Assembly (NCBI GenBank): GCA_049720475.1 | Contig: JBNASH010000035.1 | Location: 84,015 to 148,014, forward strand | Origin: Minisyncoccia bacterium | Lineage (GTDB): Bacteria > Patescibacteriota > Minisyncoccia > UBA6257 > JAAZHW01 | DNA length: 64,000 nt | Direction: 5' to 3' | Shown here: positions 1-64,000 of the stretch, piece after piece | Numbering within the stretch: position 1 is the stretch's first letter | Layout: each line of letters begins with the position of its first letter | The notes under the pieces: generated by a model | What the model was told of the DNA's origin: nothing | The model's database searches: none | What the model saw: the letters and a program-made list of their open reading frames with translations, nothing else | Program-made: the position numbers and the translations under genes

Positions 1-798
1 ATGGTCCGGTTTTTACTTATGATGAAATCGAAAATAGCCATGACTAAAAAAATAAATAAAAAAATTTCGGTTGGTATTTTTGACTTTACTGACTGTGAAG
101 GTTGCCAAGTAAAATTAGTTTCTTTGCGAGAAAAATTTTTGAAACTTGAGGAAAATTTTGAAATTCTTGCTTGGCGTTTAGGTCAAGAAAAGTTCAACCC
201 CGGCCCATATGATATCGCGATTGTTGAAGGAACACCAATTATGCCAGAAGAAGTGGAATTGCTTAAATCCATTCGGGAAAATTCTAAAATTCTTATTGCT
301 TTTGGAACCTGTGCAGCTTTGGGTGGCATTCCCGCCATTTTATCTGAAAAAGAAAGACAATATTGGTACCAAAAAATTTACGGTCCGAATTACAAACCGC
401 GTGGCATTGAAGCCCAACCTCTTTCCGCTTATGTGCCAGTGGATGTAATTATTAACGGCTGTCCAGTTGATGAGAATGAAATTTTAAAAATTTTTGAAGC
501 CTTCATCGCTGGCAAAAAACCTTATCCCTATGATTATCCAGTTTGCTATGACTGTAAAAAAGCCGGCAATGAATGTCGCCTTCTTAAAGGATTGCCTTGT
601 TTAGGACCGATAACTAAAAATGGTTGTGGTGCGATTTGTATTTCCGGTGGTTCAGCCTGTTATGGTTGCTTTGGTCTTCGCGATGGCGCCAACTTTGAAG
701 CTCTTATCAAAATTTTAGAAAAAATCGCCGATAAAAAAACCGTCGCTTTATATCTCTCAATGTTTCACAAAAAAGATATTAAATATGATAACCAATGA
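1..798 (+). CDS. [NiFe] hydrogenase small (delta/HoxY-MvhG-like) subunit; true start probably an internal ATG at 19-24 or 40-42
   Basis: N-terminal CxxC motif (FDFTDCEGCQ) and multiple C-terminal Cys clusters (CYDCKKAGNEC, CGAICISGGSACYGC), typical of Fe-S-carrying small subunits of cytoplasmic group-3 hydrogenases. Its end overlaps the large-subunit start by 14 nt. Confidence 0.75.
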   Translation: MVRFLLMMKSKIAMTKKINKKISVGIFDFTDCEGCQVKLVSLREKFLKLEENFEILAWRLGQEKFNPGPYDIAIVEGTPIMPEEVELLKSIRENSKILIAFGTCAALGGIPAILSEKERQYWYQKIYGPNYKPRGIEAQPLSAYVPVDVIINGCPVDENEILKIFEAFIAGKKPYPYDYPVCYDCKKAGNECRLLKGLPCLGPITKNGCGAICISGGSACYGCFGLRDGANFEALIKILEKIADKKTVALYLSMFHKKDIKYDNQ

Positions 799-1978
799 AT
801 TTATTGCTAAAATTGAAGGTCATGGCAATTTAAAAGTCGATTGGAAGAATAATAAAGTAATTTTGGAGGTGGCTGAGGGAGAAAGATTGTTTGAAGGATT
901 GTTAGTTGGCCGACCAGCTGAAGAAGCCTATTGGGTCACTCCCCGCATTTGTGGTGTCTGTCCAATTGCTCATAATTTAGCTTCTATTTCAGCTTTAGAA
1001 AATGCCGCCCAAATTAAATTATCCGAACCAATGAAACTTTTAAGAGAACTAATGCAATGCGCCCAAATGATCCAAAGCCACGCCCTGCATCTATTTTTCT
1101 TAGCTCTGCCTGATTATCTAGGTATTGATCGCGGCACAGAATTAAAAAATAAAAATCCGAAAGCCTTCCAAAATGCTTTAGCTTTAAAGGCTTTAGCTGA
1201 TAATTTAGCTTTTGTTTCTGCTGGACGTAATGTCCATCCAACAACTCCAACTCTCGGTGGCTTCAATAAATTGCCAACTCAAAAAGATTTGAAAAGAATG
1301 CTCTCGGAATTAGAAAAAACCGAAGAAATTACTCATTGGCTGGAAAAATTCTGTGAAAATTTAAATTATCCAGATTTAAAAGTTGATTTGGAATTAGTAG
1401 CGATTAAAAACGATTTAATTTATTCTAGCAAAGGTGAAACAGTATCAATAAATGATTACAAAACAGCAATTGAAGAAGAAATTAGAGAGTTTTCAACTGC
1501 CAAGTTTTCTAAATTCCATGGCCGAGAAGTAATGGTTGGCGCTTTGGCGCGTTTATATTTCGAAAAATCCCAAAATAAAAATTTGGATTTTCAAAATCCA
1601 TTTCATAACAACCTTGCTCAAGCCATCGAAATTAAACTCTATCATCAAAAAGCCCAAAAAATTATTAAAAAACTTTTGGAATTTGATCTAAAAAACATTC
1701 CTCATCAAGCTAAGCCAAATTGGCAAAAAAACTCTCAAGGTATTGGTGCAGTAGAAGCACCTCGCGGCGGCCTCTATCATGAAATTCACGTTGATGAAAA
1801 AGGCTTTATTACTTACATAAACATCATTACGCCAACCGTCCAAAATCTTACTTCAATCGAAAAAACCGCTCAATTACTTATTGAACAACACGCCTCTCGA
1901 TCGCAAAAAGAAAAAGAAAAATTGCTTAATATGCTGGTAAGGGCTTATGACCCTTGCATCACTTGTTCAGTGCACTAA
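785..1978 (+). CDS. [NiFe] hydrogenase large (catalytic) subunit
   Basis: N-terminal Ni-Fe ligand motif R-I-C-G-V-C-P-I-A-H (RxCGxCxxxH) and C-terminal DPCITCSVH (DPCxxCxxH). The protein ends exactly at the His with no C-terminal extension. Confidence 0.85.
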   Translation: MITNEFIAKIEGHGNLKVDWKNNKVILEVAEGERLFEGLLVGRPAEEAYWVTPRICGVCPIAHNLASISALENAAQIKLSEPMKLLRELMQCAQMIQSHALHLFFLALPDYLGIDRGTELKNKNPKAFQNALALKALADNLAFVSAGRNVHPTTPTLGGFNKLPTQKDLKRMLSELEKTEEITHWLEKFCENLNYPDLKVDLELVAIKNDLIYSSKGETVSINDYKTAIEEEIREFSTAKFSKFHGREVMVGALARLYFEKSQNKNLDFQNPFHNNLAQAIEIKLYHQKAQKIIKKLLEFDLKNIPHQAKPNWQKNSQGIGAVEAPRGGLYHEIHVDEKGFITYINIITPTVQNLTSIEKTAQLLIEQHASRSQKEKEKLLNMLVRAYDPCITCSVH

Positions 1979-2005
1979 AATTGATATTCTCTAAAAAAAG
2001 AAAAG

Positions 2006-2030
2006 GGCTCGCCTAGCGAGCCTTTTGTTT
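2006..2030. terminator. bidirectional intrinsic terminator (GGCTCGC-cta-GCGAGCC + TTTTGTTT)
   Basis: Perfect 7-bp GC-rich stem followed by a T-run, sitting between convergent genes. The stop codon and C-terminus of the minus-strand ORF lie inside it. Confidence 0.5.
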
Positions 2031-2681
2031 ATTTTTCTTATTGAAATTTCTCAGAGCTTCTTTTGTCAACTGCAATAATTTATCTGCTTCTTTTTGAGAA
2101 ATTTTTTCAATAACTTTGCGGAAATGAACAGTCACCCAATCGCCTTCTTTTAAATCTAAATCTAGCTCATTTTGAACAATCAATTCAACTTTCGGACCCA
2201 AAGTCAATTTGTCCTTTTTTAATGTTTTCGTAATTGGTTGATAAATTACCCACCACTCCCTATTTGAAATTTTGTCGCTAATTTTAGCTGGATGAACAAC
2301 ACAATCATCAACTAACTCTTCAACAATTTGATGCATTTTTATCTGAATGATAGGAATCAAAGTCGAAGCATTATGAATCCACTCCTCTCCTTTTAATTCT
2401 GGATTGCCTTTCCAATAAAAAGAAACGACTTCTTCATCAAATGGTTCTTTGTGATTTAACTGGGCGATTCGGCGATAAAAATCATAACTTAAAAGGTTTT
2501 TTAAAATTTTTTCAATTCTTTCCGCTTCACCTTTGCCATGACGGAAATAATCATACAAATCATTGGAAAATTTAAGCAAACGAGCTTTCTCGCAAACATA
2601 AGAATATTTAGCAGCTAATTTTAATCCTTCCCCTTCCATTTTATCCCTCCTTTTTAAAGAGCTTTTAGTGATGGCTGTCAT
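2013..2681 (-). CDS. hypothetical protein downstream of and overlapping hypC (17-nt overlap)
   Basis: 222-aa ORF co-directional and translationally coupled with hypC. No recognisable motif. Confidence 0.4.
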   Translation of the reverse strand: MTAITKSSLKRRDKMEGEGLKLAAKYSYVCEKARLLKFSNDLYDYFRHGKGEAERIEKILKNLLSYDFYRRIAQLNHKEPFDEEVVSFYWKGNPELKGEEWIHNASTLIPIIQIKMHQIVEELVDDCVVHPAKISDKISNREWWVIYQPITKTLKKDKLTLGPKVELIVQNELDLDLKEGDWVTVHFRKVIEKISQKEADKLLQLTKEALRNFNKKNKQKAR

Positions 2682-2895
2682 GATGACTGGCCTTTATAAA
2701 ATTTAATATTTTTTTCGCTTCTTTCAAGGGTAGTTTGTGAATCGCCAAATCGCCGTGGGCCAAAACAAAATCGCCTTTTTTTGGTTTTTTCTCTTTTATT
2801 AAAGAAATATCGACAATATGAGTGTGACCTTCTCCTTGAACTACTGCCTTATCCTTTTCAATTTTTATAATTCTCATTGGTGTTGCCAAGCACAT
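2665..2895 (-). CDS. hypC: hydrogenase maturation factor HypC/HupF
   Basis: Begins MCLATP (the canonical MC(L/I)A(I/V)P HypC N-terminus with the essential Cys2), and its small size (~76 aa) fits HypC. Confidence 0.8.
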   Translation of the reverse strand: MCLATPMRIIKIEKDKAVVQGEGHTHIVDISLIKEKKPKKGDFVLAHGDLAIHKLPLKEAKKILNFIKASHHDSHH

Positions 2896-2963
2896 AAAAT
2901 TTATTTATTTTCATTATAATATAATTTATGCTATAATAGAATAGTCGAATAAAAAGAGGGTCA

Positions 2964-3263
2964 ATGAAAAAAGTTCTTGGTAAAATAGTTTTAATTTTAG
3001 CGATTGTTGCTTTTTTATTAAGTATTGCCATTATGGTTTTAAATAAAAAAGCTCCTCTACCACAAGAACAAATTGCTTTAAAAAATTGTTTAGAGAGCGG
3101 CGGCCAGGTTGTTTCTGCTTCCTGTTGTCTAAACACTTCTAATTTCCCTGATACTTGCTTAATTGGCGCTTGTGGTTGCGCACCAGACAAAAGCCACATA
3201 GTCCAAATCTGTGATTGCGGTCCTAATAAATGTTTTGATGGTAAAACTTGTGTAAATAGATAA
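2964..3263 (+). CDS. small membrane-anchored/secreted cysteine-rich peptide (10 Cys in a ~55-aa C-terminal domain)
   Basis: Strong SD (AAAGAGGG) 5 nt upstream of the ATG, an N-terminal hydrophobic helix, then a Cys-dense domain (C-x11-CC-x9-C-x4-C-x-C-x12-C-x-C-x4-C-x6-C). The overlapping antisense ORF 2858..3199 has no such support. Confidence 0.55.
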   Translation: MKKVLGKIVLILAIVAFLLSIAIMVLNKKAPLPQEQIALKNCLESGGQVVSASCCLNTSNFPDTCLIGACGCAPDKSHIVQICDCGPNKCFDGKTCVNR

Positions 3264-3265
3264 TT

Positions 3266-3294
3266 TTGACAAAATCATCTTCAAAGATTAAAAT
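3266..3294 (+). promoter_or_regulatory. sigma70-like promoter for tRNA-His (TTGACA-17-TAAAAT)
   Basis: Consensus -35 TTGACA at 3266-3271, a 17-nt spacer, TAAAAT at 3289-3294, and the tRNA starts 12 nt downstream. Confidence 0.4.
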
Positions 3295-3306
3295 TATTTT
3301 AGCAAT

Positions 3307-3383
3307 GGTGGCCTTAGTTCAGCGGCTAGAACGCCTCGTTGTGGCCGAGGAGGTCAGGGGTTCAAATCCCCTAGGCCACCCCA
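3307..3383 (+). tRNA. tRNA-His (anticodon GUG) with encoded G-1 and encoded CCA
   Basis: Cloverleaf folded by hand: acceptor stem GTGGCCT/AGGCCAC, extra 5' G pairing with discriminator C73, anticodon loop TTGTGGC, T-loop TTCAAAT. Confidence 0.9.
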
Positions 3384-3477
3384 AACCTCCTAATCTCAAG
3401 GGGGTTTTTCTTGCTTAATTTTTAAAATTAATTAAACTTAAGGCGGAACTTAAAAATTTCAAAAAAGGAGGAATAGA

Positions 3478-3891
3478 ATGAAAAAACATGATTGTTTTTT
3501 AACTATTCAAATTTTAGGAGAGGAGATCATTGCTCCCGTCATTGAAAAAATATTAAATAGTAGAATTACTAACATTCCCATTGATACTAAAAAAATCAAC
3601 AAAACAAGTAATGGATGCCAGAAAATTTATGAAGTTAGTACCAGTTATAGATATTATTGTCGTTTCAATTTATACCAATTAATTTTCAATATTCATCGGA
3701 GATTTATCCCCGATCATAATGACTTTACTGCTCAATTTATTTTCGAATTTAAACTGGGTAAAAAAGAGCCTGTTTTCCGCAGTTGGGAAGCCTACAGATT
3801 CCAGGAAGAAAAATTAAGTCAAGAAGAATTAAACGCCATTAAAAATTGCCTCTTAGAATTCTTTGGCAATTTTTCAGAAGGAAGCTTTTAA
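3478..3891 (+). CDS. hypothetical small protein (island gene 1)
   Basis: Strong SD AAAGGAGG 8 nt upstream, and an intrinsic terminator follows. Confidence 0.5.
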   Translation: MKKHDCFLTIQILGEEIIAPVIEKILNSRITNIPIDTKKINKTSNGCQKIYEVSTSYRYYCRFNLYQLIFNIHRRFIPDHNDFTAQFIFEFKLGKKEPVFRSWEAYRFQEEKLSQEELNAIKNCLLEFFGNFSEGSF

Positions 3892-3909
3892 AAATTATAA
3901 TTTAATAAA

Positions 3910-3940
3910 GAGGCCCTATAAAAGGGCTTCTTGTTTTTTT
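3910..3940 (+). terminator. intrinsic terminator (GAGGCCCT-ataaa-AGGGCTTC + T8)
   Basis: Hairpin plus a TTGTTTTTTT run. Confidence 0.5.
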
Positions 3941-3996
3941 AAAAAATCATGATAAATTATAGATGGCATTTAAAAAATTAAAGAAGGGGGTTTCGC

Positions 3997-4365
3997 ATGA
4001 AAAGAAAAATATTTATCGCCTTAGTAATTTTAATAATGATTCTTTTGACAATTCTTTTTGTCATCGTCAGGAAAAAATCCGATAATCTTTCAACCACTCA
4101 AGTATCTCTTGATCAAAAAAAGGAAATAATTGATCTAAAAAAGCTCGATCCGGACATACGATTAATTTGGCTTTCTGATGAAAACGGCAAAAATTTAAGA
4201 CCAGTTTTAATCCGTATTGGTATTAGCGATGGCCAATACACAGAAATAAAAGAAATTCTTTATGGCGAAATAAAAGAAGGTGATTTTGTTGTTACGGGCA
4301 AAACAACTCCTCAATCCAGCAGTTCCCAACAGGACATTAATAGAATTTTTAGAAGTTTAAGATGA
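3997..4365 (+). CDS. small membrane-anchored protein whose C-terminal half resembles the beta-barrel domain of HlyD/MFP-family periplasmic adaptor proteins
   Basis: Strong SD (GAAGGGGG). An N-terminal TM helix, then LRPVLIRIGISDGQYTEIKEILYGEIKEGDFVVTG, the characteristic C-terminal motif pattern of membrane fusion proteins. It is far too short for a full MFP. Confidence 0.45.
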   Translation: MKRKIFIALVILIMILLTILFVIVRKKSDNLSTTQVSLDQKKEIIDLKKLDPDIRLIWLSDENGKNLRPVLIRIGISDGQYTEIKEILYGEIKEGDFVVTGKTTPQSSSSQQDINRIFRSLR

Positions 4366-4375
4366 GGAGGCGATC

Positions 4376-4849
4376 ATGATCCATTTTTATAATTTAACCA
4401 ATGGTTTAGAAATAGTTGATATCTCAAAATATCCCCATATCACCCGCATCCAATCTTCTCACATCGAAGGAAAACATTGGAATCATCTTTTTGCTCAATT
4501 AAGCGATGAATTACTGTTCTATCTGGCAATTGGCAAAGAATGTGTTATCGTAGACGCTTCACCAAAACCCATACGCTCCAGTCTTGCTCGCATTGGAATA
4601 CCAGTTATTGTTTATATTTTATCTCGCATCTGGTTTCATAAAAAAATTGAACCCCAGACATTCGATAAACGATATCTTGAAAGTGTTTATCGTTCCTTAA
4701 CAAGAAGCACAAAAAATAAGTTAAAATATTATCGAAAATTTTTGCTGACCGATAGAATCAGATTGAAATGTTTTATCGGTTTTACAAAGAATGACGGCAA
4801 ATATCATATATTTAAAAAGAAAATCCAAAACCAAAAAGATGGCGATTAA
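4376..4849 (+). CDS. hypothetical protein (island gene 3); its last 5 codons and stop are supplied by the repeated terminator-promoter module
   Basis: Strong SD (GAGGAGG). The C-terminus QKDGD-stop is read out of repeat copy 1. Confidence 0.45.
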   Translation: MIHFYNLTNGLEIVDISKYPHITRIQSSHIEGKHWNHLFAQLSDELLFYLAIGKECVIVDASPKPIRSSLARIGIPVIVYILSRIWFHKKIEPQTFDKRYLESVYRSLTRSTKNKLKYYRKFLLTDRIRLKCFIGFTKNDGKYHIFKKKIQNQKDGD

Positions 4850-4900
4850 TCGCCATCTTTTTATTTGACAAAGAATTAAATCGGAATAATCTAAAAATGG
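4833..4900 (+). repeat. terminator-promoter module, copy 1 (hairpin GATGGCGATTAATCGCCATC + T-run, then TTGACA-16-TAATCT)
   Basis: About 60 nt near-identical to 5323..5390. Contains a perfect 8-bp-stem hairpin followed by TTTTTATTT and a consensus -35 hexamer. Confidence 0.8.
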
Positions 4901-4929
4901 CTCTTAAAATTTTAATAAGGAGGTGGCAA

Positions 4930-5310
4930 ATGCATAAAATATTCAATGAGGTCATTTTAAAATTTTGCGAACTTTTTCAATTTTACCCAACGCTTAATTT
5001 GTTTTTTCTTGAGGCCCAAAAAAAGAAATTAAATAACATAACAATTAAGCCGATCATGATTAAAACAGAATTTCCTCTTTCTGGAAATTATATATTAGAA
5101 GGAAGAATTGAACTACAAGCACCAGCAATCAAAGCTTTTTATATAAAACAGTGCTATGAGGCGCTGGTAAAAGCTTATTACGAAAATAAAGAGGCTTTTG
5201 AAAAAGAATGTAGAAATACAATCGAAGAAGAAGCAGAAAAAATTCGAAAAAAAGCAATCCAAAGAGGTCTAAATGTCATCACTTTAAAAATACAAGAAGA
5301 AGAGTGTTAA
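4930..5310 (+). CDS. small hypothetical protein, paralog A (preferred start is the ATG at 4930 with SD AAGGAGGTGG; the ORF track starts at 4897)
   Basis: Shares an N-terminal pattern F-x-Y-P-x-x-x-L-x-x-x-A-x-K-K-K-x(7)-I-x-P with the next gene (5420..5809). Confidence 0.5.
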   Translation: MHKIFNEVILKFCELFQFYPTLNLFFLEAQKKKLNNITIKPIMIKTEFPLSGNYILEGRIELQAPAIKAFYIKQCYEALVKAYYENKEAFEKECRNTIEEEAEKIRKKAIQRGLNVITLKIQEEEC

Positions 5311-5322
5311 AATAAAAATAGA

Positions 5323-5390
5323 AAAAGATGGCGATTAATCGCCATCTTTTTATTTGACAAAAAATTAAATTAGGTTAATCTAAGGGTGGT
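5323..5390 (+). repeat. terminator-promoter module, copy 2
   Basis: Same hairpin, T-run, TTGACA and TAATCT as copy 1. Confidence 0.8.
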
Positions 5391-5419
5391 TTGATTAAAA
5401 ATTTAAAAGGAGGGGTGAA

Positions 5420-5809
5420 ATGAAAAAAATGAAAAATTTAGTTAAAAGAGCATTTTTGACTGTTTCAAAATTTTTTAAAATATACCCGTCCATTCAATTA
5501 TTGATTGATGATGCCAAAAAAAAGAATGTTGAAAAATTGCTGATTATACCATATATCTCCATAAAAGAATCGTTAATGAGTAAAACGATAAAAAGGATTG
5601 ATGGTTTCATTGAAATTACAGCAGAAAATCTTCCAGCTGTTTGCTCCATAGAATGCAGCGATGCTTTCTCTAATTATTTATCATCTGAAGCAGAAGATGA
5701 AATATTTGAAGATTGTAAAGAGTCTTTATTAGAAACGGCAGAAATGTTTAAAAAATACCTGGAAGAGCATAATTTTAAAGTTGAGATTAAAAAAGTAAAA
5801 ATTTTATAA
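5420..5809 (+). CDS. small hypothetical protein, paralog B
   Basis: Strong SD AAAGGAGGGG. N-terminal similarity to paralog A (KFFKIYPSIQLLIDDAKKK vs ELFQFYPTLNLFFLEAQKKK). Confidence 0.5.
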   Translation: MKKMKNLVKRAFLTVSKFFKIYPSIQLLIDDAKKKNVEKLLIIPYISIKESLMSKTIKRIDGFIEITAENLPAVCSIECSDAFSNYLSSEAEDEIFEDCKESLLETAEMFKKYLEEHNFKVEIKKVKIL

Positions 5810-5823
5810 TTTTATACACAATA

Positions 5824-5850
5824 CGGGCCCAAAGGGGCTCGTTTTTTATT
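5824..5850 (+). terminator. intrinsic terminator after island
   Basis: GGGCCC..GGGGCTC imperfect hairpin followed by TTTTTTATT. Confidence 0.4.
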
Positions 5851-5858
5851 CTTCTCTC

Positions 5859-5886
5859 TTGATTTTCTTTAAATTCAAACTATAAT
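5859..5886 (+). promoter_or_regulatory. candidate promoter for rny (TTGATT-16-TATAAT)
   Basis: -35-like hexamer 5859-5864 and a perfect -10 TATAAT at 5881-5886. Confidence 0.4.
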
Positions 5887-6006
5887 AAAAATGTACTTTT
5901 TTAAATCGTATCTAAAGTCATTAAATTCTTTAATTTCGCTATAAAAAATTTGTGAAACCCTTTTTTGTAATTAAATCGCAATTTTTGAAAGGCGAAATCC
6001 ACTCAT

Positions 6007-7530
6007 ATGGAGACGCTTATTTTAGCATCTTTAGCAACCTTAATTTTAGGAATTTTTATCGGCTATCTCGCGCGACAAAATATTATCAAGCGCGAAATTG
6101 CCTCCGCTGAACAAAAAATTAAAAGTCAGTTAGAAGAAGCCAAAACTAAGGCTAAAGAAATTATTTTAGCCGCCAAAGATAAAGCTGCGGCTATTTTGGA
6201 TGAAGCTCAAAAAGAAGAAAAAGAAAGAAAAAAAGAGTTATCTGCTTTTGAACAACGTCTTAATCGACGCGAGGAGTTGCTCAATCAGAAACTCAGCGAA
6301 ACCGAAGCCAAAAATCGTTCTTTAGAAGAAAACATCAAAAAAGTAAAAGAAATAAAAGAAAAAGTTGAGGAAATCCGGCAAGAAGCTCAAAAAGAATTGG
6401 AAAGAATTGCTGGTTTGGGCGAGGAAGAAGCTAAAAAAGAATTGTTTTCAAAAATAGAAAACACCCATCGGCAAGAAATTACTGAATTATTGAAGCGGAT
6501 GGAAAAAGAAAAGCGTGATGAAATAGAAAAACAGGCTTTTAATCTTTTAGAAACTGCCATTCAACGATTGAGTAGATCAGTGAGCAGCGAAGTGACAACT
6601 TCTTCTTTTTCCATTCCAGATGAAGAAACCAAAGGAAAAATCATTGGCCGAGAAGGAAGAAATATTAGAACTTTAGAACGCCTGACTGGAGTAGATATTC
6701 TGATTGATGAATCACCAGATACAATCACTCTCTCCTCTTTTGATCCATTAAGGAGAGAATTGGCGAGAATTGCTTTAGAAAAACTCATTAAAGACGGCCG
6801 TATCCAACCCGCCAAAATCGAAGAAAAAGTTGAAGAAGCCCAAAAAGAATTAAACGAAAAAATCAAAGAAGCCGGAGAAAATGCTGCTTATGAATTAGGG
6901 ATTTTAGATTTACCCAAAGAGATTATTTATCTTTTGGGAAGATTAAATTATCGAACAAGTTACGGCCAAAATGTGCTCCAACACTCAATCGAAGCCGCTC
7001 ATCTAGCAAAAATGCTGGCCGCCGAATTAGGCGCTAATATTGAAGTAGCTAAAAAAGCGGCATTACTTCATGATATTGGCAAGGCTATTGATCATGAAGT
7101 TGAAGGTACTCATGTAGAGCTGGGAAGAAAAATTCTGCAAAAATACGGCGTTTCTGAAGAAATTATTAAAGCCATCGAAGCTCACCACGAGGATTATCCA
7201 TTTGAAACACCTGAGTCATTTATCGTTGCTGCCGCCGAAGCAATCTCTGCTAGCCGTCCTGGAGCAAGACGCGACAGTCTGGAAAATTACCTTAAAAGAT
7301 TGGAAAATCTTGAAAAAATTGCTCTTTCCTTTGACGGCGTTCAAAAAGCTTATGCAATTCAAGCTGGCCGGGAATTAAGAGTTTTTGTTATCCCGGAAAA
7401 AATCGATGATTTAGGGGCTTTAAATCTAGCTAAACAAATAGCCAATCGTATCCATGATGAATTAAATTACCCCGGCGAAATAAAAGTAAATGTGATTCGC
7501 GAAACAAGAGCCGTGGAATATGCTCGTTAA
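6007..7530 (+). CDS. rny: ribonuclease Y
   Basis: N-terminal TM helix, a long coiled-coil, a KH domain (IGREGRNIRTLE), and an HD domain (LHDIGK...H..G). Confidence 0.9.
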   Translation: METLILASLATLILGIFIGYLARQNIIKREIASAEQKIKSQLEEAKTKAKEIILAAKDKAAAILDEAQKEEKERKKELSAFEQRLNRREELLNQKLSETEAKNRSLEENIKKVKEIKEKVEEIRQEAQKELERIAGLGEEEAKKELFSKIENTHRQEITELLKRMEKEKRDEIEKQAFNLLETAIQRLSRSVSSEVTTSSFSIPDEETKGKIIGREGRNIRTLERLTGVDILIDESPDTITLSSFDPLRRELARIALEKLIKDGRIQPAKIEEKVEEAQKELNEKIKEAGENAAYELGILDLPKEIIYLLGRLNYRTSYGQNVLQHSIEAAHLAKMLAAELGANIEVAKKAALLHDIGKAIDHEVEGTHVELGRKILQKYGVSEEIIKAIEAHHEDYPFETPESFIVAAAEAISASRPGARRDSLENYLKRLENLEKIALSFDGVQKAYAIQAGRELRVFVIPEKIDDLGALNLAKQIANRIHDELNYPGEIKVNVIRETRAVEYAR

Positions 7531-7549
7531 AGTTTATCCACACCCCTAT

Positions 7550-7577
7550 TTGGAAACCGCATAAAATGTGTTATAAT
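7550..7577 (+). promoter_or_regulatory. candidate promoter for hup (TTGGAA-16-TGtTATAAT, extended -10), with a perfect DnaA-box 9-mer TTATCCACA just upstream (7534-7542)
   Basis: Hexamers read directly from the sequence. Confidence 0.4.
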
Positions 7578-7625
7578 TCAATTAAATGGGGTTTCCACAA
7601 AAAGGTCGCTTAATTTTTAAAAACA

Positions 7626-7901
7626 ATGACAAAAGAAGGATTAGTCGAGGCTATTTTAAGTAAATTTGAATTAGCCAGCAAAAAACAAGCTCGCGAAATT
7701 GTAGAAACTATTTTTGAAACCATCAAACAAACAATGGCTCGTGGCGAAGAGGTAGCAATTAGCGGATTTGGTACTTTTCGCGTGGCTCGCCGAGCAGCTC
7801 GCGAAGGTATTAATCCCCGCACTGGCGAGAAAATCCAAATTCCTGCTTCTATCAAACCTAAATTCCGCGCCAGTAAAGCTTTGAAAGAAGCTATAAAATA
7901 A
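7626..7901 (+). CDS. hup: DNA-binding protein HU
   Basis: 91 aa, with a conserved HU/IHF arm (GFGTFRVARRAAREGINPRTGEKIQIPA). Confidence 0.9.
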   Translation: MTKEGLVEAILSKFELASKKQAREIVETIFETIKQTMARGEEVAISGFGTFRVARRAAREGINPRTGEKIQIPASIKPKFRASKALKEAIK

Positions 7902-7926
7902 TTGTTTATTATTGCCCCAATAAACC

Positions 7927-7957
7927 AAAAACCCCTCATTTGAGGGGTTTTTGGTTT
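7927..7957. terminator. bidirectional terminator (CCCCTCA-tt-TGAGGGG + T-run)
   Basis: Perfect 7-bp GC stem between convergent hup and sigma-factor genes. Confidence 0.6.
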
Positions 7958-7975
7958 AAATTTTACCGTTCATTA

Positions 7976-8539
7976 TCATTTTTGCTGTTCATTATTATTC
8001 ATTAATTCCTTTAATTTCTTTAAGGCTCGATGTTGCAAAACTCGCAATGTTAGAGGACTTTTTTTCATAATTTTGGCGATTTCCCCATACGAAAGATCAT
8101 CAATAAAACGCAACATCAAAATATCTTTTTGTTCTTCGGGCAATTGATTGATAAGTTTTAATATCTTTTTAAATTCTTCTTTATAATATAAATTTTCATC
8201 TAAATCTAGCGAATCTACGATTTCCACCCTAATTTCATCATTTAAACTCAAAGTCTCCTTTTGTTTTCTATAAAAATCAACCACTAAATTATGGGCGATT
8301 CTATAAACCCAGCTGCTAAATGGATTTTTACGGAATTGAAAATTTTTTAATGATTCCCACGTCCTTATAAAAACTTGCTGAGTTAAATCTTCGGCTTCTT
8401 CTTTATTGCCAACTTTTAAATAGATATAACGAAAAATTCGTTCGGCGAATAATTCATAAATTTCTCCGAAAGCTTCTTTATCTCCTTTTTTGCTTTTTTT
8501 TATCAATTCTTTAATGTCTTTTTCGGAAACTTCAGGCAT
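7976..8539 (-). CDS. RNA polymerase sigma factor, ECF (sigma-70 regions 2 and 4); start trimmed to MPEVSEK (the track's extra 12 N-terminal residues look spurious)
   Basis: Region 2 (FGEIYELFAERIFRYIYLKVGNKEEAEDLTQQVFIRTWE) and a region 4 HTH (LSYGEIAKIMKKSPLTLRVLQHRALKKL). Confidence 0.8.
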   Translation of the reverse strand: MPEVSEKDIKELIKKSKKGDKEAFGEIYELFAERIFRYIYLKVGNKEEAEDLTQQVFIRTWESLKNFQFRKNPFSSWVYRIAHNLVVDFYRKQKETLSLNDEIRVEIVDSLDLDENLYYKEEFKKILKLINQLPEEQKDILMLRFIDDLSYGEIAKIMKKSPLTLRVLQHRALKKLKELMNNNEQQK

Positions 8540-8604
8540 AACTTTATTATAATAAATAATTATTGCGAAAATCAAAATTTTGTGATAGAATGAAAAATAA
8601 AAAT

Positions 8605-8739
8605 ATGTCGACCACTTATCAACCTAAAAAAAGAAAAAGAAAGAAAACGCATGGCTTTCTAGTGAGAATGCGAAAACCCGGCGGAAGAAGAGTTATAAAA
8701 AGAAGAAGACAGAAAGGTCGCTATCGCCTGACTGTTTAA
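8605..8739 (+). CDS. rpmH: 50S ribosomal protein L34 (44 aa; not in the ORF track because it is under 60 aa)
   Basis: Hand translation gives [44 protein letters not shown], the L34 signature. It sits immediately upstream of rnpA, the conserved rpmH-rnpA arrangement. Confidence 0.9.
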
Positions 8740-8744
8740 ATTTA

Positions 8745-9080
8745 ATGAAAAAACGGGAAATAATAAGAAGAACTAAAGATTTTGAATTGATTTTTAATAA
8801 TGGACAGAGAGAAAAAAACAAAGATCTTACAATAATTTATTTCCGCCATCCCCAAAATAAAATTAATCGCTTTGCCTTCTTAATTAGCAAAAAAGTTTCA
8901 AAAAAAGCCCATGAGCGCAATTTATTAAAAAGGCGCCTGAAAGCTATTTGTGACGAGCTTAATTTTAAAGAAAAGGGTTATGATTTAGTGTTTATTCCTC
9001 GGCCGTCTTTATTAAAAAAGAAATTCTCCGAATTAAAAGAGATAACCGAAAAATTATTGCGCCAGGCCAGTTTAATTTAA
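8745..9080 (+). CDS. rnpA: RNase P protein component
   Basis: Basic 111-aa protein with conserved position and an RnpA-like core (FAFLISKKVSKKAHERNLLKRRLK). Confidence 0.85.
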   Translation: MKKREIIRRTKDFELIFNNGQREKNKDLTIIYFRHPQNKINRFAFLISKKVSKKAHERNLLKRRLKAICDELNFKEKGYDLVFIPRPSLLKKKFSELKEITEKLLRQASLI

Positions 9081-9083
9081 TTT

Positions 9084-9305
9084 ATGAAGTATTTTTTCTT
9101 GGGTTTAATAAAAATTTATCGAATTCTATTATCGCCTCAAACAGGCGTATTGAAAAATTTCTATTTTTTACCAGTTCATTGCCGTTTTGAGCACGAAGAA
9201 TCTTGCTCTCTCTTTACTTATAACGCCATCAACAAGTACGGCTTAATTAAAGGTCTAAAAATGGGACTAATCAGGTTTTGTCGATGTAGTGGGTTTATTA
9301 AATAA
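9084..9305 (+). CDS. yidD: membrane protein insertion efficiency factor YidD
   Basis: 73 aa, with Cys-containing motifs (CRFEHEESC ... FCRCSG) and a position between rnpA and yidC. Confidence 0.8.
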   Translation: MKYFFLGLIKIYRILLSPQTGVLKNFYFLPVHCRFEHEESCSLFTYNAINKYGLIKGLKMGLIRFCRCSGFIK

Positions 9306-9307
9306 AT

Positions 9308-10066
9308 ATGGGCAATTTTTTTCATATTGTTTTTATTCAACCAATATTCAATCTTTTAATCGCCATTTATAATTTTTTGCCAATCCACGATATTGGAATA
9401 GCTGCTATTGTTTTGACTATTATTATCAGAATAATCTTAGCTCCAATTTTTTACAAAAGTAGTAAGCAGCAATTATTAATGAACAAACTTCAACCCGAAT
9501 TGCAAAAGATTCAAAAGGAATACAAAGACGATAAAGAAAAATTGGCTAAAGCCCAAATGGAACTTTTTAAAAAACATAGGGTCAATCCTTTTGGTAATTG
9601 TTTTTTAATTTTACTTCAACTTCCTATTATGATTGCTGTTTATCGGGTTTTTTTAATGGGTTTTGCTAGCGAAACGCTAATGAATAATCTTTATTCATTT
9701 ATAAAAATGCCAGAAAACTTCAACCCTCTCTTTTTGGGAATTGTTAATTTAAACAAAGCCAATATTTTCATTACCATTATCAGCGCTGTGTTGCAATTTA
9801 TTTCCACTAAAATGGTCATGCCCCAGACTCGCCCATCAAAACAAACCGATATTTTAGAGAGCCCAGCCCAAAAAATGACTGAAGTTCTCCAAAAACAAAT
9901 GCTTTTTATTGGCCCAATTACCACTTTTATTATTTTAGTTAGCTTGCCATCGATTTTAGGAATTTATTGGTCTACAACAACAGTTATTAGCATCATTCAG
10001 CAAAAAATTCTTAAAAAGAAATTATCGGTCGAAAAAAACATTTCAAACAATGGAGCAAATAATTAA
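9308..10066 (+). CDS. yidC: membrane protein insertase YidC/Oxa1 (short form)
   Basis: Five hydrophobic segments and conserved operon position. Confidence 0.85.
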   Translation: MGNFFHIVFIQPIFNLLIAIYNFLPIHDIGIAAIVLTIIIRIILAPIFYKSSKQQLLMNKLQPELQKIQKEYKDDKEKLAKAQMELFKKHRVNPFGNCFLILLQLPIMIAVYRVFLMGFASETLMNNLYSFIKMPENFNPLFLGIVNLNKANIFITIISAVLQFISTKMVMPQTRPSKQTDILESPAQKMTEVLQKQMLFIGPITTFIILVSLPSILGIYWSTTTVISIIQQKILKKKLSVEKNISNNGANN

Positions 10067-10484
10067 AACTTTATTATCATTTTTTAATATTGATGATGCT
10101 GAAATTGAAATCAATGACATTGATGAAAATTTATTAAATATTAATATCAAAACAGAAAATGGGAAAACCCTGATTGGCCCCCATGGCAATACTTTAAAAG
10201 ATTTGGAATTAATACTGAGATTATTGGCCTCAAAAAATAATATAAATAAGAAAGTAATTCTTGATATCAATGGCTATCGAAAATTCCGCGAAGAACAATT
10301 GAAAAAATTAGCCAAAGAAACCGCTCATAAAGTAATGATTACCAAAAATCCAATTAAATTACCACCAATGAATGCTTATGAAAGAAGAATAATCCATATG
10401 GAATTAGCCATTAATCCTAATGTTACCACTGAAAGTGTTGGAGAAGAGCCCGAACGATGTTTAATAGTAAAACCTTACCCATAA
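10050..10484 (+). CDS. jag: Jag/KhpB-like RNA-binding protein (KH + R3H)
   Basis: C-terminal R3H motif (PMNAYERRIIHMELA), in the position after yidC. Confidence 0.8.
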   Translation: MEQIIKTLLSFFNIDDAEIEINDIDENLLNINIKTENGKTLIGPHGNTLKDLELILRLLASKNNINKKVILDINGYRKFREEQLKKLAKETAHKVMITKNPIKLPPMNAYERRIIHMELAINPNVTTESVGEEPERCLIVKPYP

Positions 10485-10496
10485 TCTCCTAAAATT

Positions 10497-10530
10497 AAAT
10501 ACCCGCTTCTTGCGGGTATTTAATTTTAAA
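10497..10530. terminator. bidirectional intrinsic terminator (ACCCGC-ttctt-GCGGGT + T-run)
   Basis: Seen directly in the sequence. Confidence 0.6.
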
Positions 10531-10567
10531 AGTTTTTCTTAAAATACCTGGTTAATTTGTGTCTTCT

Positions 10568-11869
10568 TTAAGGCGTAACTTTTGGAATGGCTGTCGGTGT
10601 AATCGATGGTGTTGGTGAATTCGTTTGTTCAGAAATTGGTGGATTTAAACTATAAAGCGTTTTTGTTTTTTCATCGTAGAAGAAAAGGGTTTTATCATCT
10701 TTGCTTATTTTTATATCAGTGATTTGGAAAGTATTGTTATTTAATAATTGCGCCTCCATTGTTTCCAAATTAATCTGATAAAGCATTTCGTCAATTGACA
10801 CTACTCCCATATAATAAGCATCGGGCCAAACACCAGAAAAAACCGGATTAACAAAAATACTGCAGTAAAGAATGGGTGAAGAATGGGCAAAAACACATTT
10901 CTCCGGCAGAGTAATATTAGGAAAATCTGCCAAAACATAACCATCTTTATTAATTAATTGTAATTTTGGACTCACTCCATTAGCACTGGTAGTGAAGAGT
11001 AAACCGTATTGTCCCTTATCATCCCACTTTAAAATTAAACCGTAACCACTCACAAAAGGACTAAATATTTTATTTTTTAAATCAAATTTCAAAACAGTTG
11101 TCTCGCTTAAGCCACTGGGTTTTTGCGTAATATAAGCGGTCGTGGTGGTTGGCCAGAGTAAATTAATATCACTTGCCGCTTTAAAATCCATTAAAATTTT
11201 CCGATTGGCTAAATTTTTATCTAACTGGGCTAAATAGTTTGTTTCCTTAAAATTCTCTTGGTAATAAAGTGGGCTATCAGAATAATAGTAAAGTAAGTTT
11301 TCGCCATCAGGGGACCAAGCAGCAGTTTTAATATAAAGGTCCAAATTTTTAACTTCGCGCGTTTGAATATCTAAAATGCTAAAAGATGGTTTAGTTGCAC
11401 CTTCTGCCACATATTTAATTAAAATTTTATCTTTTGCTGATGGTTGAACAGATAAAACGTTGTTAAAATTAACGCCCAAATCTCTTTTTTCTTCTTTAAT
11501 CTGATTCTGGGAAAAATCAATTTCAAATAATCCTTCTTTGGTTAGATATTGCAACGTTGAAGTCCCACTCTGCCAAAAAGCCAAAATTTCTTTATTAATT
11601 AAGTTCCGCAAAATTGGCTGCTGTTTAATATTGGTAGCGGAAGTACCAGAAGTTTGCTCTGGCAAAAATGGGGTGGCAGTAATTGTAGGCAAGCCAACGC
11701 CTCCGCCTTCTTGCTGTATTTCCTCTCCAATTTGACTCGCTGGTTTTAAATAAAACCAGTAAAAAACAAAGGCAATAATACCTAAGATAAGAAGAATTAA
11801 AATTGTAGTTAAAATCATTTTTTTCATATGTTTATTCTGGTAATTTAATCGCCTACTGACTTCTGACAA
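10568..11869 (-). CDS. secreted/anchored beta-propeller (TolB/WD40-like repeat) protein with Pro/Thr-rich C-terminus
   Basis: N-terminal TM/signal. Repeated short beta-strand units (e.g. AAWSPDGENLLYYYSD). C-terminal TNSPTPSITPTAIPKVTP. Confidence 0.5.
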   Translation of the reverse strand: MSEVSRRLNYQNKHMKKMILTTILILLILGIIAFVFYWFYLKPASQIGEEIQQEGGGVGLPTITATPFLPEQTSGTSATNIKQQPILRNLINKEILAFWQSGTSTLQYLTKEGLFEIDFSQNQIKEEKRDLGVNFNNVLSVQPSAKDKILIKYVAEGATKPSFSILDIQTREVKNLDLYIKTAAWSPDGENLLYYYSDSPLYYQENFKETNYLAQLDKNLANRKILMDFKAASDINLLWPTTTTAYITQKPSGLSETTVLKFDLKNKIFSPFVSGYGLILKWDDKGQYGLLFTTSANGVSPKLQLINKDGYVLADFPNITLPEKCVFAHSSPILYCSIFVNPVFSGVWPDAYYMGVVSIDEMLYQINLETMEAQLLNNNTFQITDIKISKDDKTLFFYDEKTKTLYSLNPPISEQTNSPTPSITPTAIPKVTP

Positions 11870-12483
11870 ACTGAATATAATTTATTACATACTTCTATAC
11901 ATTTAGATGATAGATCCGAACTAACTTTGCTACAAGCGTCCCTAATACAACTTTCTCTCAGCTTGGACAGGTTTTCTTGAATTTTTTTATCTTCTTCTTC
12001 CTTTAATTGTTTATCGCTTAATTTTGGTTGAATTCCTGGTAAATTTAATTTTACTAAATCAGGGTTAATGGTTCTTAAAATCAAAACCGATCCGAGCAGT
12101 AAAACCAAACCAATAATCGCATCTTTAATTTGCTCACGCGCTTCTTTTTGTTTTGAAGTATTATCAGCGCTTGTTGCATATTGGATACCCGCAATAGTAA
12201 TTTGAATGATGACCGCAATTACGCCCGCATAAACTGCTAACTTATACAATCCAGAAAGATAGTCAGCCGGAGTTGAAGGACAACTGGGCAAAAATGGTTC
12301 TAGAGAAATTTCCATACAGCGCGAACCACCAAACCAATCTTCCGAAGTAGAAGCACTTGTATTGGTAGAAGCTGCATTACTAACTGTCTGGGGAGCGACT
12401 TGAACAGCCTGTTGAGCTAAAGCCACATTACTTAAAACAATGAACAAGAAAGTAAATAAAATATAGGGGTTTATTTTTTTCAT
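11845..12483 (-). CDS. VirB2/TrbC-like pilin candidate (signal peptide + two hydrophobic helices)
   Basis: Signal peptide ending ALAQQA. Two TM helices (LYKLAVYAGVIAVIIQITIAGIQYA and AIIGLVLLLGSVLIL) separated by a short polar loop, the T4SS pilin topology. It is adjacent to the VirB4-like gene. Confidence 0.35.
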   Translation of the reverse strand: MKKINPYILFTFLFIVLSNVALAQQAVQVAPQTVSNAASTNTSASTSEDWFGGSRCMEISLEPFLPSCPSTPADYLSGLYKLAVYAGVIAVIIQITIAGIQYATSADNTSKQKEAREQIKDAIIGLVLLLGSVLILRTINPDLVKLNLPGIQPKLSDKQLKEEEDKKIQENLSKLRESCIRDACSKVSSDLSSKCIEVCNKLYSVCQKSVGD

Positions 12484-13202
12484 TTTAAATTAATATTTAT
12501 ACTCGCGCTTGCTCTTATAATAATATCTCTTAAATCTTCAATGGTTAATTGAATTGAATAGTTTTTCTCTCCTTGCTCGGCTTTAGGCAGTATCAATATT
12601 CGCTCGTTATCTAAATCTGACACTCTTTCATTATTAATCCGCCACATATAATGCAATTGATTTGGATCATCACCGCCAAAGAAAAATGGCACAGCCTCAA
12701 GTTGTAATAAATCCCCAGTTGTTGAATATTGACCTTGAAGTATTTCTTTCTCTCCTAAAACTCTAAAGAAAATGGCTGGTTGCGCTAAATTAATTGTTAT
12801 TGTTTTTTCAATCGGCTGACTTAAAACTGAAGTTAAAATTGAAACTTTTACAGTATAAGCGGTTTTATCAAAATCTTTTAGACGAAATCTAATTGATTTT
12901 AGACCCTGTCCTTCTCCTATTAAATTATCATTTACATACCATCGATATGTCCATTGATCAGAATTCAAATAACCTCCACTTTTTGAAGAATAGATGAATG
13001 GTTGAACTGATGTTTTAATAATCGCAAAGCGAGCTGGCAACGCCTTTCCTTGATATTCAACCGGAACCATTCCATCACTTTCCCAAGTTAAATAAATAAA
13101 GTTTTCGGGGGTTTTTGAAGATTGCGCAAAAGCAAAACTTCCCCCTATCATTAAGAGTGCCAACGCTAATAAAATTGAATTTTTTTGTTTATTGTTCTTC
13201 AT
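12480..13202 (-). CDS. secreted hypothetical protein (signal peptide)
   Basis: MKNNKQKNSILLALALLMIGGSFAFAQ signal. ATGA start/stop overlap with its neighbour. Confidence 0.5.
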   Translation of the reverse strand: MKNNKQKNSILLALALLMIGGSFAFAQSSKTPENFIYLTWESDGMVPVEYQGKALPARFAIIKTSVQPFIYSSKSGGYLNSDQWTYRWYVNDNLIGEGQGLKSIRFRLKDFDKTAYTVKVSILTSVLSQPIEKTITINLAQPAIFFRVLGEKEILQGQYSTTGDLLQLEAVPFFFGGDDPNQLHYMWRINNERVSDLDNERILILPKAEQGEKNYSIQLTIEDLRDIIIRASASININLK

Positions 13203-13683
13203 TTTTTTGCGAACTAAGATTATTCGCCGTCTCTAATGCCTTGCCCGCTGCCGCTAATTCAGGTTTTATTTTCCCAGCGGCTTGTAATCCTTTTGCCGCC
13301 ATCTTTAATTTTTCCGGATGTTTTTGTTGGAGATATAAAAAGACGATTGCGGCAGTTTTTGTAGGTAAAACTCCAACAAAAGGGATTAAATCAACGGCAC
13401 TAGCCAACAACATAAATTCTCCTCGCAACCCCTTCATAAACAACCATAAAGTCAACGAACCACCACACAAAATATTTACCGCCCAACTAATAATTGTCCC
13501 AAATCCTGTTAACTGGAGCGCATCAACCAAATCTGATAAAACAGCAGCTGGCAATGGCCACATAAAGAATTCAATTGCAGAAATTTTCGGACCTGGAGGC
13601 GATTCATCAATTTCCTCTTCAGCTGACATTGTCCCTTCTTCCTCTTCTTGATTTAATTGTAAATCTTCATCTTCATAGGCCAT
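13189..13683 (-). CDS. polytopic membrane protein with an acidic N-terminus (T4SS-cluster component)
   Basis: Acidic cytoplasmic N-terminus followed by 3-4 hydrophobic helices. Confidence 0.45.
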   Translation of the reverse strand: MAYEDEDLQLNQEEEEGTMSAEEEIDESPPGPKISAIEFFMWPLPAAVLSDLVDALQLTGFGTIISWAVNILCGGSLTLWLFMKGLRGEFMLLASAVDLIPFVGVLPTKTAAIVFLYLQQKHPEKLKMAAKGLQAAGKIKPELAAAGKALETANNLSSQKNEEQ

Positions 13684-13721
13684 ATATATTATAAATAAAT
13701 TTTATTAAAAGTTTAAGGTTA

Positions 13722-15521
13722 TTAGGAAAGGCTTTTATCAAACATTTCCTTGGCTTTTTGGATTTGAAGCATTTGAGCAGGATTGGTGGTAATAATTTGA
13801 TCCTCAGTATAAGAAGCAATTACTTTAATAGCCACGTGTTTTGCCCCAGCGAAAAATATCCCTTCTCCCACATTAGCGCTTAAAAGCAGCTGTTTTTCTG
13901 CTTCGGTTAAATTAAATGTTTCAGCCACTACATCAATGGAGGCGGGCGATTGTTTTAAGAGTAATTGCAAAGCGGAGTTTGTAATAATAGGTTTGCCTTG
14001 GGGAGATTTAATAAAATCCTCCACATCTTGGGTAATAGTTGTAACACCCATATGATACTTGCGACAACGTTTGACTAAGCCAAAAAGAAAATCTGCACCA
14101 GCTGGATATTTCATCATCCACCAAGCTTCATCAACAATTAAAATTCTTTTCTTCATTTGGGAACGGATTAAATTCCAAATAAAGTTTAAAACCATATACA
14201 TAGCAATTGGCCGTAGTTCATCTTCTAAATCGCGAAGGGCAAAAACAACTAAACGATTATCAATATTAACATTGGTTGGATTGTTAAGAAAACCAGCAAA
14301 GGTGCCCCGGGTAAACTTAAATAATCGATCTGCCAATTCAGTACCTCCTTCCATATTTTCTAACACAGCCTGCAGATCTTCCATTAACGGCGGGGTTAAT
14401 TTTGTAAAATCGCTTTCGGGTGTAATATCGCGTGAAGCATAAGTTTCAGCAATTGCTCTATCTAAAATCCCAATCTGCTCTGAAGTTAAATCTCCCAACA
14501 TAATTCTTAATAAGCCGGTAAGATTCAAAATGTTTGATTTTAAAACCTCTTCCGGCGTTTCATCTGGCCGCGGAGGCGGTAAATCAAAAGGATTAATGTG
14601 ATGCTCAGAAGTTAAGGAAATATTTATAAACGAGCCACCAACGGTCTCTGCTAAATGTTGATATTCTTTTTCTGGATCAATAATAATTACGTCTGTTCCC
14701 ATCATCAAAGAACGCAAAACTTCTAATTTGCAGAAATAGGATTTACCACTACCTGATTTCGCGAAAATCACCATATTGCCATTTTCCAAAGAAAATCTAT
14801 CAAAAATAATTAAGCTATTATTATGGCGATTAATACCATAAAAAATTCCTTTGTCCGAAGTTAAATCTAGCGAAATAAAAGGGAAAAAGGTGGAAACCGG
14901 TGAAGAATTTAAAGTAGAATGAACATTTAAATAATCTTTATTCAAAGGAAAACAAGACAACAAACCCTCTGACTGTTGGAAAAGCGCAGGTTTTATATAA
15001 ACCATTCTCCCCTCTAAGAAATTAATGATTTTTTGCTCAATGGCTTCTAATTCTTTAAGATTAGAGGCGTAAATAGTTATATAAACTCCTACCTCAAATA
15101 ATTTCTCACGTGCTTGTTGCAAAGCATCACGTAAATTTTCTAAATCTTGATAAGCAGTTTCTAAAATCGGGTCTCTAACCAATCCTTTTTCTTCTCTTTC
15201 CAAAAGTTGGGCTTCCACTTGAGCGACCTTCCTTCTTAATTGTTTCAAAGCCACTCCAGTATCAACGGGATGGATAAAAATGGAAACATCAACTGTTTGG
15301 TCAATGTTTAAAACTGGCGAAAACCAACCAGAAGTAAGATATCGAGGATAAGAAATAATATAGTGGGTTTTAGTATATAAATCGCCCAATCGGACGTAGG
15401 TTGATTCAATTTCTAAAGCCGGCGGTGTTAAAATTTCTCTAATAGTTTGCAACCCCGTCCGGGACGGTTTGGGAATTTTTATTTCTTCATCTTTTTTTTG
15501 TGAAAATGGTAAAATTGGCAT
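13722..15521 (-). CDS. VirB4/TrbE/CagE-family T4SS ATPase, C-terminal 599-aa portion (conserved domain + Walker A/B)
   Basis: Walker A FAKSGSGKS and a Walker B ILIVDEAWWM (the DEAW motif typical of VirB4). An N-terminal YTKTHYIISYP...W region like the CagE_TrbE_VirB domain. Confidence 0.8.
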   Translation of the reverse strand: MPILPFSQKKDEEIKIPKPSRTGLQTIREILTPPALEIESTYVRLGDLYTKTHYIISYPRYLTSGWFSPVLNIDQTVDVSIFIHPVDTGVALKQLRRKVAQVEAQLLEREEKGLVRDPILETAYQDLENLRDALQQAREKLFEVGVYITIYASNLKELEAIEQKIINFLEGRMVYIKPALFQQSEGLLSCFPLNKDYLNVHSTLNSSPVSTFFPFISLDLTSDKGIFYGINRHNNSLIIFDRFSLENGNMVIFAKSGSGKSYFCKLEVLRSLMMGTDVIIIDPEKEYQHLAETVGGSFINISLTSEHHINPFDLPPPRPDETPEEVLKSNILNLTGLLRIMLGDLTSEQIGILDRAIAETYASRDITPESDFTKLTPPLMEDLQAVLENMEGGTELADRLFKFTRGTFAGFLNNPTNVNIDNRLVVFALRDLEDELRPIAMYMVLNFIWNLIRSQMKKRILIVDEAWWMMKYPAGADFLFGLVKRCRKYHMGVTTITQDVEDFIKSPQGKPIITNSALQLLLKQSPASIDVVAETFNLTEAEKQLLLSANVGEGIFFAGAKHVAIKVIASYTEDQIITTNPAQMLQIQKAKEMFDKSLS

Positions 15522-15524
15522 ATT

Positions 15525-16232
15525 TTATTCTATGGTTGGTTCTTCTAATTGTTCTAGCTCGGCTGTAATAGCCAATCCGACCCTTTCTTGTTTTTCAGGA
15601 TTATAAAAATTGTAATACAACTCAATTAATTCCGGGGTTTTAAGACGAATGGCATTCAACCCCATTGCTTTCAAAGCTGAAATAACAGCAGCCACCCGGT
15701 GGTATAGTTGCATTTTGTTATTAACAAATTGCGTCTCTTTATCAACTTCTTGTTGGGGAACGCTGCTCTTTTGTTTACCAAAAGGCAATGGCAACTTTTG
15801 AAAAATTTGTGTTAATGGATTAGCACTACTTGTTGCAGAAATAAGAGAAGGAGAATAAGGTACAACAACATAAAATCTCTTTGTCATAATATTAGTGCTT
15901 TTGACAAGCTCATCTATAAAATTGTAATATTCCTGAATCTGCAATTTTAGAAGCTCATTTTTTTCATTCTTTTCCAACTCTTTAATTTTGTTTAAATAAT
16001 TATCCAGATTAATTTTTCTAGAATGGACAAGGATTTGCAATGGAAAATCTAAAGAATTTAAAAGGCTTTGGTAGGCATTCAAAACTATCTCCTGCTCGGT
16101 TTCTGATAACAAATCAAAGTTAACACCCGACACCATCAAAACGGCTCTTAACGAACCATCTTTTAAAATAACGCAATCTTCTTTGATGGTTTCAATATCT
16201 ATAAATTTTTCAGTGGAGGCAGTACTAATCAT
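15525..16232 (-). CDS. probable N-terminal segment of the same VirB4-like ATPase, in the same frame and separated by one TAA stop + AAT from the downstream ATG
   Basis: Frame arithmetic: both ORF ends are congruent mod 3, with a 3-nt gap. The VILKDGSLRAVLMVSGVNFDLLSETEQEIVLNAYQSLLNSLDFPLQI pattern resembles VirB4/TraE N-termini. Combined length ~835 codons matches a full VirB4. Confidence 0.5.
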   Translation of the reverse strand: MISTASTEKFIDIETIKEDCVILKDGSLRAVLMVSGVNFDLLSETEQEIVLNAYQSLLNSLDFPLQILVHSRKINLDNYLNKIKELEKNEKNELLKLQIQEYYNFIDELVKSTNIMTKRFYVVVPYSPSLISATSSANPLTQIFQKLPLPFGKQKSSVPQQEVDKETQFVNNKMQLYHRVAAVISALKAMGLNAIRLKTPELIELYYNFYNPEKQERVGLAITAELEQLEEPTIE

Positions 16233-16636
16233 AATTGTTTATCTTTTTCTTCTAATTCTTTAGCAATTTTTTCCAATTCTTCGACCGTTAATCTTTTTTT
16301 CTCTTCTTGTTGAGAAACAACTTTTTTCGTTTCTTTTAATAAAGGTTTTGTTGCTTGGGGTTTTTTCCAAGTATATAAGCGCGGATTAATATAAAATTTT
16401 AAGGCATTAATCAAAACTTTGGAAAGGGGTTGTTCATTAACTTTCACAAACGCTAAAGCAATCGAAAATAAAGCAATGACAATACTAACTAAAATCCACA
16501 AACCCTGAGTGAGCACAGAATTCAAAATAAAAATCAAAACCCCGCCCCCTCCCAAAAATAAAAATTGACGAAGGGTTAATGGCCCAACAATTTTACTTTC
16601 TAAATTAATAAATTGTGGTACTTGAGTAGTAGGCAT
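16229..16636 (-). CDS. small two-TM membrane protein (VirB3/PrgI-like candidate)
   Basis: 135 aa. Two adjacent hydrophobic helices near the N-terminus. Immediately upstream of and overlapping (ATGA) the VirB4 N-terminal segment, the usual VirB3 position. Confidence 0.4.
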   Translation of the reverse strand: MPTTQVPQFINLESKIVGPLTLRQFLFLGGGGVLIFILNSVLTQGLWILVSIVIALFSIALAFVKVNEQPLSKVLINALKFYINPRLYTWKKPQATKPLLKETKKVVSQQEEKKRLTVEELEKIAKELEEKDKQL

Positions 16637-16646
16637 ATTTTAATTC

Positions 16647-17906
16647 CTAAAATTTTAACTTTCTTAAATCAATAACATTTTCCGCCGGAATATCTGCTGT
16701 TGTCTCATTTTTAGATTCAACTTTTTCTTCTTGTTTCGGTTCTTCATCTTTCGGTATGAAAGATTTATTTTCTGGAGAAGGCGTCTGTTTGGCTTGTATC
16801 TCTTCTTGTTTCGATTCTAACTTTTCTTCTGGTGGGATTGGGGTTGTTTCTTTCATTTCTGAAGAAACAGCTTCTTTTGGTAGGAACGCTTCAACAATGG
16901 GGATTGGATTGACATCTTGAGGTGTTTGAAACGTTGAAGGCTCTATTTTTTGCTCTGTTATTGGTGGCGGTGGAGCAATTGGCTCACTTGATAATTTAAT
17001 ATCTGGTTCTTGTTTCTTTTCAACAAATTCTCTTTGTTCAAAAATTGGTTTTTCTATAGTACTAATCGGCTTGATTTCTTCTTCATGCTTTAATTCAATT
17101 TCTGAAACCACTTTTTCTTTCGCGGGTTTTACATCTTCAAAGCTAATCCGCCAAGGGGAAGATTCTTCCAAAACTGGTTTAAATTCCTCTTCTTTGCCAA
17201 TAATCATTGGCTCTGTTGGTTTTTGAGTCTCTTGTGTGGGTTTTTTAAATTTGAAAAACGAAAGAAAAGTTCGCTTTGGTTTTTCTTCTTGTTGAGTTGT
17301 TGAGGTTGATTCTTGGATCGGAGGTTGAACAACAGCATCTAATGGCTTGGGTTCTTCTTTTTTGCTAGTCTCTGATAATGGTTGAATTCCGATATTTAAT
17401 GTGCCAAGTGGTTCTTTTTGAGTTTCAATATTTTCTGGTGTTTTAGCTATTGATTCTTCTGTTTCGGCTATTTCCACTTTTTTTAATTCCGGCTGGCTTT
17501 CTTTTTCTAATTTTTCCATTGCTGAAAAACGATGATAAATTTTTTCTAAATCTTCTTTAAAAGGCGAGATGAATTTAGATTCTATTTTTAAAGCAATCTC
17601 CTTCGCCAATACCGGATGAATACCCAAATCTATTAATTTTCCACTTAAAAAAGCAAGGAAAACACTAGGATTTAATTTACCAATAAAAACATCGTGGGTT
17701 GCTCCGACCATCGCATCAAATTGATCATCGTTTAAATTATTTTGTCTTTCCAACTCTAAAAAATAGTCAGCCAATTCATTGCCTAAAAGTATTTTTTGAA
17801 TTTTATCAGGCAACTTATCTAATCTTTGCTGCATTTCTTCTAATTCATTATCCATCTCTTTGCTTTCGTTATTAGAATTTTTTACTGGAATATTTGTATC
17901 ATTCAT
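16647..17906 (-). CDS. acidic, E/K/P-rich low-complexity (probably disordered) protein
   Basis: Composition read directly; no TM segment. Confidence 0.5.
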   Translation of the reverse strand: MNDTNIPVKNSNNESKEMDNELEEMQQRLDKLPDKIQKILLGNELADYFLELERQNNLNDDQFDAMVGATHDVFIGKLNPSVFLAFLSGKLIDLGIHPVLAKEIALKIESKFISPFKEDLEKIYHRFSAMEKLEKESQPELKKVEIAETEESIAKTPENIETQKEPLGTLNIGIQPLSETSKKEEPKPLDAVVQPPIQESTSTTQQEEKPKRTFLSFFKFKKPTQETQKPTEPMIIGKEEEFKPVLEESSPWRISFEDVKPAKEKVVSEIELKHEEEIKPISTIEKPIFEQREFVEKKQEPDIKLSSEPIAPPPPITEQKIEPSTFQTPQDVNPIPIVEAFLPKEAVSSEMKETTPIPPEEKLESKQEEIQAKQTPSPENKSFIPKDEEPKQEEKVESKNETTADIPAENVIDLRKLKF

Positions 17907-17929
17907 ATTTTTATTTTTATTTGTTCTTT

Positions 17930-19843
17930 TTATGTTATTGGCTTTCCACTCGAACTAACCAAAGTTGGTCCTTCTAAATTTTTCTTAAACCACATTCGAC
18001 CATTAAAACCACTTTTTATTTTCTTTCTAAATTCTTTTTTGGTCTCCTCATCCATTGTTTCATAGGCGCGTTTAATTTCTGAAGTTAATTGGTCTAATTT
18101 AGGTAAATCAAGATTTCTCAGCTCGCTCGCTGCCTGTTCAGGATTTGTTTCAAGCTTTAATTGTATAACGCCCGAAAGAACAATAGGATCTTTAATTTTA
18201 TCCAGTTTGATACTCTCAACTTCTATATCGGCTTTTCTAATAGCTTTAATCACTTCCTCGGACTTACCAGTTTTAACCGCTGATTGAACATCAGGATGCC
18301 ACTCGGGATGATCTTTAATGATTTTCTTATAATCTTCTTTACTATATTTGCTTAACAAAGGCAAGGCTTTATCTTTATTCGAATCATCAATCCCGCCTTT
18401 TTTAGCTAAAACAGCAAACATCGCCGCTCTTTCTTCAGGTATTAAAGCAGAATTGGCCATTTGTTTTAACTGCTCTACACTCACATTTTCATATTTCTTT
18501 ACTCTATTACTCCATTCCTTATTCTTAACCTCCTCGGCTTTGCGAGAAACATAACGACTAGCCATACCCAAACCGGTAAGACTAATAGCCGCTCTTGCTA
18601 ATTCATTCTTACTAGCCGCCTTCTCTAAACCAGTTGCTGGAACATTGGCCGCTCTTAACGCCCATAAGGAAGCCTTTCCTTTAACAGCTCCTGATGCTTT
18701 CCTTCCTGTTTCTTTGGCAAAATCCAAAGTCTTCTTAGCTATTTCTACACCCATTTTTTCTCCAGCTATTAATCCCGCCACAATAAATCCTGCCACTAAA
18801 AACATCTGCATTACGCTCTGTAAATTGTACATTACAGAACTCATACCACCCGCTGTGAGTGTCCCTGGAATATGCAATTGCTTAACATGCGAAGCTGTTT
18901 CAAGAGCCAAATAAACGAAAAATCCCATTACTGGTGCTACAAAACACCACTGCAAAAATTTACTCCACCATTGTTTGGATATACCAGCCGGTGTGCCAGG
19001 AATTGAAATTAATGATATTACCCAGGCCAGCGGTGCAAAAATTAATAAAATCCATAACCAGAAAAGACGCACAAACAAAATACCAACCAAAGCACCAAAA
19101 ATTATAATGACTAAAAAGCTAAAAACAATTGTGAAGGCTAACTTTGCTATACCCATCAGAGCAGTTTTCTCTTCCGCCCCTACCATTTGCGCTTGTATCC
19201 ATGATGTCCATTCCGCCTCAGTCGAACTAGCTGTTGGCGTAGCAACAACCTGACTTTGCATAAATGTTTGCAACGTCAAAGCATCGGCTAAAGCATTGGT
19301 AAATCTTACCCCGCCCAATCCAGTAGGATCTGCCCCTAGGGAGCCAAAAATAAAATATCTGAAAAACATATTTGAAAAATCAATAATAGCCCCGCCTATC
19401 ATTAAACTAAAATTAATCAAAATTGCCATAATAATCATTTTGACTAACAATCCTTTTGTTTGTCTTGATTGCACTCTTAAAATATAAGAAAAGGCGATAT
19501 AAATTAAAATTACGATAAACAAAATATTTGCAAAATCACGAGCAATTCTCCAACCAGTTTGAACTACAGGCAGAGTAGTAAATGCCGAAGCATTAACTAC
19601 TAAAGCCAAAATTTTTGCTTCTAAAATAATAATTTGGGAAGCAAGAAGAGCAATAAGATGGGCTACCCAACTAAAAATAGAATAGATTGCTGTTGAGGTA
19701 AAATCACCAATACTAAAAAGAGAGAAAGCGTGTGTTTTGAAAATTATGAAAAGATTAATAAACAAACCAAAAATCAACCCTTGAATTAAAGAGATTTTTC
19801 TAAATTTTATTTTTTGAATGATGCTTTTTATTCTTTTAAACAT
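17930..19843 (-). CDS. VirB6/TrbL-like polytopic inner-membrane protein with a hydrophilic C-terminal extension
   Basis: At least 7 hydrophobic helices in the N-terminal ~370 aa, then a ~260-aa charged C-terminal domain, the VirB6-family architecture. Located in the T4SS-like cluster. Confidence 0.5.
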   Translation of the reverse strand: MFKRIKSIIQKIKFRKISLIQGLIFGLFINLFIIFKTHAFSLFSIGDFTSTAIYSIFSWVAHLIALLASQIIILEAKILALVVNASAFTTLPVVQTGWRIARDFANILFIVILIYIAFSYILRVQSRQTKGLLVKMIIMAILINFSLMIGGAIIDFSNMFFRYFIFGSLGADPTGLGGVRFTNALADALTLQTFMQSQVVATPTASSTEAEWTSWIQAQMVGAEEKTALMGIAKLAFTIVFSFLVIIIFGALVGILFVRLFWLWILLIFAPLAWVISLISIPGTPAGISKQWWSKFLQWCFVAPVMGFFVYLALETASHVKQLHIPGTLTAGGMSSVMYNLQSVMQMFLVAGFIVAGLIAGEKMGVEIAKKTLDFAKETGRKASGAVKGKASLWALRAANVPATGLEKAASKNELARAAISLTGLGMASRYVSRKAEEVKNKEWSNRVKKYENVSVEQLKQMANSALIPEERAAMFAVLAKKGGIDDSNKDKALPLLSKYSKEDYKKIIKDHPEWHPDVQSAVKTGKSEEVIKAIRKADIEVESIKLDKIKDPIVLSGVIQLKLETNPEQAASELRNLDLPKLDQLTSEIKRAYETMDEETKKEFRKKIKSGFNGRMWFKKNLEGPTLVSSSGKPIT

Positions 19844-19855
19844 AACCGGTTAATT

Positions 19856-21412
19856 TTAGTATTGTGGTGGTGGTGATGGCTCTCTGCCACCACAATATTT
19901 TTGGCAACTTGTTAAACTAGTAAAATCACCATTAGGATCTAATTCACAAAGTCCCTCAACTTCGTTACAACTATAGCGGTTTTCAGATGGTGGAGGTGAA
20001 GGTGTAATCGAAGGATAACAAACTCGACTACATGAATCATAATCACTATAACTGCCATTGGGATCAGCTACACAAATTTGCAATTCTGTATCGCATTTAA
20101 AACGAAGCGTGGATCCAGTACAAACTGCTTCACAGCTTTCTTTAGAAAAATATGGTCCATTAGCATCAATTTCGCAAACTTTTGATCCGCCATAAGTTTT
20201 ACAGGCATACCGCAAATTAAGCGATGGGCCAGAATCACCCTTTTCTGGCAAAGCCAACAATCCCTTACCATACCACTTACCACCAATTAACAATTCCTTA
20301 GCTGATTTTAACAAACGACTTATTAGTGCCTGAGCAATCATTTCTGAATAACCCTTAAGATCAGCTGAAGTTAGAAAATATGAGTCTGATTTCTCTAATT
20401 GATTGGTTAAAACTTTTGAAGTTAAATCTGATTTGGCTTCGCCCGGAATACTCACTACCTTTTCTACACAGATTTCTTGACCGGTAGCAGGATCTTTTTT
20501 GGTTTTAATACACCACTCTGTTGGTTTATAGCCACTCTGGGTTTTTTTCTCGGCTTCTTGCTGGGATTCAGATAATTCATTCTTTAAAGATTCTTGAGTC
20601 ATTAAATATGCTCCGAAGGCATTATTCCAGGGATAAAAGGATTCTTCAAAAGCAAGCCACCCGCCATTAGAAAAATTATCATAAAAAGATTCGATATTGC
20701 TTACTACCCTTGATAAAGTACAAGTTGGAAAAGGAGGTTTACCAGGCAAGGTTGTCCCAACTCTAACTAAATAACGAAACGGCTCGCACAACTCCGAAAA
20801 AGGTGAATTTTCGATAAATCGACCAAAAGCCTCATCCATCACATCGCCGAAAAATTGTCGCCAATTAGTAACAAACTGTGGATCGCCAGTTGTTCTTCCG
20901 CTAATCCAATCAACTGCGTTAGAAACCAAACGATCCATAAATGTTTTCACGGCAATTCTGAGCAATAATTTTGTCATTTCAGCCATTTTTGCTTTTAATG
21001 TTGCTTTCTTTTTAGCTACCCATTCTTTACACTGCTGGGTAGTATCGGCGCCACCAGTATTAATAATACATTCACCCGAAATAGCCGTCCCACCAATGCC
21101 CAAAAAACTCAACGTACGACCTAACATTTGACAAACTGGATTTAAAACTACGGACAAAGCGGTATTAATCCAGCTTGTTATTTTTTGATAAATACCCGTA
21201 GAACAAACCATCACCTCGCCCCAATATTCGGCTATATTCTCATATACCGCTGGCTCCTGTTCCAAAACCGAATCTAGATCTTTTGGCGAGGGCAAAGGAA
21301 CTTCGATTAAGGTTTCTGTTTGGGCTTTAACTTTTAAAGCATTAACTATGCCTTCCAAATTAAGAAGAAGAACAGCAATTAAAGTGATAATGGCAAAAGT
21401 TTTTTTACTCAT
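19856..21412 (-). CDS. secreted protein with three C-terminal Cys-rich ~30-aa repeats (C-x7-9-C-E/A/L-x-D-x-N-G-x-[YF]-x-[SD]-x3-S-C-x3-C) and a PPP tail
   Basis: Signal peptide MSKKTFAIITLIAVLLLNLEG. The repeats CKTYGGSKVCEIDANGPYFSKESCEAVC, CDTELQICVADPNGSYSDYDSCSRVC and CNEVEGLCELDPNGDFTSLTSCQKYC are read directly. Confidence 0.55.
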   Translation of the reverse strand: MSKKTFAIITLIAVLLLNLEGIVNALKVKAQTETLIEVPLPSPKDLDSVLEQEPAVYENIAEYWGEVMVCSTGIYQKITSWINTALSVVLNPVCQMLGRTLSFLGIGGTAISGECIINTGGADTTQQCKEWVAKKKATLKAKMAEMTKLLLRIAVKTFMDRLVSNAVDWISGRTTGDPQFVTNWRQFFGDVMDEAFGRFIENSPFSELCEPFRYLVRVGTTLPGKPPFPTCTLSRVVSNIESFYDNFSNGGWLAFEESFYPWNNAFGAYLMTQESLKNELSESQQEAEKKTQSGYKPTEWCIKTKKDPATGQEICVEKVVSIPGEAKSDLTSKVLTNQLEKSDSYFLTSADLKGYSEMIAQALISRLLKSAKELLIGGKWYGKGLLALPEKGDSGPSLNLRYACKTYGGSKVCEIDANGPYFSKESCEAVCTGSTLRFKCDTELQICVADPNGSYSDYDSCSRVCYPSITPSPPPSENRYSCNEVEGLCELDPNGDFTSLTSCQKYCGGREPSPPPQY

Positions 21413-22234
21413 TTAAAATTTGAAATAATTAATTGAACCATCGCCCTCCATTTTTTTCATCATGGCCACCATCCATTGTTGATAAGCATTATCCAAATCC
21501 TCTAAAAGTTGACTAGCTACCAAACCGCTTATTGGATCTTTTTGATAATTATAAAGCGCTTTTAAAATTGCTTGCTTTGTGTTTAAAAAATTAATCAAAT
21601 CCAGATGTAAATTAGCATAAGATGAAGGAATGGGTAACTTCTTTAAATCATCAATGGCTAAACTTAAATCATTAATCATATCAACCAAAAAAGTCGGATC
21701 TTCATTGTCCAAAAAACTTTGCAACCTTTCCTGAAAAACATCATCGGTTATCTTATGATCAGCCAATACTTTCATTGCTTCTACAAAATATTTTAAAGAA
21801 GTGAAAGGTGGCTCTTCTTGAGAAATAAATTTTAATTCAGCCAAAGTTGTAACTGGTACATTCTCAAGAAAATAATTAGTACATTTCTTTATCATTTCAT
21901 CACTAAACAATTCTTCATTCGGCACTTCTAACTGGCCGGATGATAAATCATTGTTGGCATTTAAAGAAATAATTTGTTGGGCTAATTCATTGGCCACTTT
22001 TGATGTTAAATTATCTTCTTCTTTAACATCCAGGCTTTCAACATTAGCTGATAATTTTTGCTTTGCTTTTTCTAAAGAAAAAGAAGTAGGCGCATTAATT
22101 TTTCCTGTATCAGTCAATGCGGCTTTACTTTCTTTTATATTTACTGGTTTATTGTTATGTTGAAAAATCAAAAACGAAACAAAAATAGCCAAAAAAACGA
22201 TGCCAATACCCAATTTTAGAGATTTTTTTTCCAT
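21413..22234 (-). CDS. membrane-anchored/secreted hypothetical protein (first gene of the cluster)
   Basis: N-terminal hydrophobic segment LGIGIVFLAIFVSFLIF. Confidence 0.5.
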   Translation of the reverse strand: MEKKSLKLGIGIVFLAIFVSFLIFQHNNKPVNIKESKAALTDTGKINAPTSFSLEKAKQKLSANVESLDVKEEDNLTSKVANELAQQIISLNANNDLSSGQLEVPNEELFSDEMIKKCTNYFLENVPVTTLAELKFISQEEPPFTSLKYFVEAMKVLADHKITDDVFQERLQSFLDNEDPTFLVDMINDLSLAIDDLKKLPIPSSYANLHLDLINFLNTKQAILKALYNYQKDPISGLVASQLLEDLDNAYQQWMVAMMKKMEGDGSINYFKF

Positions 22235-22265
22235 AGGAATTCTTTTTAATATTATACTACAAAAA

Positions 22266-23063
22266 TTAACCTTGATTAAGTTTTTTGGCCAAAGTTATCC
22301 ACAATTGAAGCGACAATTCAGAAGCTCTTATTTTTTCAGACAAATTTAATTCTCTCAAAGCATTTCTAATTTTTTCTTTAGCAAATTTTCTTGACAAATT
22401 ATTAAACAGCGTCTTTCTGGGCTGTTTAAAAGCGGTTTTTAGCAAATCAATGATAAATTCTTCGTTTTTTAATCTTTGATTTAAAGATAAAGTCTTAAAT
22501 TTAACCACGGATGATTCCACTTTTGGTGAAGGATAAAAATCTTTTGGTTTCAAATTAAATAACAATTTTGGGGTCGCCCATAAATTAACAATGTTTGATA
22601 ATAAATTAGTCTTGTGTTCTCTGGCTAAAATTTTTTGAGCCACTTCTTTCTGAAGCATTAATACAATTACTACTGGCGGATTTTTTAATTTTTGAAAAAG
22701 ACGTAAAAGTTGGCCTGTTAAATAATATGGGATATTACCAACAACTTTATATTTTTTGTAATTATTTGAGATTTTTTCCAAAAGATCACGAATATCTCCT
22801 TCAATAATCTTTGGCCATTCTTCATTTGAAACACTCAAACGCTTCTTTAGAATCTCAACCCATCCGCTGTCTTTTTCTACCGCTATCACATAAGGAGTTT
22901 TTTTCAAAAGTTCCCGCGTTAGATTTCCACTACCAGCTCCAATTTCAACAATTACATCATTTGGTTCAATTTCCAAAGCCTCAACAATTTTTTTTAAAGC
23001 TGATGTATTAATTAAAAAATTTTGTCCTAATCGTTTTTTATATTTCATATTCTTCATCATCAA
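22266..23063 (-). CDS. rsmA: 16S rRNA (adenine1518/1519-N6)-dimethyltransferase
   Basis: RLGQNFLIN... and a SAM-binding motif (VVEIGAGSGNLTRELL). Confidence 0.85.
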   Translation of the reverse strand: MMMKNMKYKKRLGQNFLINTSALKKIVEALEIEPNDVIVEIGAGSGNLTRELLKKTPYVIAVEKDSGWVEILKKRLSVSNEEWPKIIEGDIRDLLEKISNNYKKYKVVGNIPYYLTGQLLRLFQKLKNPPVVIVLMLQKEVAQKILAREHKTNLLSNIVNLWATPKLLFNLKPKDFYPSPKVESSVVKFKTLSLNQRLKNEEFIIDLLKTAFKQPRKTLFNNLSRKFAKEKIRNALRELNLSEKIRASELSLQLWITLAKKLNQG

Positions 23064-25008
23064 TTAATTCGATCTCCGGATAATCAGGGTCAACCATATC
23101 TTTGTATGGCTCAAGTTCTATTTCTTCTTTTAACTCTGGCGAAATTTCTTCAATAAAGCGCGAGTTTTCATTAATTTTTAATTGCCCAAACATTCTGCGC
23201 CGCGATGACCAAATTAAATAAACCTCTTCTTTAGCCCGCGTCATCCCCACATACATTAATCTTCTTTCTTCTTCTAATTCTTCATCTGAATATTGAGATT
23301 GAATATGCGGCAAAATGCCTTCTTCGGCGCCCACAATAAATACAATATCAAATTCTAATCCTTTAGCACTATGCAGAGTCATTAAAGAAACAAAATTTTT
23401 ATCATCTTTTTTCTCATCCCCTTCTTCAAATAAAGTAATTTTTTCTAAAAATTCCGCCAAAGTACCTTTGTCATAAGCATCAAAATCCTCCGCCAACCTT
23501 ATCAATTCCAAAACATTCTGCCATTTTTCAACTGGGTCTTTGGCGGTTTCTTTTAAATATTGCTCATAATTAATTTTATTTATGAGTTCTCGAATCAATT
23601 GAGCTACTGGTATTTTATCCATCATTTTCTTTAACTCCTCCAAAATTTCCAAAAATTCCTTCGCTTCAGCCAATTTTCTTATATTTTCCCAAGCTTTTTC
23701 ATAATTTTCCTCTTTAAAAATCAAAGATGTTTTCTTATTCCCAATTTGTCGCGGCGGTACATTAATAATTCGCTCCAAACTCACCAGATCTTTAGGATTA
23801 ACCAAAATTCTTAAATAAGCCAGAATGTCTTTGATTTCTTTTCTTTGATAAAATTTAATGCCGGCAAAAATTTGATAAGGTATGCCTGCTTTTAAAAATA
23901 CCTCTTCTAAAACTCGCGATTGAGCATTAATTCGATAAAGCACGGCAAAATTTTTATACTGATAGTGATGCTCATTGATTAAATTCAAAATCATCGAAGC
24001 GACAAATTCAGCTTCTTCAATTTCATCCAGCGCCCTCACCACAAAAATTGGTTTTCCTTCTTCATTAACCGAAACCAATTGTTTTTCTCTTCTTAATTTA
24101 TTGTTTTTGATTATTTCTTGGGCTGCCTTTAAAATATTTTTTGTTAAGCGATAACTAGTTCTTAATACCACCACTTTGGCATCGGGCCAATCCTTTTCAA
24201 AATTCAAAAAATTGCGAAAATCAGCCTGCCGCCAAGTATAAATTGACTGATCTTCATCGCCCACCACACATAAATTGCGATGTTTTGATGATAAAAGTTT
24301 AATTAACTGATATTGGGATGTATTTGTGTCTTGATATTCATCCACTAAAATATATTTCCAGCGATTCTGATATTTTTCTAAAATTTCTGTTTGTTTTTGA
24401 AAAATTTCCACTGGCAATTTAATTAAATCATCAAAGTCGAAAGCATTGTTTTGTATCAATTTATCTTCGTATAAACGATAAATTTTGGCGACTTTTTCTT
24501 GAAAAAAGTTCTCAGCATTTTTTTCATAATCCTCCACATTAATCAACTCGTTCTTTGCTCGTGAAATTTCATTTCGAACAATACTGGGCAAAAATTGATC
24601 TTTGGGTAAATTTAGCTCGGTTAAGCAATCCTTAACGAGTTTCAATGAATCATCTTCATCAAAAATTACAAAATTTTTATTGCGCTGAACAATTTTTAAT
24701 AAATCTTTCAAAATATTTAGGCCTAATTTATGAAAAGTGCCAATAAAAAGTTTTTGGGAAAAATTGTTGTGTCCTAAAATTTTTTTGATTCGCTCGCGCA
24801 TTTCTTCAGCCGCCTTATTAGTAAAAGTAATGGCCAAGATATTCTCGGGTTTAATGCCAGTGGCCAAAAGATAAGCCACTCGATGAGTTAAGGTTTTTGT
24901 CTTCCCTGAACCAGCGCCGGCAACAATTAAAAGCGGCCCTTCTGTAAAAAGCACCGCCTCTTTTTGATCCTCGTTTAGCCCCTCTAAAATTTTCAATTTA
25001 TCAATCAT
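23038..25008 (-). CDS. pcrA: UvrD/PcrA-family ATP-dependent DNA helicase
   Basis: Walker A GAGSGKTKTLTHR and the helicase motifs VDEYQDTN and TLHSAKGLEFD. Confidence 0.85.
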   Translation of the reverse strand: MIDKLKILEGLNEDQKEAVLFTEGPLLIVAGAGSGKTKTLTHRVAYLLATGIKPENILAITFTNKAAEEMRERIKKILGHNNFSQKLFIGTFHKLGLNILKDLLKIVQRNKNFVIFDEDDSLKLVKDCLTELNLPKDQFLPSIVRNEISRAKNELINVEDYEKNAENFFQEKVAKIYRLYEDKLIQNNAFDFDDLIKLPVEIFQKQTEILEKYQNRWKYILVDEYQDTNTSQYQLIKLLSSKHRNLCVVGDEDQSIYTWRQADFRNFLNFEKDWPDAKVVVLRTSYRLTKNILKAAQEIIKNNKLRREKQLVSVNEEGKPIFVVRALDEIEEAEFVASMILNLINEHHYQYKNFAVLYRINAQSRVLEEVFLKAGIPYQIFAGIKFYQRKEIKDILAYLRILVNPKDLVSLERIINVPPRQIGNKKTSLIFKEENYEKAWENIRKLAEAKEFLEILEELKKMMDKIPVAQLIRELINKINYEQYLKETAKDPVEKWQNVLELIRLAEDFDAYDKGTLAEFLEKITLFEEGDEKKDDKNFVSLMTLHSAKGLEFDIVFIVGAEEGILPHIQSQYSDEELEEERRLMYVGMTRAKEEVYLIWSSRRRMFGQLKINENSRFIEEISPELKEEIELEPYKDMVDPDYPEIELIDDEEYEI

Positions 25009-25100
25009 AGAAGTAAGTTTAGCATTTTTTCTTTGTTTTTTCCAGCAAAATTGATGAAAATAATCGCCAAATAGCCAGTTTTTTGTTATTTATTGAAAAC

Positions 25101-25128
25101 TTGACTTCTTTTTATCAACGGCTATAAT
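25101..25128 (+). promoter_or_regulatory. candidate promoter TTGACT-16-TATAAT upstream of the LysM/M23 gene
   Basis: Hexamers read directly. Confidence 0.4.
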
Positions 25129-25213
25129 AAAGAGTAATCCTTTAAAAGACACTGGTCTTTTAAGGAGAAAATAAAATAAGCTTATTTGTACACTTTTTGC
25201 CAATTTTAAGCGA

Positions 25214-26323
25214 TTGTACCGAAAGATTGCGACTGAACTGAAAGTTTTTATTTTCAATTCAAAAAGTCTCTTTTCTTTAAAAGAGCGCTTGTTTTACTTT
25301 AGACAACCTCTTCCCACGGTTGTCTTTTTGCTTATTTTGGGGGCTATTCTAATTATTATTAATTATACTAATGAGAACAAACTTTTATCCTATAAAGAAT
25401 CGGACCGCGGCGTTTTGGGTGGTCCGAATTTGATTATGAAAAATCTGGCTTTAACTAGCAACACTAACCCTGCTGTTTTTAGTCTTGCTGTTAATCAAAA
25501 CATTAATAGAAATGAAGGTCTTGACACTTCTCCTAACCAGCCGGATTCTGAAATTTCTTATCTTATTGACCATAGTAGCTTACAAAATCCCAGCCCAATT
25601 CTCACAAGCATCAGAACAGATAAAAATGGAATTTTAATCTATAGAGTTCAAAAGGGCGATACCCTACTCAGCCTTTCCTCTGAATTTGGAATAAGTTTAG
25701 AAACTATAAAGTGGGCTAATAATTTAAAAAGCGATAGAATTGTTCCAGGCGAAGAACTAATTATTCTTCCTGTATCTGGTGTTTTACATGAAATCAAACC
25801 TGGTGAAACAATAGAACAAATTGCCCAACTTTATTCGGTTTCAACCGATAAAATCGTTGCTTATAATAACTTGACCAATTCTTCTTTAATTCCAGGACAA
25901 AAAATTATTATACCCGATGGTCGAATGCCAAGAACTTATAAAGTTTTCGCTGCTGCTTCTTCTCTTCCCGAATACCCTTATTATTATGTCATTCCTACCA
26001 GTGGATTTAATTGGGGCATTCTTCATAATGTCAACGCTGTTGACATCGCCAACCGCTGCGATACACCAGTTGTAGCCGCCGCCGAAGGATTGGTTGAAAA
26101 AGTAGCCTATGATAGCAGTTATGGCAATTATATAAAAATTCAACATCCCAACAATACTGAAACGCTGTATGCCCACCTTAATTATGTTCAAGTTAAAGAA
26201 GGCGATTATGTTATGCAAGGTCAGTTAATTGGTTTAATGGGCAATACTGGTTATGTTATTGGCTCCCCAGGCTGTCATCTTCATTTCGAAGTCAGAGGCG
26301 CCAAAAATCCTTTTGCCAAATAA
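25214..26323 (+). CDS. LysM-domain peptidoglycan DD-metalloendopeptidase (2x LysM + M23 peptidase); N-terminal start uncertain (TTG in track)
   Basis: Two LysM motifs (YRVQKGDTLLSLSSEFGISLETIKWAN and HEIKPGETIEQIAQLYSVSTDKIVAYN). M23 motifs (HxxxD-like region and GYVIGSPGCHLHFEV). Confidence 0.8.
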   Translation: MYRKIATELKVFIFNSKSLFSLKERLFYFRQPLPTVVFLLILGAILIIINYTNENKLLSYKESDRGVLGGPNLIMKNLALTSNTNPAVFSLAVNQNINRNEGLDTSPNQPDSEISYLIDHSSLQNPSPILTSIRTDKNGILIYRVQKGDTLLSLSSEFGISLETIKWANNLKSDRIVPGEELIILPVSGVLHEIKPGETIEQIAQLYSVSTDKIVAYNNLTNSSLIPGQKIIIPDGRMPRTYKVFAAASSLPEYPYYYVIPTSGFNWGILHNVNAVDIANRCDTPVVAAAEGLVEKVAYDSSYGNYIKIQHPNNTETLYAHLNYVQVKEGDYVMQGQLIGLMGNTGYVIGSPGCHLHFEVRGAKNPFAK

Positions 26324-26340
26324 AAATTTCCCACTTTATA

Positions 26341-26372
26341 AATTAAAAAATCGAGCTTCAGCTCGATTTTTT
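26341..26372. terminator. bidirectional terminator (AAATCGAGCT-tca-AGCTCGATTT + T-run)
   Basis: Perfect palindrome between convergent genes. Confidence 0.6.
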
Positions 26373-27903
26373 AATTTTCATTTTTGATACGATACCGCAA
26401 TGCCTCAGCAATGTGTTCGCTTTTAATAATTTCAGACTCTTCTAAATCAGCAATTGTTCGGGCTACTTTCAAAATACGATAATAACTTCTCGCTGATAAA
26501 TACCAATTTTCGATTGACTTCTTTAATAACTTTTCAGCTGAATCATCTAATTGACAAATTTCTTCAACCTCTCTCGATGTCATTTCGGCATTAGTAAAGA
26601 TATTTTTCTTTAATCGAGAAAATCTGTTTTTTTGTATCTCTCGCGCTTTTTCAATTCTTTTTCTAATTACACTTGAAGATTCACCACTATTTTCTTGTTT
26701 TAATTCCTCATATTTAATCCGCGGCACTTCAATTTGTAAATCAATACGATCAAGTAGAGGACCTGAAATTTTTTTCTGATATCTTAAAATCTCTGAAGGT
26801 GAACAACGACATTCTTTTTCAGGATCGCCATAATAACCGCACGGACAAGGATTCATAGCCGCCACTAAAATAAAACGGGCTGGAAAAGTTAAACTCCCTT
26901 GAACGCGACTTACTGTAATTTCTCCATCTTCCAATGGTTGTCTTAAACTTTCCAAAACATCACGCGCAAATTCAGGAATTTCATCCATAAACAACACTCC
27001 GCGATGAGCCAAGCTAATTTCTCCAGGCTTAGGCCACGATCCTCCTCCCACTAAAGCAATTTTTGAAGCAGTATGATGCGGCGAACGAAATGGTCGGTTA
27101 ATAATAATTGGATTTTCATTAGAGAGTAAACCGCAAATACTATAAATTTGACTCACTTCTAATGCCTCCTCCAATGATAACGTTGGCAGAATCGAAGGCA
27201 AAGCTTTTGCTAGCATGCTTTTCCCTGAGCCTGGCGAACCAACCATTAAAACATTATGACCTCCAGCCGCCGCAATTTCCAAAGCTCTTTTGGCCTGGTA
27301 CTGACCTTTAATATCGGAAAAATCAATCGGATATTCATTAAATTTATTTAAATCAATCTCTCCAGTGCTTAAAAAACCCATTTCTCTTTTGCCCTCCAAA
27401 TATTCAATTACTTCTTGTAAATTATTACATCCGACAATTTTTATGCCCTTGATTAAAGAAGCTTCATTAACATTTTTTATAGGAATAATAATTTCTTCAA
27501 ATTTTTCTTGGGCCAGAAGCGCAATTGGTAAAATACCGGGTACTGGTCTTAAACTGCCATCCAAAGCTAATTCGCCTAAAAATAATTTTTTACTAGCCTC
27601 AAAATTTTTGATTTGTTTTGAAGCTAAAAGATAGCCAACCGCAATCGCTAAATCATAAGCTGATCCCTCCTTTTTTAAATCAGCCGGGGCTAAATTAACG
27701 GTGATTCTTTTGTTTAAACGCTGAGGAGCGACTGCCCCACTATTTTTTATAGCTGAGGAAACCCTATCCTTTGCTTCATTCACCGCCTTATCAGCCAAGC
27801 CAACAATATTAAAAGCATGAAGGCCGGATGATAAATCAACCTCTACTTCAATGACTTGGGCTTTTATTCCAATAACAGCCGAAGAATAAACTTTGGCGGT
27901 CAT
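26371..27903 (-). CDS. comM: YifB/ComM-family Mg-chelatase-like AAA+ ATPase
   Basis: N-terminal ChlI/ComM domain (VIGIKAQVIEVEV), Walker A GSPGSGKS, and a C-terminal Mg-chelatase domain. Confidence 0.85.
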   Translation of the reverse strand: MTAKVYSSAVIGIKAQVIEVEVDLSSGLHAFNIVGLADKAVNEAKDRVSSAIKNSGAVAPQRLNKRITVNLAPADLKKEGSAYDLAIAVGYLLASKQIKNFEASKKLFLGELALDGSLRPVPGILPIALLAQEKFEEIIIPIKNVNEASLIKGIKIVGCNNLQEVIEYLEGKREMGFLSTGEIDLNKFNEYPIDFSDIKGQYQAKRALEIAAAGGHNVLMVGSPGSGKSMLAKALPSILPTLSLEEALEVSQIYSICGLLSNENPIIINRPFRSPHHTASKIALVGGGSWPKPGEISLAHRGVLFMDEIPEFARDVLESLRQPLEDGEITVSRVQGSLTFPARFILVAAMNPCPCGYYGDPEKECRCSPSEILRYQKKISGPLLDRIDLQIEVPRIKYEELKQENSGESSSVIRKRIEKAREIQKNRFSRLKKNIFTNAEMTSREVEEICQLDDSAEKLLKKSIENWYLSARSYYRILKVARTIADLEESEIIKSEHIAEALRYRIKNEN

Positions 27904-27923
27904 GGTAAACGAATTGGCAAAAA

Positions 27924-28316
27924 TTACGATAATTGACGATTTTTCTTTTTAACACAGGCTATACAAATTTGCGCTGTTGGTTCTATCTTTAGGCGTTCAA
28001 GTTCGATTAAATTGCCGCATTCAACACAAATACCATACGTGCCCTTTTCCATTCTTTCCAAGGCTTGATTAATCCTGTCAATTTCATTTTCCCATTCCAT
28101 TTTTAATGAAAGCAGATTATTTAATTCCTCAACTTCGTCAGCTTCAATCGAGGCATCTTCTGATGCCATAAAATCTGGCATTTTAATTGCCATGTCTTTC
28201 TCTTTTAAATTTAATTCTTCAACTTTCTTCTGAAACTCTTCTTTTTCCTTTTCTAGTAACTCTTTTAACTCTTTGAGAGTTTTTTTATCGTATTTTTTTC
28301 TTTTAAAAATAATCAT
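27924..28316 (-). CDS. DksA/TraR-family C4 zinc-finger protein
   Basis: C-terminal CVECGNLIE...CIACVKK four-Cys finger after a coiled-coil N-terminus. Confidence 0.6.
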   Translation of the reverse strand: MIIFKRKKYDKKTLKELKELLEKEKEEFQKKVEELNLKEKDMAIKMPDFMASEDASIEADEVEELNNLLSLKMEWENEIDRINQALERMEKGTYGICVECGNLIELERLKIEPTAQICIACVKKKNRQLS

Positions 28317-28328
28317 GATGTTTTTTTA

Positions 28329-28673
28329 TTATTTGACCTCAGAAACAATTTGATTAAAAATTTCTGGTTTGAATTCCGCTAATTGAGCTAAAATTTTTCT
28401 ATCAATTTTGATATTGTTCTTTTTGAGCAAATGAATAAATTCATTATATTTTAACCCTTGTTGGTTAACCGCGGCTTTAATTTTTGTCTGCCAAAGACGA
28501 CGAAAATCGCGTTTTTTTAATTTTCTTCCTTCAAAAGCATGCGTCCAAGCATGAAGAAGGGCTTCTTTGGCTAAACGTTCCTTTGATTTGCGTCCCCATT
28601 TAAAACCTTTGGTATAACGCAAGATTTTCTCTCTTTTCTTATGGGCAATTTTTCCTCTTTTTACTCTAACCAT
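28329..28673 (-). CDS. rplT: 50S ribosomal protein L20
   Basis: MVRVKRGKIAHKKREKILRYTKGF..., the L20 signature. Confidence 0.9.
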   Translation of the reverse strand: MVRVKRGKIAHKKREKILRYTKGFKWGRKSKERLAKEALLHAWTHAFEGRKLKKRDFRRLWQTKIKAAVNQQGLKYNEFIHLLKKNNIKIDRKILAQLAEFKPEIFNQIVSEVK

Positions 28674-28690
28674 ATTTTTATTGAAAAAAT

Positions 28691-28732
28691 AGTTTCTATT
28701 TAATTTTAATATTTAAAAATTAAATAGAAACT
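28691..28732 (-). promoter_or_regulatory. perfect 17-bp-stem AT-rich hairpin in the rpmI-rplT intergenic spacer (AGTTTCTATTTAATTTT-aatattt-AAAATTAAATAGAAACT)
   Basis: Read directly; possible L20 autoregulatory or processing structure. Confidence 0.4.
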
Positions 28733-28744
28733 TTAGAAAAATTA

Positions 28745-28948
28745 TTATTTATTAGTAGAATGATAAGGCAAAAATTTTTTTATTGCCTTTTCATCGGCAT
28801 TATAAAAAGATTTATAATGTCTCTTTTTTTGATTATCACGACCTGTTAGTTTGGACTTAAAATGATTTTGCTTTATGGGACGATGAAGCAATTTTTTGCT
28901 TTTAGTAATTTTTATTCTTTTGTGTAAGGCTTTTTTTGTTTTTAACAT
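28745..28948 (-). CDS. rpmI: 50S ribosomal protein L35
   Basis: MLKTKKALHKRIKITKSKKLLHR, the L35 signature. Confidence 0.85.
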   Translation of the reverse strand: MLKTKKALHKRIKITKSKKLLHRPIKQNHFKSKLTGRDNQKKRHYKSFYNADEKAIKKFLPYHSTNK

Positions 28949-28952
28949 ATTT

Positions 28953-29474
28953 TTAGGAAGAAATTGTTATAATTAAACCACGAGGAGCGCTTTTTATATC
29001 TTGGATGATTTTATAAGGATGATTAATGAAAGTTAAAAATTCTTTTAATTTTTTCTCAGCTAAATCCTTATGGCTTTTTTCTCGACCTCTAAGTATAAGT
29101 TCAATTTGAATTTTCAAACCATCTTCTAAAAATTCTTCAATTTGTTTTGCCTTCACCTCCATATCGTGTTTGCCTATATTAAAACCCAATCGGACATGTT
29201 TCATTTCATCACTTCTTTCTTTCATCCGCTTTTTTCTTTCTTCCTTCTCTTGCTGATACAAAAATTTGCCGTAATCACAAATTTTTGTCACCACTGGATT
29301 AGTATTGCTTGTAATTTCCACTAAATCTAAATTTTTTGATTGGGCCAAACTCAATGCTTGTTCAAGCGGCATCACTCCCAAATTTTGACCATTCTCATCA
29401 ATTACCCTTACCTCTTTCGCTCTTATTTGATTGTTGATATTATATCTTTTTATTTTAGCGTTAAATAAAAAAAT
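28953..29474 (-). CDS. infC: translation initiation factor IF-3 (probable non-AUG start; the conserved N-terminus extends upstream of the track's TTG start at 29381)
   Basis: The track ORF is a clear IF3 (LDLVEITSNTNPVVTKICDYGKF). The in-frame upstream codons encode NINNQIRAKEVRVIDENGQNLGV, matching the conserved IF3 N-domain. No ATG/GTG/TTG lies upstream, but an in-frame ATT at 29472-29474 does (IF3 uses AUU in E. coli). Confidence 0.75.
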   Translation of the reverse strand: MFLFNAKIKRYNINNQIRAKEVRVIDENGQNLGVMPLEQALSLAQSKNLDLVEITSNTNPVVTKICDYGKFLYQQEKEERKKRMKERSDEMKHVRLGFNIGKHDMEVKAKQIEEFLEDGLKIQIELILRGREKSHKDLAEKKLKEFLTFINHPYKIIQDIKSAPRGLIITISS

Positions 29475-29489
29475 CGACCGAATATTTAG

Positions 29490-29835
29490 TGGAGATGGCG
29501 GGAATCGAACCCGCGTCGGCGAAAAAGTTGATTTTCAAGCTTTCCAGACAATCAGCCGATTTATCTTAAGGGTTAATATTTAAAATCGGCAAAATTATTA
29601 ACCCCCGTCTTTGGTGTTAGGTTGCTTTTCTAGCCAAAGACACCTAGAAAAAGCCGAGCTCGATAATTTGACACCCTTCTGGCCTATCGAGCATCAGCCA
29701 GTCGGATGGGCTTATGCTAAAGCAAAAGCCAAGTTTCTGCTAAAATTGGCAGTTTTTCTTTCTCGCTTTTTTACGAGGTAGCGAACCCTCGGTCTGACTT
29801 GAAAATGCTTTTTCGCCTCGAGGCCAATCATCCCC
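29490..29835 (-). ncRNA. ssrA: tmRNA (ssrA)
   Basis: 5' end GGGGAUGAUUGG... (G3:U70 alanine identity pair) and a 3' tRNA-like end GCGGGUUCGAUUCCCGCCAUCUCCA, near-identical to E. coli ...GCGGGUUCAACUCCCGCCAGCUCCA. A tag-like reading frame ...GCCAAUUUUAGCAGAAACUUGGCUUUUGCUUUAGCAUAA is present. smpB lies immediately downstream. Confidence 0.85.
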
Positions 29836-29847
29836 ATTTTAATAAAT

Positions 29848-30306
29848 TTAATAATTTTTAAGGTTGCGGGCTATTTCTCTTTCTGTTTCGCGTTTTTTAA
29901 TTATCTCTCTTTTATCGATTTTACGTCTGCTTCTACCAAGTCCTAATTCTACTTTAATTTTATTTTTTTTCAAGTAAACCATAAGAGGAATAAGCAATAA
30001 TCGCTCAGTTTTCATTTTACCAATTAATCTGTTAATTTCTTCTTTGTGAAGGAGTAATTTGCGGCTCCGATCAGGCTGGTAATCAAACGGTGCGTTTTTT
30101 GCTTGCCAGGCAGGAATTTGCGCATTAATTAAATAGATTTCATTGCCATAAATCTGAGCAAAAGAACCATCTAAATTAATGTTTCCGTTTTTAACGGACT
30201 TCACTTCGCATCCCAATAACTGAATCCCCGCTTCAATCCTTTCTAAAATTTCATAATTAAATTCCGCTTTTCGATTTTTAGCTAAAATTTTCATAAAATT
30301 ACTCAC
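29848..30306 (-). CDS. smpB: SsrA-binding protein SmpB
   Basis: 152-aa basic protein with the SmpB fold signature (GIQLLGCEVKSVK, C-terminal basic tail), adjacent to tmRNA. Confidence 0.9.
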   Translation of the reverse strand: MSNFMKILAKNRKAEFNYEILERIEAGIQLLGCEVKSVKNGNINLDGSFAQIYGNEIYLINAQIPAWQAKNAPFDYQPDRSRKLLLHKEEINRLIGKMKTERLLLIPLMVYLKKNKIKVELGLGRSRRKIDKREIIKKRETEREIARNLKNY

Positions 30307-31738
30307 CTTTTATTACCGCTAAAGGCAATAGTTTGGCAACTTTTAAGGACAGATTGCTTTGATGAACGACATTGACTACTTCATTAATGTCTTTGTAAGC
30401 CTCTGGCGCCTCTTCGGCCAAACCCTTTAAACTTTCGCATTTTACTAAAATTCCTTTATTTTCTAAATATTTTACAATTTCTTTTGGTGAAAGAGTTTTA
30501 ACAGCAGCCATGCGTGACATTCTTCGCCCAGCGCCATGACAAGTTGAATAAAAACTTTCTAAGCTTTTTTCCGTACCGACCAAAACATAAGAAGCCGTAC
30601 CCATACTCCCTGGAATCAAAACTGGCTGACCAATTGATTGATATTTTAAAGGTATTTCCGGGTGAAAGGGCGGGAAAGCTCTTGTTGAACCTTTGCGATG
30701 AACTAAAACTTTTTGTTTTTTGCCCTCAATTTCATATTCTTCTAATTTAGCAATATTGTGGGCTACATCATATAAAATTCTTAGTTTTTTATCTTTACCC
30801 AAAATTTTTTTCCAAGCCTCTCTGATATAAAAAGTGATCATTTGGCGATTAGCCCAAGCAAAATTTGCCGCTGCACTCATCGCGCTAAAATAGTTTTGTC
30901 CTTCATCGCTTTTAAATGGCGCACAAACTAATTCTCTATCAGGCACGCTAAAATTATATTTTTTCATTAATTTCATCATTTGCTGAATATAATCAGTAGC
31001 TACTTGATGGCCCAACCCCCTCGAACCAGTATGAATCATCACAACTATTTGATTAAGAAAAAGGCCCATTGTTTGACTAATTTTCTCATCAAAAATTTCA
31101 GCTACCCTGAGAATTTCTAAGAAATGGTTGCCACTACCCAAAGTTCCCAGCTGATCTTGACCACGATTTTTAGCTTTGTTTGAAACCATTTTAGCATCAG
31201 CAAATTCTAAACAACCGCCCGCCTCACAAAACTCAATATCCTCTTTCTCACCATAACCATCTTCTACTAATTTTTTTGCTCCACCATTTAAAACTCTATC
31301 TAAACTCGAAAGACTAATTCCCACATCATGTCCTTTTCCCAAACCAGACGGAACTACTTTGGCAATAGCTGTGGCTAATTTATCCAAATATGGCTCTATT
31401 TCTTCTTTAGAATAATCGGACAATAAAATCCGCATGCCACAATTAATATCATATCCAACACCACCCGGCGAAATTACTCCTTCATCTGCTTTGATAGCCG
31501 CTACCCCACCAATAGGAAAACCGTATCCTTCATGGATATCGGGCATTGCTAAACTATAATTAACAATCCCCGGTAAAGTTGCTACATTTATCAACTGATG
31601 CAAAGATCGGTCGCGCATTGATTCCTCAAGCAACTTTTCGCTGGCGTAAACTCTTGCTGAAACCCGCATATCATCTCTCCATCCTTTAGGAATCTCCCAC
31701 AAAAAGTCATTAATTTTAACAAAATCGTTTTTATTCAT
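30299..31738 (-). CDS. rtcB: RNA-splicing ligase RtcB
   Basis: Conserved RtcB motifs (GYDINCGMR, GSRGLGHQV, HNIAKLEEY, STCHGAGR). Confidence 0.85.
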   Translation of the reverse strand: MNKNDFVKINDFLWEIPKGWRDDMRVSARVYASEKLLEESMRDRSLHQLINVATLPGIVNYSLAMPDIHEGYGFPIGGVAAIKADEGVISPGGVGYDINCGMRILLSDYSKEEIEPYLDKLATAIAKVVPSGLGKGHDVGISLSSLDRVLNGGAKKLVEDGYGEKEDIEFCEAGGCLEFADAKMVSNKAKNRGQDQLGTLGSGNHFLEILRVAEIFDEKISQTMGLFLNQIVVMIHTGSRGLGHQVATDYIQQMMKLMKKYNFSVPDRELVCAPFKSDEGQNYFSAMSAAANFAWANRQMITFYIREAWKKILGKDKKLRILYDVAHNIAKLEEYEIEGKKQKVLVHRKGSTRAFPPFHPEIPLKYQSIGQPVLIPGSMGTASYVLVGTEKSLESFYSTCHGAGRRMSRMAAVKTLSPKEIVKYLENKGILVKCESLKGLAEEAPEAYKDINEVVNVVHQSNLSLKVAKLLPLAVIKGE

Positions 31739-31782
31739 AAAACATTTTTATTATAATCGGCTTTTCAAAAATTAAAAATTGA

Positions 31783-33354
31783 TTATTGTTTTTTCCGATA
31801 TTTAGGTGTTACCCAAAAACCTAGATATTTTTTTATCATTAATCTCGTTTGAGCCTCCAATGCCGGCACACTACCAAAAAAAATTAGATTAATCGGAGTT
31901 AAAAACCACTGCAAAACAAAATAAACATAACGCCATTTGCCATAAGATGGCGGGCGAGGGGGCAAAAACCAAAAATTTAAGATCGCACAGGTGATAATAC
32001 CAATATTTGCAACAGTTAAAATATACGAGGTTGTTTTTGGTAAATAAAAGGAAAGGAGGGTAAAATTAAATTTTGGACCACCTAAAACCAACGGCAGCCA
32101 ACCCAAAAAGAAAATTATTAAACTTGTTGTTGCCCACGAATAAAATCCATCAAATAAAAAGAAACCATAAATTAATTTTTTCTTCAGGGGAATTTTTTTA
32201 TTTTTTAAAAAACCAAAAAAGGCATAAGCAATATCAAAAGCGCCATAGGCCCAACGTCTTTGTTGTTTATATTGATTAACTATCGTTTTTGTAAATTTAG
32301 CATCAACATTTGCATCCATTGAAACTGGATAAAATAATGGGACAATTTCCCAATTGCCATCATAATACAAAAAGCACTGCCAAAAAATTCTTGAATCTTC
32401 AGAAACAACATTGGTTTGCCAAAAATCAATATCTACCAAAGCTTTAAATGGCATTGAGTGAGAAGAAAAAGTGGTCATTCGCTCTGGCCGAGCCTGCTGA
32501 ATTAACTGAAAAAAAGTAGAAGAAAAAGAGATAACTCGAGCTAAAGCTGGCGCCTCCCAAATATTATTCGTAAAAAGAGGCACGGGCTGATAACTAGAAT
32601 GCAATGGATTTCTAGCAGTTAAAAAATGATAAGTGAGACAACCAAAATAATCACTTGGGATAACTGTATCAATATCAAAATTCGAAACTAAAATATTTTC
32701 ATAAGGAATATTTAGCAAATCAATAATATTTTTTTTGGCCTCGCGAGCCGCCCAAGCAGCATTAGCGCCCTTCCCCGCAATTTCTCCCTCAATATCTTTA
32801 GGATGAACTGTTATTAGAAAATGTTTAAAAACATTTTTAAATTCATCTTTAATTTTGATGATGGTTTCTTTAACCTCTTCTTGCGCTCTCTCTTCCGTAG
32901 CCAAAACAACAATTAATCGGTCAATTGGGTAATTAACGTTAGAAAGAGATTTTAAAGTAGTTGAGACGATTTCGTATGATTCGTTAACCATTGGCAAAAT
33001 CACCAAATGATAAATTTCACGCCAATCGCTAATATTTAAATTATATTTTTCCTTGGGTAAATTTTTTAATTCCAAAAGCCAATTTTTTGCTAAATTTTTC
33101 CGAACAATTTTAAAACTATAAAAAGCATGGATGCTAAAATAAATCGTTTTGATCAACCAAAAAACATCAAAAACAATAATAAAAATAGCAGCAACCACTG
33201 GCCATTGCCAAGCTACTATAAAGACAGCGATTAGAGTCAACCACGAACACAAACCCGGTAAAATTTCAAAAAAACGAAATATAATTCGCTCTTTTTTTTC
33301 TTGTAATTCATCTGCCTTGCCTATTTTAAGATAATACAAATCAGCGGGAAGCAT
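31783..33354 (-). CDS. integral-membrane family-2 glycosyltransferase (cellulose-synthase-like topology)
   Basis: N- and C-terminal TM bundles flanking a cytoplasmic GT-A-like domain (DxD-like SNFDID; QxxRW-like QQRRWAYG). Confidence 0.6.
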   Translation of the reverse strand: MLPADLYYLKIGKADELQEKKERIIFRFFEILPGLCSWLTLIAVFIVAWQWPVVAAIFIIVFDVFWLIKTIYFSIHAFYSFKIVRKNLAKNWLLELKNLPKEKYNLNISDWREIYHLVILPMVNESYEIVSTTLKSLSNVNYPIDRLIVVLATEERAQEEVKETIIKIKDEFKNVFKHFLITVHPKDIEGEIAGKGANAAWAAREAKKNIIDLLNIPYENILVSNFDIDTVIPSDYFGCLTYHFLTARNPLHSSYQPVPLFTNNIWEAPALARVISFSSTFFQLIQQARPERMTTFSSHSMPFKALVDIDFWQTNVVSEDSRIFWQCFLYYDGNWEIVPLFYPVSMDANVDAKFTKTIVNQYKQQRRWAYGAFDIAYAFFGFLKNKKIPLKKKLIYGFFLFDGFYSWATTSLIIFFLGWLPLVLGGPKFNFTLLSFYLPKTTSYILTVANIGIITCAILNFWFLPPRPPSYGKWRYVYFVLQWFLTPINLIFFGSVPALEAQTRLMIKKYLGFWVTPKYRKKQ

Positions 33355-33359
33355 AGCAG

Positions 33360-33432
33360 TGCGCCTGGCGCGAATCGAACGCGCAGTCTTCGGCTCCGGA
33401 GGCCGACGCTTTATCCGTTAAGCTACAGGCGC
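33360..33432 (-). tRNA. tRNA-Arg (anticodon CCG)
   Basis: Hand-folded: acceptor GCGCCTG/CAGGCGC, anticodon stem TCGGC/GCCGA, loop CTCCGGA, T-loop TTCGATT. Confidence 0.85.
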
Positions 33433-33476
33433 TCCTTTTTTAATTTAATTCAAATTTAAAATTTGCCAAGACGAAA

Positions 33477-34466
33477 TTAACGAACCGCTGGTTCTAATAA
33501 GCGCAAAGTTATTTCTTTTCTTGTTGCATCCAACTCAGCTTCGACACCAATAGGAATAGTCATTGGATAATAAATATCGCCAAAATCAACATTAGTTATA
33601 ACTGGAATTTTGTATGGCTTTAAAATTTCTTTCAGAATAGTGTTCAAGGTAAAATATTTTGGTCGGCCGAATTTCTTTTCTAATTCCCTATCGGCTGAAC
33701 CAACAGTAACATTTACCATTTTTCCAAAAATAATTCCCTTAACTCCTCCCTCCACAAAAAGACCCGCATTAATTAATCGAGTTAAAGCGCCTTCAATATC
33801 TTCGGAATAATCGCCATGCTCCTCAAAAAATAGAATGCTGTTAGAAACATCTGGAAAATAACGGGTGCCTAATAAATTAGCAAAACTAATTAGATTGCCA
33901 CCGACTAATTTACCGCGAGCACGTCCAGGTTTCAAAATCTGCCATTTACTCCGTTTCAAAAAGGTCGTACCTCCTTCAAAACAAATATTTTTAAAAGAAT
34001 TAATAGTATAACTATTAGCCTTCATAAAGAAATGTTCTATATTGAATCCATGAAAAGTAACAATTCTGCTCCGACGATAAATAGCATTTAATAAAGTAGT
34101 GCCATCAGAAAAACCAATTAAAACTTTTGGATTTTTACGGATTAAATTATAGTCCAACAGCGGCAAAACCTGATTGGCCAAATAACCGCCAACACTCATA
34201 AAAATAGCCCGGATATCTTTTCGAGCAAAAGCCTCATTTAAATCTTGAGCCCTCTCCTCTGGCGTCCCTGCCTTATACATTCCATAAACCACATCAACAT
34301 TTTTTGAGGTTTCAACCACAAAACCAAGACTTTCCAAAGTCTTTAAACCACGGCGAAAATGCTTGAGATTGGTTATGGGCTGAGAAGGAGAGACAACAAT
34401 AACCTTATCTCCTCTTCTCAACCTTTTTGGTTTTAACAGCGGTAATTGGCGAATTAATGTGATCAT
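33477..34466 (-). CDS. LD-carboxypeptidase (peptidase S66, LdcA/MccF-like)
   Basis: GDKVIVVSPS... and LIGFSDGTTLLNAIY (Ser nucleophile context), plus a C-terminal E/H region typical of S66. Confidence 0.75.
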   Translation of the reverse strand: MITLIRQLPLLKPKRLRRGDKVIVVSPSQPITNLKHFRRGLKTLESLGFVVETSKNVDVVYGMYKAGTPEERAQDLNEAFARKDIRAIFMSVGGYLANQVLPLLDYNLIRKNPKVLIGFSDGTTLLNAIYRRSRIVTFHGFNIEHFFMKANSYTINSFKNICFEGGTTFLKRSKWQILKPGRARGKLVGGNLISFANLLGTRYFPDVSNSILFFEEHGDYSEDIEGALTRLINAGLFVEGGVKGIIFGKMVNVTVGSADRELEKKFGRPKYFTLNTILKEILKPYKIPVITNVDFGDIYYPMTIPIGVEAELDATRKEITLRLLEPAVR

Positions 34467-34591
34467 ATTCTTATAAAATAAAAAGGACTCCTCGACAATC
34501 CTTTAAGTTTTTAATTATACTAAAATTTAAAAATTTATCAAGTTAGGGCAAATGGGGTTTGCCGCTTCAAAAATTAAGCCTTTTCAAAAAC

Positions 34592-34858
34592 TTATTCCTC
34601 TTCTGATTCGTCCTGAATATTTTGTAAAATTAAATCATCCAGCTCTTTTTCAAAGTCATTATCGTTTTTAATAATTTCCTTTTCTTCTTTTTCAAAATTC
34701 TTTAAAGTCTCATTAATTTCTGCAAGCAATTTTTCGAATCCTTGATGAATTTCATTATATTCCTCATGAATTTTTGCCATTTCTTTTTTCACTCTTGCAA
34801 GAGTTTCCTCAATTTCATCTTTTTTATTTTTAACCTCATTATCTTGTTGGGTAACCAT
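34592..34858 (-). CDS. small acidic coiled-coil protein
   Basis: ORF with E/K-rich heptad-like sequence. Confidence 0.4.
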   Translation of the reverse strand: MVTQQDNEVKNKKDEIEETLARVKKEMAKIHEEYNEIHQGFEKLLAEINETLKNFEKEEKEIIKNDNDFEKELDDLILQNIQDESEEE

Positions 34859-34869
34859 ATTTTTAAATA

Positions 34870-36177
34870 TTATTCGCCTTTTTCTTTGGGTAATTGAACA
34901 ATAAAATCTTCAATAAGCATATTAATTCTTTCCTTTTCTTCTTTGGGTCGTTCTTTATAAAAATTTTTTAACAGCGAAACAAATTTTTTCATATCTATTT
35001 GATCATTTAATGAGGTTTTTGCTTTTTCAACAAATTGACTTTCGACAAATTGGTAATTTTCTTTATCTTTTCGCGAGCTGGCCTCTAAAAATCTAAGCCA
35101 ATATTTCAAAAATTCCCTCACTGACATTTTTTCTTCAGGCATAACTTCTTTCTCTTCGATTTTGTTTTCCTGCTTTTCTTCTTTTTCTTGTTTTTCTTCG
35201 TTAATTGCAAAATCTATTGGCATTCGATTAATTACCGCCACAAATTCATTTCTTTTTTGAATGTAGGGGTAAATGTTGTTATTTAATTTATCCAACTTTT
35301 TATTTACATCCATCATCTGCCGCTCTACAGCTGCTTTTTCAGAAACCAATTCCTTTTTTTCTTGACGAAGCATCTTTTCTATTTCCTTAATTGTCTCATC
35401 GTTTTTAATTTTTCGCTCGGACAACCCTGCTTTTAACAAAACTTGATACAAATCGTTTTTTTGCTTTTCTAATATCATTATCTGTTCCTCATGTTTAGCA
35501 TAAACTTTTTTCCATTTATTTTCTAAATCATTTTTGTGTTGATTTAAAATTTCTTTTCTTTTCTCCAATGGATCAATTTTTAATTGATAATAATCTATCA
35601 ATCGTTGAGCAACAATATTTCTTTTTTCTACATATGCATCTCTTTTATTTTTATTCATTTCAAATTTTGGAGAAATTTTCTCTTTTTCGAGTAAAAGCTT
35701 CTCTCTACTTTCTCTCATTCTCTTCAATTGTTTATCAATACCTTCGACTGGTATATTGTTTTTTAAAGCATTTTCTCTATATTCACTTAACTCTTTTTCT
35801 GATTGATTAAAAATATTGATGCAATAATCAATCCGATCGAGATTGCTCTTAAAATTTGATAGTTTCTTTTCATAAACATCGATTCTTTTTTGATTCAACG
35901 CAATTTCTAATTTAGCAACTAATCTATTAGTGACTGGATTATTATAAAGTCCTTCATAAACTTTTTTCGCAATTTCTTTCCCTTTATCAGATAGTTTTTC
36001 AAATAATGACTTACTATCATCGGTTATGACGCTCATCAAATCAATTTCAACTCTTTTTTTCAATTCTTCCGGCAGAGTTTCCTCTTTGTTTGTCAATTTT
36101 TTTAACATATTTGGATCTAGTTTTTCAAATTTATTGCTCATATATTTAATTATACAACAAAAAGAGAAAAAAATCAA
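34870..36177 (-). CDS. K/E-rich coiled-coil protein (435 aa)
   Basis: Long predicted coiled-coil; no catalytic motif. Confidence 0.5.
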   Translation of the reverse strand: MIFFSFCCIIKYMSNKFEKLDPNMLKKLTNKEETLPEELKKRVEIDLMSVITDDSKSLFEKLSDKGKEIAKKVYEGLYNNPVTNRLVAKLEIALNQKRIDVYEKKLSNFKSNLDRIDYCINIFNQSEKELSEYRENALKNNIPVEGIDKQLKRMRESREKLLLEKEKISPKFEMNKNKRDAYVEKRNIVAQRLIDYYQLKIDPLEKRKEILNQHKNDLENKWKKVYAKHEEQIMILEKQKNDLYQVLLKAGLSERKIKNDETIKEIEKMLRQEKKELVSEKAAVERQMMDVNKKLDKLNNNIYPYIQKRNEFVAVINRMPIDFAINEEKQEKEEKQENKIEEKEVMPEEKMSVREFLKYWLRFLEASSRKDKENYQFVESQFVEKAKTSLNDQIDMKKFVSLLKNFYKERPKEEKERINMLIEDFIVQLPKEKGE

Positions 36178-36334
36178 GAGGGGTCTTTAAGTGGTTAATT
36201 AGCTAGAAATAAAAATCTGGAAAGTTAAAGTGTATAAAATGGCCATTTATAAAAATATACAAAATCTGAGTCTTTTTTACAAGTTTGACTCTGCCAAGCA
36301 TCAAATTCAAAAAATAAATTTAATCATTTATCAG

Positions 36335-36407
36335 TGGGCGCAGATGGATTCGAACCATCGACCCCAGACTTATAAGGTCTGTGCTCTAACCGCTGAGCTA
36401 TGCGCCC
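36335..36407 (-). tRNA. tRNA-Ile with anticodon UAU (AUA-decoding)
   Basis: Hand-folded: acceptor GGGCGCA/TGCGCCC, D-arm GCTC-AGCGGTTA-GAGC, anticodon stem CAGAC/GTCTG, loop CTTATAA (34-36 = TAT), T-arm GATGG-TTCGAAT-CCATC. The body resembles tRNA-Ile. Confidence 0.8.
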
Positions 36408-36466
36408 AAGAGGATTATCAATATCCTCTTTTAGTTTATTAATTTTTTAATTTTTTTCAAACCCTC

Positions 36467-38287
36467 TTATTGGTTATTTTTCATTAATTCCTCAAAATCT
36501 TCTTTTTCTATAATTTCCTTTTCTAACAAAGTTTTAACGAGAGCCTCCATTTGTTTTTTGTGGTTTTTAATTATTTTCTCTGATTGTTTAACCGCCTCAT
36601 TAATCAATCTTTTAACCTCATTATCAATTTCGATTGCGGTTTTTTCTGAATAATTCTTCTCGGCAGTAATTTCGCGGCCTAAAAAGATTAGTTCTTCTGT
36701 TTTGCCAAAAGTAATCGGGCCCAATTTTTCAGACATTCCATATTTAACAATCATTTTCCGGGCTAATTCCGAAGCTTCTTTCAAATCATTAGCCGCTCCT
36801 GTTGAAACATCACCCAAATAAATTTTTTCAGCCACATAACCGCCCATTAATACTGCTAATTCAGCTAAAAATTGTTTTCTGGTTTGCAATCTTCTATCTT
36901 CCAGCGGCATTTTTAAAGTGTAACCACCGGCTTGGCCGCGGGCAATAATAGAAATTTTCTGAACTGGATCGGCCTCAGGCGAATGGTAAGCAACAAGAGC
37001 ATGACCAGCTTCATGATGAGCAATAATTTGTTTTTCCTTTTCAGAAATTATCCGACTGCGACGCTCTGGCCCTAAAACAACTTTTTCAATTGATTCTAAA
37101 AGTTCGCTTTGGGTAATTTCTTTTTTATTTCTTCGAGCAGCCAAGATAGCCGCTTCATTAACTAAATTAGCTAAATCAGCGCCAGAAAAACCAGGAGTTC
37201 TTTCGGCAATTCTTCGCAAAAACACATCTTTGGCCAAAACTTTATCACGACAGTGAATCTTTAAAATTTCTTCTCTTTCTTTCAAATCCGGCAAATCCAA
37301 AACAATTCTTCGATCAAAACGACCAGGTCTTAGAAGAGCTGGGTCTAAAATATCAGGACGATTAGTCGCGGCAATCACAATAACATTCGTCTCACGATCA
37401 AAACCATCCATTTCTACTAAAATTTGGTTTAAGGTTTGTTCTCTTTCATCATGTCCTCCACCCAAACCAGCGCCTCGTTCCCGGCCAACCGCATCAATTT
37501 CATCAATAAACAAAATTGATGGCGCTGCTTTTTTAGCAGTCGCAAAAGCATCTCTAACGCGGCTGGCGCCAACACCAACAAAAAGCTCCACAAATTCAGC
37601 GCCCGAAATGTGGAAAAATGGAACATTAGCCTCACCAGCCACCGCTCGCGCTAAAAGTGTTTTTCCGGAACCCGGTGGCCCCATCAATAAAACGCCACGC
37701 GGTATTTTTGCGCCCAAATCAAGAAACTTTTTTGGATTTTTCAAAAACTCAACCACTTCTTTTAATTCCTGCTTTGCCTCTTCTAAACCTGCCACATCTT
37801 TAAAAGTCACTTTATCTTTTGGCGTAGAAATTTTAAGATTAACCCTGCCAAAAGAAAAGGCCTGTCCAACTCCCTTTTGGGCTTGTTTGTTCATCCAGAG
37901 GAAGAAAAGCAAAATTAAACCCAAGGGTAAAATAGTTTGAAGCAACAAAGCTCCCCAAAATAACCAATCCGAAGAAGTTTTAATATTAATATTTACTTTA
38001 CTCAATTGTTCATTGCTTACGCCAAGATTTTTTAATGTTTCGATAATACTCACTCCATCCTCTTTATTTGTTTTTAAAACTTCATCTTTAGTTGTTTTAG
38101 CAACCACCTCATTACCTTGCGCTGTTATTTCTTTTATTTCTTCTTTTTGAATGAGAGAAACCAATTCATTCAAAGAAATCTTTTTTTCTTTGATTGGCAT
38201 TGCTCCACTAAAAAGATAGGAAAAAATAGAACTTAAAATCAAGAAAATAATAATACCTAGAGCTAGATTTTTTAATAAGTTTCTCAT
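36467..38287 (-). CDS. ftsH: ATP-dependent zinc metalloprotease FtsH
   Basis: Two N-terminal TM helices, AAA Walker [12 protein letters not shown], and a zinc motif HEAGHALV. Confidence 0.9.
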
Positions 38288-38379
38288 ATTATTTTAAAAT
38301 TTTTAATCGCATTTTATTTTCTTATGATTAATCAATTTTAACATATTCAACTGAAAAATCAATAAGCAAAAGTCCTTGG

Positions 38380-39249
38380 CTAAGCCAAGGACTTTATTTT
38401 TTGATCAAAAAAATCCAAAATCTCTCTGAAATTATGCTCATCTAAATGTTTAAAGGTGTTTATTTTTTTCTCTACTTCTTCTCTGCTCATAAAAAAATCC
38501 TTATTGTTTGCTTTCCCATTTTTTATTAATTCTAAAAGCTCTCTAAATTTAGCTTGGATTTGATGAGCTAAAGAAACATCAATACTTTTTTCAGTAATTA
38601 TCCAGCCAATCTCTTCAAAATGGAAAATTCGATTTTCATCAATCCGAAAATTTTGACCATCATAAGCAACTAAAGAATGGGGTGGTATAGAAGCAGATGA
38701 AGATAAACGAACACCAGGCTCAATATATACTTCATTTGCTATTTCACAAGGAGCAACAATTGTTACATTAGCACCAATAAAACACCTGTCTCCAATTTTT
38801 GTTTTTGAATCATTATAACCATTATTAGCAGCAATCACTACATGAGGCTGAAAAACGGTTTTTTCACCAACAAAAGCATCTTCCAAATAACAACCGGCAT
38901 TAATGTTTGTTTCGTCTTCAATAAAACTAGAAAAAACAAAACTATGATGCTTAATTTTGACGCATTTGCCAAACTTACTCAGCAATAATGTTGAATAATA
39001 AACAATCATTTCCTCTTTAGCTTCAATATCGCGCAGTTGGGAATGAATAATCAAACTTTCTGCGCCAATTTTAACGTTTCTCAAATGAGAGAAAAAAATT
39101 CGACAATCGGAAGAAATATTAATATCTTCTTCTAAATGACTTGGTGGCAAAATAACTGAATGAGGACCAATAACACAATTAATCTCTGGCAAACAAAAAG
39201 GAACATTTTTGGTTTGAATAATATCATCCACATAGTAAAATGCACTCAT
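38380..39249 (-). CDS. left-handed beta-helix (hexapeptide-repeat) protein, function unknown
   Basis: Repeated [LIV]-G-x-x-x-x hexapeptide-like units (IGANVTIVAPCEIANEVYIEPGVRL). Confidence 0.45.
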   Translation of the reverse strand: MSAFYYVDDIIQTKNVPFCLPEINCVIGPHSVILPPSHLEEDINISSDCRIFFSHLRNVKIGAESLIIHSQLRDIEAKEEMIVYYSTLLLSKFGKCVKIKHHSFVFSSFIEDETNINAGCYLEDAFVGEKTVFQPHVVIAANNGYNDSKTKIGDRCFIGANVTIVAPCEIANEVYIEPGVRLSSSASIPPHSLVAYDGQNFRIDENRIFHFEEIGWIITEKSIDVSLAHQIQAKFRELLELIKNGKANNKDFFMSREEVEKKINTFKHLDEHNFREILDFFDQKIKSLA

Positions 39250-39355
39250 GCCATCCTCCTTTCATTTTTTAATTTTCTATTAGCAGTTTAGAATTTTAAA
39301 AAAATAAGTCAAGAAAAGAATTCGCTCAGTGTGCAATTTTTATATTTTAACTTTT

Positions 39356-42300
39356 TTATTCGCTTTCTTTTTTATAAACCACCAGATTTAAATCATTGTC
39401 ATTCTTCAATTGCCAACCATTTCCATTCGGCAAATAAATTTTTGAACCCATAATATCCGGATGTACTTTGTAATTAACTGAACAATTAGCAGTATTTGTA
39501 TCAACCTCAGAAAAATCAAGCTTTAAAGCATAATAATGATTTTTCTCCAAATAAACCGGTTGATCAAAGCGCCAACTTAATATACCAAAATAACCATCCC
39601 AACTATAAGTAATTGCTGGGTCAATCGAATTACCTAACAATGGCCCCAGATTTCCATTAACTTGATTGGGTGAAATGGCATAGATCTGCGCTTTGATTGG
39701 AAAAGCGCAATAATGATAGTATGCTGGCAATTCTATTCTATCAACATAACCGCTCTTATTGGCAATAAAACTGGAAAAAATAACTCGCGGACCATACATT
39801 GTTGAAGCCCATTCAACGGCATTTGTCTCAATAACATTTTTTGGATCTAAAGAATACAAAACATTTTCAGGGTAATCACTTTGCTCGGCATCAACATAAA
39901 AATCAGAATTATTCTTATCACCAAAATAATACCACTCAGAAGTATAACCTGCTAAATCAATTGCCCGCGCTCGCCAGTGATAAGCATTGTCTTCTAAATT
40001 AGAAACTAAAACGGTAGCAACATCACCTGAATAAACAAAATTACTTTCAAAAAGATGGGGATCATTTTGAGCAATATTATTATCAAAATCTTCATTTCGC
40101 GGTCTCACTTCAATCTGCAATTTCACCGGCCAATCAGTATAATTAAAAACTCTGGCCGAAAAACTTACCTCAGGATTATAAATCGTCTCACCTTCTAATA
40201 AATCGTCTCCAGTTACTTTCTGAGATAATTCAGCAATTCTATTTTTATATCCCGTAAAAGAAAAAATTGTTTTATCACTTCCCCAAACTTCCCTGCTTTC
40301 TCCTGGGAAATAAGCCCAACAATTTCCATTAGGCGCATTATCAATATAAAATTGCGCTAAATATTGATGGTTTTTTCTTAAAACAATTGCCCCATCTACA
40401 AATTCCCAGCTGAAATAACCTGGTGTCCAATAAGATTTTAACTCAACCGCATTGCGAGAAACCCCTAATTCTTTTTGGTTATCATTTTCCATTTCAAAAA
40501 TTTTAACTTTAACTGACAAAGCACAGTTGAGACTTTTAGCCGCCGCCACCACATTTTTTAAGTATCCGCTTTCATCGGCCGTAAAAATTATTGAAAAGTT
40601 ACCTAGTCCATAATTATTTGCTAATTGAAAATCGGAATAATCTGACGAATTAGTAAATAAATAAAAATTAACTGGCTCAGAAATAACAATTTCTTTGGGT
40701 TGAACAATTTTAATAATAGCTGGCTTTTCTTTTTTCATTCCATCTTTATCTTTTAACACAATACCGACATAATATTCTTCAGCCGAATAAGGATTAAGAG
40801 TGATCTCAAAATTATTATTTTGGAAATCAAAATTTTTATTTAGAATCTCGGCTTTGGTTATATTAGAAACACTAAAATTTTTTAAATCTTCCTCAAGCAA
40901 ACTATAATAAACTTCCAAATCAGAAAAAGTTAGTAATTGTTCTGCTGGCAAAATAGAAAATGATAAGCGAATTTGACCGGCATTATCAAATATATATTTT
41001 AAATTTGATACTTCCAAAGCCTGGCGTGGTTCCGGTAAACTTAATGAGTTTTGCGGTTGAGGATCGCGCACAATAAAATCAGTCATTGAATCGCTATCAT
41101 AACCATTGCCCATAAATTGATCCATACCAATTGTCATTGATTCAACCGTTGAATCTTCTTCTGCTTTTCTTTCTAAACTACTACCTTCTGGACAAGAATT
41201 TTTTGAATAACTAATTTCATCAATGATATTTTTTTCATTATCAATTAAAAAGATATGGTAACTATTATCGAGTGTTGGATTGGGCAATGAATATGATAAC
41301 CTTAAAATATCAGCTTGAACATTGTTGTAATTTAAAGCATCATAACTATTAAAACCAATTAGCAAAAATCCGTGGGCTTTAATAATATTTAAATCATTTT
41401 TGCCAATTTTCAGTAAGGAAGTAGTAGTGGTACTGTTATCTTTTGCTAATTGCAATGACCAATCAATTAAATTAATATCGATATCATTAGGGTTGTATAA
41501 TTCAATGAATTCTTTACCCACATCGGTACCTTTAGCATCATAAAGAATTTCTGAAATCAAAATTTTTGGTTTTTGCGGGTTGGGAGTAGTATCAGGAAGA
41601 GTTAGAACAACAGGGCTATTTTCTGATTTAGGTGTTCCCAAAATGCCATTATTTTCTTCACCAGAATAAGTATGCCAATTTAAATCATCGCCTCTTTCCA
41701 TTGATCTCTTTGTGATTTTATCACCAGCCGGCCAATTTCCGTTTTCATCAGTTTTTGCTTCATCAATTAAATTACAATTGGAATCAAAAAGTTTTAAAGA
41801 CTCGTTGGTATCATTAATTGAACCAGTAAAAATTAAATCAGCTGCAATATTTGGTACGGCTTCATCATTTGTTCTTTCTAAAAGCAACGGTTCATTTGGC
41901 GCTAAAATTTTTTCTGGAAAAATAATTTTGATCTGGCCATCTTGATCTAATAATTGCCAATTTTTTAAATTGATCGTTTCAGTGGAAATATTTTTTAATT
42001 CAATCCACTCGTCAGCAGAAGAATGAGAGGTGCCCATCCAAGCAATTTCATTAATAATAACCTTTGGATTGTCAGAAATAATTGTGGTTGAAGTAGCGCA
42101 ATAAACGATCGGTGTTGGCGTTGGAGTTGGTGCGGGCGTAGAAGAAGTAGAACCGCTATAATAAATTTCTGGCGTTGAAGAGGGTGTTGGAGTAATTAAG
42201 GGTGTCAGATTAGTGGAGGGGGTGGGCGAAAAACTAGGAAGTGGAGAAGGGGTTAAAAATGGCGTTGAAGAAGGAGTTGGCGATGGCGAAAGTGTTGGTG

Positions 42301-43558
42301 TCAAACTCGGACTAGGACTAAAAATTATTTCTTGAGATAATTCTAACAACGGCGTGGCGGAAGGCAAAATAGAAACCTCATGAGATTGTTCAATTGTTTG
42401 GGATTGATTAATTGCTAAAGGCAAAGCTGATGGTGTTGATTCAATGGCAACTTCTTGTTTTTTCTCTTCGTCCATTAAACCCAGCGCTCTTTTAATATTT
42501 TCAATTGTTGTGGCGATTAAAGTTTTTCTCATTCGTGATAAAAAGTTTTGATCATTTTTATATTTTTCCACCTCTTGAAAAAATAAATTCAAAACACCAG
42601 CTCCTGATAAAACTGCTTTTTTAGATAGGTGAGACCAATAATCAGAATAAATAAGTGGATCGTCAATGGTAATATTTTGTGACAATGCTAAAAAAACACT
42701 GCCGGCTCCTGCTTTTTTAACTAAAAAATATTTACCCATATCATCTTCGTTAATTGAATACCAATAAATTTCCTTCTTTTCAACTTCTAAATAATTCCAC
42801 TCGGGCTGTTTATAGCCACTCTGAACACCAATCGTATCCTGACTATAAAAATGCGTATTAGTATAGAAAGCTAAATCATTAAAATAATCATTTAAATTAT
42901 TAAATACCAAGGGTTTTTTATTTTTTAATTGAGAAGCGACATCAATATTTTCTGGTGTAAATTGCGCCGCATATTTTTCATAACCATCACCAGTTAAATG
43001 ATGATCATTTCTAGTATGAGCTGGCACAGCCATATCTTCCAAAAGATGCAAAACATGGCCCAAATCAATAAAAGCTTCTTTTTTATTGCCAAGAATATAA
43101 TTATAAACGGCCTTTTCCCAAGTATGAACGGCTAAAATATCAACAGCACTTTTAGTTAATTGAGCAACAGGATTAAGCGCAGCATTACGATAAGCTTCTC
43201 CTAAAAAAGTTGCCTGAGCATAAGAATTCTGAGCCCAATCTTTAGCGGTTAAAATAAGGGGTTTTAAAATAGTTAAAAATGGTGTTAAAGCACCTGCATT
43301 AATCTCTCCAGATAATCCCCTTTGATAAATTGGATCATAAAAATGATTCAAAGTTCTCGCCAATGGATCATCTTCTTTAATGCTTCCCTCTATTAACCAT
43401 TGTTTTTCTTGTTCATTAATGCGAAATTGGGCGAAGTTATTGTAAAATTTAACAATTTCTGAAGTTAAAGCGGGGTGAGTTGTTAAATTATCGTAAGCCA
43501 ATAATTTAAAAGGCAAAATTAATAAAAATAAAATAATCAAAAATCTCTTTTTAAACAT
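39356..43558 (-). CDS. 1400-aa secreted protein: N-terminal zinc-dependent phospholipase C/P1-nuclease-like domain, Pro/Thr/Ser linker, two lamin-tail-domain-like modules, large C-terminal beta-rich region
   Basis: Signal peptide MFKKRFLIILFLLILPFKLLA. Motifs resembling zinc PLC (LNHFYDP; AQATFLGEAY; GHVLHLLEDMAVPAHTRNDHH). A linker PSPSLTPTLSPSPTPSSTP.... LTD-like KVIINEIAWMG...ADEWIELKNIS and KILISEILYDAKGTDVGKEFIELYNPN. Confidence 0.65.
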   Translation of the reverse strand: MFKKRFLIILFLLILPFKLLAYDNLTTHPALTSEIVKFYNNFAQFRINEQEKQWLIEGSIKEDDPLARTLNHFYDPIYQRGLSGEINAGALTPFLTILKPLILTAKDWAQNSYAQATFLGEAYRNAALNPVAQLTKSAVDILAVHTWEKAVYNYILGNKKEAFIDLGHVLHLLEDMAVPAHTRNDHHLTGDGYEKYAAQFTPENIDVASQLKNKKPLVFNNLNDYFNDLAFYTNTHFYSQDTIGVQSGYKQPEWNYLEVEKKEIYWYSINEDDMGKYFLVKKAGAGSVFLALSQNITIDDPLIYSDYWSHLSKKAVLSGAGVLNLFFQEVEKYKNDQNFLSRMRKTLIATTIENIKRALGLMDEEKKQEVAIESTPSALPLAINQSQTIEQSHEVSILPSATPLLELSQEIIFSPSPSLTPTLSPSPTPSSTPFLTPSPLPSFSPTPSTNLTPLITPTPSSTPEIYYSGSTSSTPAPTPTPTPIVYCATSTTIISDNPKVIINEIAWMGTSHSSADEWIELKNISTETINLKNWQLLDQDGQIKIIFPEKILAPNEPLLLERTNDEAVPNIAADLIFTGSINDTNESLKLFDSNCNLIDEAKTDENGNWPAGDKITKRSMERGDDLNWHTYSGEENNGILGTPKSENSPVVLTLPDTTPNPQKPKILISEILYDAKGTDVGKEFIELYNPNDIDINLIDWSLQLAKDNSTTTTSLLKIGKNDLNIIKAHGFLLIGFNSYDALNYNNVQADILRLSYSLPNPTLDNSYHIFLIDNEKNIIDEISYSKNSCPEGSSLERKAEEDSTVESMTIGMDQFMGNGYDSDSMTDFIVRDPQPQNSLSLPEPRQALEVSNLKYIFDNAGQIRLSFSILPAEQLLTFSDLEVYYSLLEEDLKNFSVSNITKAEILNKNFDFQNNNFEITLNPYSAEEYYVGIVLKDKDGMKKEKPAIIKIVQPKEIVISEPVNFYLFTNSSDYSDFQLANNYGLGNFSIIFTADESGYLKNVVAAAKSLNCALSVKVKIFEMENDNQKELGVSRNAVELKSYWTPGYFSWEFVDGAIVLRKNHQYLAQFYIDNAPNGNCWAYFPGESREVWGSDKTIFSFTGYKNRIAELSQKVTGDDLLEGETIYNPEVSFSARVFNYTDWPVKLQIEVRPRNEDFDNNIAQNDPHLFESNFVYSGDVATVLVSNLEDNAYHWRARAIDLAGYTSEWYYFGDKNNSDFYVDAEQSDYPENVLYSLDPKNVIETNAVEWASTMYGPRVIFSSFIANKSGYVDRIELPAYYHYCAFPIKAQIYAISPNQVNGNLGPLLGNSIDPAITYSWDGYFGILSWRFDQPVYLEKNHYYALKLDFSEVDTNTANCSVNYKVHPDIMGSKIYLPNGNGWQLKNDNDLNLVVYKKESE

Positions 43559-43592
43559 GTTTAAAAAGTTAAAAAACGACTTTGATTATTTT

Positions 43593-44159
43593 TTACATAC
43601 TTTTTATTTTCCAAACACCGGAATATTCATTTAATTCCATTTGCATAATATAATCTGCCATTCCGTCTTTGCCCATAATCACAAATTCATAGGTTGTTGT
43701 TAGTGGAGATTGAATGGGAGAAGGTTTGAATTGCTTAGTTAAATTAATTAATTCTTGTAATTTCCCCTTTTCTACCTGTATTTTTAATGCATCTTCCCAT
43801 TTTTTTCTACTTTGATTCTCATCCATCGCAAAATATTTAGCGGCTAAATCAATGTCGCCTTTTTCTAAAGCTTCAATAAACATATTTAAAGTTTCTTGAG
43901 GTGTTTTGCCACCATAAGTATCTTCGCGAAAAACTTGATAATATTGCTCCAATCCTTTATAAAACTGTTCCGTCGCTTTGCGTACCCGATACATATCAAT
44001 CACCATCTGCACTCTTTCTTTTAAAATAGAAAAGCCGCCGCCAATGCCAAATAAAACAAAAATAACAACCGCCAAAACACTTATTACTATTAACAATAGA
44101 TGTTTTCGTTTTGATTTTTGATTTGGTAAAGGCGGTGTGGTTGGAATTGGTTGATTCAT
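43593..44159 (-). CDS. membrane-anchored hypothetical protein
   Basis: N-terminal TM LLLIVISVLAVVIFVLFGIGGG, then a soluble domain. Confidence 0.5.
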   Translation of the reverse strand: MNQPIPTTPPLPNQKSKRKHLLLIVISVLAVVIFVLFGIGGGFSILKERVQMVIDMYRVRKATEQFYKGLEQYYQVFREDTYGGKTPQETLNMFIEALEKGDIDLAAKYFAMDENQSRKKWEDALKIQVEKGKLQELINLTKQFKPSPIQSPLTTTYEFVIMGKDGMADYIMQMELNEYSGVWKIKSM

Positions 44160-44232
44160 TTTCGTTTAATTTTTTACGCGACTAATGTTTATCTTCAAAT
44201 TAAATTCAATGAACCAACTTTAAAAACAATTT

Positions 44233-46668
44233 TTACACCACAAAATTAATTAAACGATTGGGAACAAAAATAATTTTTTTAATTTTAGAATTCTTTAAAA
44301 GGTCGCCAATTTTAGGATGAGCCAAAACAATTTTTTCTGCTTCTTTTTGAGGGATATTAAAAGGCGCACTAATTTTAATTTTTAATTTTCCATTAATTTG
44401 GACGAGTAATTCAAATTGTTTTTGTTGCAAATATTTCTCTTCAAATTTCGGCCATTTTTCTTCGTGAATAGATTTTTTATGTCCTAATAATTGCCAAATT
44501 TCTTCAGCCAGAAAAGGAGCAAAAGGCGCTAAAAGTTTTGCGTATGTCTCAAGATGCTTTTTCGCAATTTTAATATTTTTCTCTTGCATTTTATTAAGGC
44601 ATTCCATTAAAGCGCTAATGGCTGTGTTATAACGCAAATCCTCAATATCATCGGTCACTTTCTTAATTGTCCGATGTATTATCGCTTCAATCTCACTATC
44701 ATTTTTTTCTTTTTCTTTCCAACGCAACTGATTTTGATAAAAATTCCAAATACGATTAACAAATCGGAAAATACCGTTGATACCATCAGGATTCCACGGC
44801 TTCATATCTTCGAGTGGTCCCATAAACATAATATACATTCTTAAAGTATCAGCGCCATATTGTTTTACAATATCATCAGGATTAACAACATTGCCAAAAG
44901 ATTTTGACATTTTTCTATTATCAGCGCCCAAAATAATACCTTGATTAACAAGTTTTTTAAATGGCTCTGGCGTTGAAACCAAACCTAAATCATAAAGAAA
45001 CTTGTGCCAAAAACGAGCATAAAGCAAATGAAGAACAGCGTGTTCTTTGCCGCCAATATATAAATCAACTGGCATCCATTTTTTCTCTTTCTTCAAATCA
45101 ACAAATTTTTTGGAATTTTTTGGATCAATATACCGCAAATAATACCAACATGAACCCGCCCATTGCGGCATTGTATTAGTTTCTCTTTTTGCCGGCCCGC
45201 CACATTTTGGACATTTTGTATTAATCCAACTTTCAATAGCTGCTAAAGGCGACTCACCAGTACCAGTGGGTTCATATGACTTAACTTTCGGCAAAGTTAA
45301 AGGTAGATCTTTTTCTGAAAGAGGAATAACGCCACATTTTGGACAGTGAACAATTGGGATTGGCTCGCCCCAATATCTCTGACGCGAAAAAATCCAATCA
45401 CGCATTTTATAATTCGTCACCTTTTTGGCACCAACATAATTAGCAATTTTTTCTTGAGCGCTTCGATTATCTAAACCATCAAATGGCCCTGAATTAATAA
45501 GATAGCCATCGCCTGTATAAGCATTTTCCAAATAATGTTCTTTGCCATCAGGACTAATAACTTCTATAATATCGAGTTTAAATTTCTTGGCGAATTCGAA
45601 ATCTCTTTCATCATGCGCCGGCACAGCCATAATTGCTCCCGTGCCATAATGAATTAAAACGTAATCGGAAATCCAAACTGGGATTAATTTTTGATTTGTT
45701 GGATTAACCGCCCAAACACCTTTTAATTGAACACCGGTTTTAGTTTTTGCCAAATCCGTTCGTTCTAATTCTGATTTTTGAATTGCTTCTTCAATATATT
45801 TCTCAACTTCGTAAATATTTTCAATATAATTTTTTAATTCATTAATTATCGAATGTTCAGGGGCTACCACTAAATAAGTTGCGCCAAATAAAGTATCAAT
45901 GCGAGTGGTAAAAACTTCAATTTCTCCAATTTTATAATTATTGTTATCTTTTAAAGTAAATTTAATTTGATGGCCAACGGATTTCCCTATCCAATTTTTT
46001 TGCATTTCTTTAATATCCTCCGGCCAATCAAGCAAAGGCAAATCCTTCAATAATTTCTCGGCATAAGCAGTAATTTTGAGCCACCATTGACGAAGCATTT
46101 TTCTTTGAACAGGCGTGCCACAACGATCACAATTCCCTTCAACTGTCACTTCTTCATTTGCTAAACCCGTCTTACAAGAAGGACAGAAATTAATCGGCGC
46201 TTCTTTTTCATAAGCCAAACCCTTCTCAAAAAGTTTCAAAAATATCCATTGGGTCCATTTGTAATATTTGGGATCAGTTGTATTAATCTCGCGCTTCCAA
46301 TCATAAGCAAATCCCATTCTTAATAATTGTTTTTTAAAAACATTAATATTTTTTGCGACAATTTCTGCCGGATGTTTTTTAACTTTAATTGCATAATTTT
46401 CAGCCGGCAAACCAAAGGCATCCCATCCCATCGGATGAAGCACATCATAACCCTGCATTTTTTTATAACGTGCATAAATATCGCTGGCTGTATAATTTTC
46501 AACATGCCCCAAATGCAATCCCTGACCCGAAGGATATGGGAACATATCTAAAATATAAAATTTCTTTTTGGGTGAGTCGCCAACTTGATATGTTTTAAAA
46601 TTATTTCTCTCCCATTTTTTTAACCATTTATTCTCAATTTTTTGAAAGGGGTATTTAAAAACTTTCAT
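44233..46668 (-). CDS. leuS: leucyl-tRNA synthetase
   Basis: HIGH-region (PYPSGQGLHLGHV), KMSKS, and a long editing domain. Confidence 0.9.
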   Translation of the reverse strand: MKVFKYPFQKIENKWLKKWERNNFKTYQVGDSPKKKFYILDMFPYPSGQGLHLGHVENYTASDIYARYKKMQGYDVLHPMGWDAFGLPAENYAIKVKKHPAEIVAKNINVFKKQLLRMGFAYDWKREINTTDPKYYKWTQWIFLKLFEKGLAYEKEAPINFCPSCKTGLANEEVTVEGNCDRCGTPVQRKMLRQWWLKITAYAEKLLKDLPLLDWPEDIKEMQKNWIGKSVGHQIKFTLKDNNNYKIGEIEVFTTRIDTLFGATYLVVAPEHSIINELKNYIENIYEVEKYIEEAIQKSELERTDLAKTKTGVQLKGVWAVNPTNQKLIPVWISDYVLIHYGTGAIMAVPAHDERDFEFAKKFKLDIIEVISPDGKEHYLENAYTGDGYLINSGPFDGLDNRSAQEKIANYVGAKKVTNYKMRDWIFSRQRYWGEPIPIVHCPKCGVIPLSEKDLPLTLPKVKSYEPTGTGESPLAAIESWINTKCPKCGGPAKRETNTMPQWAGSCWYYLRYIDPKNSKKFVDLKKEKKWMPVDLYIGGKEHAVLHLLYARFWHKFLYDLGLVSTPEPFKKLVNQGIILGADNRKMSKSFGNVVNPDDIVKQYGADTLRMYIMFMGPLEDMKPWNPDGINGIFRFVNRIWNFYQNQLRWKEKEKNDSEIEAIIHRTIKKVTDDIEDLRYNTAISALMECLNKMQEKNIKIAKKHLETYAKLLAPFAPFLAEEIWQLLGHKKSIHEEKWPKFEEKYLQQKQFELLVQINGKLKIKISAPFNIPQKEAEKIVLAHPKIGDLLKNSKIKKIIFVPNRLINFVV

Positions 46669-46719
46669 AATTAAAAATAAAAGTTTGATAAATGTGACTA
46701 TTATAAAAAAGTATAAAAT

Positions 46720-48303
46720 TTATTGGTAAGAAATCAAGTTGGTTAATAAACTGACACCACTCATTTCTATTGGAATTGGCAAACCCATTAATTCCAAAAT
46801 TGTTGGCGCAATATCACACAATGAACCGGTCGTTGTGCCCTCCATTTCCTTAATTTGTTCTTCGGTTCGGGGTATTTTTAACTTAAATCTTTCATCAACC
46901 AAATAAAATGGCACTGGATTACTATCGTGATGTGTTTCTTTTTCGCCAGTTAAAGGATCATATAATCTTTCGGCATTGCCATGATCAGCGGTTACAATTA
47001 ATGTAGCACCAATTTTTTGAGCTACCTCATAAACTTTGGTTAATTGTTGATTAAGAATTTTTATCGCTTCAACAACGGCATTATAATTGCCCGTATGCGC
47101 AATAGTATCTGGATTAGCATAATTAACAGCAATAAAATCATAAACCCCCTCCATCATGGCCGCAATTAATCTTTCTGTAATTTCCGGCGCGCGCATAGCC
47201 GGATATTCGTCTGGATGCGGTGTTTCTTTCGAAGGAATTAAAACTCTAAATTCATCAGGAAAAACTTTATCTGTTAAACCATTAAAAAAGTAAGTTAGAT
47301 GATAATACTTTTCTGTTTCAGCAATTTTTAATTGTTTTAAATTGTGTTTACTTATTTCGGCAGTTAATGATGTCTCAATTTTTTCCGGATAATATGCAAC
47401 ATCAACATTAAAACTTTTATCATACTGAGTCATTGTCGTAATATGAATATTCAATTTTTTTCTAGGGAAATAGCTGAATTCAGGAAGAATAAAAGCGCTG
47501 CTTAATTGACGGATGCTATCTTCTCGAAAATCAAAAAATATCACACCATCGCCATCTTTAATAATTGGTAAATTTTGATCATCTTCAATAATTAATGTTG
47601 GCTCAATATATGGATCGGTTAATTTTTTCTCATTATAGAAATAATCAAAAACTTCTTGATAGTTTTTTACTTTCCGACCCTCTCCATTAACTAGCAAATT
47701 ATAAACTCGGCTAGTTAAATCCCAATTTTTTGAACGATCCAGCGCATAATAGCGACCGGACAAGCTTCCTAATTTTCCTACGCCAATTTTTTTAGCGTCG
47801 TTTAAAAACCGTTCTACTAATTCTTTGCCTGATTTCGGCCTACTATCACGACCATCAGTAAAGAAATGAAAAATTACCTTCTGCAACTGTTTTTTTGCTG
47901 CCAATTGTAATAAGGCCAAAATATGCTCATAAGCGCTGTGGGCGTGCGATTCTGATAATAACCCCAGACAATGAAGTGTAGAACCATTTTTAAGAACAAA
48001 ATCAAATGTTTTATTTAAAGCTTCATTTTTAAAAAAATTACCATTGCGAATCTCCAAACTAATTCGCGGATAATACTGATAAATAATTTTACCAATCCCC
48101 ATCGTTAAATGGCCAACTTCACTATTGCCTGCTTCCCCCCATGGCAAACCAACAGCAATACCACTTGCCTGCAAAGATGTCGCCGGATAATTATATTTAA
48201 AATTTTCAATAATTTCCGGTTTAACTTTGTAAATGGGATTGGAATCATCTCGAGCTCCAATGCCCCATCCATCCAAAATAATCAAAACTACATTTTTTCT
48301 CAT
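46720..48303 (-). CDS. gpmI: 2,3-bisphosphoglycerate-independent phosphoglycerate mutase
   Basis: N-terminal ILDGWG and metal-binding motifs (TADHGN). Confidence 0.9.
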   Translation of the reverse strand: MRKNVVLIILDGWGIGARDDSNPIYKVKPEIIENFKYNYPATSLQASGIAVGLPWGEAGNSEVGHLTMGIGKIIYQYYPRISLEIRNGNFFKNEALNKTFDFVLKNGSTLHCLGLLSESHAHSAYEHILALLQLAAKKQLQKVIFHFFTDGRDSRPKSGKELVERFLNDAKKIGVGKLGSLSGRYYALDRSKNWDLTSRVYNLLVNGEGRKVKNYQEVFDYFYNEKKLTDPYIEPTLIIEDDQNLPIIKDGDGVIFFDFREDSIRQLSSAFILPEFSYFPRKKLNIHITTMTQYDKSFNVDVAYYPEKIETSLTAEISKHNLKQLKIAETEKYYHLTYFFNGLTDKVFPDEFRVLIPSKETPHPDEYPAMRAPEITERLIAAMMEGVYDFIAVNYANPDTIAHTGNYNAVVEAIKILNQQLTKVYEVAQKIGATLIVTADHGNAERLYDPLTGEKETHHDSNPVPFYLVDERFKLKIPRTEEQIKEMEGTTTGSLCDIAPTILELMGLPIPIEMSGVSLLTNLISYQ

Positions 48304-48306
48304 AAA

Positions 48307-48888
48307 TTATAAATCTGCCATTATCTTATCTGCTTCGGTTAAATTTTGTTTTGCTAAAATTAAATTGTTTTCCATCTCTTGGATTAAACCAGAAGGATTA
48401 ATATTCAGATCAATACCCTTTTTGTCCAACTCCGCTTCATACTCAGCGGCAATACCCTGCTTTAATAAATCCGCATAAGTACAATAATCCTTTAAATTGT
48501 TTAAACTGTTAATTTGATATTGAGCCAATTGCAAAATGATCGCTTTCTTTTCACTGGTTAAACTATCATTGTTTGTTAAAAGTTGTTTCACTTGATCCGA
48601 TAACTTTAGCAATTCATCAGAAATTTTTGGAATATCATTGCTAATCACAATAGCAATATCCAAAGATTCTTTTAATTGTCTCTGATTATATTTTTCCTTT
48701 ATAAGTTGAAGGTTTTTTTGGTTCTTTTCTATTAAATTCAGGAGGTCGCTACTGCCAGTTTTAACTTCATTAACAATCGTCGGCGTACTTTTTTCTGGTT
48801 TATTAATTTTAGAAATAAAAATTATCCCACCTACAACCAGAATAATTAAAACTAATATAATAATTAATAATTTTGTGTTTTTACTCAT
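48307..48888 (-). CDS. membrane-anchored coiled-coil hypothetical protein
   Basis: N-terminal TM LLIIILVLIILVVGGIIFI. Confidence 0.5.
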   Translation of the reverse strand: MSKNTKLLIIILVLIILVVGGIIFISKINKPEKSTPTIVNEVKTGSSDLLNLIEKNQKNLQLIKEKYNQRQLKESLDIAIVISNDIPKISDELLKLSDQVKQLLTNNDSLTSEKKAIILQLAQYQINSLNNLKDYCTYADLLKQGIAAEYEAELDKKGIDLNINPSGLIQEMENNLILAKQNLTEADKIMADL

Positions 48889-48937
48889 AATAATTTTATT
48901 CTAACTTATTTTTAAAAAAAATAAAAGGGGCTAGGCA

Positions 48938-49393
48938 AAGATCAGAAAACCCTGCCGGTGGGCAGGATTTTCTGATCTTTGTTTCTTCAATAAGAATAAG
49001 CCGAATTCTGTACCCATAAAGGGCGGCAACCATTTATCTTGACGCGGTATTGCTACCACGTTCAGAGCGATCTACCTGTCGCTTGCGCGACAACTTGATC
49101 TTGCACCAGGAAGGGTTTGCCACCTCTAATTGTCACCAATTAGAGTTGGGAGCTCTTACCTCCACTCTTTTCACCCTTGGTCACCTCAAAAAATACTGAG
49201 GTGGCCGGTATAGTTTCTGTGGCACTTTCCCTAATCACGTTTAAACGTGATCGGTTGCGGTTAGCAACTTCCTTCTTCTGCTATCTTCCTAAGAAAATAG
49301 CAGGGTGTTCGGACTTTCCTCTGTTGATGTTTATTATTGATGATTGCTCATCTCAAAACACCAACAGCAGTTGCCTACTTATTGAAGAAACTG
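48938..49393 (-). ncRNA. rnpB: RNase P RNA (bacterial type, minus strand) including 3' terminator hairpin 48938..48980
   Basis: Reverse complement contains the P4 strands GAGGAAAGTCCGAACACC (cf. E. coli GAGGAAAGUCCGGGCUCC) and GGGTACAGAATTCGGCTTA (cf. ACAGAACCCGGCUUA). Also GGGAAAGTGCCACAGAAA, GGTAAGAGCTCCC, and a P1 pairing AGTTTCTTCAATAAG/CTTATTGAAGAAAC. A long perfect hairpin + T-run sits at the 3' end. Confidence 0.75.
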
Positions 49394-49399
49394 TTTCAG

Positions 49400-49427
49400 A
49401 TTTTACTTTAATTTTACAAAAAATCAA
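49400..49427 (-). promoter_or_regulatory. promoter for rnpB (TTGATT-16-TAAAAT, ~7 nt upstream of the predicted 5' end)
   Basis: Read on the minus strand. Confidence 0.45.
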
Positions 49428-50218
49428 TAGTTTATTAGGGGTAAATTGGAAGTGGTGGTAGTAATTTCTTCAATTGTAGGAGAAGGGGTTGGTGAAAAAA
49501 TTAAATTTGTCGGTTTAAGTGGTGTAGGTGAATTTTTAGTCGGATTTAAAGTAGGCGTTAAAGTGGGTGTGGCTTCGCTTGAAGAATTAAAATAAATTTT
49601 TCTTTCTATTGTTTTCTTTTTACCCGTTCGATTAACGGCTGTAATAACAATTTCATTTAATCCTTCTCGTAAATTAATTTGCTCACTAAATTTACCATCA
49701 TCGCCAATATAAATTTCTTTATTATTGATAGTTATATAACTATGTGCCTGACCCTCTCCTTCAATGAGAAATGGATTTTCTGATGTCTCGATCGTTTCAA
49801 ATGCTGGAGTAATAATTTTTAATTTCGGTTCACCAAAAAGATTTTTACTTTGAAAAATAATAAAACTAATAACAGTAATAATTACTGCTACTACTGGAAT
49901 GTAACGCAAAATTTTTAAAATGTGGTGAGTGACTTCTTTACCCGATTCAAAACGATTCGAAGGCAATAAATCTATCTTGGGCGGCATCTTCAAATTATAT
50001 TCTTCAAGATACATATGCCACAATTCCTCAAAATCAATATCCAACACTTTGGCAATTTTTTGCAAATATCCCTTTACAAAAACATTCGCAGGTAATTCTT
50101 CAAATTTACCTTCTTTCAAAGCAATAATATTTTTTAATGGCACTTTTGTTAGCCGCTCAATATCTTCAGCGGTAAAACCCTTATCATCCATTCTTTGATT
50201 TAAATATTCTTGAAACAT
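49424..50218 (-). CDS. RodZ-like protein (N-terminal XRE-type HTH, TM helix, Pro/Thr-rich C-terminus)
   Basis: HTH region GFTAEDIERLTKVPLKNIIALKEG, a TM helix VVAVIITVISFIIF, and a C-terminus TPTLTPTLNPTKNSPTPLKPT. Confidence 0.6.
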   Translation of the reverse strand: MFQEYLNQRMDDKGFTAEDIERLTKVPLKNIIALKEGKFEELPANVFVKGYLQKIAKVLDIDFEELWHMYLEEYNLKMPPKIDLLPSNRFESGKEVTHHILKILRYIPVVAVIITVISFIIFQSKNLFGEPKLKIITPAFETIETSENPFLIEGEGQAHSYITINNKEIYIGDDGKFSEQINLREGLNEIVITAVNRTGKKKTIERKIYFNSSSEATPTLTPTLNPTKNSPTPLKPTNLIFSPTPSPTIEEITTTTSNLPLINY

Positions 50219-50228
50219 ATATTTTAAT

Positions 50229-52400
50229 TTATTCTTTATCTATTTCGTTTTCAGTTAAAATTGTCTCTTCATCAATATCATCTTCACTCGAATTTTCATT
50301 ATCAATATTTTCTGCTTTAACTAAAACTTCCCGGGGTTTAGCACCATCAGCTGGTCCAATCACTCCTCTTTCTTCCAATAAATCCAGCAATCGCGCCGCC
50401 CGAGCATAACCAACCCTTAATCTCCTTTGCAAGAAAGAAGCCGAGGCCTTTCCGGTTTGAACTACAATCTTATAAGCTTCAGGATACAACTCATCAACCT
50501 CCAAATTATCAAGCGATCCAGTACTATCCAAAGAAATCTCTTGCATTTGTTTTTCCAATTCCTTTTCAAAATCCATTTCTTCCTCTCCAGCAATCTCATA
50601 ATCTTTGTTTTCTTCTATGATGTATTTAATAACTCGCTGAACTTCTGGCTCAGAAATATAAATACCTTGGATTCTTTTAGGTTTAAATGTATCTCCGGCC
50701 AAATAAAGCATATCGCCTCTACCCAACAATCTTTCTGCTCCAGCCATATCCAAAATTGTTCTTGAATCAACTTGACTAGCTACCTGCAATGCAATCCGAG
50801 AAGTAATATTAGCTTTAATTAATCCTGTTACAACTTCCACTGATGGTCGTTGGGTGGAAACAATTAAATGCAAACCAGTTGCTCGAGCCATTTGCGCTAA
50901 ACGAACAATTGCCGCCTCAATCTCTCGACCATAAGCAACCATTAAATCAGCCAATTCATCAATTACAATCACTATAAACGGCATTAATGGTTTGCCTTCT
51001 TTCATCATTTTTTGATTATAACTATTGATATCACGCGCATTAGCCAAGAGCAAGCGATTATATCTTTCATCCATTTCATTAACCGCCCAACGCAAAGCCA
51101 AAATCGTTTTTTTAGGATTAATTATCACTTCTGAAATTAAATGGGGTAAGCGATTATAAGCAGACAATTCAACTCTTTTAGGATCGATCAAAATAAAACG
51201 CAATGTTTCCGGCGTGTTTTTATAAAGCAGACTACATAAAATAGAATGGATAGTAATTGATTTACCCGAACCAGTACTACCAGCAATTAATAAATGGGGC
51301 ATCTTGGCCAAATCAGCAAACACTGGCTCGCCCGCCACATCGCGCCCTAATGGAAAAGTTAATAAATCACTTTCTAGAAACTTGTCATTCTCAATCATGT
51401 TTCTTAAACGAACAATCATTTTTTGCTTGTTTGGCACCTCAATACCAACCAATGACTGCCCCGGAATCGGCGCTTCAATACGAATCGGGTGCGCAGCCAA
51501 AGCTAAAGACAAATCATTTTGCAAAGAAACAATTTTTGACAACTTAACACCTTCAGCTGGTTTTAAAGTGTAACGCGTAACCGTAGGACCAACATACACC
51601 TCTCCCATTTCAACTGGAATTCCAAAGTTCGCCAATGTTCTCTGAATAATGTTTACATTGGCCTTGATATCTCCACTTGTTGGTTTTCCGGATTCTTTTT
51701 CTAATAGATCGAGGGGAGGGAAATTCCAATTAGTAACAATTCTTTCTTTTTGCCATGCCTTCTTTTCTGTTTTTTTCTTTTCAATTTTTTCCAGTTCTTC
51801 TTCAATAGCGTTTTTAATTTTCTCCTTGGGTGCGGCTTCTATCTTTTCACTACCATTAGTTTTGATTTTGACCTCTTTTATTGGTTCAACAACAATTTCT
51901 TTTTTCTCCTCTTCTTTTTCTTCTTTTGGCTTTCTTAAAGACCACTCAAAAATAATCACCAAGCCCACAAGAATTAAAACTAAACAAAAAACTAAACCAC
52001 CCCAAAAACCAAAAACTTTTTCCACTAAACCAACTTTATCACCCAACCAGCCGCCTGAAAACGGTTTTAAAATATCGGAAAAACCAAGTAAACCCAAACT
52101 AAATATAAGAAGACCAACAATAGTAGAAAAATAAATATTTTTTCTCAATGAACCGACAAAAATTGCTCCAGCAACAATAAAAATTACCGGCAAAAAGAAA
52201 TAAATCCAACCAAATAACAAATGAAAAATATCATAAACAAAAATGCCAAATGGGCCGGCCAATTTGAAAAAACTTAAACTAAACAAAATGGCCAAACCAA
52301 AACAAATAATACCAATAATAGTTTGTTTTGTTTCTTCTTTTAAACTTATCTTTAATGATCGCTCCGTTTTTTTATTGTTTTTATTTTCTTTTTTAGCCAT
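50229..52400 (-). CDS. ftsK: DNA translocase FtsK/SpoIIIE
   Basis: N-terminal TMs, Walker A GSTGSGKS, and a C-terminal gamma (winged-helix) domain. Confidence 0.85.
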   Translation of the reverse strand: MAKKENKNNKKTERSLKISLKEETKQTIIGIICFGLAILFSLSFFKLAGPFGIFVYDIFHLLFGWIYFFLPVIFIVAGAIFVGSLRKNIYFSTIVGLLIFSLGLLGFSDILKPFSGGWLGDKVGLVEKVFGFWGGLVFCLVLILVGLVIIFEWSLRKPKEEKEEEKKEIVVEPIKEVKIKTNGSEKIEAAPKEKIKNAIEEELEKIEKKKTEKKAWQKERIVTNWNFPPLDLLEKESGKPTSGDIKANVNIIQRTLANFGIPVEMGEVYVGPTVTRYTLKPAEGVKLSKIVSLQNDLSLALAAHPIRIEAPIPGQSLVGIEVPNKQKMIVRLRNMIENDKFLESDLLTFPLGRDVAGEPVFADLAKMPHLLIAGSTGSGKSITIHSILCSLLYKNTPETLRFILIDPKRVELSAYNRLPHLISEVIINPKKTILALRWAVNEMDERYNRLLLANARDINSYNQKMMKEGKPLMPFIVIVIDELADLMVAYGREIEAAIVRLAQMARATGLHLIVSTQRPSVEVVTGLIKANITSRIALQVASQVDSRTILDMAGAERLLGRGDMLYLAGDTFKPKRIQGIYISEPEVQRVIKYIIEENKDYEIAGEEEMDFEKELEKQMQEISLDSTGSLDNLEVDELYPEAYKIVVQTGKASASFLQRRLRVGYARAARLLDLLEERGVIGPADGAKPREVLVKAENIDNENSSEDDIDEETILTENEIDKE

Positions 52401-52405
52401 ATAAT

Positions 52406-52996
52406 TTAATCCCCTAAAATATGTAATCGCTCAAAAAATTCCCTATAAATCCTTACAAAATATTTTACTTCTTTTGGTTCTAAATTAAAAGTTGGATCGC
52501 CTTTTAACTTATCATATGCATAAACGCCGACTAAAATTTTATTTTTCTCAACATCATTTAATTCAGCAATTTTTAAAGTTTTTATTTTTTCTAACAAATT
52601 TTTCCCTTTTGGATTCAACCGATTAATAACCTCTTCTAATAATTCATTAAGGAGCGAAAAGGCAATTTTATAAGACCTTGGATCGTCTTCTTTTAATAAA
52701 TCCTCAATCTCTCTCCATGCTTTCAACGCTCGTCTTTTTTCATAACGACCGCCGACCCAAATTGTTTTATATTTTTCAATAACATCAGTAATTTTATTTG
52801 TTTTAATAATTAAATAAATCCAGATGAAAAATAAAACAACAGAGAAAATACCACTAATTAAGCGTAATTTTTTTACAATGGGAAAATTAAAAATCAAAAG
52901 AACAATATTGATAATTGAGTGAACAATATTAACGGCAACATGAAAAATATTGTTTATAGTATTAAATAAATCTTCCATAGTTTGAATTTGTCTCAA
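52406..52996 (-). CDS. membrane hypothetical protein (start uncertain; overlaps gatA 3' region in the track)
   Basis: Two hydrophobic helices, then a charged domain. Confidence 0.4.
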   Translation of the reverse strand: MRQIQTMEDLFNTINNIFHVAVNIVHSIINIVLLIFNFPIVKKLRLISGIFSVVLFFIWIYLIIKTNKITDVIEKYKTIWVGGRYEKRRALKAWREIEDLLKEDDPRSYKIAFSLLNELLEEVINRLNPKGKNLLEKIKTLKIAELNDVEKNKILVGVYAYDKLKGDPTFNLEPKEVKYFVRIYREFFERLHILGD

Positions 52997-54413
52997 ATAA
53001 ATGTGCGGCGTTTAACAAAAGCGCTTCCCCAAAGTGTTTTGTTAAAAATTGAAGGCCATAAGGCAGTTTGTTTTGGGAAGACCAAATAGGCAATGAAACA
53101 GATGGAATACCAGCGATATTAGCCGGGACAGTAAAAATATCAGAAAGATACATTTCCAAAGGATTACTAGTTTTTTCACCAAATTTAAAAGCGGGCGTCG
53201 GCGTTGTTGGTAAAACCACCAAATCAACCTCTTTAAAAATATTTTCAAATTCTTTTTTAATCAATGCTTGAATTAATCTTCCTTTTTTATAATAGGCTTC
53301 GTAATAACCACTCGATAAAACAAAAGTGCCCAATAAAATTCTTCTTTTAACTTCTCGGCCAAATAATTTTCCACGTGTTTTAAAATACAAATTTTTCAAA
53401 GAACCGGTTTCTTCAGATGGTGAATAACGCAAACCATCAAAACGCGCCAAATTACTACTTACCTCGGCTGGCATCAAAATATAATAACAAGCTAAACTCA
53501 AATTAATATGAGGAATGGAAATTTCTTTAATTTCCGCCCCCATTTCTTTTAATAAATCTATACTTTTTTGAAAAACTTCTGCCAAATTATTATCAAATTG
53601 TTTTAAATCAATTTCTTTAATAATGCCGATTCTTAAATTTTTTAAATCCTTTCTTTCATAAATGGATTGGGCATTAAAAGTAAAATTTTCTGTTGTATCA
53701 TCAAATTTATCCTTACCGCAAATTGCTTCCAAAAGAAGAGCGGCGTCTTCGACATTTTTGGTAATGGGGCCTATCTGATCCAAAGAGGAGGCCATGGCAA
53801 TCAACCCAAAACGAGACACTGCTCCATAAGTTGGTTTTAAACCAACTAAACCACAAAAACTCGCCGGTTGTCTCACCGAACCGCCTGTGTCTGAACCCAA
53901 TGCCGCCACCGCCTCATGCGCCGCGACTGCTGCCGCTGAGCCACCACTTGAACCACCAGGCACCCTTTCTTCGTCTAATGGATTTTTGGTTAATTTAAAA
54001 GCCGAGGTTTCAGTTGAAGACCCCATCGCAAATTCATCTAGATTGGTTTTACCCAAAAAAATTGCTAATTGTTTTTTTAATTTATTTATTACTGTCGCAT
54101 CATAGGTGGCCTTATAATTTTTCAACATTTTTGATCCTGCAGTGGTAATGGTATCTCTAATTAAAATGTTATCTTTAATTGCCAAAGGAACGCCAGCCAA
54201 AATCGGGATATTTTCGCCGGCAGCGATTTTTTTATCCACCTCATTGGCTTGTTTTAAAGCTTCATCTCTTAAAAGTGTTAGATAAGCGCCAATTTCTTGA
54301 TCGCGCTTTTCAATATAATCAAAAAATTCTTTTGTTAAATCAAAAGCACTAATTTCTTTATTCAAAAGAAGATTGTGTGTTTTTTTTATTGTTAACTCAT
54401 GCAGTGTAATCAT
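52962..54413 (-). CDS. gatA: Glu-tRNA(Gln)/Asp-tRNA(Asn) amidotransferase subunit A
   Basis: Amidase signature GGSSGGSAAAVAA and the Ser-cisSer-Lys context. Confidence 0.9.
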   Translation of the reverse strand: MITLHELTIKKTHNLLLNKEISAFDLTKEFFDYIEKRDQEIGAYLTLLRDEALKQANEVDKKIAAGENIPILAGVPLAIKDNILIRDTITTAGSKMLKNYKATYDATVINKLKKQLAIFLGKTNLDEFAMGSSTETSAFKLTKNPLDEERVPGGSSGGSAAAVAAHEAVAALGSDTGGSVRQPASFCGLVGLKPTYGAVSRFGLIAMASSLDQIGPITKNVEDAALLLEAICGKDKFDDTTENFTFNAQSIYERKDLKNLRIGIIKEIDLKQFDNNLAEVFQKSIDLLKEMGAEIKEISIPHINLSLACYYILMPAEVSSNLARFDGLRYSPSEETGSLKNLYFKTRGKLFGREVKRRILLGTFVLSSGYYEAYYKKGRLIQALIKKEFENIFKEVDLVVLPTTPTPAFKFGEKTSNPLEMYLSDIFTVPANIAGIPSVSLPIWSSQNKLPYGLQFLTKHFGEALLLNAAHLFETNSNYGRFI

Positions 54414-54422
54414 AAGCGAAAA

Positions 54423-54719
54423 TTAAAAAATTGGCGGTATTTCAAGCCAATTATCTTTACGCTGGTAAAAACCATCGATTAAATCATCATTGGCAAATAA
54501 TAAATTCTCTTCTTCAAAACCATCTGAAGTTTTACTTGGAGAAAATGTTTGTTCCAAATCGACGTTTTTAATATCTACTGCTTCTAATTGATTGACATAA
54601 TCAAGGATAAGATTTAAATCTTTTTCAATTTTTTCTTTTTCTTCTTCAGAAATTTCTAATCGACTTAAATCTGACAGATATTCTACCATCTTTGAATTAA
54701 TAAGATTTTCCTTATTCAT
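54423..54719 (-). CDS. gatC: amidotransferase subunit C
   Basis: 98-aa protein with GatC-like motifs (LSRLEISEEEKEK, LNLILDYVNQL), upstream of gatA. Confidence 0.8.
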   Translation of the reverse strand: MNKENLINSKMVEYLSDLSRLEISEEEKEKIEKDLNLILDYVNQLEAVDIKNVDLEQTFSPSKTSDGFEEENLLFANDDLIDGFYQRKDNWLEIPPIF

Positions 54720-54752
54720 GTTTTTTATTTTAGCACAAAAATTGCTTAAATT

Positions 54753-56864
<2,112 letters not shown>

Positions 56865-57203
56865 TTAAAAAGATGCTTCCAACGCTCGATAGTTGTTGCC
56901 GCTTTGACCAATAGATTTAATTTGAGTACCAGTAGGAAGAGTTGAAACAGAAACATCATACGAAGAACCATTAATCATTGTTGGAGATTCGATAATTTCA
57001 TTTTTTATCTTTTCAAATAATTTCCATTCTAAACCACTTTCGGCAGCATACAAAGCTTTAATCGATTCTCCAGTAAAAACCATTGATCGTAATTCATATA
57101 AAACCAAACTGCCCAAAGCCATCGCAATCAAAAAAGCGGCGCTCAAAATTAAAATTGTAATAAGCATTGCTTGACCTTTATTATTGTTAAATTTCTTGTT
57201 CAT
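56865..57203 (-). CDS. minor pilin/pseudopilin-like protein (start trimmed to MNKKF)
   Basis: N-terminal KGQAMLITILILSAAFLIAMALG hydrophobic segment; last gene in a run of prepilin-type genes. Confidence 0.45.
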   Translation of the reverse strand: MNKKFNNNKGQAMLITILILSAAFLIAMALGSLVLYELRSMVFTGESIKALYAAESGLEWKLFEKIKNEIIESPTMINGSSYDVSVSTLPTGTQIKSIGQSGNNYRALEASF

Positions 57204-57204
57204 T

Positions 57205-57714
57205 TTATGTTTCTGGTTGACGACTGCTAATAGTTGTTTGAATATTGCTTTCAATTTGTCTCCGACCAGCATAAGAAGCAACTTTTAATAAAATAGTGAC
57301 TTTAACTTGTTGACCATCATTCCGCTCATTTCCTTTAATAATAAATCGTAAAGATAATACGCGGACATCAGGCGAAGTTAAAGTTTTAAATGGCCCGCCT
57401 CCTATTGACCGCTCAATCTGCTGAGTGTCTGGATTTAAACGATAAACAATAGCGTCATTATTAACGTTTAAAAAATTAATAGTATCTTCTGTGGGCACAA
57501 AAAAACTCTTACCCATCCGAATTTCCCTACCCATAACTTCCAAAGCATAGGCAAGATTAGCTGTGCCATTAATTGAAGCCAAAAGATAACGCTGGGTGCG
57601 CAAACTGGTTAAAAAAGTAGCAGTAGTAATACTAATAATTGTCAAAAATATCGCTGTAGCCACCAATATCTCAATTAAAGTAAAACCTTTTGATTGTAAT
57701 TGTTTTTTTCTCAT
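57205..57714 (-). CDS. prepilin-type N-terminal cleavage/methylation-domain protein (type IV pilus minor pilin / pseudopilin)
   Basis: KGFTLIEILVATAIFLTIISI, the G|FTLIE class III signal with Glu+5. Confidence 0.7.
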   Translation of the reverse strand: MRKKQLQSKGFTLIEILVATAIFLTIISITTATFLTSLRTQRYLLASINGTANLAYALEVMGREIRMGKSFFVPTEDTINFLNVNNDAIVYRLNPDTQQIERSIGGGPFKTLTSPDVRVLSLRFIIKGNERNDGQQVKVTILLKVASYAGRRQIESNIQTTISSRQPET

Positions 57715-58238
57715 TAGTCAGAAAGCCAATTGTATAGATGATCTTCGACCACAATATTAAAAGAACCGCCGCGATTAGTCCAAGTGACAATTGATTGAAC
57801 CCTAATATGATCGGGAGAAATAGGATCAATATTAATTTGCCGAATATAACGAGTAAGTGCGCCGGAATCATAATTATAGATGCCATTAGCAGTGTCCAAT
57901 TTTAATGGTTCGCCCGTATAAGGTCTTAAACTTAAATCATCATATTGGACTTGATAAGTACCAGCTGATAATCCTTCATTCCAATTTTTATTCTGTAAAA
58001 TATTATTGTCGCGAATGTTTCTCACAATTTCAATTCCTTCCTGAGCCAAATATGAAGCGATCAATCGACTATAGGCTAAATCATGAAAAATTAATGAACG
58101 ATTAATTAAAGTTAGCATACCAATAAAACTTACCAAAATCACCCCAATGGCTACCATTACTTCAATAATACTAAACCCATTTTTAATTGTTTTAATCTTC
58201 CCTCTCATTTTAATTTTAATAAGCCCACGTTTGACCAA
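57714..58238 (-). CDS. prepilin-type N-terminal cleavage/methylation-domain protein
   Basis: NGFSIIEVMVAIGVILVSF. Confidence 0.7.
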   Translation of the reverse strand: MVKRGLIKIKMRGKIKTIKNGFSIIEVMVAIGVILVSFIGMLTLINRSLIFHDLAYSRLIASYLAQEGIEIVRNIRDNNILQNKNWNEGLSAGTYQVQYDDLSLRPYTGEPLKLDTANGIYNYDSGALTRYIRQINIDPISPDHIRVQSIVTWTNRGGSFNIVVEDHLYNWLSD

Positions 58239-58749
58239 TAGAATTGATATAAACTTTAAAAGCTGGTTCGGTGTCTGCTAAATAATTAAAAACTACTTCC
58301 ACTTCTTCAATCTCATCTTGTTTTTCAGCGGCTTGGCCATCAAAATAAACAAAGGGTTGCGGTGGCATAAAAAACACCTCTTGAACATTAGTGTTAGACA
58401 AGGTAAACCGCTGAGGAACTTTAATAACTTCAACATCTTGGGTTTGAGCTTGATTGCGTAAATGAGAAGAAATATCACAATTAGATGAAACATCGGTAAA
58501 AATAATGTATTGGTTATTAGTAACATCAAAATAAATGCCATAACCACAAGTTAACTGTCCTTGCCAGGTTGCAGCAGTAATCGCTAAATTTTTTACTCGA
58601 TTAATGTCTGAGACAATCTGTGCTCGAACGCGCATAATTTCACCAATTTTCTCGCCCTGCCGGCTATAAACCAACAAAAGCCCGCTTAATAAAGCGCTTA
58701 CTCCTAAAACAACAAGAATTTCCACCAACGTATAACCTCTATTTTTCAT
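58216..58749 (-). CDS. prepilin-type N-terminal cleavage/methylation-domain protein
   Basis: RGYTLVEILVVLGVSALL. Confidence 0.7.
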   Translation of the reverse strand: MKNRGYTLVEILVVLGVSALLSGLLLVYSRQGEKIGEIMRVRAQIVSDINRVKNLAITAATWQGQLTCGYGIYFDVTNNQYIIFTDVSSNCDISSHLRNQAQTQDVEVIKVPQRFTLSNTNVQEVFFMPPQPFVYFDGQAAEKQDEIEEVEVVFNYLADTEPAFKVYINSIGQTWAY

Positions 58750-58860
58750 TATTTTTATTTTAACCTATTTTTTATCCACAAGCAATTTGTTTGACAATCT
58801 TTTTTGAGTTATAATAAAAATGAATCAAGGTCGATTTTAATTTTGCTTTAAAGCTTTCTA

Positions 58861-58977
58861 TGGACGAACTCAATCAAAATCCAGTGCAAGAAACAAAACC
58901 AAAGAAAAAATTAACCTGGCTTTGGATTGTTCTTGCAATTATTATTATCTTAGCAATTATCTACTTCGTTTTATAAA
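58861..58977 (+). CDS. possible 38-aa single-TM micropeptide (MDELNQNPVQETKPKKKLTWLWIVLAIIIILAIIYFVL), absent from the ORF track
   Basis: Hand-translated. It ends 2 nt before the next ORF's ATG. TTGACA lies ~65 nt upstream. Confidence 0.3.
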
Positions 58978-58979
58978 AT

Positions 58980-59486
58980 ATGGCTGAGATTACTATAACC
59001 AAAAAATCGAATAAAGCTCTTCTCTGGATTGTCATCATAATCGTGATTATTTTGGTTGGTGTGGCTGGCTATTTTTATGGCCGACAAAGCGCAGTTCAAA
59101 ATCAAACAACCGTTAATGCTCCGATTCGAAGTGAAGCGAGTTTAGAAACTTGGGATTATCGCGATGTCCCACCAGAAATCTTTCCAAAAGATTTTCCATT
59201 TGAATCTGGAACGCGCTTGACTGAATCAAGAAAAACCCAAGATAAAGATAGTGGAGATACAACTGCTCACATTGCTTATTATTCCAAAAAACCAATTGGC
59301 GAATTGATTAACACTTTCAAGAATTATCTGAGCAACAATGGTTGGACGATTATTAATGATACTTCTAGTGGCGAAATTTATAATTTATATGCCCGCAAAG
59401 GAAAAGAAGATATGAATATTAGAATGCGCTTTGACCCAACCGGTTTAGGATTAAGAGTGGAAGTAGATTACCTTTTGCATCGCTAG
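58980..59486 (+). CDS. membrane-anchored hypothetical protein
   Basis: N-terminal TM LLWIVIIIVIILVGVAGYFYG; a terminator follows. Confidence 0.5.
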   Translation: MAEITITKKSNKALLWIVIIIVIILVGVAGYFYGRQSAVQNQTTVNAPIRSEASLETWDYRDVPPEIFPKDFPFESGTRLTESRKTQDKDSGDTTAHIAYYSKKPIGELINTFKNYLSNNGWTIINDTSSGEIYNLYARKGKEDMNIRMRFDPTGLGLRVEVDYLLHR

Positions 59487-59512
59487 AAACTAAAGCTTAT
59501 TTGAAAGAAAAA

Positions 59513-59538
59513 AGAGCCGCTCTGGCTCTTTTTTCTTT
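59513..59538 (+). terminator. intrinsic terminator (AGAGCC-gctct-GGCTCT + T-run)
   Basis: Read directly. Confidence 0.55.
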
Positions 59539-59585
59539 ATTGACAATCATTTTATTTTTGCTATATTAATTAAGTATTTATTAGT

Positions 59586-59984
59586 ATGAATTTTAAAAGC
59601 ATAAAAATTTCAAAACAAATTGAATTGGCTCTGCGCTGGTTGATATTTTTAGCCAAAAATAATAAAAGCGGATTTATTAATCTCCGCTCTTTTTGTAATC
59701 AAAATAAAGTTTCTTTCTATCATCTTCAAAAAATTAATCGCCAATTGGTTAAAAACAAAATTATTGAATCACAAAAAGGGAAAACTGGCGGTTATCGCTT
59801 AAAAAAATCACCTGCTAAAATCTCCTTGCGAGAAATTATTGAAATTCTTGAAGGTCCAATTGCTTTAATTTCCTGCCCACCAATTTGCTCAGTAAAAACC
59901 TGCTCCCTTAAAAATTGCTGGCAAAATTTAAATAAAGATTTAGCTAAAAAATTAGGTCAAATTAAATTATCCCAATTTTTATGA
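59586..59984 (+). CDS. Rrf2-family transcriptional regulator (IscR-like, three-Cys cluster ligands)
   Basis: N-terminal wHTH and CPPICSVKTCSLKNC. Confidence 0.8.
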   Translation: MNFKSIKISKQIELALRWLIFLAKNNKSGFINLRSFCNQNKVSFYHLQKINRQLVKNKIIESQKGKTGGYRLKKSPAKISLREIIEILEGPIALISCPPICSVKTCSLKNCWQNLNKDLAKKLGQIKLSQFL

Positions 59985-61180
59985 AACGCTATTATTTTGA
60001 CTATGCCGCTACCACGCCAGTCAAAAAAGAAGTCATAAAAGAAATGGCTGATTTTTGGAGTAAATATTTCGGCAATCCTTCTTCTTTATACTCCGAAGGA
60101 AGAATTGCACGACAGGCTATTCTAAACGCCCGCCAAAAAATAGCAAAAATTTTAAAAGTTAATCCCTCAGAGATCATTTTTACCAATGGCGGAACGGAAT
60201 CGATTAATCTGGCTCTTTTAGGCATCAGTCGTTTTTATCGCCATGAATTAAAAAATCCTCAAATCATTGTTTCTAAAATCGAACATCCTGCCGTTTTGGA
60301 AACAGCTAAATATCTGGAAAGTGAGGGCTTCAAAATTATTTATCTTGATGTTGACAAAAAAGGTCTGGTAAAAATCCCGGAGCTAAAAAAACATCTCAAT
60401 CAAAATACTTTGCTTGTTTCAATAATGTATGCCAACAACGAAATCGGCACTATCCAACCCATTCCCAAAATTGCCAAAATTATAAAAGCTTTCCGTAAAA
60501 AAAACCAAACCATCTTCCCAATTTTTCACACTGACGCCTGCCAAGCCGCTGGTTATTTAAATATTGAGCCAAAAAAACTTGGCGTTGATTTGCTATCGCT
60601 AAATGGCAGCAAAATTTATGGACCCAAAGCCACGGGCCTGCTTTATAAAAAAGAAGATATTCAATTAACACCAATAATTTTTGGCGGCGGTCAAGAAAAA
60701 GGTTATCGTTCTGGTACCGAAAATGTTCCAGGTATTGTTGGTTTTGCCAAGGCCCTGGAATTAGCCCAAAAAGAAAAAGACAAAGAAGCAAAAAGATTAA
60801 AAGTTTTGCGCGATTATTTAATTAAAGAAGTTTTGCAAAAAATTCCTAAAGTTTTAATTAATGGCGATTTAAAAAATCGTTTGCCTAACAATATTAACTT
60901 TTCTATTCTTGATATTGAAGGCGAGGCATTAATTTTAAAATTAGATGAATACGGCATTGCCGCCTCCACTGGCTCAGCTTGCCATTCCGGCAGTTTAAAA
61001 CCATCGCATGTTTTAGAAGCACTCGGCTTGCCTCATGAATTCATTCATGGCAGTTTAAGAATTACGCTGGGGCATCAAACAACCAAAAAGGATATTGATT
61101 ATCTTATTAAAACTTTACAAAAAGTCGTTAATGAATTGCGGGAACTATCTCCTCTCGCTCTAAAAATCAAAAAATGGTAA
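59981..61180 (+). CDS. iscS: cysteine desulfurase (NifS/IscS family)
   Basis: PLP-lysine context SLNGSKIYGPKATG and an active-site Cys region SGSACHSGS. Confidence 0.9.
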   Translation: MKRYYFDYAATTPVKKEVIKEMADFWSKYFGNPSSLYSEGRIARQAILNARQKIAKILKVNPSEIIFTNGGTESINLALLGISRFYRHELKNPQIIVSKIEHPAVLETAKYLESEGFKIIYLDVDKKGLVKIPELKKHLNQNTLLVSIMYANNEIGTIQPIPKIAKIIKAFRKKNQTIFPIFHTDACQAAGYLNIEPKKLGVDLLSLNGSKIYGPKATGLLYKKEDIQLTPIIFGGGQEKGYRSGTENVPGIVGFAKALELAQKEKDKEAKRLKVLRDYLIKEVLQKIPKVLINGDLKNRLPNNINFSILDIEGEALILKLDEYGIAASTGSACHSGSLKPSHVLEALGLPHEFIHGSLRITLGHQTTKKDIDYLIKTLQKVVNELRELSPLALKIKKW

Positions 61181-61830
61181 AAAAGAAAAAAACAAAAGAA
61201 ATTGATATTCTCTCCGGCGCGCCATGGGTTTACAGCAAAAAAGTGCGCGAGCATTTTTTGCACCCCAAAAATTTTATGAAGTTCGGCGAGGAAGAAAAAT
61301 TTAAATATAATGCGGTAGGAATGATTGGCAGTCCGGCTTGCGGCGATGTAATGAAAATTTGGTTATGGATCGATCCTAAAACTGAAAAAATTAAAAAATG
61401 CCGCTGGCGCACCTTTGGCTGCGCTTCAGCCATTGCCTCAACTTCAGTTTTATCAGAGATGATAACTAGAAAAGGTGGAATGAAATTAGAAGACGCTCGA
61501 AAAATTACTCCCGATCAAATTATCAAAGAATTGGGTGGTTTGCCAGCAATTAAATATCACTGTTCTGTTTTGGGTGATAAAGCTTTGCGCGATGCTATTA
61601 ATGATTATTATCGCCGCACAAAACAATATGACAAAATCGAACCAGAAGGCAGCCGCATTATTGATAAAGTTTTAAAAATTACCGAACGCGACATCGAAAA
61701 AGCTGTTATTGAAGGCGCTAAAACATTGGAAGAAGTCCAAGAAAAAACTAAAGTTGGTTTTGGCGATCCTAGTTGTTTGCCATTAGTTGAGGAATTAATT
61801 CGTTTTTATCGCGAAAAATATAATTTATAG
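61174..61830 (+). CDS. NifU/IscU-type Fe-S scaffold with a ~80-aa C-terminal extension
   Basis: GSPACGDVM, FGCASAIAS and HCS motifs of the U-type scaffold. Confidence 0.75.
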   Translation: MVKKKKTKEIDILSGAPWVYSKKVREHFLHPKNFMKFGEEEKFKYNAVGMIGSPACGDVMKIWLWIDPKTEKIKKCRWRTFGCASAIASTSVLSEMITRKGGMKLEDARKITPDQIIKELGGLPAIKYHCSVLGDKALRDAINDYYRRTKQYDKIEPEGSRIIDKVLKITERDIEKAVIEGAKTLEEVQEKTKVGFGDPSCLPLVEELIRFYREKYNL

Positions 61831-61844
61831 GTCGCTTAATTTTT

Positions 61845-62045
61845 TTGATTATGAAAAAAGTTAAAATTAACAAAGAAAAATGTCTTGGTTGCGGTTCTTG
61901 CACTTTTATTTATCCAGAAATGTTTTATTTGGATGATGATGGAAAAGCCAATGTTAAAGAAATAAAAAAAATTAATGAAGAAAAATTACAATCAGCGGTT
62001 GAATCATGCCCGGTTGAAGCCATTGAAATTGAGGAGAAAAAATAA
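61845..62045 (+). CDS. small [4Fe-4S] ferredoxin
   Basis: CLGCGSC...(x)n...CP, a single-cluster ferredoxin pattern; 66 aa. Confidence 0.7.
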   Translation: MIMKKVKINKEKCLGCGSCTFIYPEMFYLDDDGKANVKEIKKINEEKLQSAVESCPVEAIEIEEKK

Positions 62046-62067
62046 TTTAAATTTTTTTGAAAAATAA

Positions 62068-62110
62068 AAAGCCCCTCGACCTTTTAGTCTCGGGGCTTGT
62101 GTTTTTTTCA
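62068..62110. terminator. bidirectional terminator (GCCCC..GGGGC hairpin flanked by T-runs on both strands)
   Basis: Read directly. Separates the AT-rich fdx gene from the GC-richer minus-strand gene. Confidence 0.5.
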
Positions 62111-63532
62111 AAACCTAAGGAGGATTCCCCCTTGGATTCGCCAAGGGGAAATTTCAAGAGGAAGAATATTCGTGTTCGTGTTGCTGAGCAGCCGGCGGCC
62201 CTGAACAAAAAGAGGACCGAGCTCCAAGGAAAGCCCTATGTAAGGGCATGTTGAAGTGGTCCTAAATTTTTCAACCACTTCAACACAATTCTCCTTGGTT
62301 AAAGCCTCCTCTTTGAACGGATACAACTTTGTGTAAGTTGTATCCGTGATCCTGGTTCCCCTGTGGACCCTCCACAAGATTCCACCCTCCGGATCAATAT
62401 TCAAATTCTTCCCCAACTGCAGCTGGTATTTAATCCCAGCTGTGAACTCTTGAATCCGGACATTCTCCCGGATCAAGAGCTCGTTCCAATCTCGATGGAG
62501 TCCCACATAATAAACATATGTGGGAGGACAAGTGGTAGTCGAACTACTGCCATATTCCCCCAACAGCCTCATTTCATCAATTACCATACTCTCTTTCCCT
62601 TCATATTGGGAAAAAGAGTATTTTCCCACTTGGAAATAAGATCCACCAATGAACAGGTTTTTCCATATCTCTAATTCTACCTCCACATAGAAGGGAAAAT
62701 TTTTTCCCTTCTGAAAATTCACGACATTATGCTGCCAGAGTAAAACACTCTGGCCGAGTGCAAAAGGCACGCCATTACTCTGCGTATAGTACCACATGGC
62801 GGTCCCGTCTTCGCAATAGAAGACGGAATCACCTTGAGGAACAAGAGAAAAGAAGTCAAAGCGCTCAGTGGAATAATCAACGGAGTCTGGCAATTTCATC
62901 CCTGCCCAACCGGCCCCCACTTTAATTTTTACCGTGGGAGACCACGTCTTTACTGTCGGAACTGGCTTCGGCGTTAAAACCGGCTGAGGTTGAGGTTGAG
63001 GAGCTGGCGGCTGAACTGGAGGAATTATTACCGGTTGCTCTTTTTGTTCTTTCTTCTCTTCAGCAACTGGTTTCACCGGCGCTTCTCTCATTTCGAGAAG
63101 CGCGATATTACCGCACCGAACAGGAATAATGAAGGTAAATTCCTTCCCTTCCACTTCCAACTTGAACTGGTACGCCTGGAAGGACTCTATTCCTGCCCAG
63201 CGCAAACCTTTAAGCAATCTCCCTTTTGAATACATCATCCAAAACATTTTCTGACCTGGCTGAACTTCAACCAGATCAAGCCGTAACTGATCGAGCTGCT
63301 CATAGAGAGCAGCATAGGTCGCTTCCCCCAAGGCGCCGCCGGGGAAGTAATCCAGGGCCCTACCTACCTCTTCATTCACCTTTTTCAAGAGGTTCTTCAC
63401 CTCTTGGGGTGATTGAAGATAGGGGCTCAACGGGGCCCTTCCTAACTGTCTTAATTCCAACTCCTGTCCAACTGCCGCTGTCACCAGCGACAGCACCAGA
63501 CAAAAAACCAAAAAAATTCCTCGTTTTTTCAT
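62108..63532 (-). CDS. secreted protein with Pro-rich linker and C-terminal beta-rich domain ending ...GGILLRF (outer-membrane beta-barrel-like C-terminal signature); compositionally foreign
   Basis: Signal peptide MKKRGIFLVFCLVLSLVTAAVGQ. A PVIIPPVQPPAPQPQPQPVLTPKPVP linker. Alternating hydrophobic C-terminus with terminal Phe. Codon usage (CTG, CCG, GAG, CTC) and G+C visibly higher than the rest of the window. Strong SD AAGGAGG 7 nt before the ATG. Confidence 0.6.
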   Translation of the reverse strand: MKKRGIFLVFCLVLSLVTAAVGQELELRQLGRAPLSPYLQSPQEVKNLLKKVNEEVGRALDYFPGGALGEATYAALYEQLDQLRLDLVEVQPGQKMFWMMYSKGRLLKGLRWAGIESFQAYQFKLEVEGKEFTFIIPVRCGNIALLEMREAPVKPVAEEKKEQKEQPVIIPPVQPPAPQPQPQPVLTPKPVPTVKTWSPTVKIKVGAGWAGMKLPDSVDYSTERFDFFSLVPQGDSVFYCEDGTAMWYYTQSNGVPFALGQSVLLWQHNVVNFQKGKNFPFYVEVELEIWKNLFIGGSYFQVGKYSFSQYEGKESMVIDEMRLLGEYGSSSTTTCPPTYVYYVGLHRDWNELLIRENVRIQEFTAGIKYQLQLGKNLNIDPEGGILWRVHRGTRITDTTYTKLYPFKEEALTKENCVEVVEKFRTTSTCPYIGLSLELGPLFVQGRRLLSNTNTNILPLEISPWRIQGGILLRF

Positions 63533-63579
63533 CTAAAACCTCCTTAAAAATTTTTTTTATCCTTTTAAAGGACTGCCTA

Positions 63580-63608
63580 AATTCTACTTACTTTTATGAT
63601 TTTGTCAA
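63580..63608 (-). promoter_or_regulatory. near-consensus sigma70 promoter TTGACA-17-TAGAAT driving the high-GC gene
   Basis: Read on the minus strand, ~45 nt upstream of the ATG. Confidence 0.5.
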
Positions 63609-63617
63609 GAAAAAGAA

Positions 63618-63648
63618 AGGCGGGCGAAGCTTTGCTTCGCCCGCCCCA
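63618..63648 (-). terminator. intrinsic terminator for the kamA-like gene (GGCGGGCGAAGC-aaag-GCTTCGCCCGCC + T-rich)
   Basis: Perfect 12-bp GC-rich stem. Confidence 0.6.
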
Positions 63649-63661
63649 TTTCCCTCGCTTT

Positions 63662-64000
63662 TTATATCACCTTATGCCTCTTTCCCAAAAAATCTTTGAA
63701 CGTTTTTTTATTAAACTCCCAAAATTCCAAAGGAACAGGAATTTTACCGCTGCCATTCGGCGTATCAATCACATAAGTCGGCCAAGCCAATCCCGATAAA
63801 TTTTTTCTTAACTTCGTTGCGATTTTAATTTCTTTTTCAAATGGCACACGAAAATGTTCAATGCCTTTCACCGGATCGCAACGATAAAGATAATAAGGTT
63901 TAACTCCAATCTCAATTAAACGCGAAAACAATTCATACAAAACTTCATAAGAATCATTAACGCCTTTTAAAAAAACACTTTGACTATACAAAATTGCTCC
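63662..64000 (-). CDS. lysine 2,3-aminomutase / EpmB-like radical-SAM protein, C-terminal part only (gene continues beyond the window edge)
   Basis: GVKPYYLYRCDPVKGIEHFRVP...GLAWPTYVIDTPNGSGKIPV matches the conserved KamA/EpmB C-terminal region. Confidence 0.7.
   Translation of the reverse strand, partial: GAILYSQSVFLKGVNDSYEVLYELFSRLIEIGVKPYYLYRCDPVKGIEHFRVPFEKEIKIATKLRKNLSGLAWPTYVIDTPNGSGKIPVPLEFWEFNKKTFKDFLGKRHKVI

Follow-up and report, generated by a model that had tools for sequence, protein, structure and literature searches.

In the textbook scheme, the last step in the maturation of a [NiFe] hydrogenase is a nickel-dependent proteolytic checkpoint. The hydrogenase locus at the beginning of the 64 kb stretch of DNA analysed here (hereafter the window, in whose coordinates all gene positions are given) raises the question of how a large subunit can be matured when there is no peptide to be cleaved. 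A first-pass annotation had noticed that the large subunit ends exactly at the histidine of the DPCxxCxxH motif, and this was borne out: the last residues are AYDPCITCSVH and TAA follows immediately, leaving a C-terminal peptide of zero residues. The features of the locus are collected in Table 1.

Table 1. Features of the hydrogenase locus, in window coordinates.
Feature	Position	Strand	Length (aa)	Remarks
[NiFe]-hydrogenase small (delta) subunit, group 3b type	40..798	+		PF01058 at 79 bits
[NiFe]-hydrogenase large (alpha) subunit	785..1978	+	397	PF00374; ends at the His of DPCITCSVH
Terminator-like hairpin	2002..2026	both		Between the convergent hydrogenase and DUF6390 genes
DUF6390 protein	2013..2681	-	222	PF19927 at 43.4 bits (cut-off 25)
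HypC/HupF-family maturation chaperone	2665..2895	-	76	Starts MCLATP

The large subunit matches PF00374 with 130 bits (cut-off 25.8) and satisfies both the RxCGxCxxxH and the DPCxxCxxH motifs, which contain the four cysteine ligands: the N-terminal ligand motif PRICGVCPIAH is complete at residues 53-63, and the C-terminal DPCITCSVH occupies residues 389-397. The EAPRGGLYH motif is also intact. No frameshift hiding an extension was found when all three frames past the stop were translated and the DNA of the relatives was compared; in-frame reading gives TAA-AAT-TGA, and the two other frames meet stops after 5-12 codons. The hairpin downstream has an 11-pair stem on the plus strand and a 7-pair stem on the minus strand, each followed by a T-run, and both this putative terminator and the end of the convergent DUF6390 gene at 2013 are met within 35 nt of the hydrogenase stop. 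The protein had been described as short, which is true by comparison with the 428-aa archaeal enzymes, but not within its own clade, whose members mostly have 391-429 aa.

The same end recurs among the relatives. None of the 120 nearest homologues (57-100% identity) has any residue after the histidine, the nearest 50%-identity clusters are all tail-less (19/19), and of 84 related loci that were scored, 55 end at this residue too, using TAA in 30 cases, TAG in 17 and TGA in 8. An alternative genetic code with UGA as a sense codon was also considered and is irrelevant, the stop being TAA here and TAA, TAG or TGA in the relatives. Over the last 11 codons of the large-subunit gene the differences between relatives are synonymous. 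The four cysteine ligands of the Ni-Fe site and other invariant residues are kept throughout the clade, and 39 invariant columns and all the metal ligands are retained in sequences down to 34% identity. In a neighbour-joining tree, the window protein falls within one contiguous block of 35 tail-less leaves; the tree, which is a rough one, gives about nine origins in total of the tail-less state across the 3b-like family, and one tail-less cluster contains cultured Ellagibacter. The N-terminal leader, which in HyhL is the HypA-binding region, has a median length of 12 residues in tail-less and 14 in tailed enzymes, a small difference that is confounded by start-codon calling. To judge from these sequences, the tail-less end is general throughout the Patescibacteria clade, and not a peculiarity or a defect of this gene; the earlier view that it would be unusual for an enzyme of this type does not hold within its own group.

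As to the type, the best PDB matches are the alpha subunit of Pyrococcus furiosus sulfhydrogenase I (SHI) and Thermococcus kodakarensis HyhL, both of group 3b and matched over the full length at 217 bits, against 160 bits for MvhA (3c), 124 for HoxH (3d) and 91 for FrhA (3a). The best NCBIfam matches are likewise sulfhydrogenases, alpha HydA/ShyA for the large subunit and delta ShyD/HydD for the small one. The large-subunit matches are both far below the equivalog cut-offs of the P. furiosus HydA/ShyA models NF040832/NF040828 (238 bits vs 880 and 220 vs 700), and the window enzyme appears to represent a divergent 3b subfamily rather than an orthologue-level match to HydA/ShyA.

The small-subunit ORF is open from base 1 of the window, with the ATG at 40 as its likely start, and the gene overlaps the start of the large-subunit gene by 14 nt. 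Its product has 252 aa in L001, a 5.1 kb twin contig whose large subunit is 100% identical to that of the window. The first-pass annotation had spoken of a small/large pair, but the pair is not a bare one. The gene order in L001 is Fer4_22, FAD_binding_6/NAD_binding_1/DHODB_Fe-S_bind, Oxidored_q6, NiFeSe_Hases, and the same four-subunit order is found in L002 and L005-L007; HydB-like beta and HydG-like gamma genes stand directly upstream in L001-L007. On the evidence of L001 and these relatives, the beta and gamma genes of the window enzyme lie outside the window, cut off by its start. The four-subunit synteny, together with hypC, is common to Patescibacteria lineages with many different candidate-phylum labels. 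The window hydrogenase can be described, on its predicted composition, as a divergent, four-subunit, cytoplasmic enzyme of group 3b (sulfhydrogenase-like) type. At the opposite end of the window, the GC-rich region at 62-64 kb is not rRNA.

The hypC gene had been placed right downstream of the hydrogenase. It is indeed present, its product scoring above both cut-offs (PF01455, 61.3 bits vs 28.5; TIGR00074, 50.4 vs 48), but it is not adjacent: the DUF6390 ORF, missed in the earlier reading, lies between the two genes, and hypC, which runs convergently to the hydrogenase gene, shares 17 nt with the start of the DUF6390 gene. The further claim that the window contains no hypD/E/F/A/B and no endopeptidase gene proved correct, in that a search of all ORFs of 100 aa or more against Pfam found no HypA, HypB, HypD, HypE, HypF or HycI in the 64 kb, and clade-specific profiles applied to six-frame ORFs of at least 40 aa found none of these Hyp proteins and no protease. 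In the closest relatives (L002, L006, L007 and L011-L016, among them L016, L012 and L013 from Tagabacteria, Nealsonbacteria and Niyogibacteria), whose loci were examined as 10 kb flanks, hypD/E/F/A/B are likewise absent within 10 kb. Clusters of hypC-hypD-hypE-hypF enclose the tail-less enzymes of L019, L028, L042, L045 and L067, and some of these enzymes belong to Patescibacteria. Because hypD/E/F/A/B were found neither in the window nor in the flanks of the closest relatives, the expectation of Hyp dependence here is drawn from these more distant Patescibacteria.

Tail and protease gene are distributed together. In the GTDB-derived and other related loci, a HycI-family gene (sought within about 10 kb with profiles built from few sequences) was found near 0/55 tail-less loci and nearby or fused in 18/29 tail-bearing ones (Fisher p = 3.6e-11), a correlation that is not phylogenetically independent, the tail-less loci being mostly from Patescibacteria and the protease-bearing ones mostly from DPANN archaea. 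The tails of the tail-bearing relatives measure 4-171 residues. Because the predicted large subunit has no C-terminal peptide, an endoproteolytic step could not be part of its maturation. The earlier proposal of protease-independent maturation is retained as regards the missing peptide and the lack of a protease gene in the window; its corollary of an oddity for the type is not.

The DUF6390 ORF matches PF19927 over profile positions 142-243 only and PF01455 weakly, whereas a profile made from the related loci scores it at 184 bits; Met15 (position 2639) is an alternative start. The protein begins with a helical domain of about 120 aa, which is followed by a HypC-like OB domain. The alignment with HypC by hhalign has a probability of 97.9% and pairs C127 with HypC Cys2, and the AlphaFold2 model (mean pLDDT 87) has HypC 2z1c as its top Foldseek match, while the helical domain has no PDB match at E <= 0.001. 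Cys127 and His186 are invariant in 30 sequences; the PHHNFHV segment and the CGPD cysteine of the family are missing from the subclade of the window protein. Many hydrogenase loci, from several phyla, have the gene next to hypC; the enzymes concerned are those of group 3b in Patescibacteria and DPANN archaea and group-1-like uptake enzymes in Chloroflexota. It is found near the tail-less hydrogenase in 21 of the 55 loci, with none nearby in the other 34; it also follows hypC immediately in clusters for group-1-like uptake hydrogenases that encode a HycI protease (L008, L010), and is present in tail-bearing DPANN loci with a protease (L039, L071). The literature searched contained no mention of DUF6390 and no reported function for it. 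Tentatively, and with somewhat less than even confidence, we suggest that it is an unrecognized, widespread [NiFe] maturation factor working with HypC, namely a HypC paralogue with a new helical domain ahead of its iron-binding Cys/His pair, and that in hyp-poor Patescibacteria loci it may assume part of the checkpoint of the lost tail. The gene is a concrete and testable candidate for a missing maturation accessory.

Taking together what is directly observed, i.e. the anatomy of the sequence, the conserved stop position, the make-up of the operon, and the joint loss of tail and protease gene, we consider it quite probable that this Patescibacteria (CPR) bacterium makes the catalytic subunit of a group 3b-type hydrogenase at its final length, that its maturation is Hyp-dependent but involves no proteolysis, and that the loss of tail and protease is clade-wide. 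Of the four structural genes of a cytoplasmic, NAD(P)-linked enzyme of group 3b type, the window would contain the last two, with hypC and the HypC-domain DUF6390 gene as two convergent accessory genes downstream. The histidine that proteolysis exposes in classical enzymes would here simply be the last codon of the catalytic subunit. HypC, HypD, HypE and HypF would supply the Fe(CN)2CO group in the usual way, and a HypA-type chaperone the nickel, the Hyp proteins being encoded elsewhere in the genome, and the active site would then close without an endopeptidase checkpoint. Tail and dedicated protease would have disappeared jointly where a large clade arose, as a lineage-wide simplification. 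The enzyme is expected to be active, and to depend on Hyp proteins in this organism, and physiologically it probably runs in the direction of H2, as an outlet for fermentative reductant. An engineered tail-less MBH is active (PMC7654741). In E. coli, however, HybG, a paralogue of HypC, fails to bind a large subunit that has been truncated genetically (PMC6769069), and chaperone recognition must therefore be different here.

Other explanations were weighed against this one. That a frameshift, a premature stop or an assembly error has truncated a normally extended large subunit could be supposed for the sole prior reason that most [NiFe] large subunits have an extension. No evidence for such an artefact was found, and it is already refuted, to the point of having practically no probability left, by the identical stop position in all 120 close homologues, which come from independent samples, by the use of three different stop codons at the same place in the 55 related loci, by the lack of coding potential in the alternative frames, and by the terminator and convergent gene end so close downstream. 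A relic hydrogenase, decaying or non-catalytic in a reduced symbiont genome devoid of Hyp machinery, would have lost its tail along with its function; in its favour, the genomes of Patescibacteria are small, and hypD/E/F/A/B are missing from the window and from the 10 kb flanks of the closest relatives. Nevertheless, we regard this as very improbable, considering that the metal ligands and 39 invariant columns persist at such low identity, that changes in the last codons are synonymous, that the four-subunit synteny and hypC are conserved across Patescibacteria lineages, and that other tail-less Patescibacteria enzymes adjoin hypCDEF. Moreover, keeping hypC without HypD would make little sense.

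Slightly less improbable, but still unlikely, is that DUF6390 replaces the C-terminal peptide and the protease in trans, holding the apo-large subunit open together with HypC, with its release as the checkpoint. Such a role is favoured by the location of the gene, which separates hydrogenase and hypC both in the window and in 21 of the 55 tail-less loci, by the HypC-like domain with the Cys and His of HypC, and by the extra helical domain without a PDB counterpart. However, since DUF6390 accompanies protease-encoding group-1-like clusters and tail-bearing, protease-containing DPANN loci, and is absent near 34 of the 55 tail-less enzymes, it is not specifically tied to the loss of the tail. Synthesis at final length with Hyp-dependent maturation remains the preferred reading.

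Neither a tail-less 3b enzyme nor hyp genes in CPR/Patescibacteria were the subject of any paper in the literature searched. The tail-less 3b clade is a genuine, if modest, variant of a familiar enzyme. It widens the exception to the textbook scheme to a soluble group 3b clade, very large and environmentally abundant, that lacks both peptide and protease, and scattered cultured bacteria also dispense with them. Tail-less Patescibacteria and their tailed DPANN sisters, with the protease adjacent, form a natural comparison set for the role of the peptide. In heterologous H2 production, tail-less 3b operons would require one accessory gene fewer.

Among known systems, P. furiosus SHI (HydBGDA) and T. 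kodakarensis Hyh (HyhBGSL) are the best full-length matches (E ~4e-63), and share with the window enzyme the L1 and L2 ligand motifs, the beta-gamma-delta-alpha operon, the cytoplasmic location, the Fe-S beta subunit and the FAD/NAD(P)-binding gamma subunit. Their precursors have 428 aa with the histidine at 424, and therefore a tail of only 4 residues, which in archaeal 3b precursors is processed by a protease (PMC7654741). In contrast, there is neither a tail on the window protein nor a protease gene nearby, and the protein is about 30 aa shorter because of internal deletions.

In the naturally tail-less H2 sensors (2b, 2d), CO-linked CooH (4c) and Ech (4e), the large subunit likewise ends at or near the conserved histidine, and maturation without an endopeptidase is accepted (PMC12134894; PMC7654741). 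A 2025 review lists only these groups as devoid of the peptide, and 3b is not among them (PMC12134894). Those enzymes belong to other phylogenetic groups and to complexes that are either regulatory or membrane-bound and energy-converting, whereas the window enzyme is of the soluble four-subunit 3b type. Endopeptidases of the HycI/HybD/HoxW type have a counterpart next to the tail-bearing sister enzymes of DPANN archaea and Chloroflexi, namely a protein of roughly 125 aa in which Asp, Asp and His are invariant and which gives weak PF01750 matches; no such gene is present in the window or next to any of the 55 tail-less relatives. Finally, the window HypC is an ordinary representative of the HypC/HybG/HupF/HoxL chaperones. 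DUF6390 can be aligned through its C-terminal domain with residues 2-70 of HypC, with Cys and His kept, but its conserved Cys is internal (residue 127) and is preceded by the helical domain. An added segment has a precedent in another HypC paralogue, HupF (PMC12134894), where it is C-terminal, unlike the N-terminal domain of DUF6390.

The [NiFe]-hydrogenase large subunit ends, as the first-pass annotation had correctly read it, at the last histidine of the DPCxxCxxH motif, with no C-terminal extension (tail); ORF, stop codon and frames all agree. In frame, the stop codon is followed by AAT and then TGA, and the two other frames run into stops after a few codons. The protein also carries the N-terminal ligand motif PRICGVCPIAH and an EAPRGGLYH motif. 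A convergent gene ends close behind its gene, at 2013.

The same histidine is the final residue in each of the 120 closest homologues in the databases (57-100% identity; named members are Patescibacteria, Parcubacteria and similar), and in the DNA of five relatives the last eleven codons show synonymous substitutions, with TAA or TAG at the identical position. An artefactual loss of the extension is ruled out by the conserved ends of the homologues, the synonymous changes and the conserved stop. When cluster representatives at 50% identity were searched exhaustively with HMMER, all 19 closest clusters (41-54% identity) were tail-less; tails of 4-14 residues, mostly 7-9 and of the form FLxVxWxx, appeared only in more distant representatives, a few of which have a fused segment longer than 130 residues in place of the short tail. 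A rough neighbour-joining tree placed the query inside an uninterrupted run of 35 tail-less leaves, with about eight smaller tail-less places elsewhere in the family; one of these separate clusters comprises 1858 sequences, including the cultured actinobacterium Ellagibacter isourolithinifaciens. The missing tail, which had been regarded as unusual unless other members of the group shared it, is by that criterion a group property, and the norm of a very large clade.

Eighty loci around related large subunits were collected from GTDB species representatives and added to the earlier loci; ORFs were called and clustered, recurrent clusters were identified with Pfam, and profiles were then built. 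The large subunit is tail-less in every locus labelled Patescibacteria or CPR, and DPANN archaea (Woesearchaeota, Nanoarchaeota, Pacearchaeota), like several other phyla, have sister enzymes that keep their tails. Next to tailed large subunits, a protein of about 125 aa recurs, with invariant Gly, Asp, Asp and His. Twelve of its 14 members match PF01750 (HycI, a maturation endopeptidase family; best E-value 2e-7), most of them weakly and the one shown in full below the gathering cut-off, and in the PDB it is most similar to a hydrogenase maturation endopeptidase. Its loci, labelled DPANN or other archaea, Chloroflexi or Dehalococcoidia, have it directly beside tailed 3b-type large subunits.

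A search with this family profile and a second one for HycI, together with six-frame ORFs, found a protease gene or fused protease-like tail in 18 of 29 loci with a tail and in 0 of 55 without one (Fisher p = 3.6e-11, across phylogenetically non-independent loci). No HycI-type protease gene was detected in the window by profiles and six-frame ORFs. The direction is unambiguous, with tail and protease lost together; the comparison supports the protease-independent maturation initially proposed.

Some large subunits run 134-202 residues beyond the histidine (loci L072 and L089; representative sequences P0215, P0238, P0269 and P0151). In L072 and L089, both Aminicenantes, the extra segment has protease-like motifs (FIGVG/LGIGN...DD); these proteins resemble fusions of a large subunit with the endopeptidase that matures it. 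Other fusion cases are loci L021, L036 and L037 and representatives P0134, P0136, P0144, P0162 and P0168; the classical checkpoint, in which the peptide prevents premature docking of the small subunit, cannot apply to such fusions.

Pfam and profile scans confirmed that hypA, hypB, hypD, hypE, hypF and an endopeptidase gene are missing from the window, and none of these hyp genes lies within 10 kb of the large subunit in the closest relatives. In more distant Patescibacteria, hypC-hypD-hypE-hypF clusters hold tail-less large subunits (L019, L028, L042, L045 and L067; Moraniibacteriota, Parcubacteria and others), and 25 of 55 tail-less loci have a short hypA. The most economical reading is that Fe(CN)2CO and Ni would be inserted by the ordinary Hyp route, with the final cleavage skipped and the organism's remaining hyp genes lying elsewhere in its genome.

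The short HypA-like protein (about 87-112 aa) recurs next to tail-less large subunits in these 25 loci; the one scanned, from L041, aligns with PF01155 only over that profile's first ~70 positions, and the gene is absent from the window and the closest relatives. HypF of the patescibacterial hyp clusters has just 380-450 aa. The L045 protein, the one member scanned with Pfam, has Kae1-like C-terminal domains only, the acylphosphatase, zinc-finger and YrdC domains being unmatched in that ORF; HypF of the DPANN locus L039 has 716 aa.

Although hypC is present, it is not immediately downstream, as had been stated: a DUF6390 gene, overlooked at first pass, intervenes and shares 17 nt with the end of hypC. 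In a profile-profile alignment, residues 127-209 of its product align with residues 2-70 of HypC (probability 97.9%), placing the invariant Cys127 on the essential Cys2 and the invariant His186 on the conserved His of HypC. The AlphaFold2 model (mean pLDDT 87, pTM 0.83) predicts an N-terminal helical domain, an OB barrel and a C-terminal helix; its top Foldseek match is Thermococcus kodakarensis HypC, with no PDB match at E <= 0.001. The family has 149 detectable members (Patescibacteria, Chloroflexia, Thermomicrobiaceae, Vicinamibacterales), and the subclade in the window is a reduced version without the family's PHHNFHV segment.

DUF6390 adjoins hypC in 21 of 55 tail-less and 4 of 29 tail-bearing loci, the latter all labelled archaeal, and directly follows hypC in group-1-like uptake-hydrogenase clusters with a HycI protease (L008, L010). 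Because it occurs in tail-less, tail-bearing and protease-bearing loci, it is taken to accompany HypC and hydrogenase genes in general rather than to substitute specifically for the tail. DUF6390 was not mentioned in the literature searched, and this HypC-domain protein is a more novel lead than the missing tail.

Coordinates of features in the window and in related loci (L numbers)
Feature	Position	Strand	Remarks
[NiFe]-hydrogenase large subunit	785..1978	+	397 aa; C-terminus ...RAYDPCITCSVH, then TAA
Terminator-like hairpin	2002-2026		readable on both strands
DUF6390 protein	2013..2681	-	222 aa; Pfam DUF6390 match, weak HypC match
hypC	2665..2895	-	sole hyp gene of the window
Four to five small ORFs	3478-5809		122-157 aa; no Pfam match
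Type-IV-secretion-like cluster	10568-17906	-	T4SS pilin, TraG-type ATPase, PrgI, among several Pfam-less ORFs
474-aa protein	62108-63532	-	apparent N-terminal signal sequence, proline-rich stretch; no Pfam family
Divergent ~125-aa endopeptidase family	L023:1233-1607; L034:6171-6611; L039:11300-11665; L055:8610-8984		and 10 further loci
HypA-like protein	L041:1881-2156		and 24 other tail-less loci
Short HypF	L045:7818-9029; L028:7525-8688; L042:7458-8816; L067:5892-7028	-	
Large subunits extended beyond His	L072:7769-9508; L089:9992-11770		
Other fusion cases	L021:407-2209; L036:3422-5179; L037:5464-7158		
Fusion with small-subunit domain	L009:12534-14297	-	587 aa
Large subunit of L009	L009:11222-12508	-	7-residue tail

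Otherwise the window is typical for a Patescibacteria genome (~33% G+C), with RtcB, FtsH, LeuRS, LigA, IscS/NifU, RNase P RNA and tmRNA besides the type-IV-secretion-like cluster. L002, a 77%-identity relative, keeps the part of that cluster that lies near the hydrogenase operon (a ~420-aa ORF with no annotation, then a T4SS pilin gene) and has Pfam-less ORFs of similar size at the position of the small ORFs. The segment around the 474-aa protein has 43.5% G+C versus ~33% in the remaining window and contains no rRNA; possible explanations are foreign DNA and an assembly join.

The window start falls inside the hydrogenase operon, and the bare small/large pair described at first pass is contradicted by the genes directly upstream in L001, a contig with a 100%-identical large subunit, and in L002-L007, relatives at 61-77% identity. 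There the order is HydB-like Fe-S protein, HydG-like FAD/NAD(P)/[2Fe-2S] protein, small and large subunit, which is the four-subunit architecture of group 3b, the sulfhydrogenase type. A different arrangement was seen in L009, where a pyridine-nucleotide-disulfide oxidoreductase domain is fused to a small-subunit domain, with a mini-protease and DUF6390 also beside the fusion and no separate beta or gamma gene seen.

In NCBIfam the large subunit best matches the alpha subunits of Pyrococcus sulfhydrogenases 1 and 2, at scores well under the equivalog cut-offs. Among solved structures it is closest to P. furiosus SHI alpha and T. kodakarensis HyhL (217 bits, end-to-end alignment), with lower scores for the other group 3 classes (3c 160 bits, 3d 124, 3a 91). 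According to a 2025 review, the peptide is absent only in groups 2b, 2d, 4c and 4e (PMC12134894), and our literature searches found nothing on tail-less 3b enzymes. The most fitting description of the enzyme is a natural group 3b variant that lacks both tail and protease. In characterised 3b precursors, which are 428 aa long, the histidine is residue 424, where the deposited mature P. furiosus chain ends, and the tail is a vestige of just four residues, whereas the protein in the window has none; dropping four residues is a small step.

What the first reader, a model, noticed from the sequence alone, without database searches (positions are those of the whole stretch)
2964..5850. tRNA-His-adjacent island of six small genes with strong Shine-Dalgarno sites in an otherwise SD-poor genome
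Housekeeping genes in this window (rny, hup, rnpA, yidC, ftsH, leuS, rtcB, iscR-like, fdx and others) have no recognisable SD within 15 nt of their starts. By contrast, every gene in 2964-5809 has a strong one (AAAGAGGG, AAAGGAGG, GAAGGGGG, GAGGAGG, AAGGAGGTGG, AAAGGAGGGG). These genes are all short (99-157 aa), each has its own promoter-like and terminator elements, and the block sits immediately next to a tRNA gene, a classic integration hotspot. The contents are a Cys-rich exported peptide, a TM-anchored fragment of a membrane-fusion-protein beta-barrel, two paralogous small proteins, and two unknowns. This could be a toxin/bacteriocin-immunity or other accessory module, possibly acquired horizontally from an SD-using donor or phage. 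No integrase is present.
Basis: seen in the sequence. Interest (0 to 1): 0.7.

Follow-up and report, generated by a model that had tools for sequence, protein, structure and literature searches.

The report
SD-led accessory gene cassette, Paceibacterota
In a small-genome CPR bacterium whose core genes start translation without a Shine-Dalgarno ribosome-binding motif, five small fast-evolving genes between tRNA-His and rny each carry a textbook one; the contrast is real and conserved in related species, so it marks a distinct class of accessory, partly phage-related genes and not a recent foreign insertion.

Summary
Five consecutive genes (P2-P6, 3478-5809) have canonical SDs (GGAGG or GGGGG, 5-6 nt before ATG, -11.5 to -13.5 kcal/mol). 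About 60 other genes, including rny, hup, rnpA, yidC, ftsH, leuS, rtcB, Rrf2, iscS and fdx, have none. A run of 5 among 8 SD-led genes of 68 has p=3e-4. P1's motif is weak and is absent from its orthologues.

The recent-HGT reading is not supported. The cassette lies in the same place (P1, tRNA-His, P2/P3, P4, P5/6, rny) in at least four species-level relatives (Rny 85-92% identical), with the SDs and promoters conserved. GC3 and codon usage are native. There is no integrase and no att repeat. One relative has an empty site and an outgroup carries other genes there, so the site is variable.

Across 82 Paceibacterota loci, widely shared families have SDs at chance level (about 2-3%), against 8-11% of lineage-restricted ORFs. 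P4 belongs to an undescribed family found mostly in phage contigs, with a confident predicted fold that has no PDB match. Its CPR copies always keep a strong SD.

Protein functions remain unknown. The bacteriocin and MFP-fragment ideas found no support. The 16S anti-SD could not be checked.

The parts
2964..3263 (+). P1: 99-aa protein with an N-terminal membrane or signal anchor and a 10-Cys C-terminal domain. It is a conserved neighbour on the left of tRNA-His and is not part of the SD-led set.
   Evidence: ORF. SD energy only -6.3. Orthologues are 45-59% identical in L003, L083/L128 and L124-type loci and have no SD. No family hit.
3308..3383 (+). tRNA-His (GTG). A TTGACA-17-TAAAAT promoter-like site lies at 3266-3294 and a terminator-like hairpin at 3383-3407.
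   Evidence: ARAGORN, Rfam, promoter and terminator scan. The same tRNA sits upstream of rny in L003, L004 and L006.
3464..3891 (+). P2 unit: SD AAAGGAGG (3464-3471), 6 nt, ATG 3478; 137-aa orphan protein. The terminator is at 3908-3932.
   Evidence: Only 2-3 homologues among 1.84 billion representatives. Orthologues in L083/L128 (48%) and L130 (41%). Absent from L003-type loci. Upstream TTGYTT...TAAACT and the SD are conserved.
3983..4365 (+). P3: SD GAAGGGGG (3983-3990), ATG 3997; 122 aa. It has an N-terminal TM helix and a small, highly conserved beta-strand C-terminal domain. It is the first gene of the P3-P4 bicistron.
   Evidence: 8 homologues only, all about 125 aa and without a Pfam domain. 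Alignment A3. AF2 pLDDT 63: helix 2-29 and strands 54-99. No MFP match.
4364..4849 (+). P4: SD GAGGAGG (4364-4370, overlapping the last base of the P3 stop codon), ATG 4376; 157-aa cytoplasmic alpha/beta protein of an undescribed family shared by phages and CPR bacteria. Invariant residues include NLTxGxE, RIQS, C56 and KLKYYRKFLL.
4833..4870 (+). Perfect 30-nt palindromic terminator (4833-4862) directly abutting the TTGACA -35 box (4865-4870) of the P5 promoter. It is part of the 75-nt repeat 4820-4894.
4917..5310 (+). P5 unit: SD AAGGAGGTGG (4917-4926), ATG 4930; 126-aa protein, paralogue of P6.
   Evidence: Family alignments A2 and A5. Relatives carry a single copy.
5322..5359 (+). Second copy of the identical 30-nt palindromic terminator (5322-5351) followed by TTGACA (5354-5359), the P6 promoter. 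It is part of the 75-nt repeat 5309-5383 (87% identical to the first copy).
5406..5842 (+). P6 unit: SD AAAGGAGGGG (5406-5415), ATG 5420, 129 aa, stop at 5809. The terminator is at 5823-5842, which is the right end of the cassette.
   Evidence: No homologue by word-index search. 31-35% identical to the single-copy orthologues.
5859..7530 (+). Right flank: the rny promoter-like site (5859-5886), a conserved ~120-nt leader, and rny (6007-7530). rny has no SD in this clade.
   Evidence: The synteny anchor for all relatives.
2013..2650 (-). DUF6390/HypC-like gene just left of the block. It is also SD-led (AAAGGAGGG, 6 nt, ATG at 2639).
   Evidence: The SD is also present in the L083 orthologue (-8.7).

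Best explanation
The segment from about 3384 to 5842 is a clade-specific accessory gene cassette. It sits between tRNA-His and rny in a genus-level group of Paceibacterota (Parcubacteria, CPR).

**Anatomy.** It consists of four self-contained expression units: P2, P3-P4, P5 and P6. Each has a sigma-70-type promoter, usually a TTGACA box placed directly after the previous terminator. Each has a short leader, a canonical Shine-Dalgarno sequence 5-6 nt before the ATG, and an intrinsic terminator.

**The SDs are real ribosome-binding sites kept by selection in this host.** The host's core genes initiate without an SD, from A-rich, G-poor leaders with U at position -1. The local contrast is therefore one instance of a lineage-wide split into two classes. 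Widely shared genes are SD-less. A minority of lineage-restricted genes are SD-led, and some of these descend from phage or other foreign DNA.

**History.** The cassette was present in the common ancestor of the clade. It has since been inherited vertically while being remodelled: P2 or P3 lost in some lineages, P5/6 duplicated here, and the whole cassette deleted in one lineage.

**Inferred, not shown.**
1. The ribosome of this organism carries a usable anti-SD.
2. The SD gives these genes high or separately controlled translation.
3. The very fast protein divergence, together with P4's phage ancestry, points to a role in phage-host or cell-cell conflict at the envelope. The candidates are the membrane-anchored P3 together with the enzyme-like cytoplasmic P4, plus the P5/6 proteins.
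For: **SD contrast and clustering.**

**SD spacing.** All eight SD-led genes in the window have a spacing of 5-6 nt.

**Conserved synteny.**
- L003 (Rny 86%): P1h, tRNA-His, P3h, P4h, P5/6h, rny.
- L083/L128 (Rny 88%): hydrogenase, DUF6390, HypC, P1h, P2h, P3h, P4h, P5/6h, rny, hup, sigma, rpmH, rnpA, yidC.
- L124-127 and L129-134: same cassette.
- L199 (Rny 92.5%): P4h, P5/6h, rny.

**SDs and promoter boxes conserved in otherwise diverged intergenic DNA.**

**Site variability.** L004 has an empty site, with tRNA-His followed 195 nt later by rny. The outgroup L006 carries two unrelated genes at the same site, one with AAGGAGGTGG. L130 lacks P3.

**Native composition.**. **No att repeat.**

**Lineage-wide pattern.**
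- 7.1% of 1515 ORFs in 82 loci are SD-led.
- SD-led ORFs make up 11.4% of locus-unique ORFs and 7.9% of those shared by 1-4 other loci. They make up 2.9% of those shared by 5 or more other loci, and 2.2% of shadow ORFs, which is the chance level.
- Very strong SDs are 13-fold above chance, and only in the non-conserved classes.
- Spacing peaks at 4-6 nt.
- At family level, 0 of 30 families present in 5 or more loci are predominantly SD-led, against 76 of 699 narrower families.

**P4.**
- All 14 closer homologues (45% identity or more) keep a strong SD. This includes copies in other genomic contexts whose neighbours have 0 of 16, 1 of 9 and 0 of 6 SD-led genes.
- More distant relatives lie in phage contigs that are mostly 45-68% SD-led.

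**Distinct start contexts.** U at position -1 occurs in 67% of SD-less genes, 22% of all ATGs and 0 of the 8 SD-led genes.

**Fast divergence.** P5/6 are 31-42%, P2 48%, P3 52% and P4 65-68% identical where Rny is 88-92% and HU 94-100%.
Against: - The 16S rRNA 3' end of this genome is not in the window or in any fetched locus. Tsurumaki et al. 2022 (PMC9297842) detected the anti-SD motif in only 48% of Parcubacteria 16S genes. A usable anti-SD is therefore inferred from conservation, not observed.
- Only P4 has detectable phage relatives. P2, P3 and P5/6 gave none.
- Not every SD-led gene looks accessory. The hexapeptide transferase, DUF6390 and, in 11 distant Paceibacterota, rny itself have SDs.
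- The conserved class in the lineage survey contains only about 30 families, all from around rny. The family-level contrast is therefore modest (0/30 against 10.9%, p about 0.03).
- Gene calls were made with a simple longest-ORF heuristic.
- No expression data exist, and no function was found for any of the proteins.
Confidence: 0.65

Rival explanations
1. One reading: a recently acquired genomic island, from an SD-using donor or a phage, that integrated at tRNA-His. Its SDs are leftovers of the donor's translation signals.
For: It is adjacent to a tRNA. Occupancy of the site varies: empty in L004, different genes in L006. P4 has phage relatives. A truly foreign-looking SD-led gene exists elsewhere in the window (62108-63532, GC3 50%).
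Against: Synteny is conserved in at least four species-level relatives. SDs and promoters are conserved while the proteins are 30-65% identical. GC3 and codon usage are native. There is no integrase, no duplicate of the tRNA 3' end and no phage structural gene.
Confidence: 0.08
2. Native high-expression genes. The SDs say nothing about ancestry. In this lineage an SD, together with a consensus -35 box, is simply the way to obtain high or condition-specific output from a small number of genes, native or not.
For: SD-led genes in the window include a hexapeptide acetyltransferase and the hyp-linked DUF6390. rny is SD-led in 11 distant Paceibacterota. All SD-led units have near-consensus promoters. 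Composition is native.
Against: SD-led genes are strongly enriched among lineage-restricted ORFs and are at chance level in widely shared families. P4 has phage relatives. The compositionally foreign gene at 62108-63532 is SD-led. The ribosomal-protein and translation-factor genes seen in the window and in L086 (L20, L35, IF3, L10, L7/L12, S2, EF-Ts), which are normally the most highly expressed, have no SD.
Confidence: 0.2
3. A toxin/bacteriocin-immunity or small-peptide secretion module: P1 as the Cys-rich exported peptide, P3 as a truncated membrane-fusion adaptor, and the remaining genes as immunity or accessory proteins.
For: P1 has an N-terminal hydrophobic anchor and 10 Cys in about 55 residues. 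P3 is membrane-anchored with an extracytoplasmic beta domain. P5 and P6 are paralogues. The proteins evolve fast.
Confidence: 0.07
4. The GGAGG motifs are not ribosome-binding sites. They are chance matches or binding sites for another factor.
For: The anti-SD of this genome has not been seen, and some Parcubacteria reportedly lack it. GGAGG is not depleted in the window (64 observed against 51 expected).
Against: The spacing to the ATG is fixed at 5-6 nt in all eight cases, and no other GGAGG sits at the 5' end of a gene. The chance rate in shadow ORFs is 2.2%, or 0.4% for very strong matches. The motifs are conserved in orthologues within otherwise diverged leaders. The motif is an exact complement of the canonical anti-SD.
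Confidence: 0.04

Closest known systems
SD-poor translation in Bacteroidia (e.g. Flavobacterium johnsoniae), with rare SD-bearing genes such as rpsU (McNutt et al. 2023, PMC9976891, seen; details of the Bacteroidia system are from my own knowledge)
   Same: Most genes lack an SD and have A-rich start contexts. A small minority of genes carry an extended, conserved SD that is thought to give them separate translational control.
   Different: The phylum is different (CPR/Paceibacterota). Here the SD-led genes are mostly lineage-restricted accessory ORFs and not a ribosomal-protein gene. bS21, which sequesters the anti-SD in Bacteroidia, is reported to be often absent in Parcubacteria, and the anti-SD itself was detected in only 48% of them (PMC9297842). 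Whether the mechanism is the same was not tested.
Phage 'morons': autonomous promoter-gene-terminator cassettes inserted between conserved genes (lambdoid phages; from my own knowledge)
   Same: Each unit is a single small ORF, or a pair, with its own promoter, strong RBS and terminator, placed between conserved neighbours. Gene content is mosaic between relatives. One member (P4) has phage homologues.
   Different: The cassette lies in a cellular chromosome with no prophage around it. The compositional deviation typical of morons is absent. It is inherited vertically across species.
tRNA-linked genomic islands and integrative elements
   Same: It lies immediately 3' of a tRNA gene, occupancy varies among relatives, and the cargo is accessory.
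   Different: There is no integrase, no att direct repeat and no compositional signature. The cassette is stable across species.
Anti-SD-lacking Parcubacteria (Tsurumaki et al. 2022, RNA 28:1041, PMC9297842)
   Same: The same broad lineage, and the same genome-wide lack of SDs in core genes.
   Different: [quoted passage not shown] Here, conserved canonical SDs with canonical spacing on a subset of genes argue that SD pairing is used in this clade.

Membership tests
Canonical Shine-Dalgarno-led initiation | Purine-rich motif complementary to the 16S 3' tail (GGAGG core) | tested here: met
   AAAGGAGG, GAGGAGG, AAGGAGGTGG and AAAGGAGGGG are canonical. GAAGGGGG (P3) is near-canonical. Energies are -11.5 to -13.5 kcal/mol.
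Canonical Shine-Dalgarno-led initiation | Spacing of about 5-9 nt between the SD core and the start codon | tested here: met
   5-6 nt in all eight SD-led genes of the window. Across the 82 loci the spacing peaks at 4-6 nt.
Canonical Shine-Dalgarno-led initiation | Motif maintained by selection, i.e. conserved in orthologues | tested here: met
   Conserved in L003, L083 and L124 for P2, P3, P4 and P5/6. Conserved in 14 of 14 closer P4 homologues.
Canonical Shine-Dalgarno-led initiation | Anti-SD (CCUCC) present at the 3' end of the organism's 16S rRNA | not testable with these tools
   No 16S rRNA in the window (Rfam) or in any fetched locus.
tRNA-linked integrative genomic island | Integrase or recombinase gene | tested here: not met
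   No such ORF in 2.6-6.1 kb. No Pfam or PHROG hit.
tRNA-linked integrative genomic island | Direct repeat of the tRNA 3' end (att site) at the far boundary | tested here: not met
   The 21-nt 3' end of tRNA-His occurs once in the window, allowing up to 3 mismatches. No such repeat.
tRNA-linked integrative genomic island | Composition or codon usage deviating from the host | tested here: not met
   GC3 0.256 against 0.266+-0.046. Codon-usage distance p about 0.08.
tRNA-linked integrative genomic island | Presence/absence polymorphism among close relatives | tested here: met
   Empty site in L004, different genes in L006, mosaic content in L003, L130 and the window.
Membrane-fusion protein (HlyD/MacA-type periplasmic adaptor), for P3 | Profile match to MFP beta-barrel or C-terminal domains | tested here: not met
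   No MFP family at E<=10 in any of 8 family members. No MFP chain in a profile search of PDB sequences or in phmmer.
Membrane-fusion protein (HlyD/MacA-type periplasmic adaptor), for P3 | Structural match of the beta domain to MFP domains | tested here: inconclusive
Bacteriocin/toxin-immunity or known anti-phage defence system | Match of any component to known precursor, transporter, immunity or defence families | tested here: not met
   No significant hit in Pfam, NCBIfam, PHROGs or PADLOC for P1-P6.
Prophage remnant or phage-derived genes | Homologues in phage genomes | tested here: inconclusive
   P4: yes, 33 IMG/VR contigs, phage MMB025 and a phage-like contig L089. P2, P3 and P5/6: none found. 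No structural or replication phage genes are nearby.

The most novel reading that the evidence does not exclude
Paceibacterota run two separate translation-initiation regimes. Core genes use an SD-independent mode (A-rich leader, U at -1). A distinct set of fast-evolving accessory and phage-derived genes uses a conserved SD-dependent mode. That second channel could be regulated separately, for example through accessibility of the anti-SD, or exploited by their phages. On this reading the P3-P4-P5/6 cassette is a conflict module built around a new-fold enzyme family shared with phages.
Probability: 0.2. Interest if true: 0.75.

Novelty: new variant of a known kind. Interest (0 to 1): 0.5.

Why it matters
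CPR bacteria have unusual, reduced ribosomes, and a published survey concluded that many Parcubacteria may not form SD helices at all. This clade has no SD on its core genes. It nevertheless keeps perfect, correctly spaced SDs on a small set of lineage-restricted genes, and has done so across species.

If that holds genome-wide, SD presence could serve as a simple sequence marker for a separately translated accessory or phage-derived gene class in these uncultured organisms. It would also make the question of whether CPR ribosomes use the anti-SD directly testable. The tests are the 16S 3' ends, metatranscriptomes and metaproteomes of the digester samples that hold these genomes, and in vitro translation.

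The work also flags a widespread, unannotated phage/CPR protein family (P4). Its predicted fold is confident and has no solved relative.

Tried and rejected
- **Family searches.** Pfam, NCBIfam, PHROGs and PADLOC on all six proteins gave nothing significant.
- **P5 as a Holliday-junction-resolvase-like endonuclease.** The weak hit (Endonuc_Holl, E 0.0015) is not seen in any other of 8 family members, so it was rejected.
- **P3 as an MFP fragment.** No support.
- **Viral-contig scans.** None found for P2, P3 and P5/6.
- **P6 word-index homologue search.** It returned only the query itself.
- **P4 gene neighbourhoods in phages.** No consistent functional partner. Integrase, metallophosphoesterase and DNA methyltransferase neighbours come from a few related phage lineages.
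- **att-site search.** Negative.
- **Compositional HGT test.** Negative.
- **Finding the 16S 3' end.** It is absent from the window and from all loci. The NCBI source contig could not be walked, because the look-up returned only short Logan contigs.
- **Supplement of PMC9297842.** Not held.
- **Literature searches for an SD core/accessory split in CPR.** Nothing was found beyond PMC9297842.
- **First SD classifier.** The motif-only version missed P3's GGGGG and picked up internal TTG/GTG false starts. It was replaced by an energy threshold with a shadow-ORF control.

Full report
**What is in the sequence.** The window has 34% G+C. Between a NiFe-hydrogenase/hypC cluster and rny it contains:
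- P1 (2964-3263)
- tRNA-His (3308-3383)
- P2 (3478-3891)
- P3 (3997-4365)
- P4 (4376-4849)
- P5 (true start 4930, to 5310)
- P6 (5420-5809)

All are on the + strand.

I scored the 18-20 nt before each candidate start against the 16S 3' tail ACCUCCUUA. P2-P6 score -11.5 to -13.5 kcal/mol and P1 scores -6.3. Nearly all other ORF-called genes are weaker than -4 at their start.

A start-independent count agrees. GGAGG followed 5-6 nt later by the ATG that opens a gene occurs seven times in 64 kb: P2, P4, P5, P6, DUF6390 (2013-2639, -), a hexapeptide transferase (38380-39249, -) and a 474-aa secreted protein (62108-63532, -). P3 has GGGGG at 6 nt. A run of five consecutive SD-led genes among 8 of 68 has p=3.2e-4.

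The SD-less genes include LeuS, RtcB, FtsH, LigA, FtsK, Rrf2, IscS, NifU and ferredoxin (Pfam). They also include RNase Y, HU, sigma-70, L34, RnpA, YidC and Jag, whose identities come from the Pfam families of the orthologous locus.

SD-less starts sit in A-rich, G-poor leaders. Position -1 is U in 67% of them, against 22% of all ATGs and 0 of the 8 SD-led genes.

**Expression units.** Terminator-like hairpins follow tRNA-His, P2, P4, P5 and P6 (7 found against 2.3 expected). P3 and P4 are 10 nt apart, and the SD of P4 overlaps the end of the P3 stop codon. There are therefore four units: P2, P3-P4, P5 and P6.

Alignment of the upstream regions of orthologues shows conserved promoter boxes. 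These are TTGACAAA...TAAKMT for P5/6, TGNTAAAYT for P3 and TTGYTT...TAAACT for P2. Each is followed by the SD, and the rest of the intergenic DNA has diverged.

The terminator and -35 segment before P5 and before P6 is a 75-nt repeat, 87% identical, with an identical 30-nt palindrome. The two proteins are only 26% identical.

**Origin and relatives.** Exact protein look-ups name the source as an NCBI MAG, 'Patescibacteria group bacterium' (tags ACP5IX_00405 to 00420). Relatives found through RNase Y are Paceibacterota.

The window, L003, L004 and L083 are about equidistant, with Rny 85-88% identical. L199 is closer, at 92.5%. The occupancy of the site is:

| Locus | Content between tRNA-His and rny |
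|---|---|
| L003 | P1h, tRNA-His, P3h, P4h, one P5/6h, rny (no P2; different left flank) |
| L083/L128 | Full arrangement from the hydrogenase to yidC, with P2h and a single P5/6h |
| L124-127, L129-134 | Same cassette as L003, with three different left flanks |
| L130 | P2h, P4h, P5/6h, without P3 |
| L004 | Clean empty site: tRNA-His, terminator, rny promoter, rny |
| L006 (outgroup, Rny 73%) | Two unrelated minus-strand genes, one with AAGGAGGTGG |

The cassette is therefore old within the clade and inherited vertically. It is remodelled by loss and duplication at a variable site. It is not a recent insertion.

Consistent with this, GC3 (0.256 against 0.266+-0.046) and codon usage (p about 0.08) are native. 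No copy of the tRNA 3' end marks a boundary.

**The SDs are conserved.**
- In L003, P3h, P4h and P5/6h have AAAGGAGGT-type SDs and P1h has none.
- In L083, P2h, P3h, P4h, P5/6h and DUF6390 score -8.7 to -12.1, while P1h and all housekeeping neighbours score near 0.
- Of the 14 closer P4 homologues recovered from metagenomes (45% identity or more), 13 score -10.2 to -12.9 and one scores -8.2. This includes copies in quite different neighbourhoods whose other genes have 0 of 16, 1 of 9 and 0 of 6 strong SDs.

A relic of a foreign donor would not persist like this, so the motif is under selection in these hosts.

**Lineage-wide pattern.** In 82 Paceibacterota loci (1515 heuristic ORFs), 7.1% have a strong SD.

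| ORF class | SD-led | Very strong (<= -11 kcal/mol) |
|---|---|---|
| Locus-unique | 11.4% | 5.2% |
| Shared with 1-4 loci | 7.9% | 5.3% |
| Shared with 5 or more loci | 2.9% | 0.3% |
| Shadow ORFs inside conserved genes (chance level) | 2.2% | 0.4% |

Spacing in the non-conserved class peaks at 4-6 nt.

At family level, none of 30 families present in 5 or more loci is predominantly SD-led, against 76 of 699 narrower families. This contrast is modest (p about 0.03), because the conserved class holds few families.

There are exceptions. rny itself is SD-led in 11 distant Paceibacterota. The hexapeptide transferase and DUF6390 are SD-led in this window.

**The proteins.**
- **P4** belongs to a family with invariant NLTxGxE, RIQS, C56 and KLKYYRKFLL motifs (alignment A1).
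  - AlphaFold gives a confident alpha/beta model (pLDDT 93, pTM 0.88).
  - More distant relatives (27-40% identity) lie in 33 IMG/VR viral contigs, in Alicyclobacillus phage MMB025 next to a DNA methyltransferase, in a phage-like contig (L089), and in many metagenome contigs, among them 110-120-kb human-gut assemblies.
  - Most of those contigs are SD-rich.
- **P3** has a TM helix followed by a small, highly conserved beta domain. It has only 8 homologues, none with a Pfam domain. The proposed MFP relationship found no support.
- **P2** is an orphan, with 2-3 homologues among 1.84 billion representatives.
- **P5/6** form a small clade-restricted family with no detectable relatives.
- **P1** is a Cys-rich anchored or secreted protein with no family hit.

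All of them diverge much faster than their flanks. P5/6 are 31-42%, P2 48%, P3 52% and P4 65-68% identical where Rny is 88-92% and HU 94-100%.

**Interpretation.** Several things are shown directly. The region is a conserved, clade-specific cassette of four autonomous expression units. Its canonical SDs are maintained by selection in a genome and lineage whose widely shared genes have SDs only at chance level. One component has phage ancestry or is shared with phages.

Three things are inferred. First, the ribosome has a usable anti-SD. Second, the SD provides strong or separately controlled translation. Third, the fast divergence and the phage link point to a conflict-type or envelope-related role.

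The anti-SD could not be checked. This matters because Tsurumaki et al. [quoted passage not shown] The conserved, correctly spaced SDs seen here argue the opposite for this clade.

**Verdict.** The recent-HGT, bacteriocin and MFP interpretations are not supported. The feature is best seen as a local, well-preserved example of a split between core and accessory genes in SD use in Paceibacterota. I found no paper in the searchable library that describes this split. Interest is moderate. Its value lies in the translation-mechanism question and in the new P4 family, not in the island as a mobile element.

Noticed in passing
window 62108-63532 (-), upstream signals to 63620: A 474-aa protein with a signal peptide, a Pro-rich linker and a C-terminal ...GGILLRF. 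Its GC is 47% and GC3 50%, against 34% and 27% for the genome. It has its own terminator, a TTGACA-17-TAGAAT promoter and a TAAGGAGGT SD, and no family hit. It is the best candidate in the window for a recent horizontal acquisition, much better than the flagged island.
   Followed up: partly
window 5886-6006 (rny leader); L003 9880-10000; L004 262-380; L083 7023-7143; L124 8395-8515: The ~120-nt rny 5' leader contains two blocks conserved across the clade: ATTTCGCTATAAAAAATTTGTGAAAC and AATCGCAATTTTTGAAAGGCGAAATCCA. They can form a long-range hairpin that covers a weak GAAAGG 12-17 nt before the ATG. No covariation was seen, so the structure is unproven. rny carries a real SD in 11 more distant Paceibacterota.
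   Followed up: partly
window 4820-4894 and 5309-5383: A 75-nt intergenic repeat (87% identical, with an identical 30-nt palindromic terminator and a TTGACA box) precedes two paralogues whose proteins are only 26% identical. This suggests gene conversion or strong constraint on the regulatory segment. Short-read Logan contigs break exactly here.
   Followed up: partly
window, all SD-less gene starts: SD-less genes have U at position -1 in 67% of cases (22% for all ATGs) and A at 46-54% of positions -7 to -2. AAAAU-AUG is about 16-fold enriched. None of the 8 SD-led genes has U at -1. This could reflect an extended codon-anticodon or Kozak-like start context.
   Followed up: partly
L006 1981-2661 (-): In the outgroup lineage, the tRNA-His to rny gap holds a different gene: a 226-aa multi-TM protein that also has a perfect AAGGAGGTGG SD. 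Beside it is a 128-aa gene with no SD.
   Followed up: no
L102, L108, L115, L121 (IMG/VR contigs): Four of the P4-bearing viral contigs are almost devoid of strong SDs (0-6% of ORFs), while the rest are 20-68% SD-led. They may infect SD-independent hosts such as CPR or Bacteroidota.
   Followed up: no
window about 10.5-23 kb (-), e.g. 13722-15521, 17930-19843: A run of large membrane or secreted proteins, with what looks by eye like a VirB4/TraC-like ATPase in the raw translations (not run against any profile library). The orthologous region in L124/L125 has a Pfam T4SS_pilin hit. This looks like a type IV secretion or pilus-like cluster downstream of yidC/jag.
   Followed up: no
window 48982-49386 (-) and 29487-29835 (-): RNase P RNA (class A) and tmRNA are present in the window (Rfam). 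No rRNA gene is present.
   Followed up: yes
L124, L125/L126, L127: left of the 87-aa/P1h genes: Identical P3h proteins occur on contigs with three different left flanks: MgtC/amino-acid permease, SecDF/ThyX/ParB-fusion, and PGM/RbfA. The window and L083 have the hydrogenase/hyp cluster there. The region left of P1 is therefore a recombination breakpoint in this clade.
   Followed up: no

Follow-up and report, generated by a model that had tools for sequence, protein, structure and literature searches.

A gene for a short cysteine-rich protein lies beside tRNA-His in the genome of a Minisyncoccia bacterium, on the 64,000-nucleotide stretch of DNA analysed here (the window). The question raised by this locus is whether its product is an exported mini-protein of the knottin or defensin type, acting as a toxin, a bacteriocin or a protease inhibitor, as suggested in the initial annotation, or a protein of another kind. 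The identical protein has been deposited at NCBI as [quoted passage not shown]. Patescibacteria and DPANN archaea account for a large share of microbial diversity, and most of their surface proteins are unannotated.

The coding sequence occupies positions 2964 to 3263 of the forward strand, begins with ATG and encodes, according to the ORF list, 99 amino acids plus a stop codon; the product carries one ten-Cys domain and is probably anchored in the membrane. It is a genuine gene under purifying selection. All ten cysteines are retained in both orthologues compared (73% and about 60% identity), and comparison with the orthologue at locus L007 gave a dN/dS of 0.16 overall and 0.12 in the Cys-rich domain, at a dS of 1.1, a value at which synonymous sites are near saturation. 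The initial annotation had assigned the gene to this strand and dismissed the overlapping minus-strand ORF as spurious, and it was right on both counts. The 113-residue antisense ORF (2858–3199, minus strand) was rejected as a gene and is described as a shadow ORF, being broken in the orthologues, where the longest stop-free antisense stretch in L001 measures 30 amino acids. Antisense ORFs over the domain also recur in many unrelated family members, mirroring the conserved coding strand.

Upstream of the gene, a consensus scan revealed a promoter-like site at 2908–2937 (forward strand), composed of TTTTCA, a spacing of 18 nt and a TG-n-TATAAT extended −10 element. The TGnTATAAT element aligns in the closest orthologous loci, L007 and L001, and would act as the promoter of the ten-Cys gene. 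The strong Shine-Dalgarno sequence described previously can indeed be read as AAAGAGGG just 5' of the ATG (2953–2960, forward strand), but it is not conserved at the orthologous loci L007, L001, L014 and L016. At L014 and L016 the ten-Cys gene starts 18 bp after an 85-aa gene. On the other side, tRNA-His(GTG), at 3308–3383, starts 44 nt past the stop codon.

Four segments can be distinguished in the protein, all on the forward strand. Residues 1–7 (MKKVLGK; 2964–2984) form a short basic tail, presumably cytoplasmic, and are followed by a hydrophobic helix, an uninterrupted run of 19 residues at positions 8–26 (IVLILAIVAFLLSIAIMVL; 2985–3041). The linker of residues 27–39 (NKKAPLPQEQIAL; 3042–3080) varies between orthologues and falls outside the family profile, and residues 40–99 (3081–3260) hold the ten-Cys domain, as delimited by the profile match and the AF2 model. 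Between the hydrophobic run and the 58-residue Cys-rich part of the 99-aa protein, the sequence reads NKKAPLPQEQIALKN. Lysines flank residues 8–26 on both sides (K2, K3 and K7 before; K28 and K29 after). The ten cysteines all fall within the last 58 residues, at positions 42, 54, 55, 65, 70, 72, 83, 85, 90 and 96. Taking the Cys frequency of the window (0.77% in 21 long ORFs, at 34% G+C), the probability of at least ten cysteines in 58 residues is 2.7e-11, or about 3e-6 when corrected over all six-frame windows. The spacing is C-x11-CC-x9-C-x4-C-x-C-x10-C-x-C-x4-C-x5-C; most spacers had been given correctly beforehand, but two of them, listed as x12 and x6, had been miscounted and are x10 and x5.

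A word-indexed (k-mer) homologue search with the single protein retrieved 3 proteins only, and the family emerged when 1.84 billion cluster representatives were searched exhaustively with HMMER. At E≤1e-3 it comprises 876 clusters (50% identity), and at E≤1e-10 it comprises 528. The profile match spans query positions of about 40 to 98 in hundreds of proteins, and the 150 best family proteins listed are from 76 to 1096 amino acids long, with one to four domain copies each (hmmsearch). From 153 family proteins 207 domain instances were delimited, 165 of which have Cys in all ten conserved columns. The consensus is C-x2-S-G-G-x-V-x-T-x2-C-C-x-S-x2-D-F-P-N-x-C-x-I-G-A-C-G-C-S-P-x2-S-H-x-V-x2-C-x-C-G-x-G-x-C-F-D-G-x2-C, in which the SGG, DFPN, IGACGC, SH and FDG motifs are 76–99% conserved; the His of the SH motif is kept in 81% of cases, its substitutes being K, E, Q or R. 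Loss of the Cys pattern from the homologues had been named beforehand as grounds for refutation, and the pattern was kept in all of them, with a family spacing rule of C-x11(12)-CC-x9-C-x4-C-x-C-x10-C-x-C-x4-C-x5(6)-C that the window protein fits exactly. The window segment matches the family profile with E=8.8e-27, and SGG, NFPD, IGACGC, SH and CFDG are all present in it. A profile search revealed no second copy of the domain in the 64-kb window, a result uninformative for the whole genome.

Searches against Pfam, NCBIfam, PHROGs (above noise) and PADLOC gave no match to the Cys-rich part; at E≤10 the sole Pfam match was to an unrelated DUF and lay on the transmembrane helix. None of the 53 proteins from a second word-indexed search carried a precomputed Pfam domain, and those with a name are called "hypothetical", except one with the JGI label "uncharacterized protein YceK". 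Among 97 long members, no Pfam family was common to more than 8, and therefore no Pfam model covers the ten-Cys domain. PDB sequence profiles returned noise only, the best values being those of beta-defensin 1 (2nlq; E=0.53), fasciculin (E=3.9–6.3) and the tPA finger/EGF region (E=6.7), and the 2nlq match vanished with a deeper profile. A likeness to hevein and other chitin-binding domains (C..GG…CC.S) was considered and dropped, since there is no Pfam match and the aromatic ligand residues are absent. Literature searches brought up no description of the ten-Cys domain. Judged by sequence, the domain is a large unannotated family, with neither a Pfam or NCBIfam model nor a PDB relative.

Is the protein exported, and is it released? 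A hydrophobic N-terminus was found in 253 of 277 distinct family proteins (91%), comprising 167 anchor-like (a run of at least 18 residues), 57 lipobox-like (ending in Cys) and 29 signal-peptide-like (a shorter run) sequences. Lipobox-like N-termini, such as ...VSGC, are typical of archaeal members, and in the window protein the 19-residue hydrophobic segment would serve as the export signal. Because the N-termini are export signals and the fusion partners are extracytoplasmic, the domain is taken to be displayed outside the membrane. More basic residues precede the helix than follow it in 134 family proteins, and the reverse holds in 43. The charge balance of the window protein is ambiguous, with three lysines ahead of the helix and three within the next 15 residues, and its N-in/C-out topology is therefore deduced from the family, in which homologues bear a lipobox or a signal peptide. 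No small-x-small site follows its helix, as judged by eye, the only following Ala preceding a Pro; since the run is 19 residues long and no such site comes after it, the helix is most readily taken as an uncleaved signal anchor and not as the leader of a released peptide. The description as an exported mini-protein thus holds in part: the Cys-rich part lies outside the cytoplasm, where its cysteines most likely form disulfides, but the long h-region without an AXA site suggests anchoring instead of release. Taken together, the assignment of the ten-Cys domain as an extracytoplasmic, disulfide-rich domain in a large unannotated family is well supported.

These features bear directly on the reading in which the protein is cut to a diffusible form of about 60–70 amino acids and acts as an antimicrobial or toxin peptide, similar to a defensin, a knottin or a bacteriocin. 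Its small size, high Cys density and N-terminal export signal are what such a peptide would show, as is the non-significant profile similarity to beta-defensin 1 (E=0.53) and fasciculin (E=3.9); the hydrophobic segment lacking a small-x-small cleavage site, however, argues for retention in the membrane, and most copies of the domain are part of larger surface proteins. A type IV pilin or pseudopilin was also considered. A class III signal has a Gly followed by F/M-x-x-x-E opening the hydrophobic helix, and the window protein reads LG-KIVLIL, without Glu at +5 (read from the sequence), so that it does not qualify as a pilin.

The disulfide pattern can be approached through the variants that have lost cysteines. 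Cysteines disappear in pairs: seven instances lack both C2 and C5, two lack C4 and C9, and one lacks C3 and C6. As the cysteines are lost in these pairs, in what are few variant sequences, we infer disulfides C2-C5, C3-C6 and C4-C9, which in the window protein would correspond to C54-C70, C55-C72 and C65-C90. The variant P0145, in which C3 and C9 are missing, conflicts with this pairing. The remaining C1, C7, C8 and C10 would then make two further disulfides, possibly C1-C7 and C8-C10, a guess made by analogy with EGF-type hairpins, and the total would probably be five. In CPR bacteria, an MdbA-like thiol-disulfide oxidoreductase is commonly found beside VKOR (bioRxiv 10.1101/335083), which makes extracytoplasmic disulfide formation plausible. 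No DsbD or VKOR-thioredoxin homologue was found in the 64-kb window, which is uninformative for the rest of the genome.

Modelling depended strongly on the alignment supplied. With a 3-sequence alignment, AF2 gave a pLDDT of 55 on the domain and below 50 over residues 52–95, together with a helix at residues 2–26. With a diverse alignment of 46 sequences, the window domain was predicted with a pLDDT of 93.4 and a pTM of 0.72, and all five models reached at least 90. The predicted structure has a short N-terminal helix, two long paired strands (QVVSASCC and HIVQICDC) and a small C-terminal hairpin, and the loop that would join the two long strands, of 20 residues, is irregular and highly conserved. 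The structure prediction and Foldseek comparison proposed at the outset matched no known toxin or inhibitor fold (best E about 6). Against the PDB the best hit was 7c28 (E=6.1, TM 0.25, rmsd 8.7), and against BFVD the best E was 6.9, with TM of 0.33 or less; nothing was significant in either database. Small disulfide-rich folds are weak ground for Foldseek. The ten-Cys domain is, in terms of its models, one with a confident predicted fold and without solved relatives.

The distribution of the domain was surveyed by a pattern-seeded scan of GTDB (one genome per species), through which 120 loci were confirmed, a lower bound as the scan is biased to CLIGACGC-type sequences. About 50 of the 80 listed loci (80 of the 120) belong to Patescibacteria, including Paceibacterota, Nealsonbacteria, Staskawicz-, Portnoy- and Berkelbacteria, Minisyncoccales and MAGs labelled Saccharibacteria. 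Archaea contribute 18 of the 80 (Aenigmat-, Micr-, Nano- and Iainarchaeota, Altiarchaeota, Methanomicrobiaceae and Methanocellales), other bacteria 4 (Desulfobacterales, a delta-proteobacterium, Binatia and Clostridia) and unclassified bacteria 8. Complete Nealsonbacteria genomes, of 0.64–0.69 Mb, have two loci each among the loci listed. Archaeal and CPR copies show a median identity of 0.64 and a maximum of 0.80, which equals the similarity within the groups. This cross-domain similarity points to strong constraint on the domain, which has probably also been exchanged horizontally. For the released toxin peptide, an identity of about 64% across Bacteria and Archaea is unlike the behaviour of fast-evolving toxins, and searches of viral contigs, GenBank phages and plasmids gave no copy of the domain.

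The neighbourhood of the gene in the window suggests another role at first sight. The order is group-3b-type [NiFe]-hydrogenase genes, DUF6390 (minus strand), hypC (minus strand), then the divergent ten-Cys gene and tRNA-His; 3' of the tRNA there are a terminator, four small hypothetical genes, RNase Y, HU, a sigma factor and rpmH-rnpA-yidC. In such a position, the cysteines could be thiolate ligands and not disulfides, binding or handling Ni or Fe for hydrogenase maturation, or Cu, and the conserved His, Asp and Ser residues would be in keeping with this, as would one distant member (L008) whose neighbours encode DsbD_TM, a CopZ-like HMA protein, a CopA-type ATPase and a thioredoxin-fold protein. 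The comparison of loci points elsewhere. Close relatives share the gene order of the window, and at the distant orthologues L014, L015, L016 and L020 (the last two being GTDB loci) the order is tRNA-Leu, the 85-aa gene, the ten-Cys gene, tRNA-His ... RNase Y. The hydrogenase/HypC block is absent from these related Paceibacterota loci, and in L001 it lies exactly between the 85-aa gene and the ten-Cys gene; the hydrogenase neighbourhood is therefore an insertion and not a functional association. A functional link to [NiFe]-hydrogenase/HypC was rejected, the block being a lineage-specific insertion, and so was a Hyp accessory protein, given that orthologues and other family loci lack the block. 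As the domain is exported, its Cys are lost in pairs, its His is kept in no more than 81% of cases and gives way to K, E, Q or R, and no hydrogenase or metal gene recurs as a neighbour in the 80 loci, metal handling is regarded as highly improbable. Metallothionein-like proteins, whose cysteines bind metal as reduced thiols, typically reside in the cytoplasm, and the export signals and pairwise Cys loss speak indirectly against that class.

The adjacency to tRNA-His, which had been highlighted in the initial annotation, is real, but it reflects lineage-specific synteny. The tRNA has its own promoter (TTGACA-17-TAAAAT), invariant in all five loci, and adjacency is confined to the orthologue group; a link between the two genes was rejected on these grounds. 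Among the 80 diverse loci, 8 is the largest number at which any one neighbour family is seen, and no neighbour gene conserved across them hints at a function. The 8-locus neighbour consists of generic ABC ATPases at varying distance, and two apparently conserved neighbours, in 25 and 12 loci, proved to be nothing but shadow ORFs antisense to the domain. Individual contexts (L008, L012, L096 and the archaeal locus L097) share nothing consistent; L012, for instance, has a PycTM gene as its neighbour, and L096, a tandem member, has peptidase M10 and serpin genes.

Such loci do not resemble those of bacteriocins or secreted toxins. In the window the gene is flanked by hypC, tRNA-His and hypothetical genes. 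Genes for immunity, an ABC exporter or modification are missing from the surroundings, since the ABC matches in 8 of 80 loci are the generic ATPases at varying distance, and no toxin- or bacteriocin-type gene neighbourhood was found at the family loci. Membership of a bacteriocin or secreted toxin locus was accordingly discarded. A toxin is thus an unlikely identity for the ten-Cys protein, and its release as a diffusible antimicrobial or toxin peptide is given a very low probability. The likeness to knottins, defensins, toxins, bacteriocins and protease inhibitors that prompted this proposal found no family match by sequence in Pfam, NCBIfam or PDB profiles.

The architectures of the family are more informative. 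The 277 proteins divide into 79 stand-alone forms (an export signal plus one domain, in 125 amino acids or less, the class of the window protein), 77 in which the domain is membrane-proximal, right behind the anchor, with further sequence after it, 50 that carry it at the C-terminus of a longer protein, 44 tandem forms (two to four copies) and 27 with it internal. Pfam partners among the 97 long members include PsbP_2 (8), DUF4382 (3) and DUF5667, staphylococcal nuclease, DUF333 and Gmad2 (2 each), and single cases include Calx-beta with PLD, cupredoxin/plastocyanin, PG_binding_1, peptidase C39-like and EF-hand/dockerin-like motifs. In many paralogues of Nealsonbacteria-like genomes, some of which are adjacent genes, a near-identical anchor (MSKTIIAIIIII..GLGYWIYQS, likewise without the pilin motif) and a ten-Cys domain are followed by differing C-terminal regions, which, by their sequences, amounts to a constant stem beneath variable heads.

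Some of these fusions bring protease inhibition back into consideration. A surface-tethered or secreted inhibitor would block host or environmental proteases in the manner of Kazal, antistasin or chagasin domains; in single members the domain is joined to a chagasin I42 (E=1e-22), a Kazal (E=1.6e-6) or an antistasin-like (E=4.5e-4) region, tandem arrays of small disulfide-rich domains are typical of inhibitors, and the tandem member L096 lies near the M10 peptidase and serpin genes. Each such fusion, however, occurs once among the 97 long members, the domain itself matches no inhibitor family, and its least regular loop, DFPN-C-x-IGACGC, is its most conserved part, whereas the reactive loops of inhibitors are usually variable. 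We regard an inhibitor as improbable, though less so than a toxin peptide.

Another way of reading the architectures is homotypic docking, in which the anchored stand-alone copy would be a receptor for proteins carrying the same domain, either secreted or on a neighbouring cell, possibly between episymbiont and host. The coexistence of an anchored stand-alone form (79 proteins) with a C-terminal form on unrelated secreted proteins (50) would suit such a system, and so would the several copies per tiny genome, as in the two loci of each complete Nealsonbacteria genome, the presence of the domain in CPR bacteria, DPANN archaea and methanogens of the same habitats, and its very high identity across two domains of life. 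The reasoning is purely architectural, and homotypic docking is, like inhibition, doubtful. A wider proposal, unlikely in our opinion but a little less so, is that of a cross-domain docking or attachment module used by ultra-small symbionts and their hosts, acting homotypically or through a shared ligand, with the window protein as the receptor half and a fold outside the PDB. If this were true, CPR bacteria, DPANN archaea and methanogens or other hosts would hold cells or secreted enzymes at the surface via the same five-disulfide module.

The explanation that we favour, with moderate confidence, is that the gene encodes a type-II membrane-anchored protein whose ectodomain is one five-disulfide domain, serving as a very stable surface binding or scaffold module. 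The N-terminal helix would be inserted by Sec/YidC and then stay in the membrane as a signal anchor (N-in, C-out), and the domain would fold at the outer face, where it would be oxidised to five disulfides. The almost invariant surface made by SGG, DFPN-C-x-IGACGC and SH may then bind either a single conserved partner or a further copy of the domain, and the window protein would display the ten-Cys module on its own. A binding or scaffold role, put forward here as a hypothesis, is preferred over an arms-race toxin because of the module-like use of the domain and its extreme conservation between Bacteria and Archaea. The conservation of Gly, Pro, Asp and Phe could also have structural reasons alone, without any binding surface.

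The interest of these results is greater for the family than for the single gene. Surface proteins are likely tools of the attached lifestyle in Patescibacteria and DPANN archaea, and both groups appear to use repeatedly a compact, very conserved domain with probably five disulfides. Once the family is named and has a confident model, hundreds of "hypothetical" proteins would be better annotated, and a domain of about 60 amino acids represents a small, tractable target for structural and binding studies. The question is also raised of how strict anaerobes with tiny genomes build and use heavily disulfide-bonded surface proteins.

Comparison with known systems places the domain among several groups of small extracellular modules. 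Three-finger and Ly6-uPAR domains, in which three beta-hairpin fingers extend from a core of 4–5 disulfides, share with it a size of about 60 amino acids, 8–10 cysteines, a beta-rich extracellular fold and a free or membrane-tethered form, and they supply the top non-significant matches, 7c28 in Foldseek and fasciculin, with a shared "CGCP" stretch, in profile searches. Those families are eukaryotic, however, and with E of 3.9 to about 6, a TM of 0.25, no Pfam match and a different Cys spacing and inferred pairing, membership was not supported (fasciculin E=3.9–6.3; 7c28 E=6.1). Knottins and beta-defensins are likewise small, exported and disulfide-rich. The hallmark of knottins is the I-IV, II-V, III-VI knot, and the II-V and III-VI pairs proposed here recall its numbering, but in knottins and defensins about 30–45 amino acids carry 6 Cys, whereas in the ten-Cys domain 58 carry 10, with CC at II-III. 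Membership of either group was not supported: for knottins there is no Pfam match to the domain and no Foldseek match, and for beta-defensins the best PDB profile has E=0.53 and Foldseek gives none.

The small beta-hairpin predicted for the C-terminal third of the domain, C-x-C-x4-C-F-D-G-x2-C, resembles the C-terminal half of EGF and laminin-EGF domains, which also form tandem arrays and surface stalks. No EGF model matches, though, the tPA finger/EGF region reaches E=6.7 only, and nothing in EGF corresponds to the N-terminal two thirds. The closest parallel in the manner of use is offered by SLH, LysM, dockerin/cohesin and CARDB-type modules, which are similarly placed behind export signals and near anchors, occur in tandem and are fused to varied extracytoplasmic enzymes and binding domains; these have no sequence relationship with the ten-Cys domain and are not disulfide-rich. 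The ten-Cys domain is best regarded as a new family within a familiar general class, that of small disulfide-rich extracytoplasmic domains.

Many paralogues of the ten-Cys family in Nealsonbacteria-like genomes have in common a near-identical N-terminal anchor (MSKTIIAIIIII..GLGYWIYQS..PEELTEKEQAC), which is followed by the ten-Cys domain and then by C-terminal regions that are unrelated to one another. The common anchor is seen at ORF starts in loci of the GTDB genome scan (L022, L024, L026, L027, L037, L044, L047, L048, L064-L066 and others), and L048 carries two such genes spaced about 1.1 kb apart. Judged by this layout, the Nealsonbacteria-like paralogues look like a surface protein family with a constant stem and a variable head. 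Long Pro/Thr/Gly/Glu-rich linkers and low-complexity tails were also seen in some multi-copy members of metagenomic origin (P0004, P0008), and they look eukaryote-like.

The promoter of tRNA-His (TTGACA-17 nt-TAAAAT, window 3266..3294) begins 3 nt beyond the Cys-rich gene's stop codon. It is unchanged in five loci, the window and its orthologous loci L001, L007, L014 and L016, whereas identity between their coding sequences falls to about 50-75%. In the window, a terminator-like hairpin (3383..3407) lies immediately 3' of the tRNA.

On the other side of the Cys-rich gene, the hydrogenase/DUF6390/hypC region (window 1..2895) was compared with L001 1080..5942 and L014 4725..5324. The block, of about 4.6 kb, comprises a four-gene, group-3b-like [NiFe]-hydrogenase operon together with DUF6390 and hypC, and in the window lineage its exact borders are a gene for an 85-aa protein on one side and the Cys-rich gene on the other. 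Its absence from the corresponding syntenic slot in related Paceibacterota (compared locus L014) makes it look, on gene order, like an inserted hydrogenase island close to the rpmH-rnpA-yidC/parB region. The DUF6390 protein (222 aa, 2013..2681, minus strand), whose gene overlaps hypC by 17 nt, has in its C-terminal part a weak, below-cutoff HupF/HypC match (E=6e-4), and may be a HypC-related maturation factor and partner of HypC. Besides hypC, no hyp genes are visible near this pair.

On the minus strand, Rfam identified a full-length tmRNA (29487..29835, 146 bits), which ARAGORN did not report, and a class A RNase P RNA (48982..49386, 199 bits). ARAGORN placed a tRNA-Ile with anticodon TAT (UAU) at 36334..36407, also on the minus strand. 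Reading of AUA by tRNA-Ile(UAU) is unusual and, if this tRNA is genuine, lysidine (TilS) modification would not be needed.

The plus-strand gene at 3997..4365 encodes a protein of 122 aa that has a TM helix at its N-terminus. The Pfam search returned no match for it; on visual inspection, the C-terminal portion of the protein (…RPVLIRIGISDGQYTEIKEILYGEIKEGDFVV…) looks similar to the beta-barrel at the C-terminus of HlyD/MacA-type membrane-fusion proteins.
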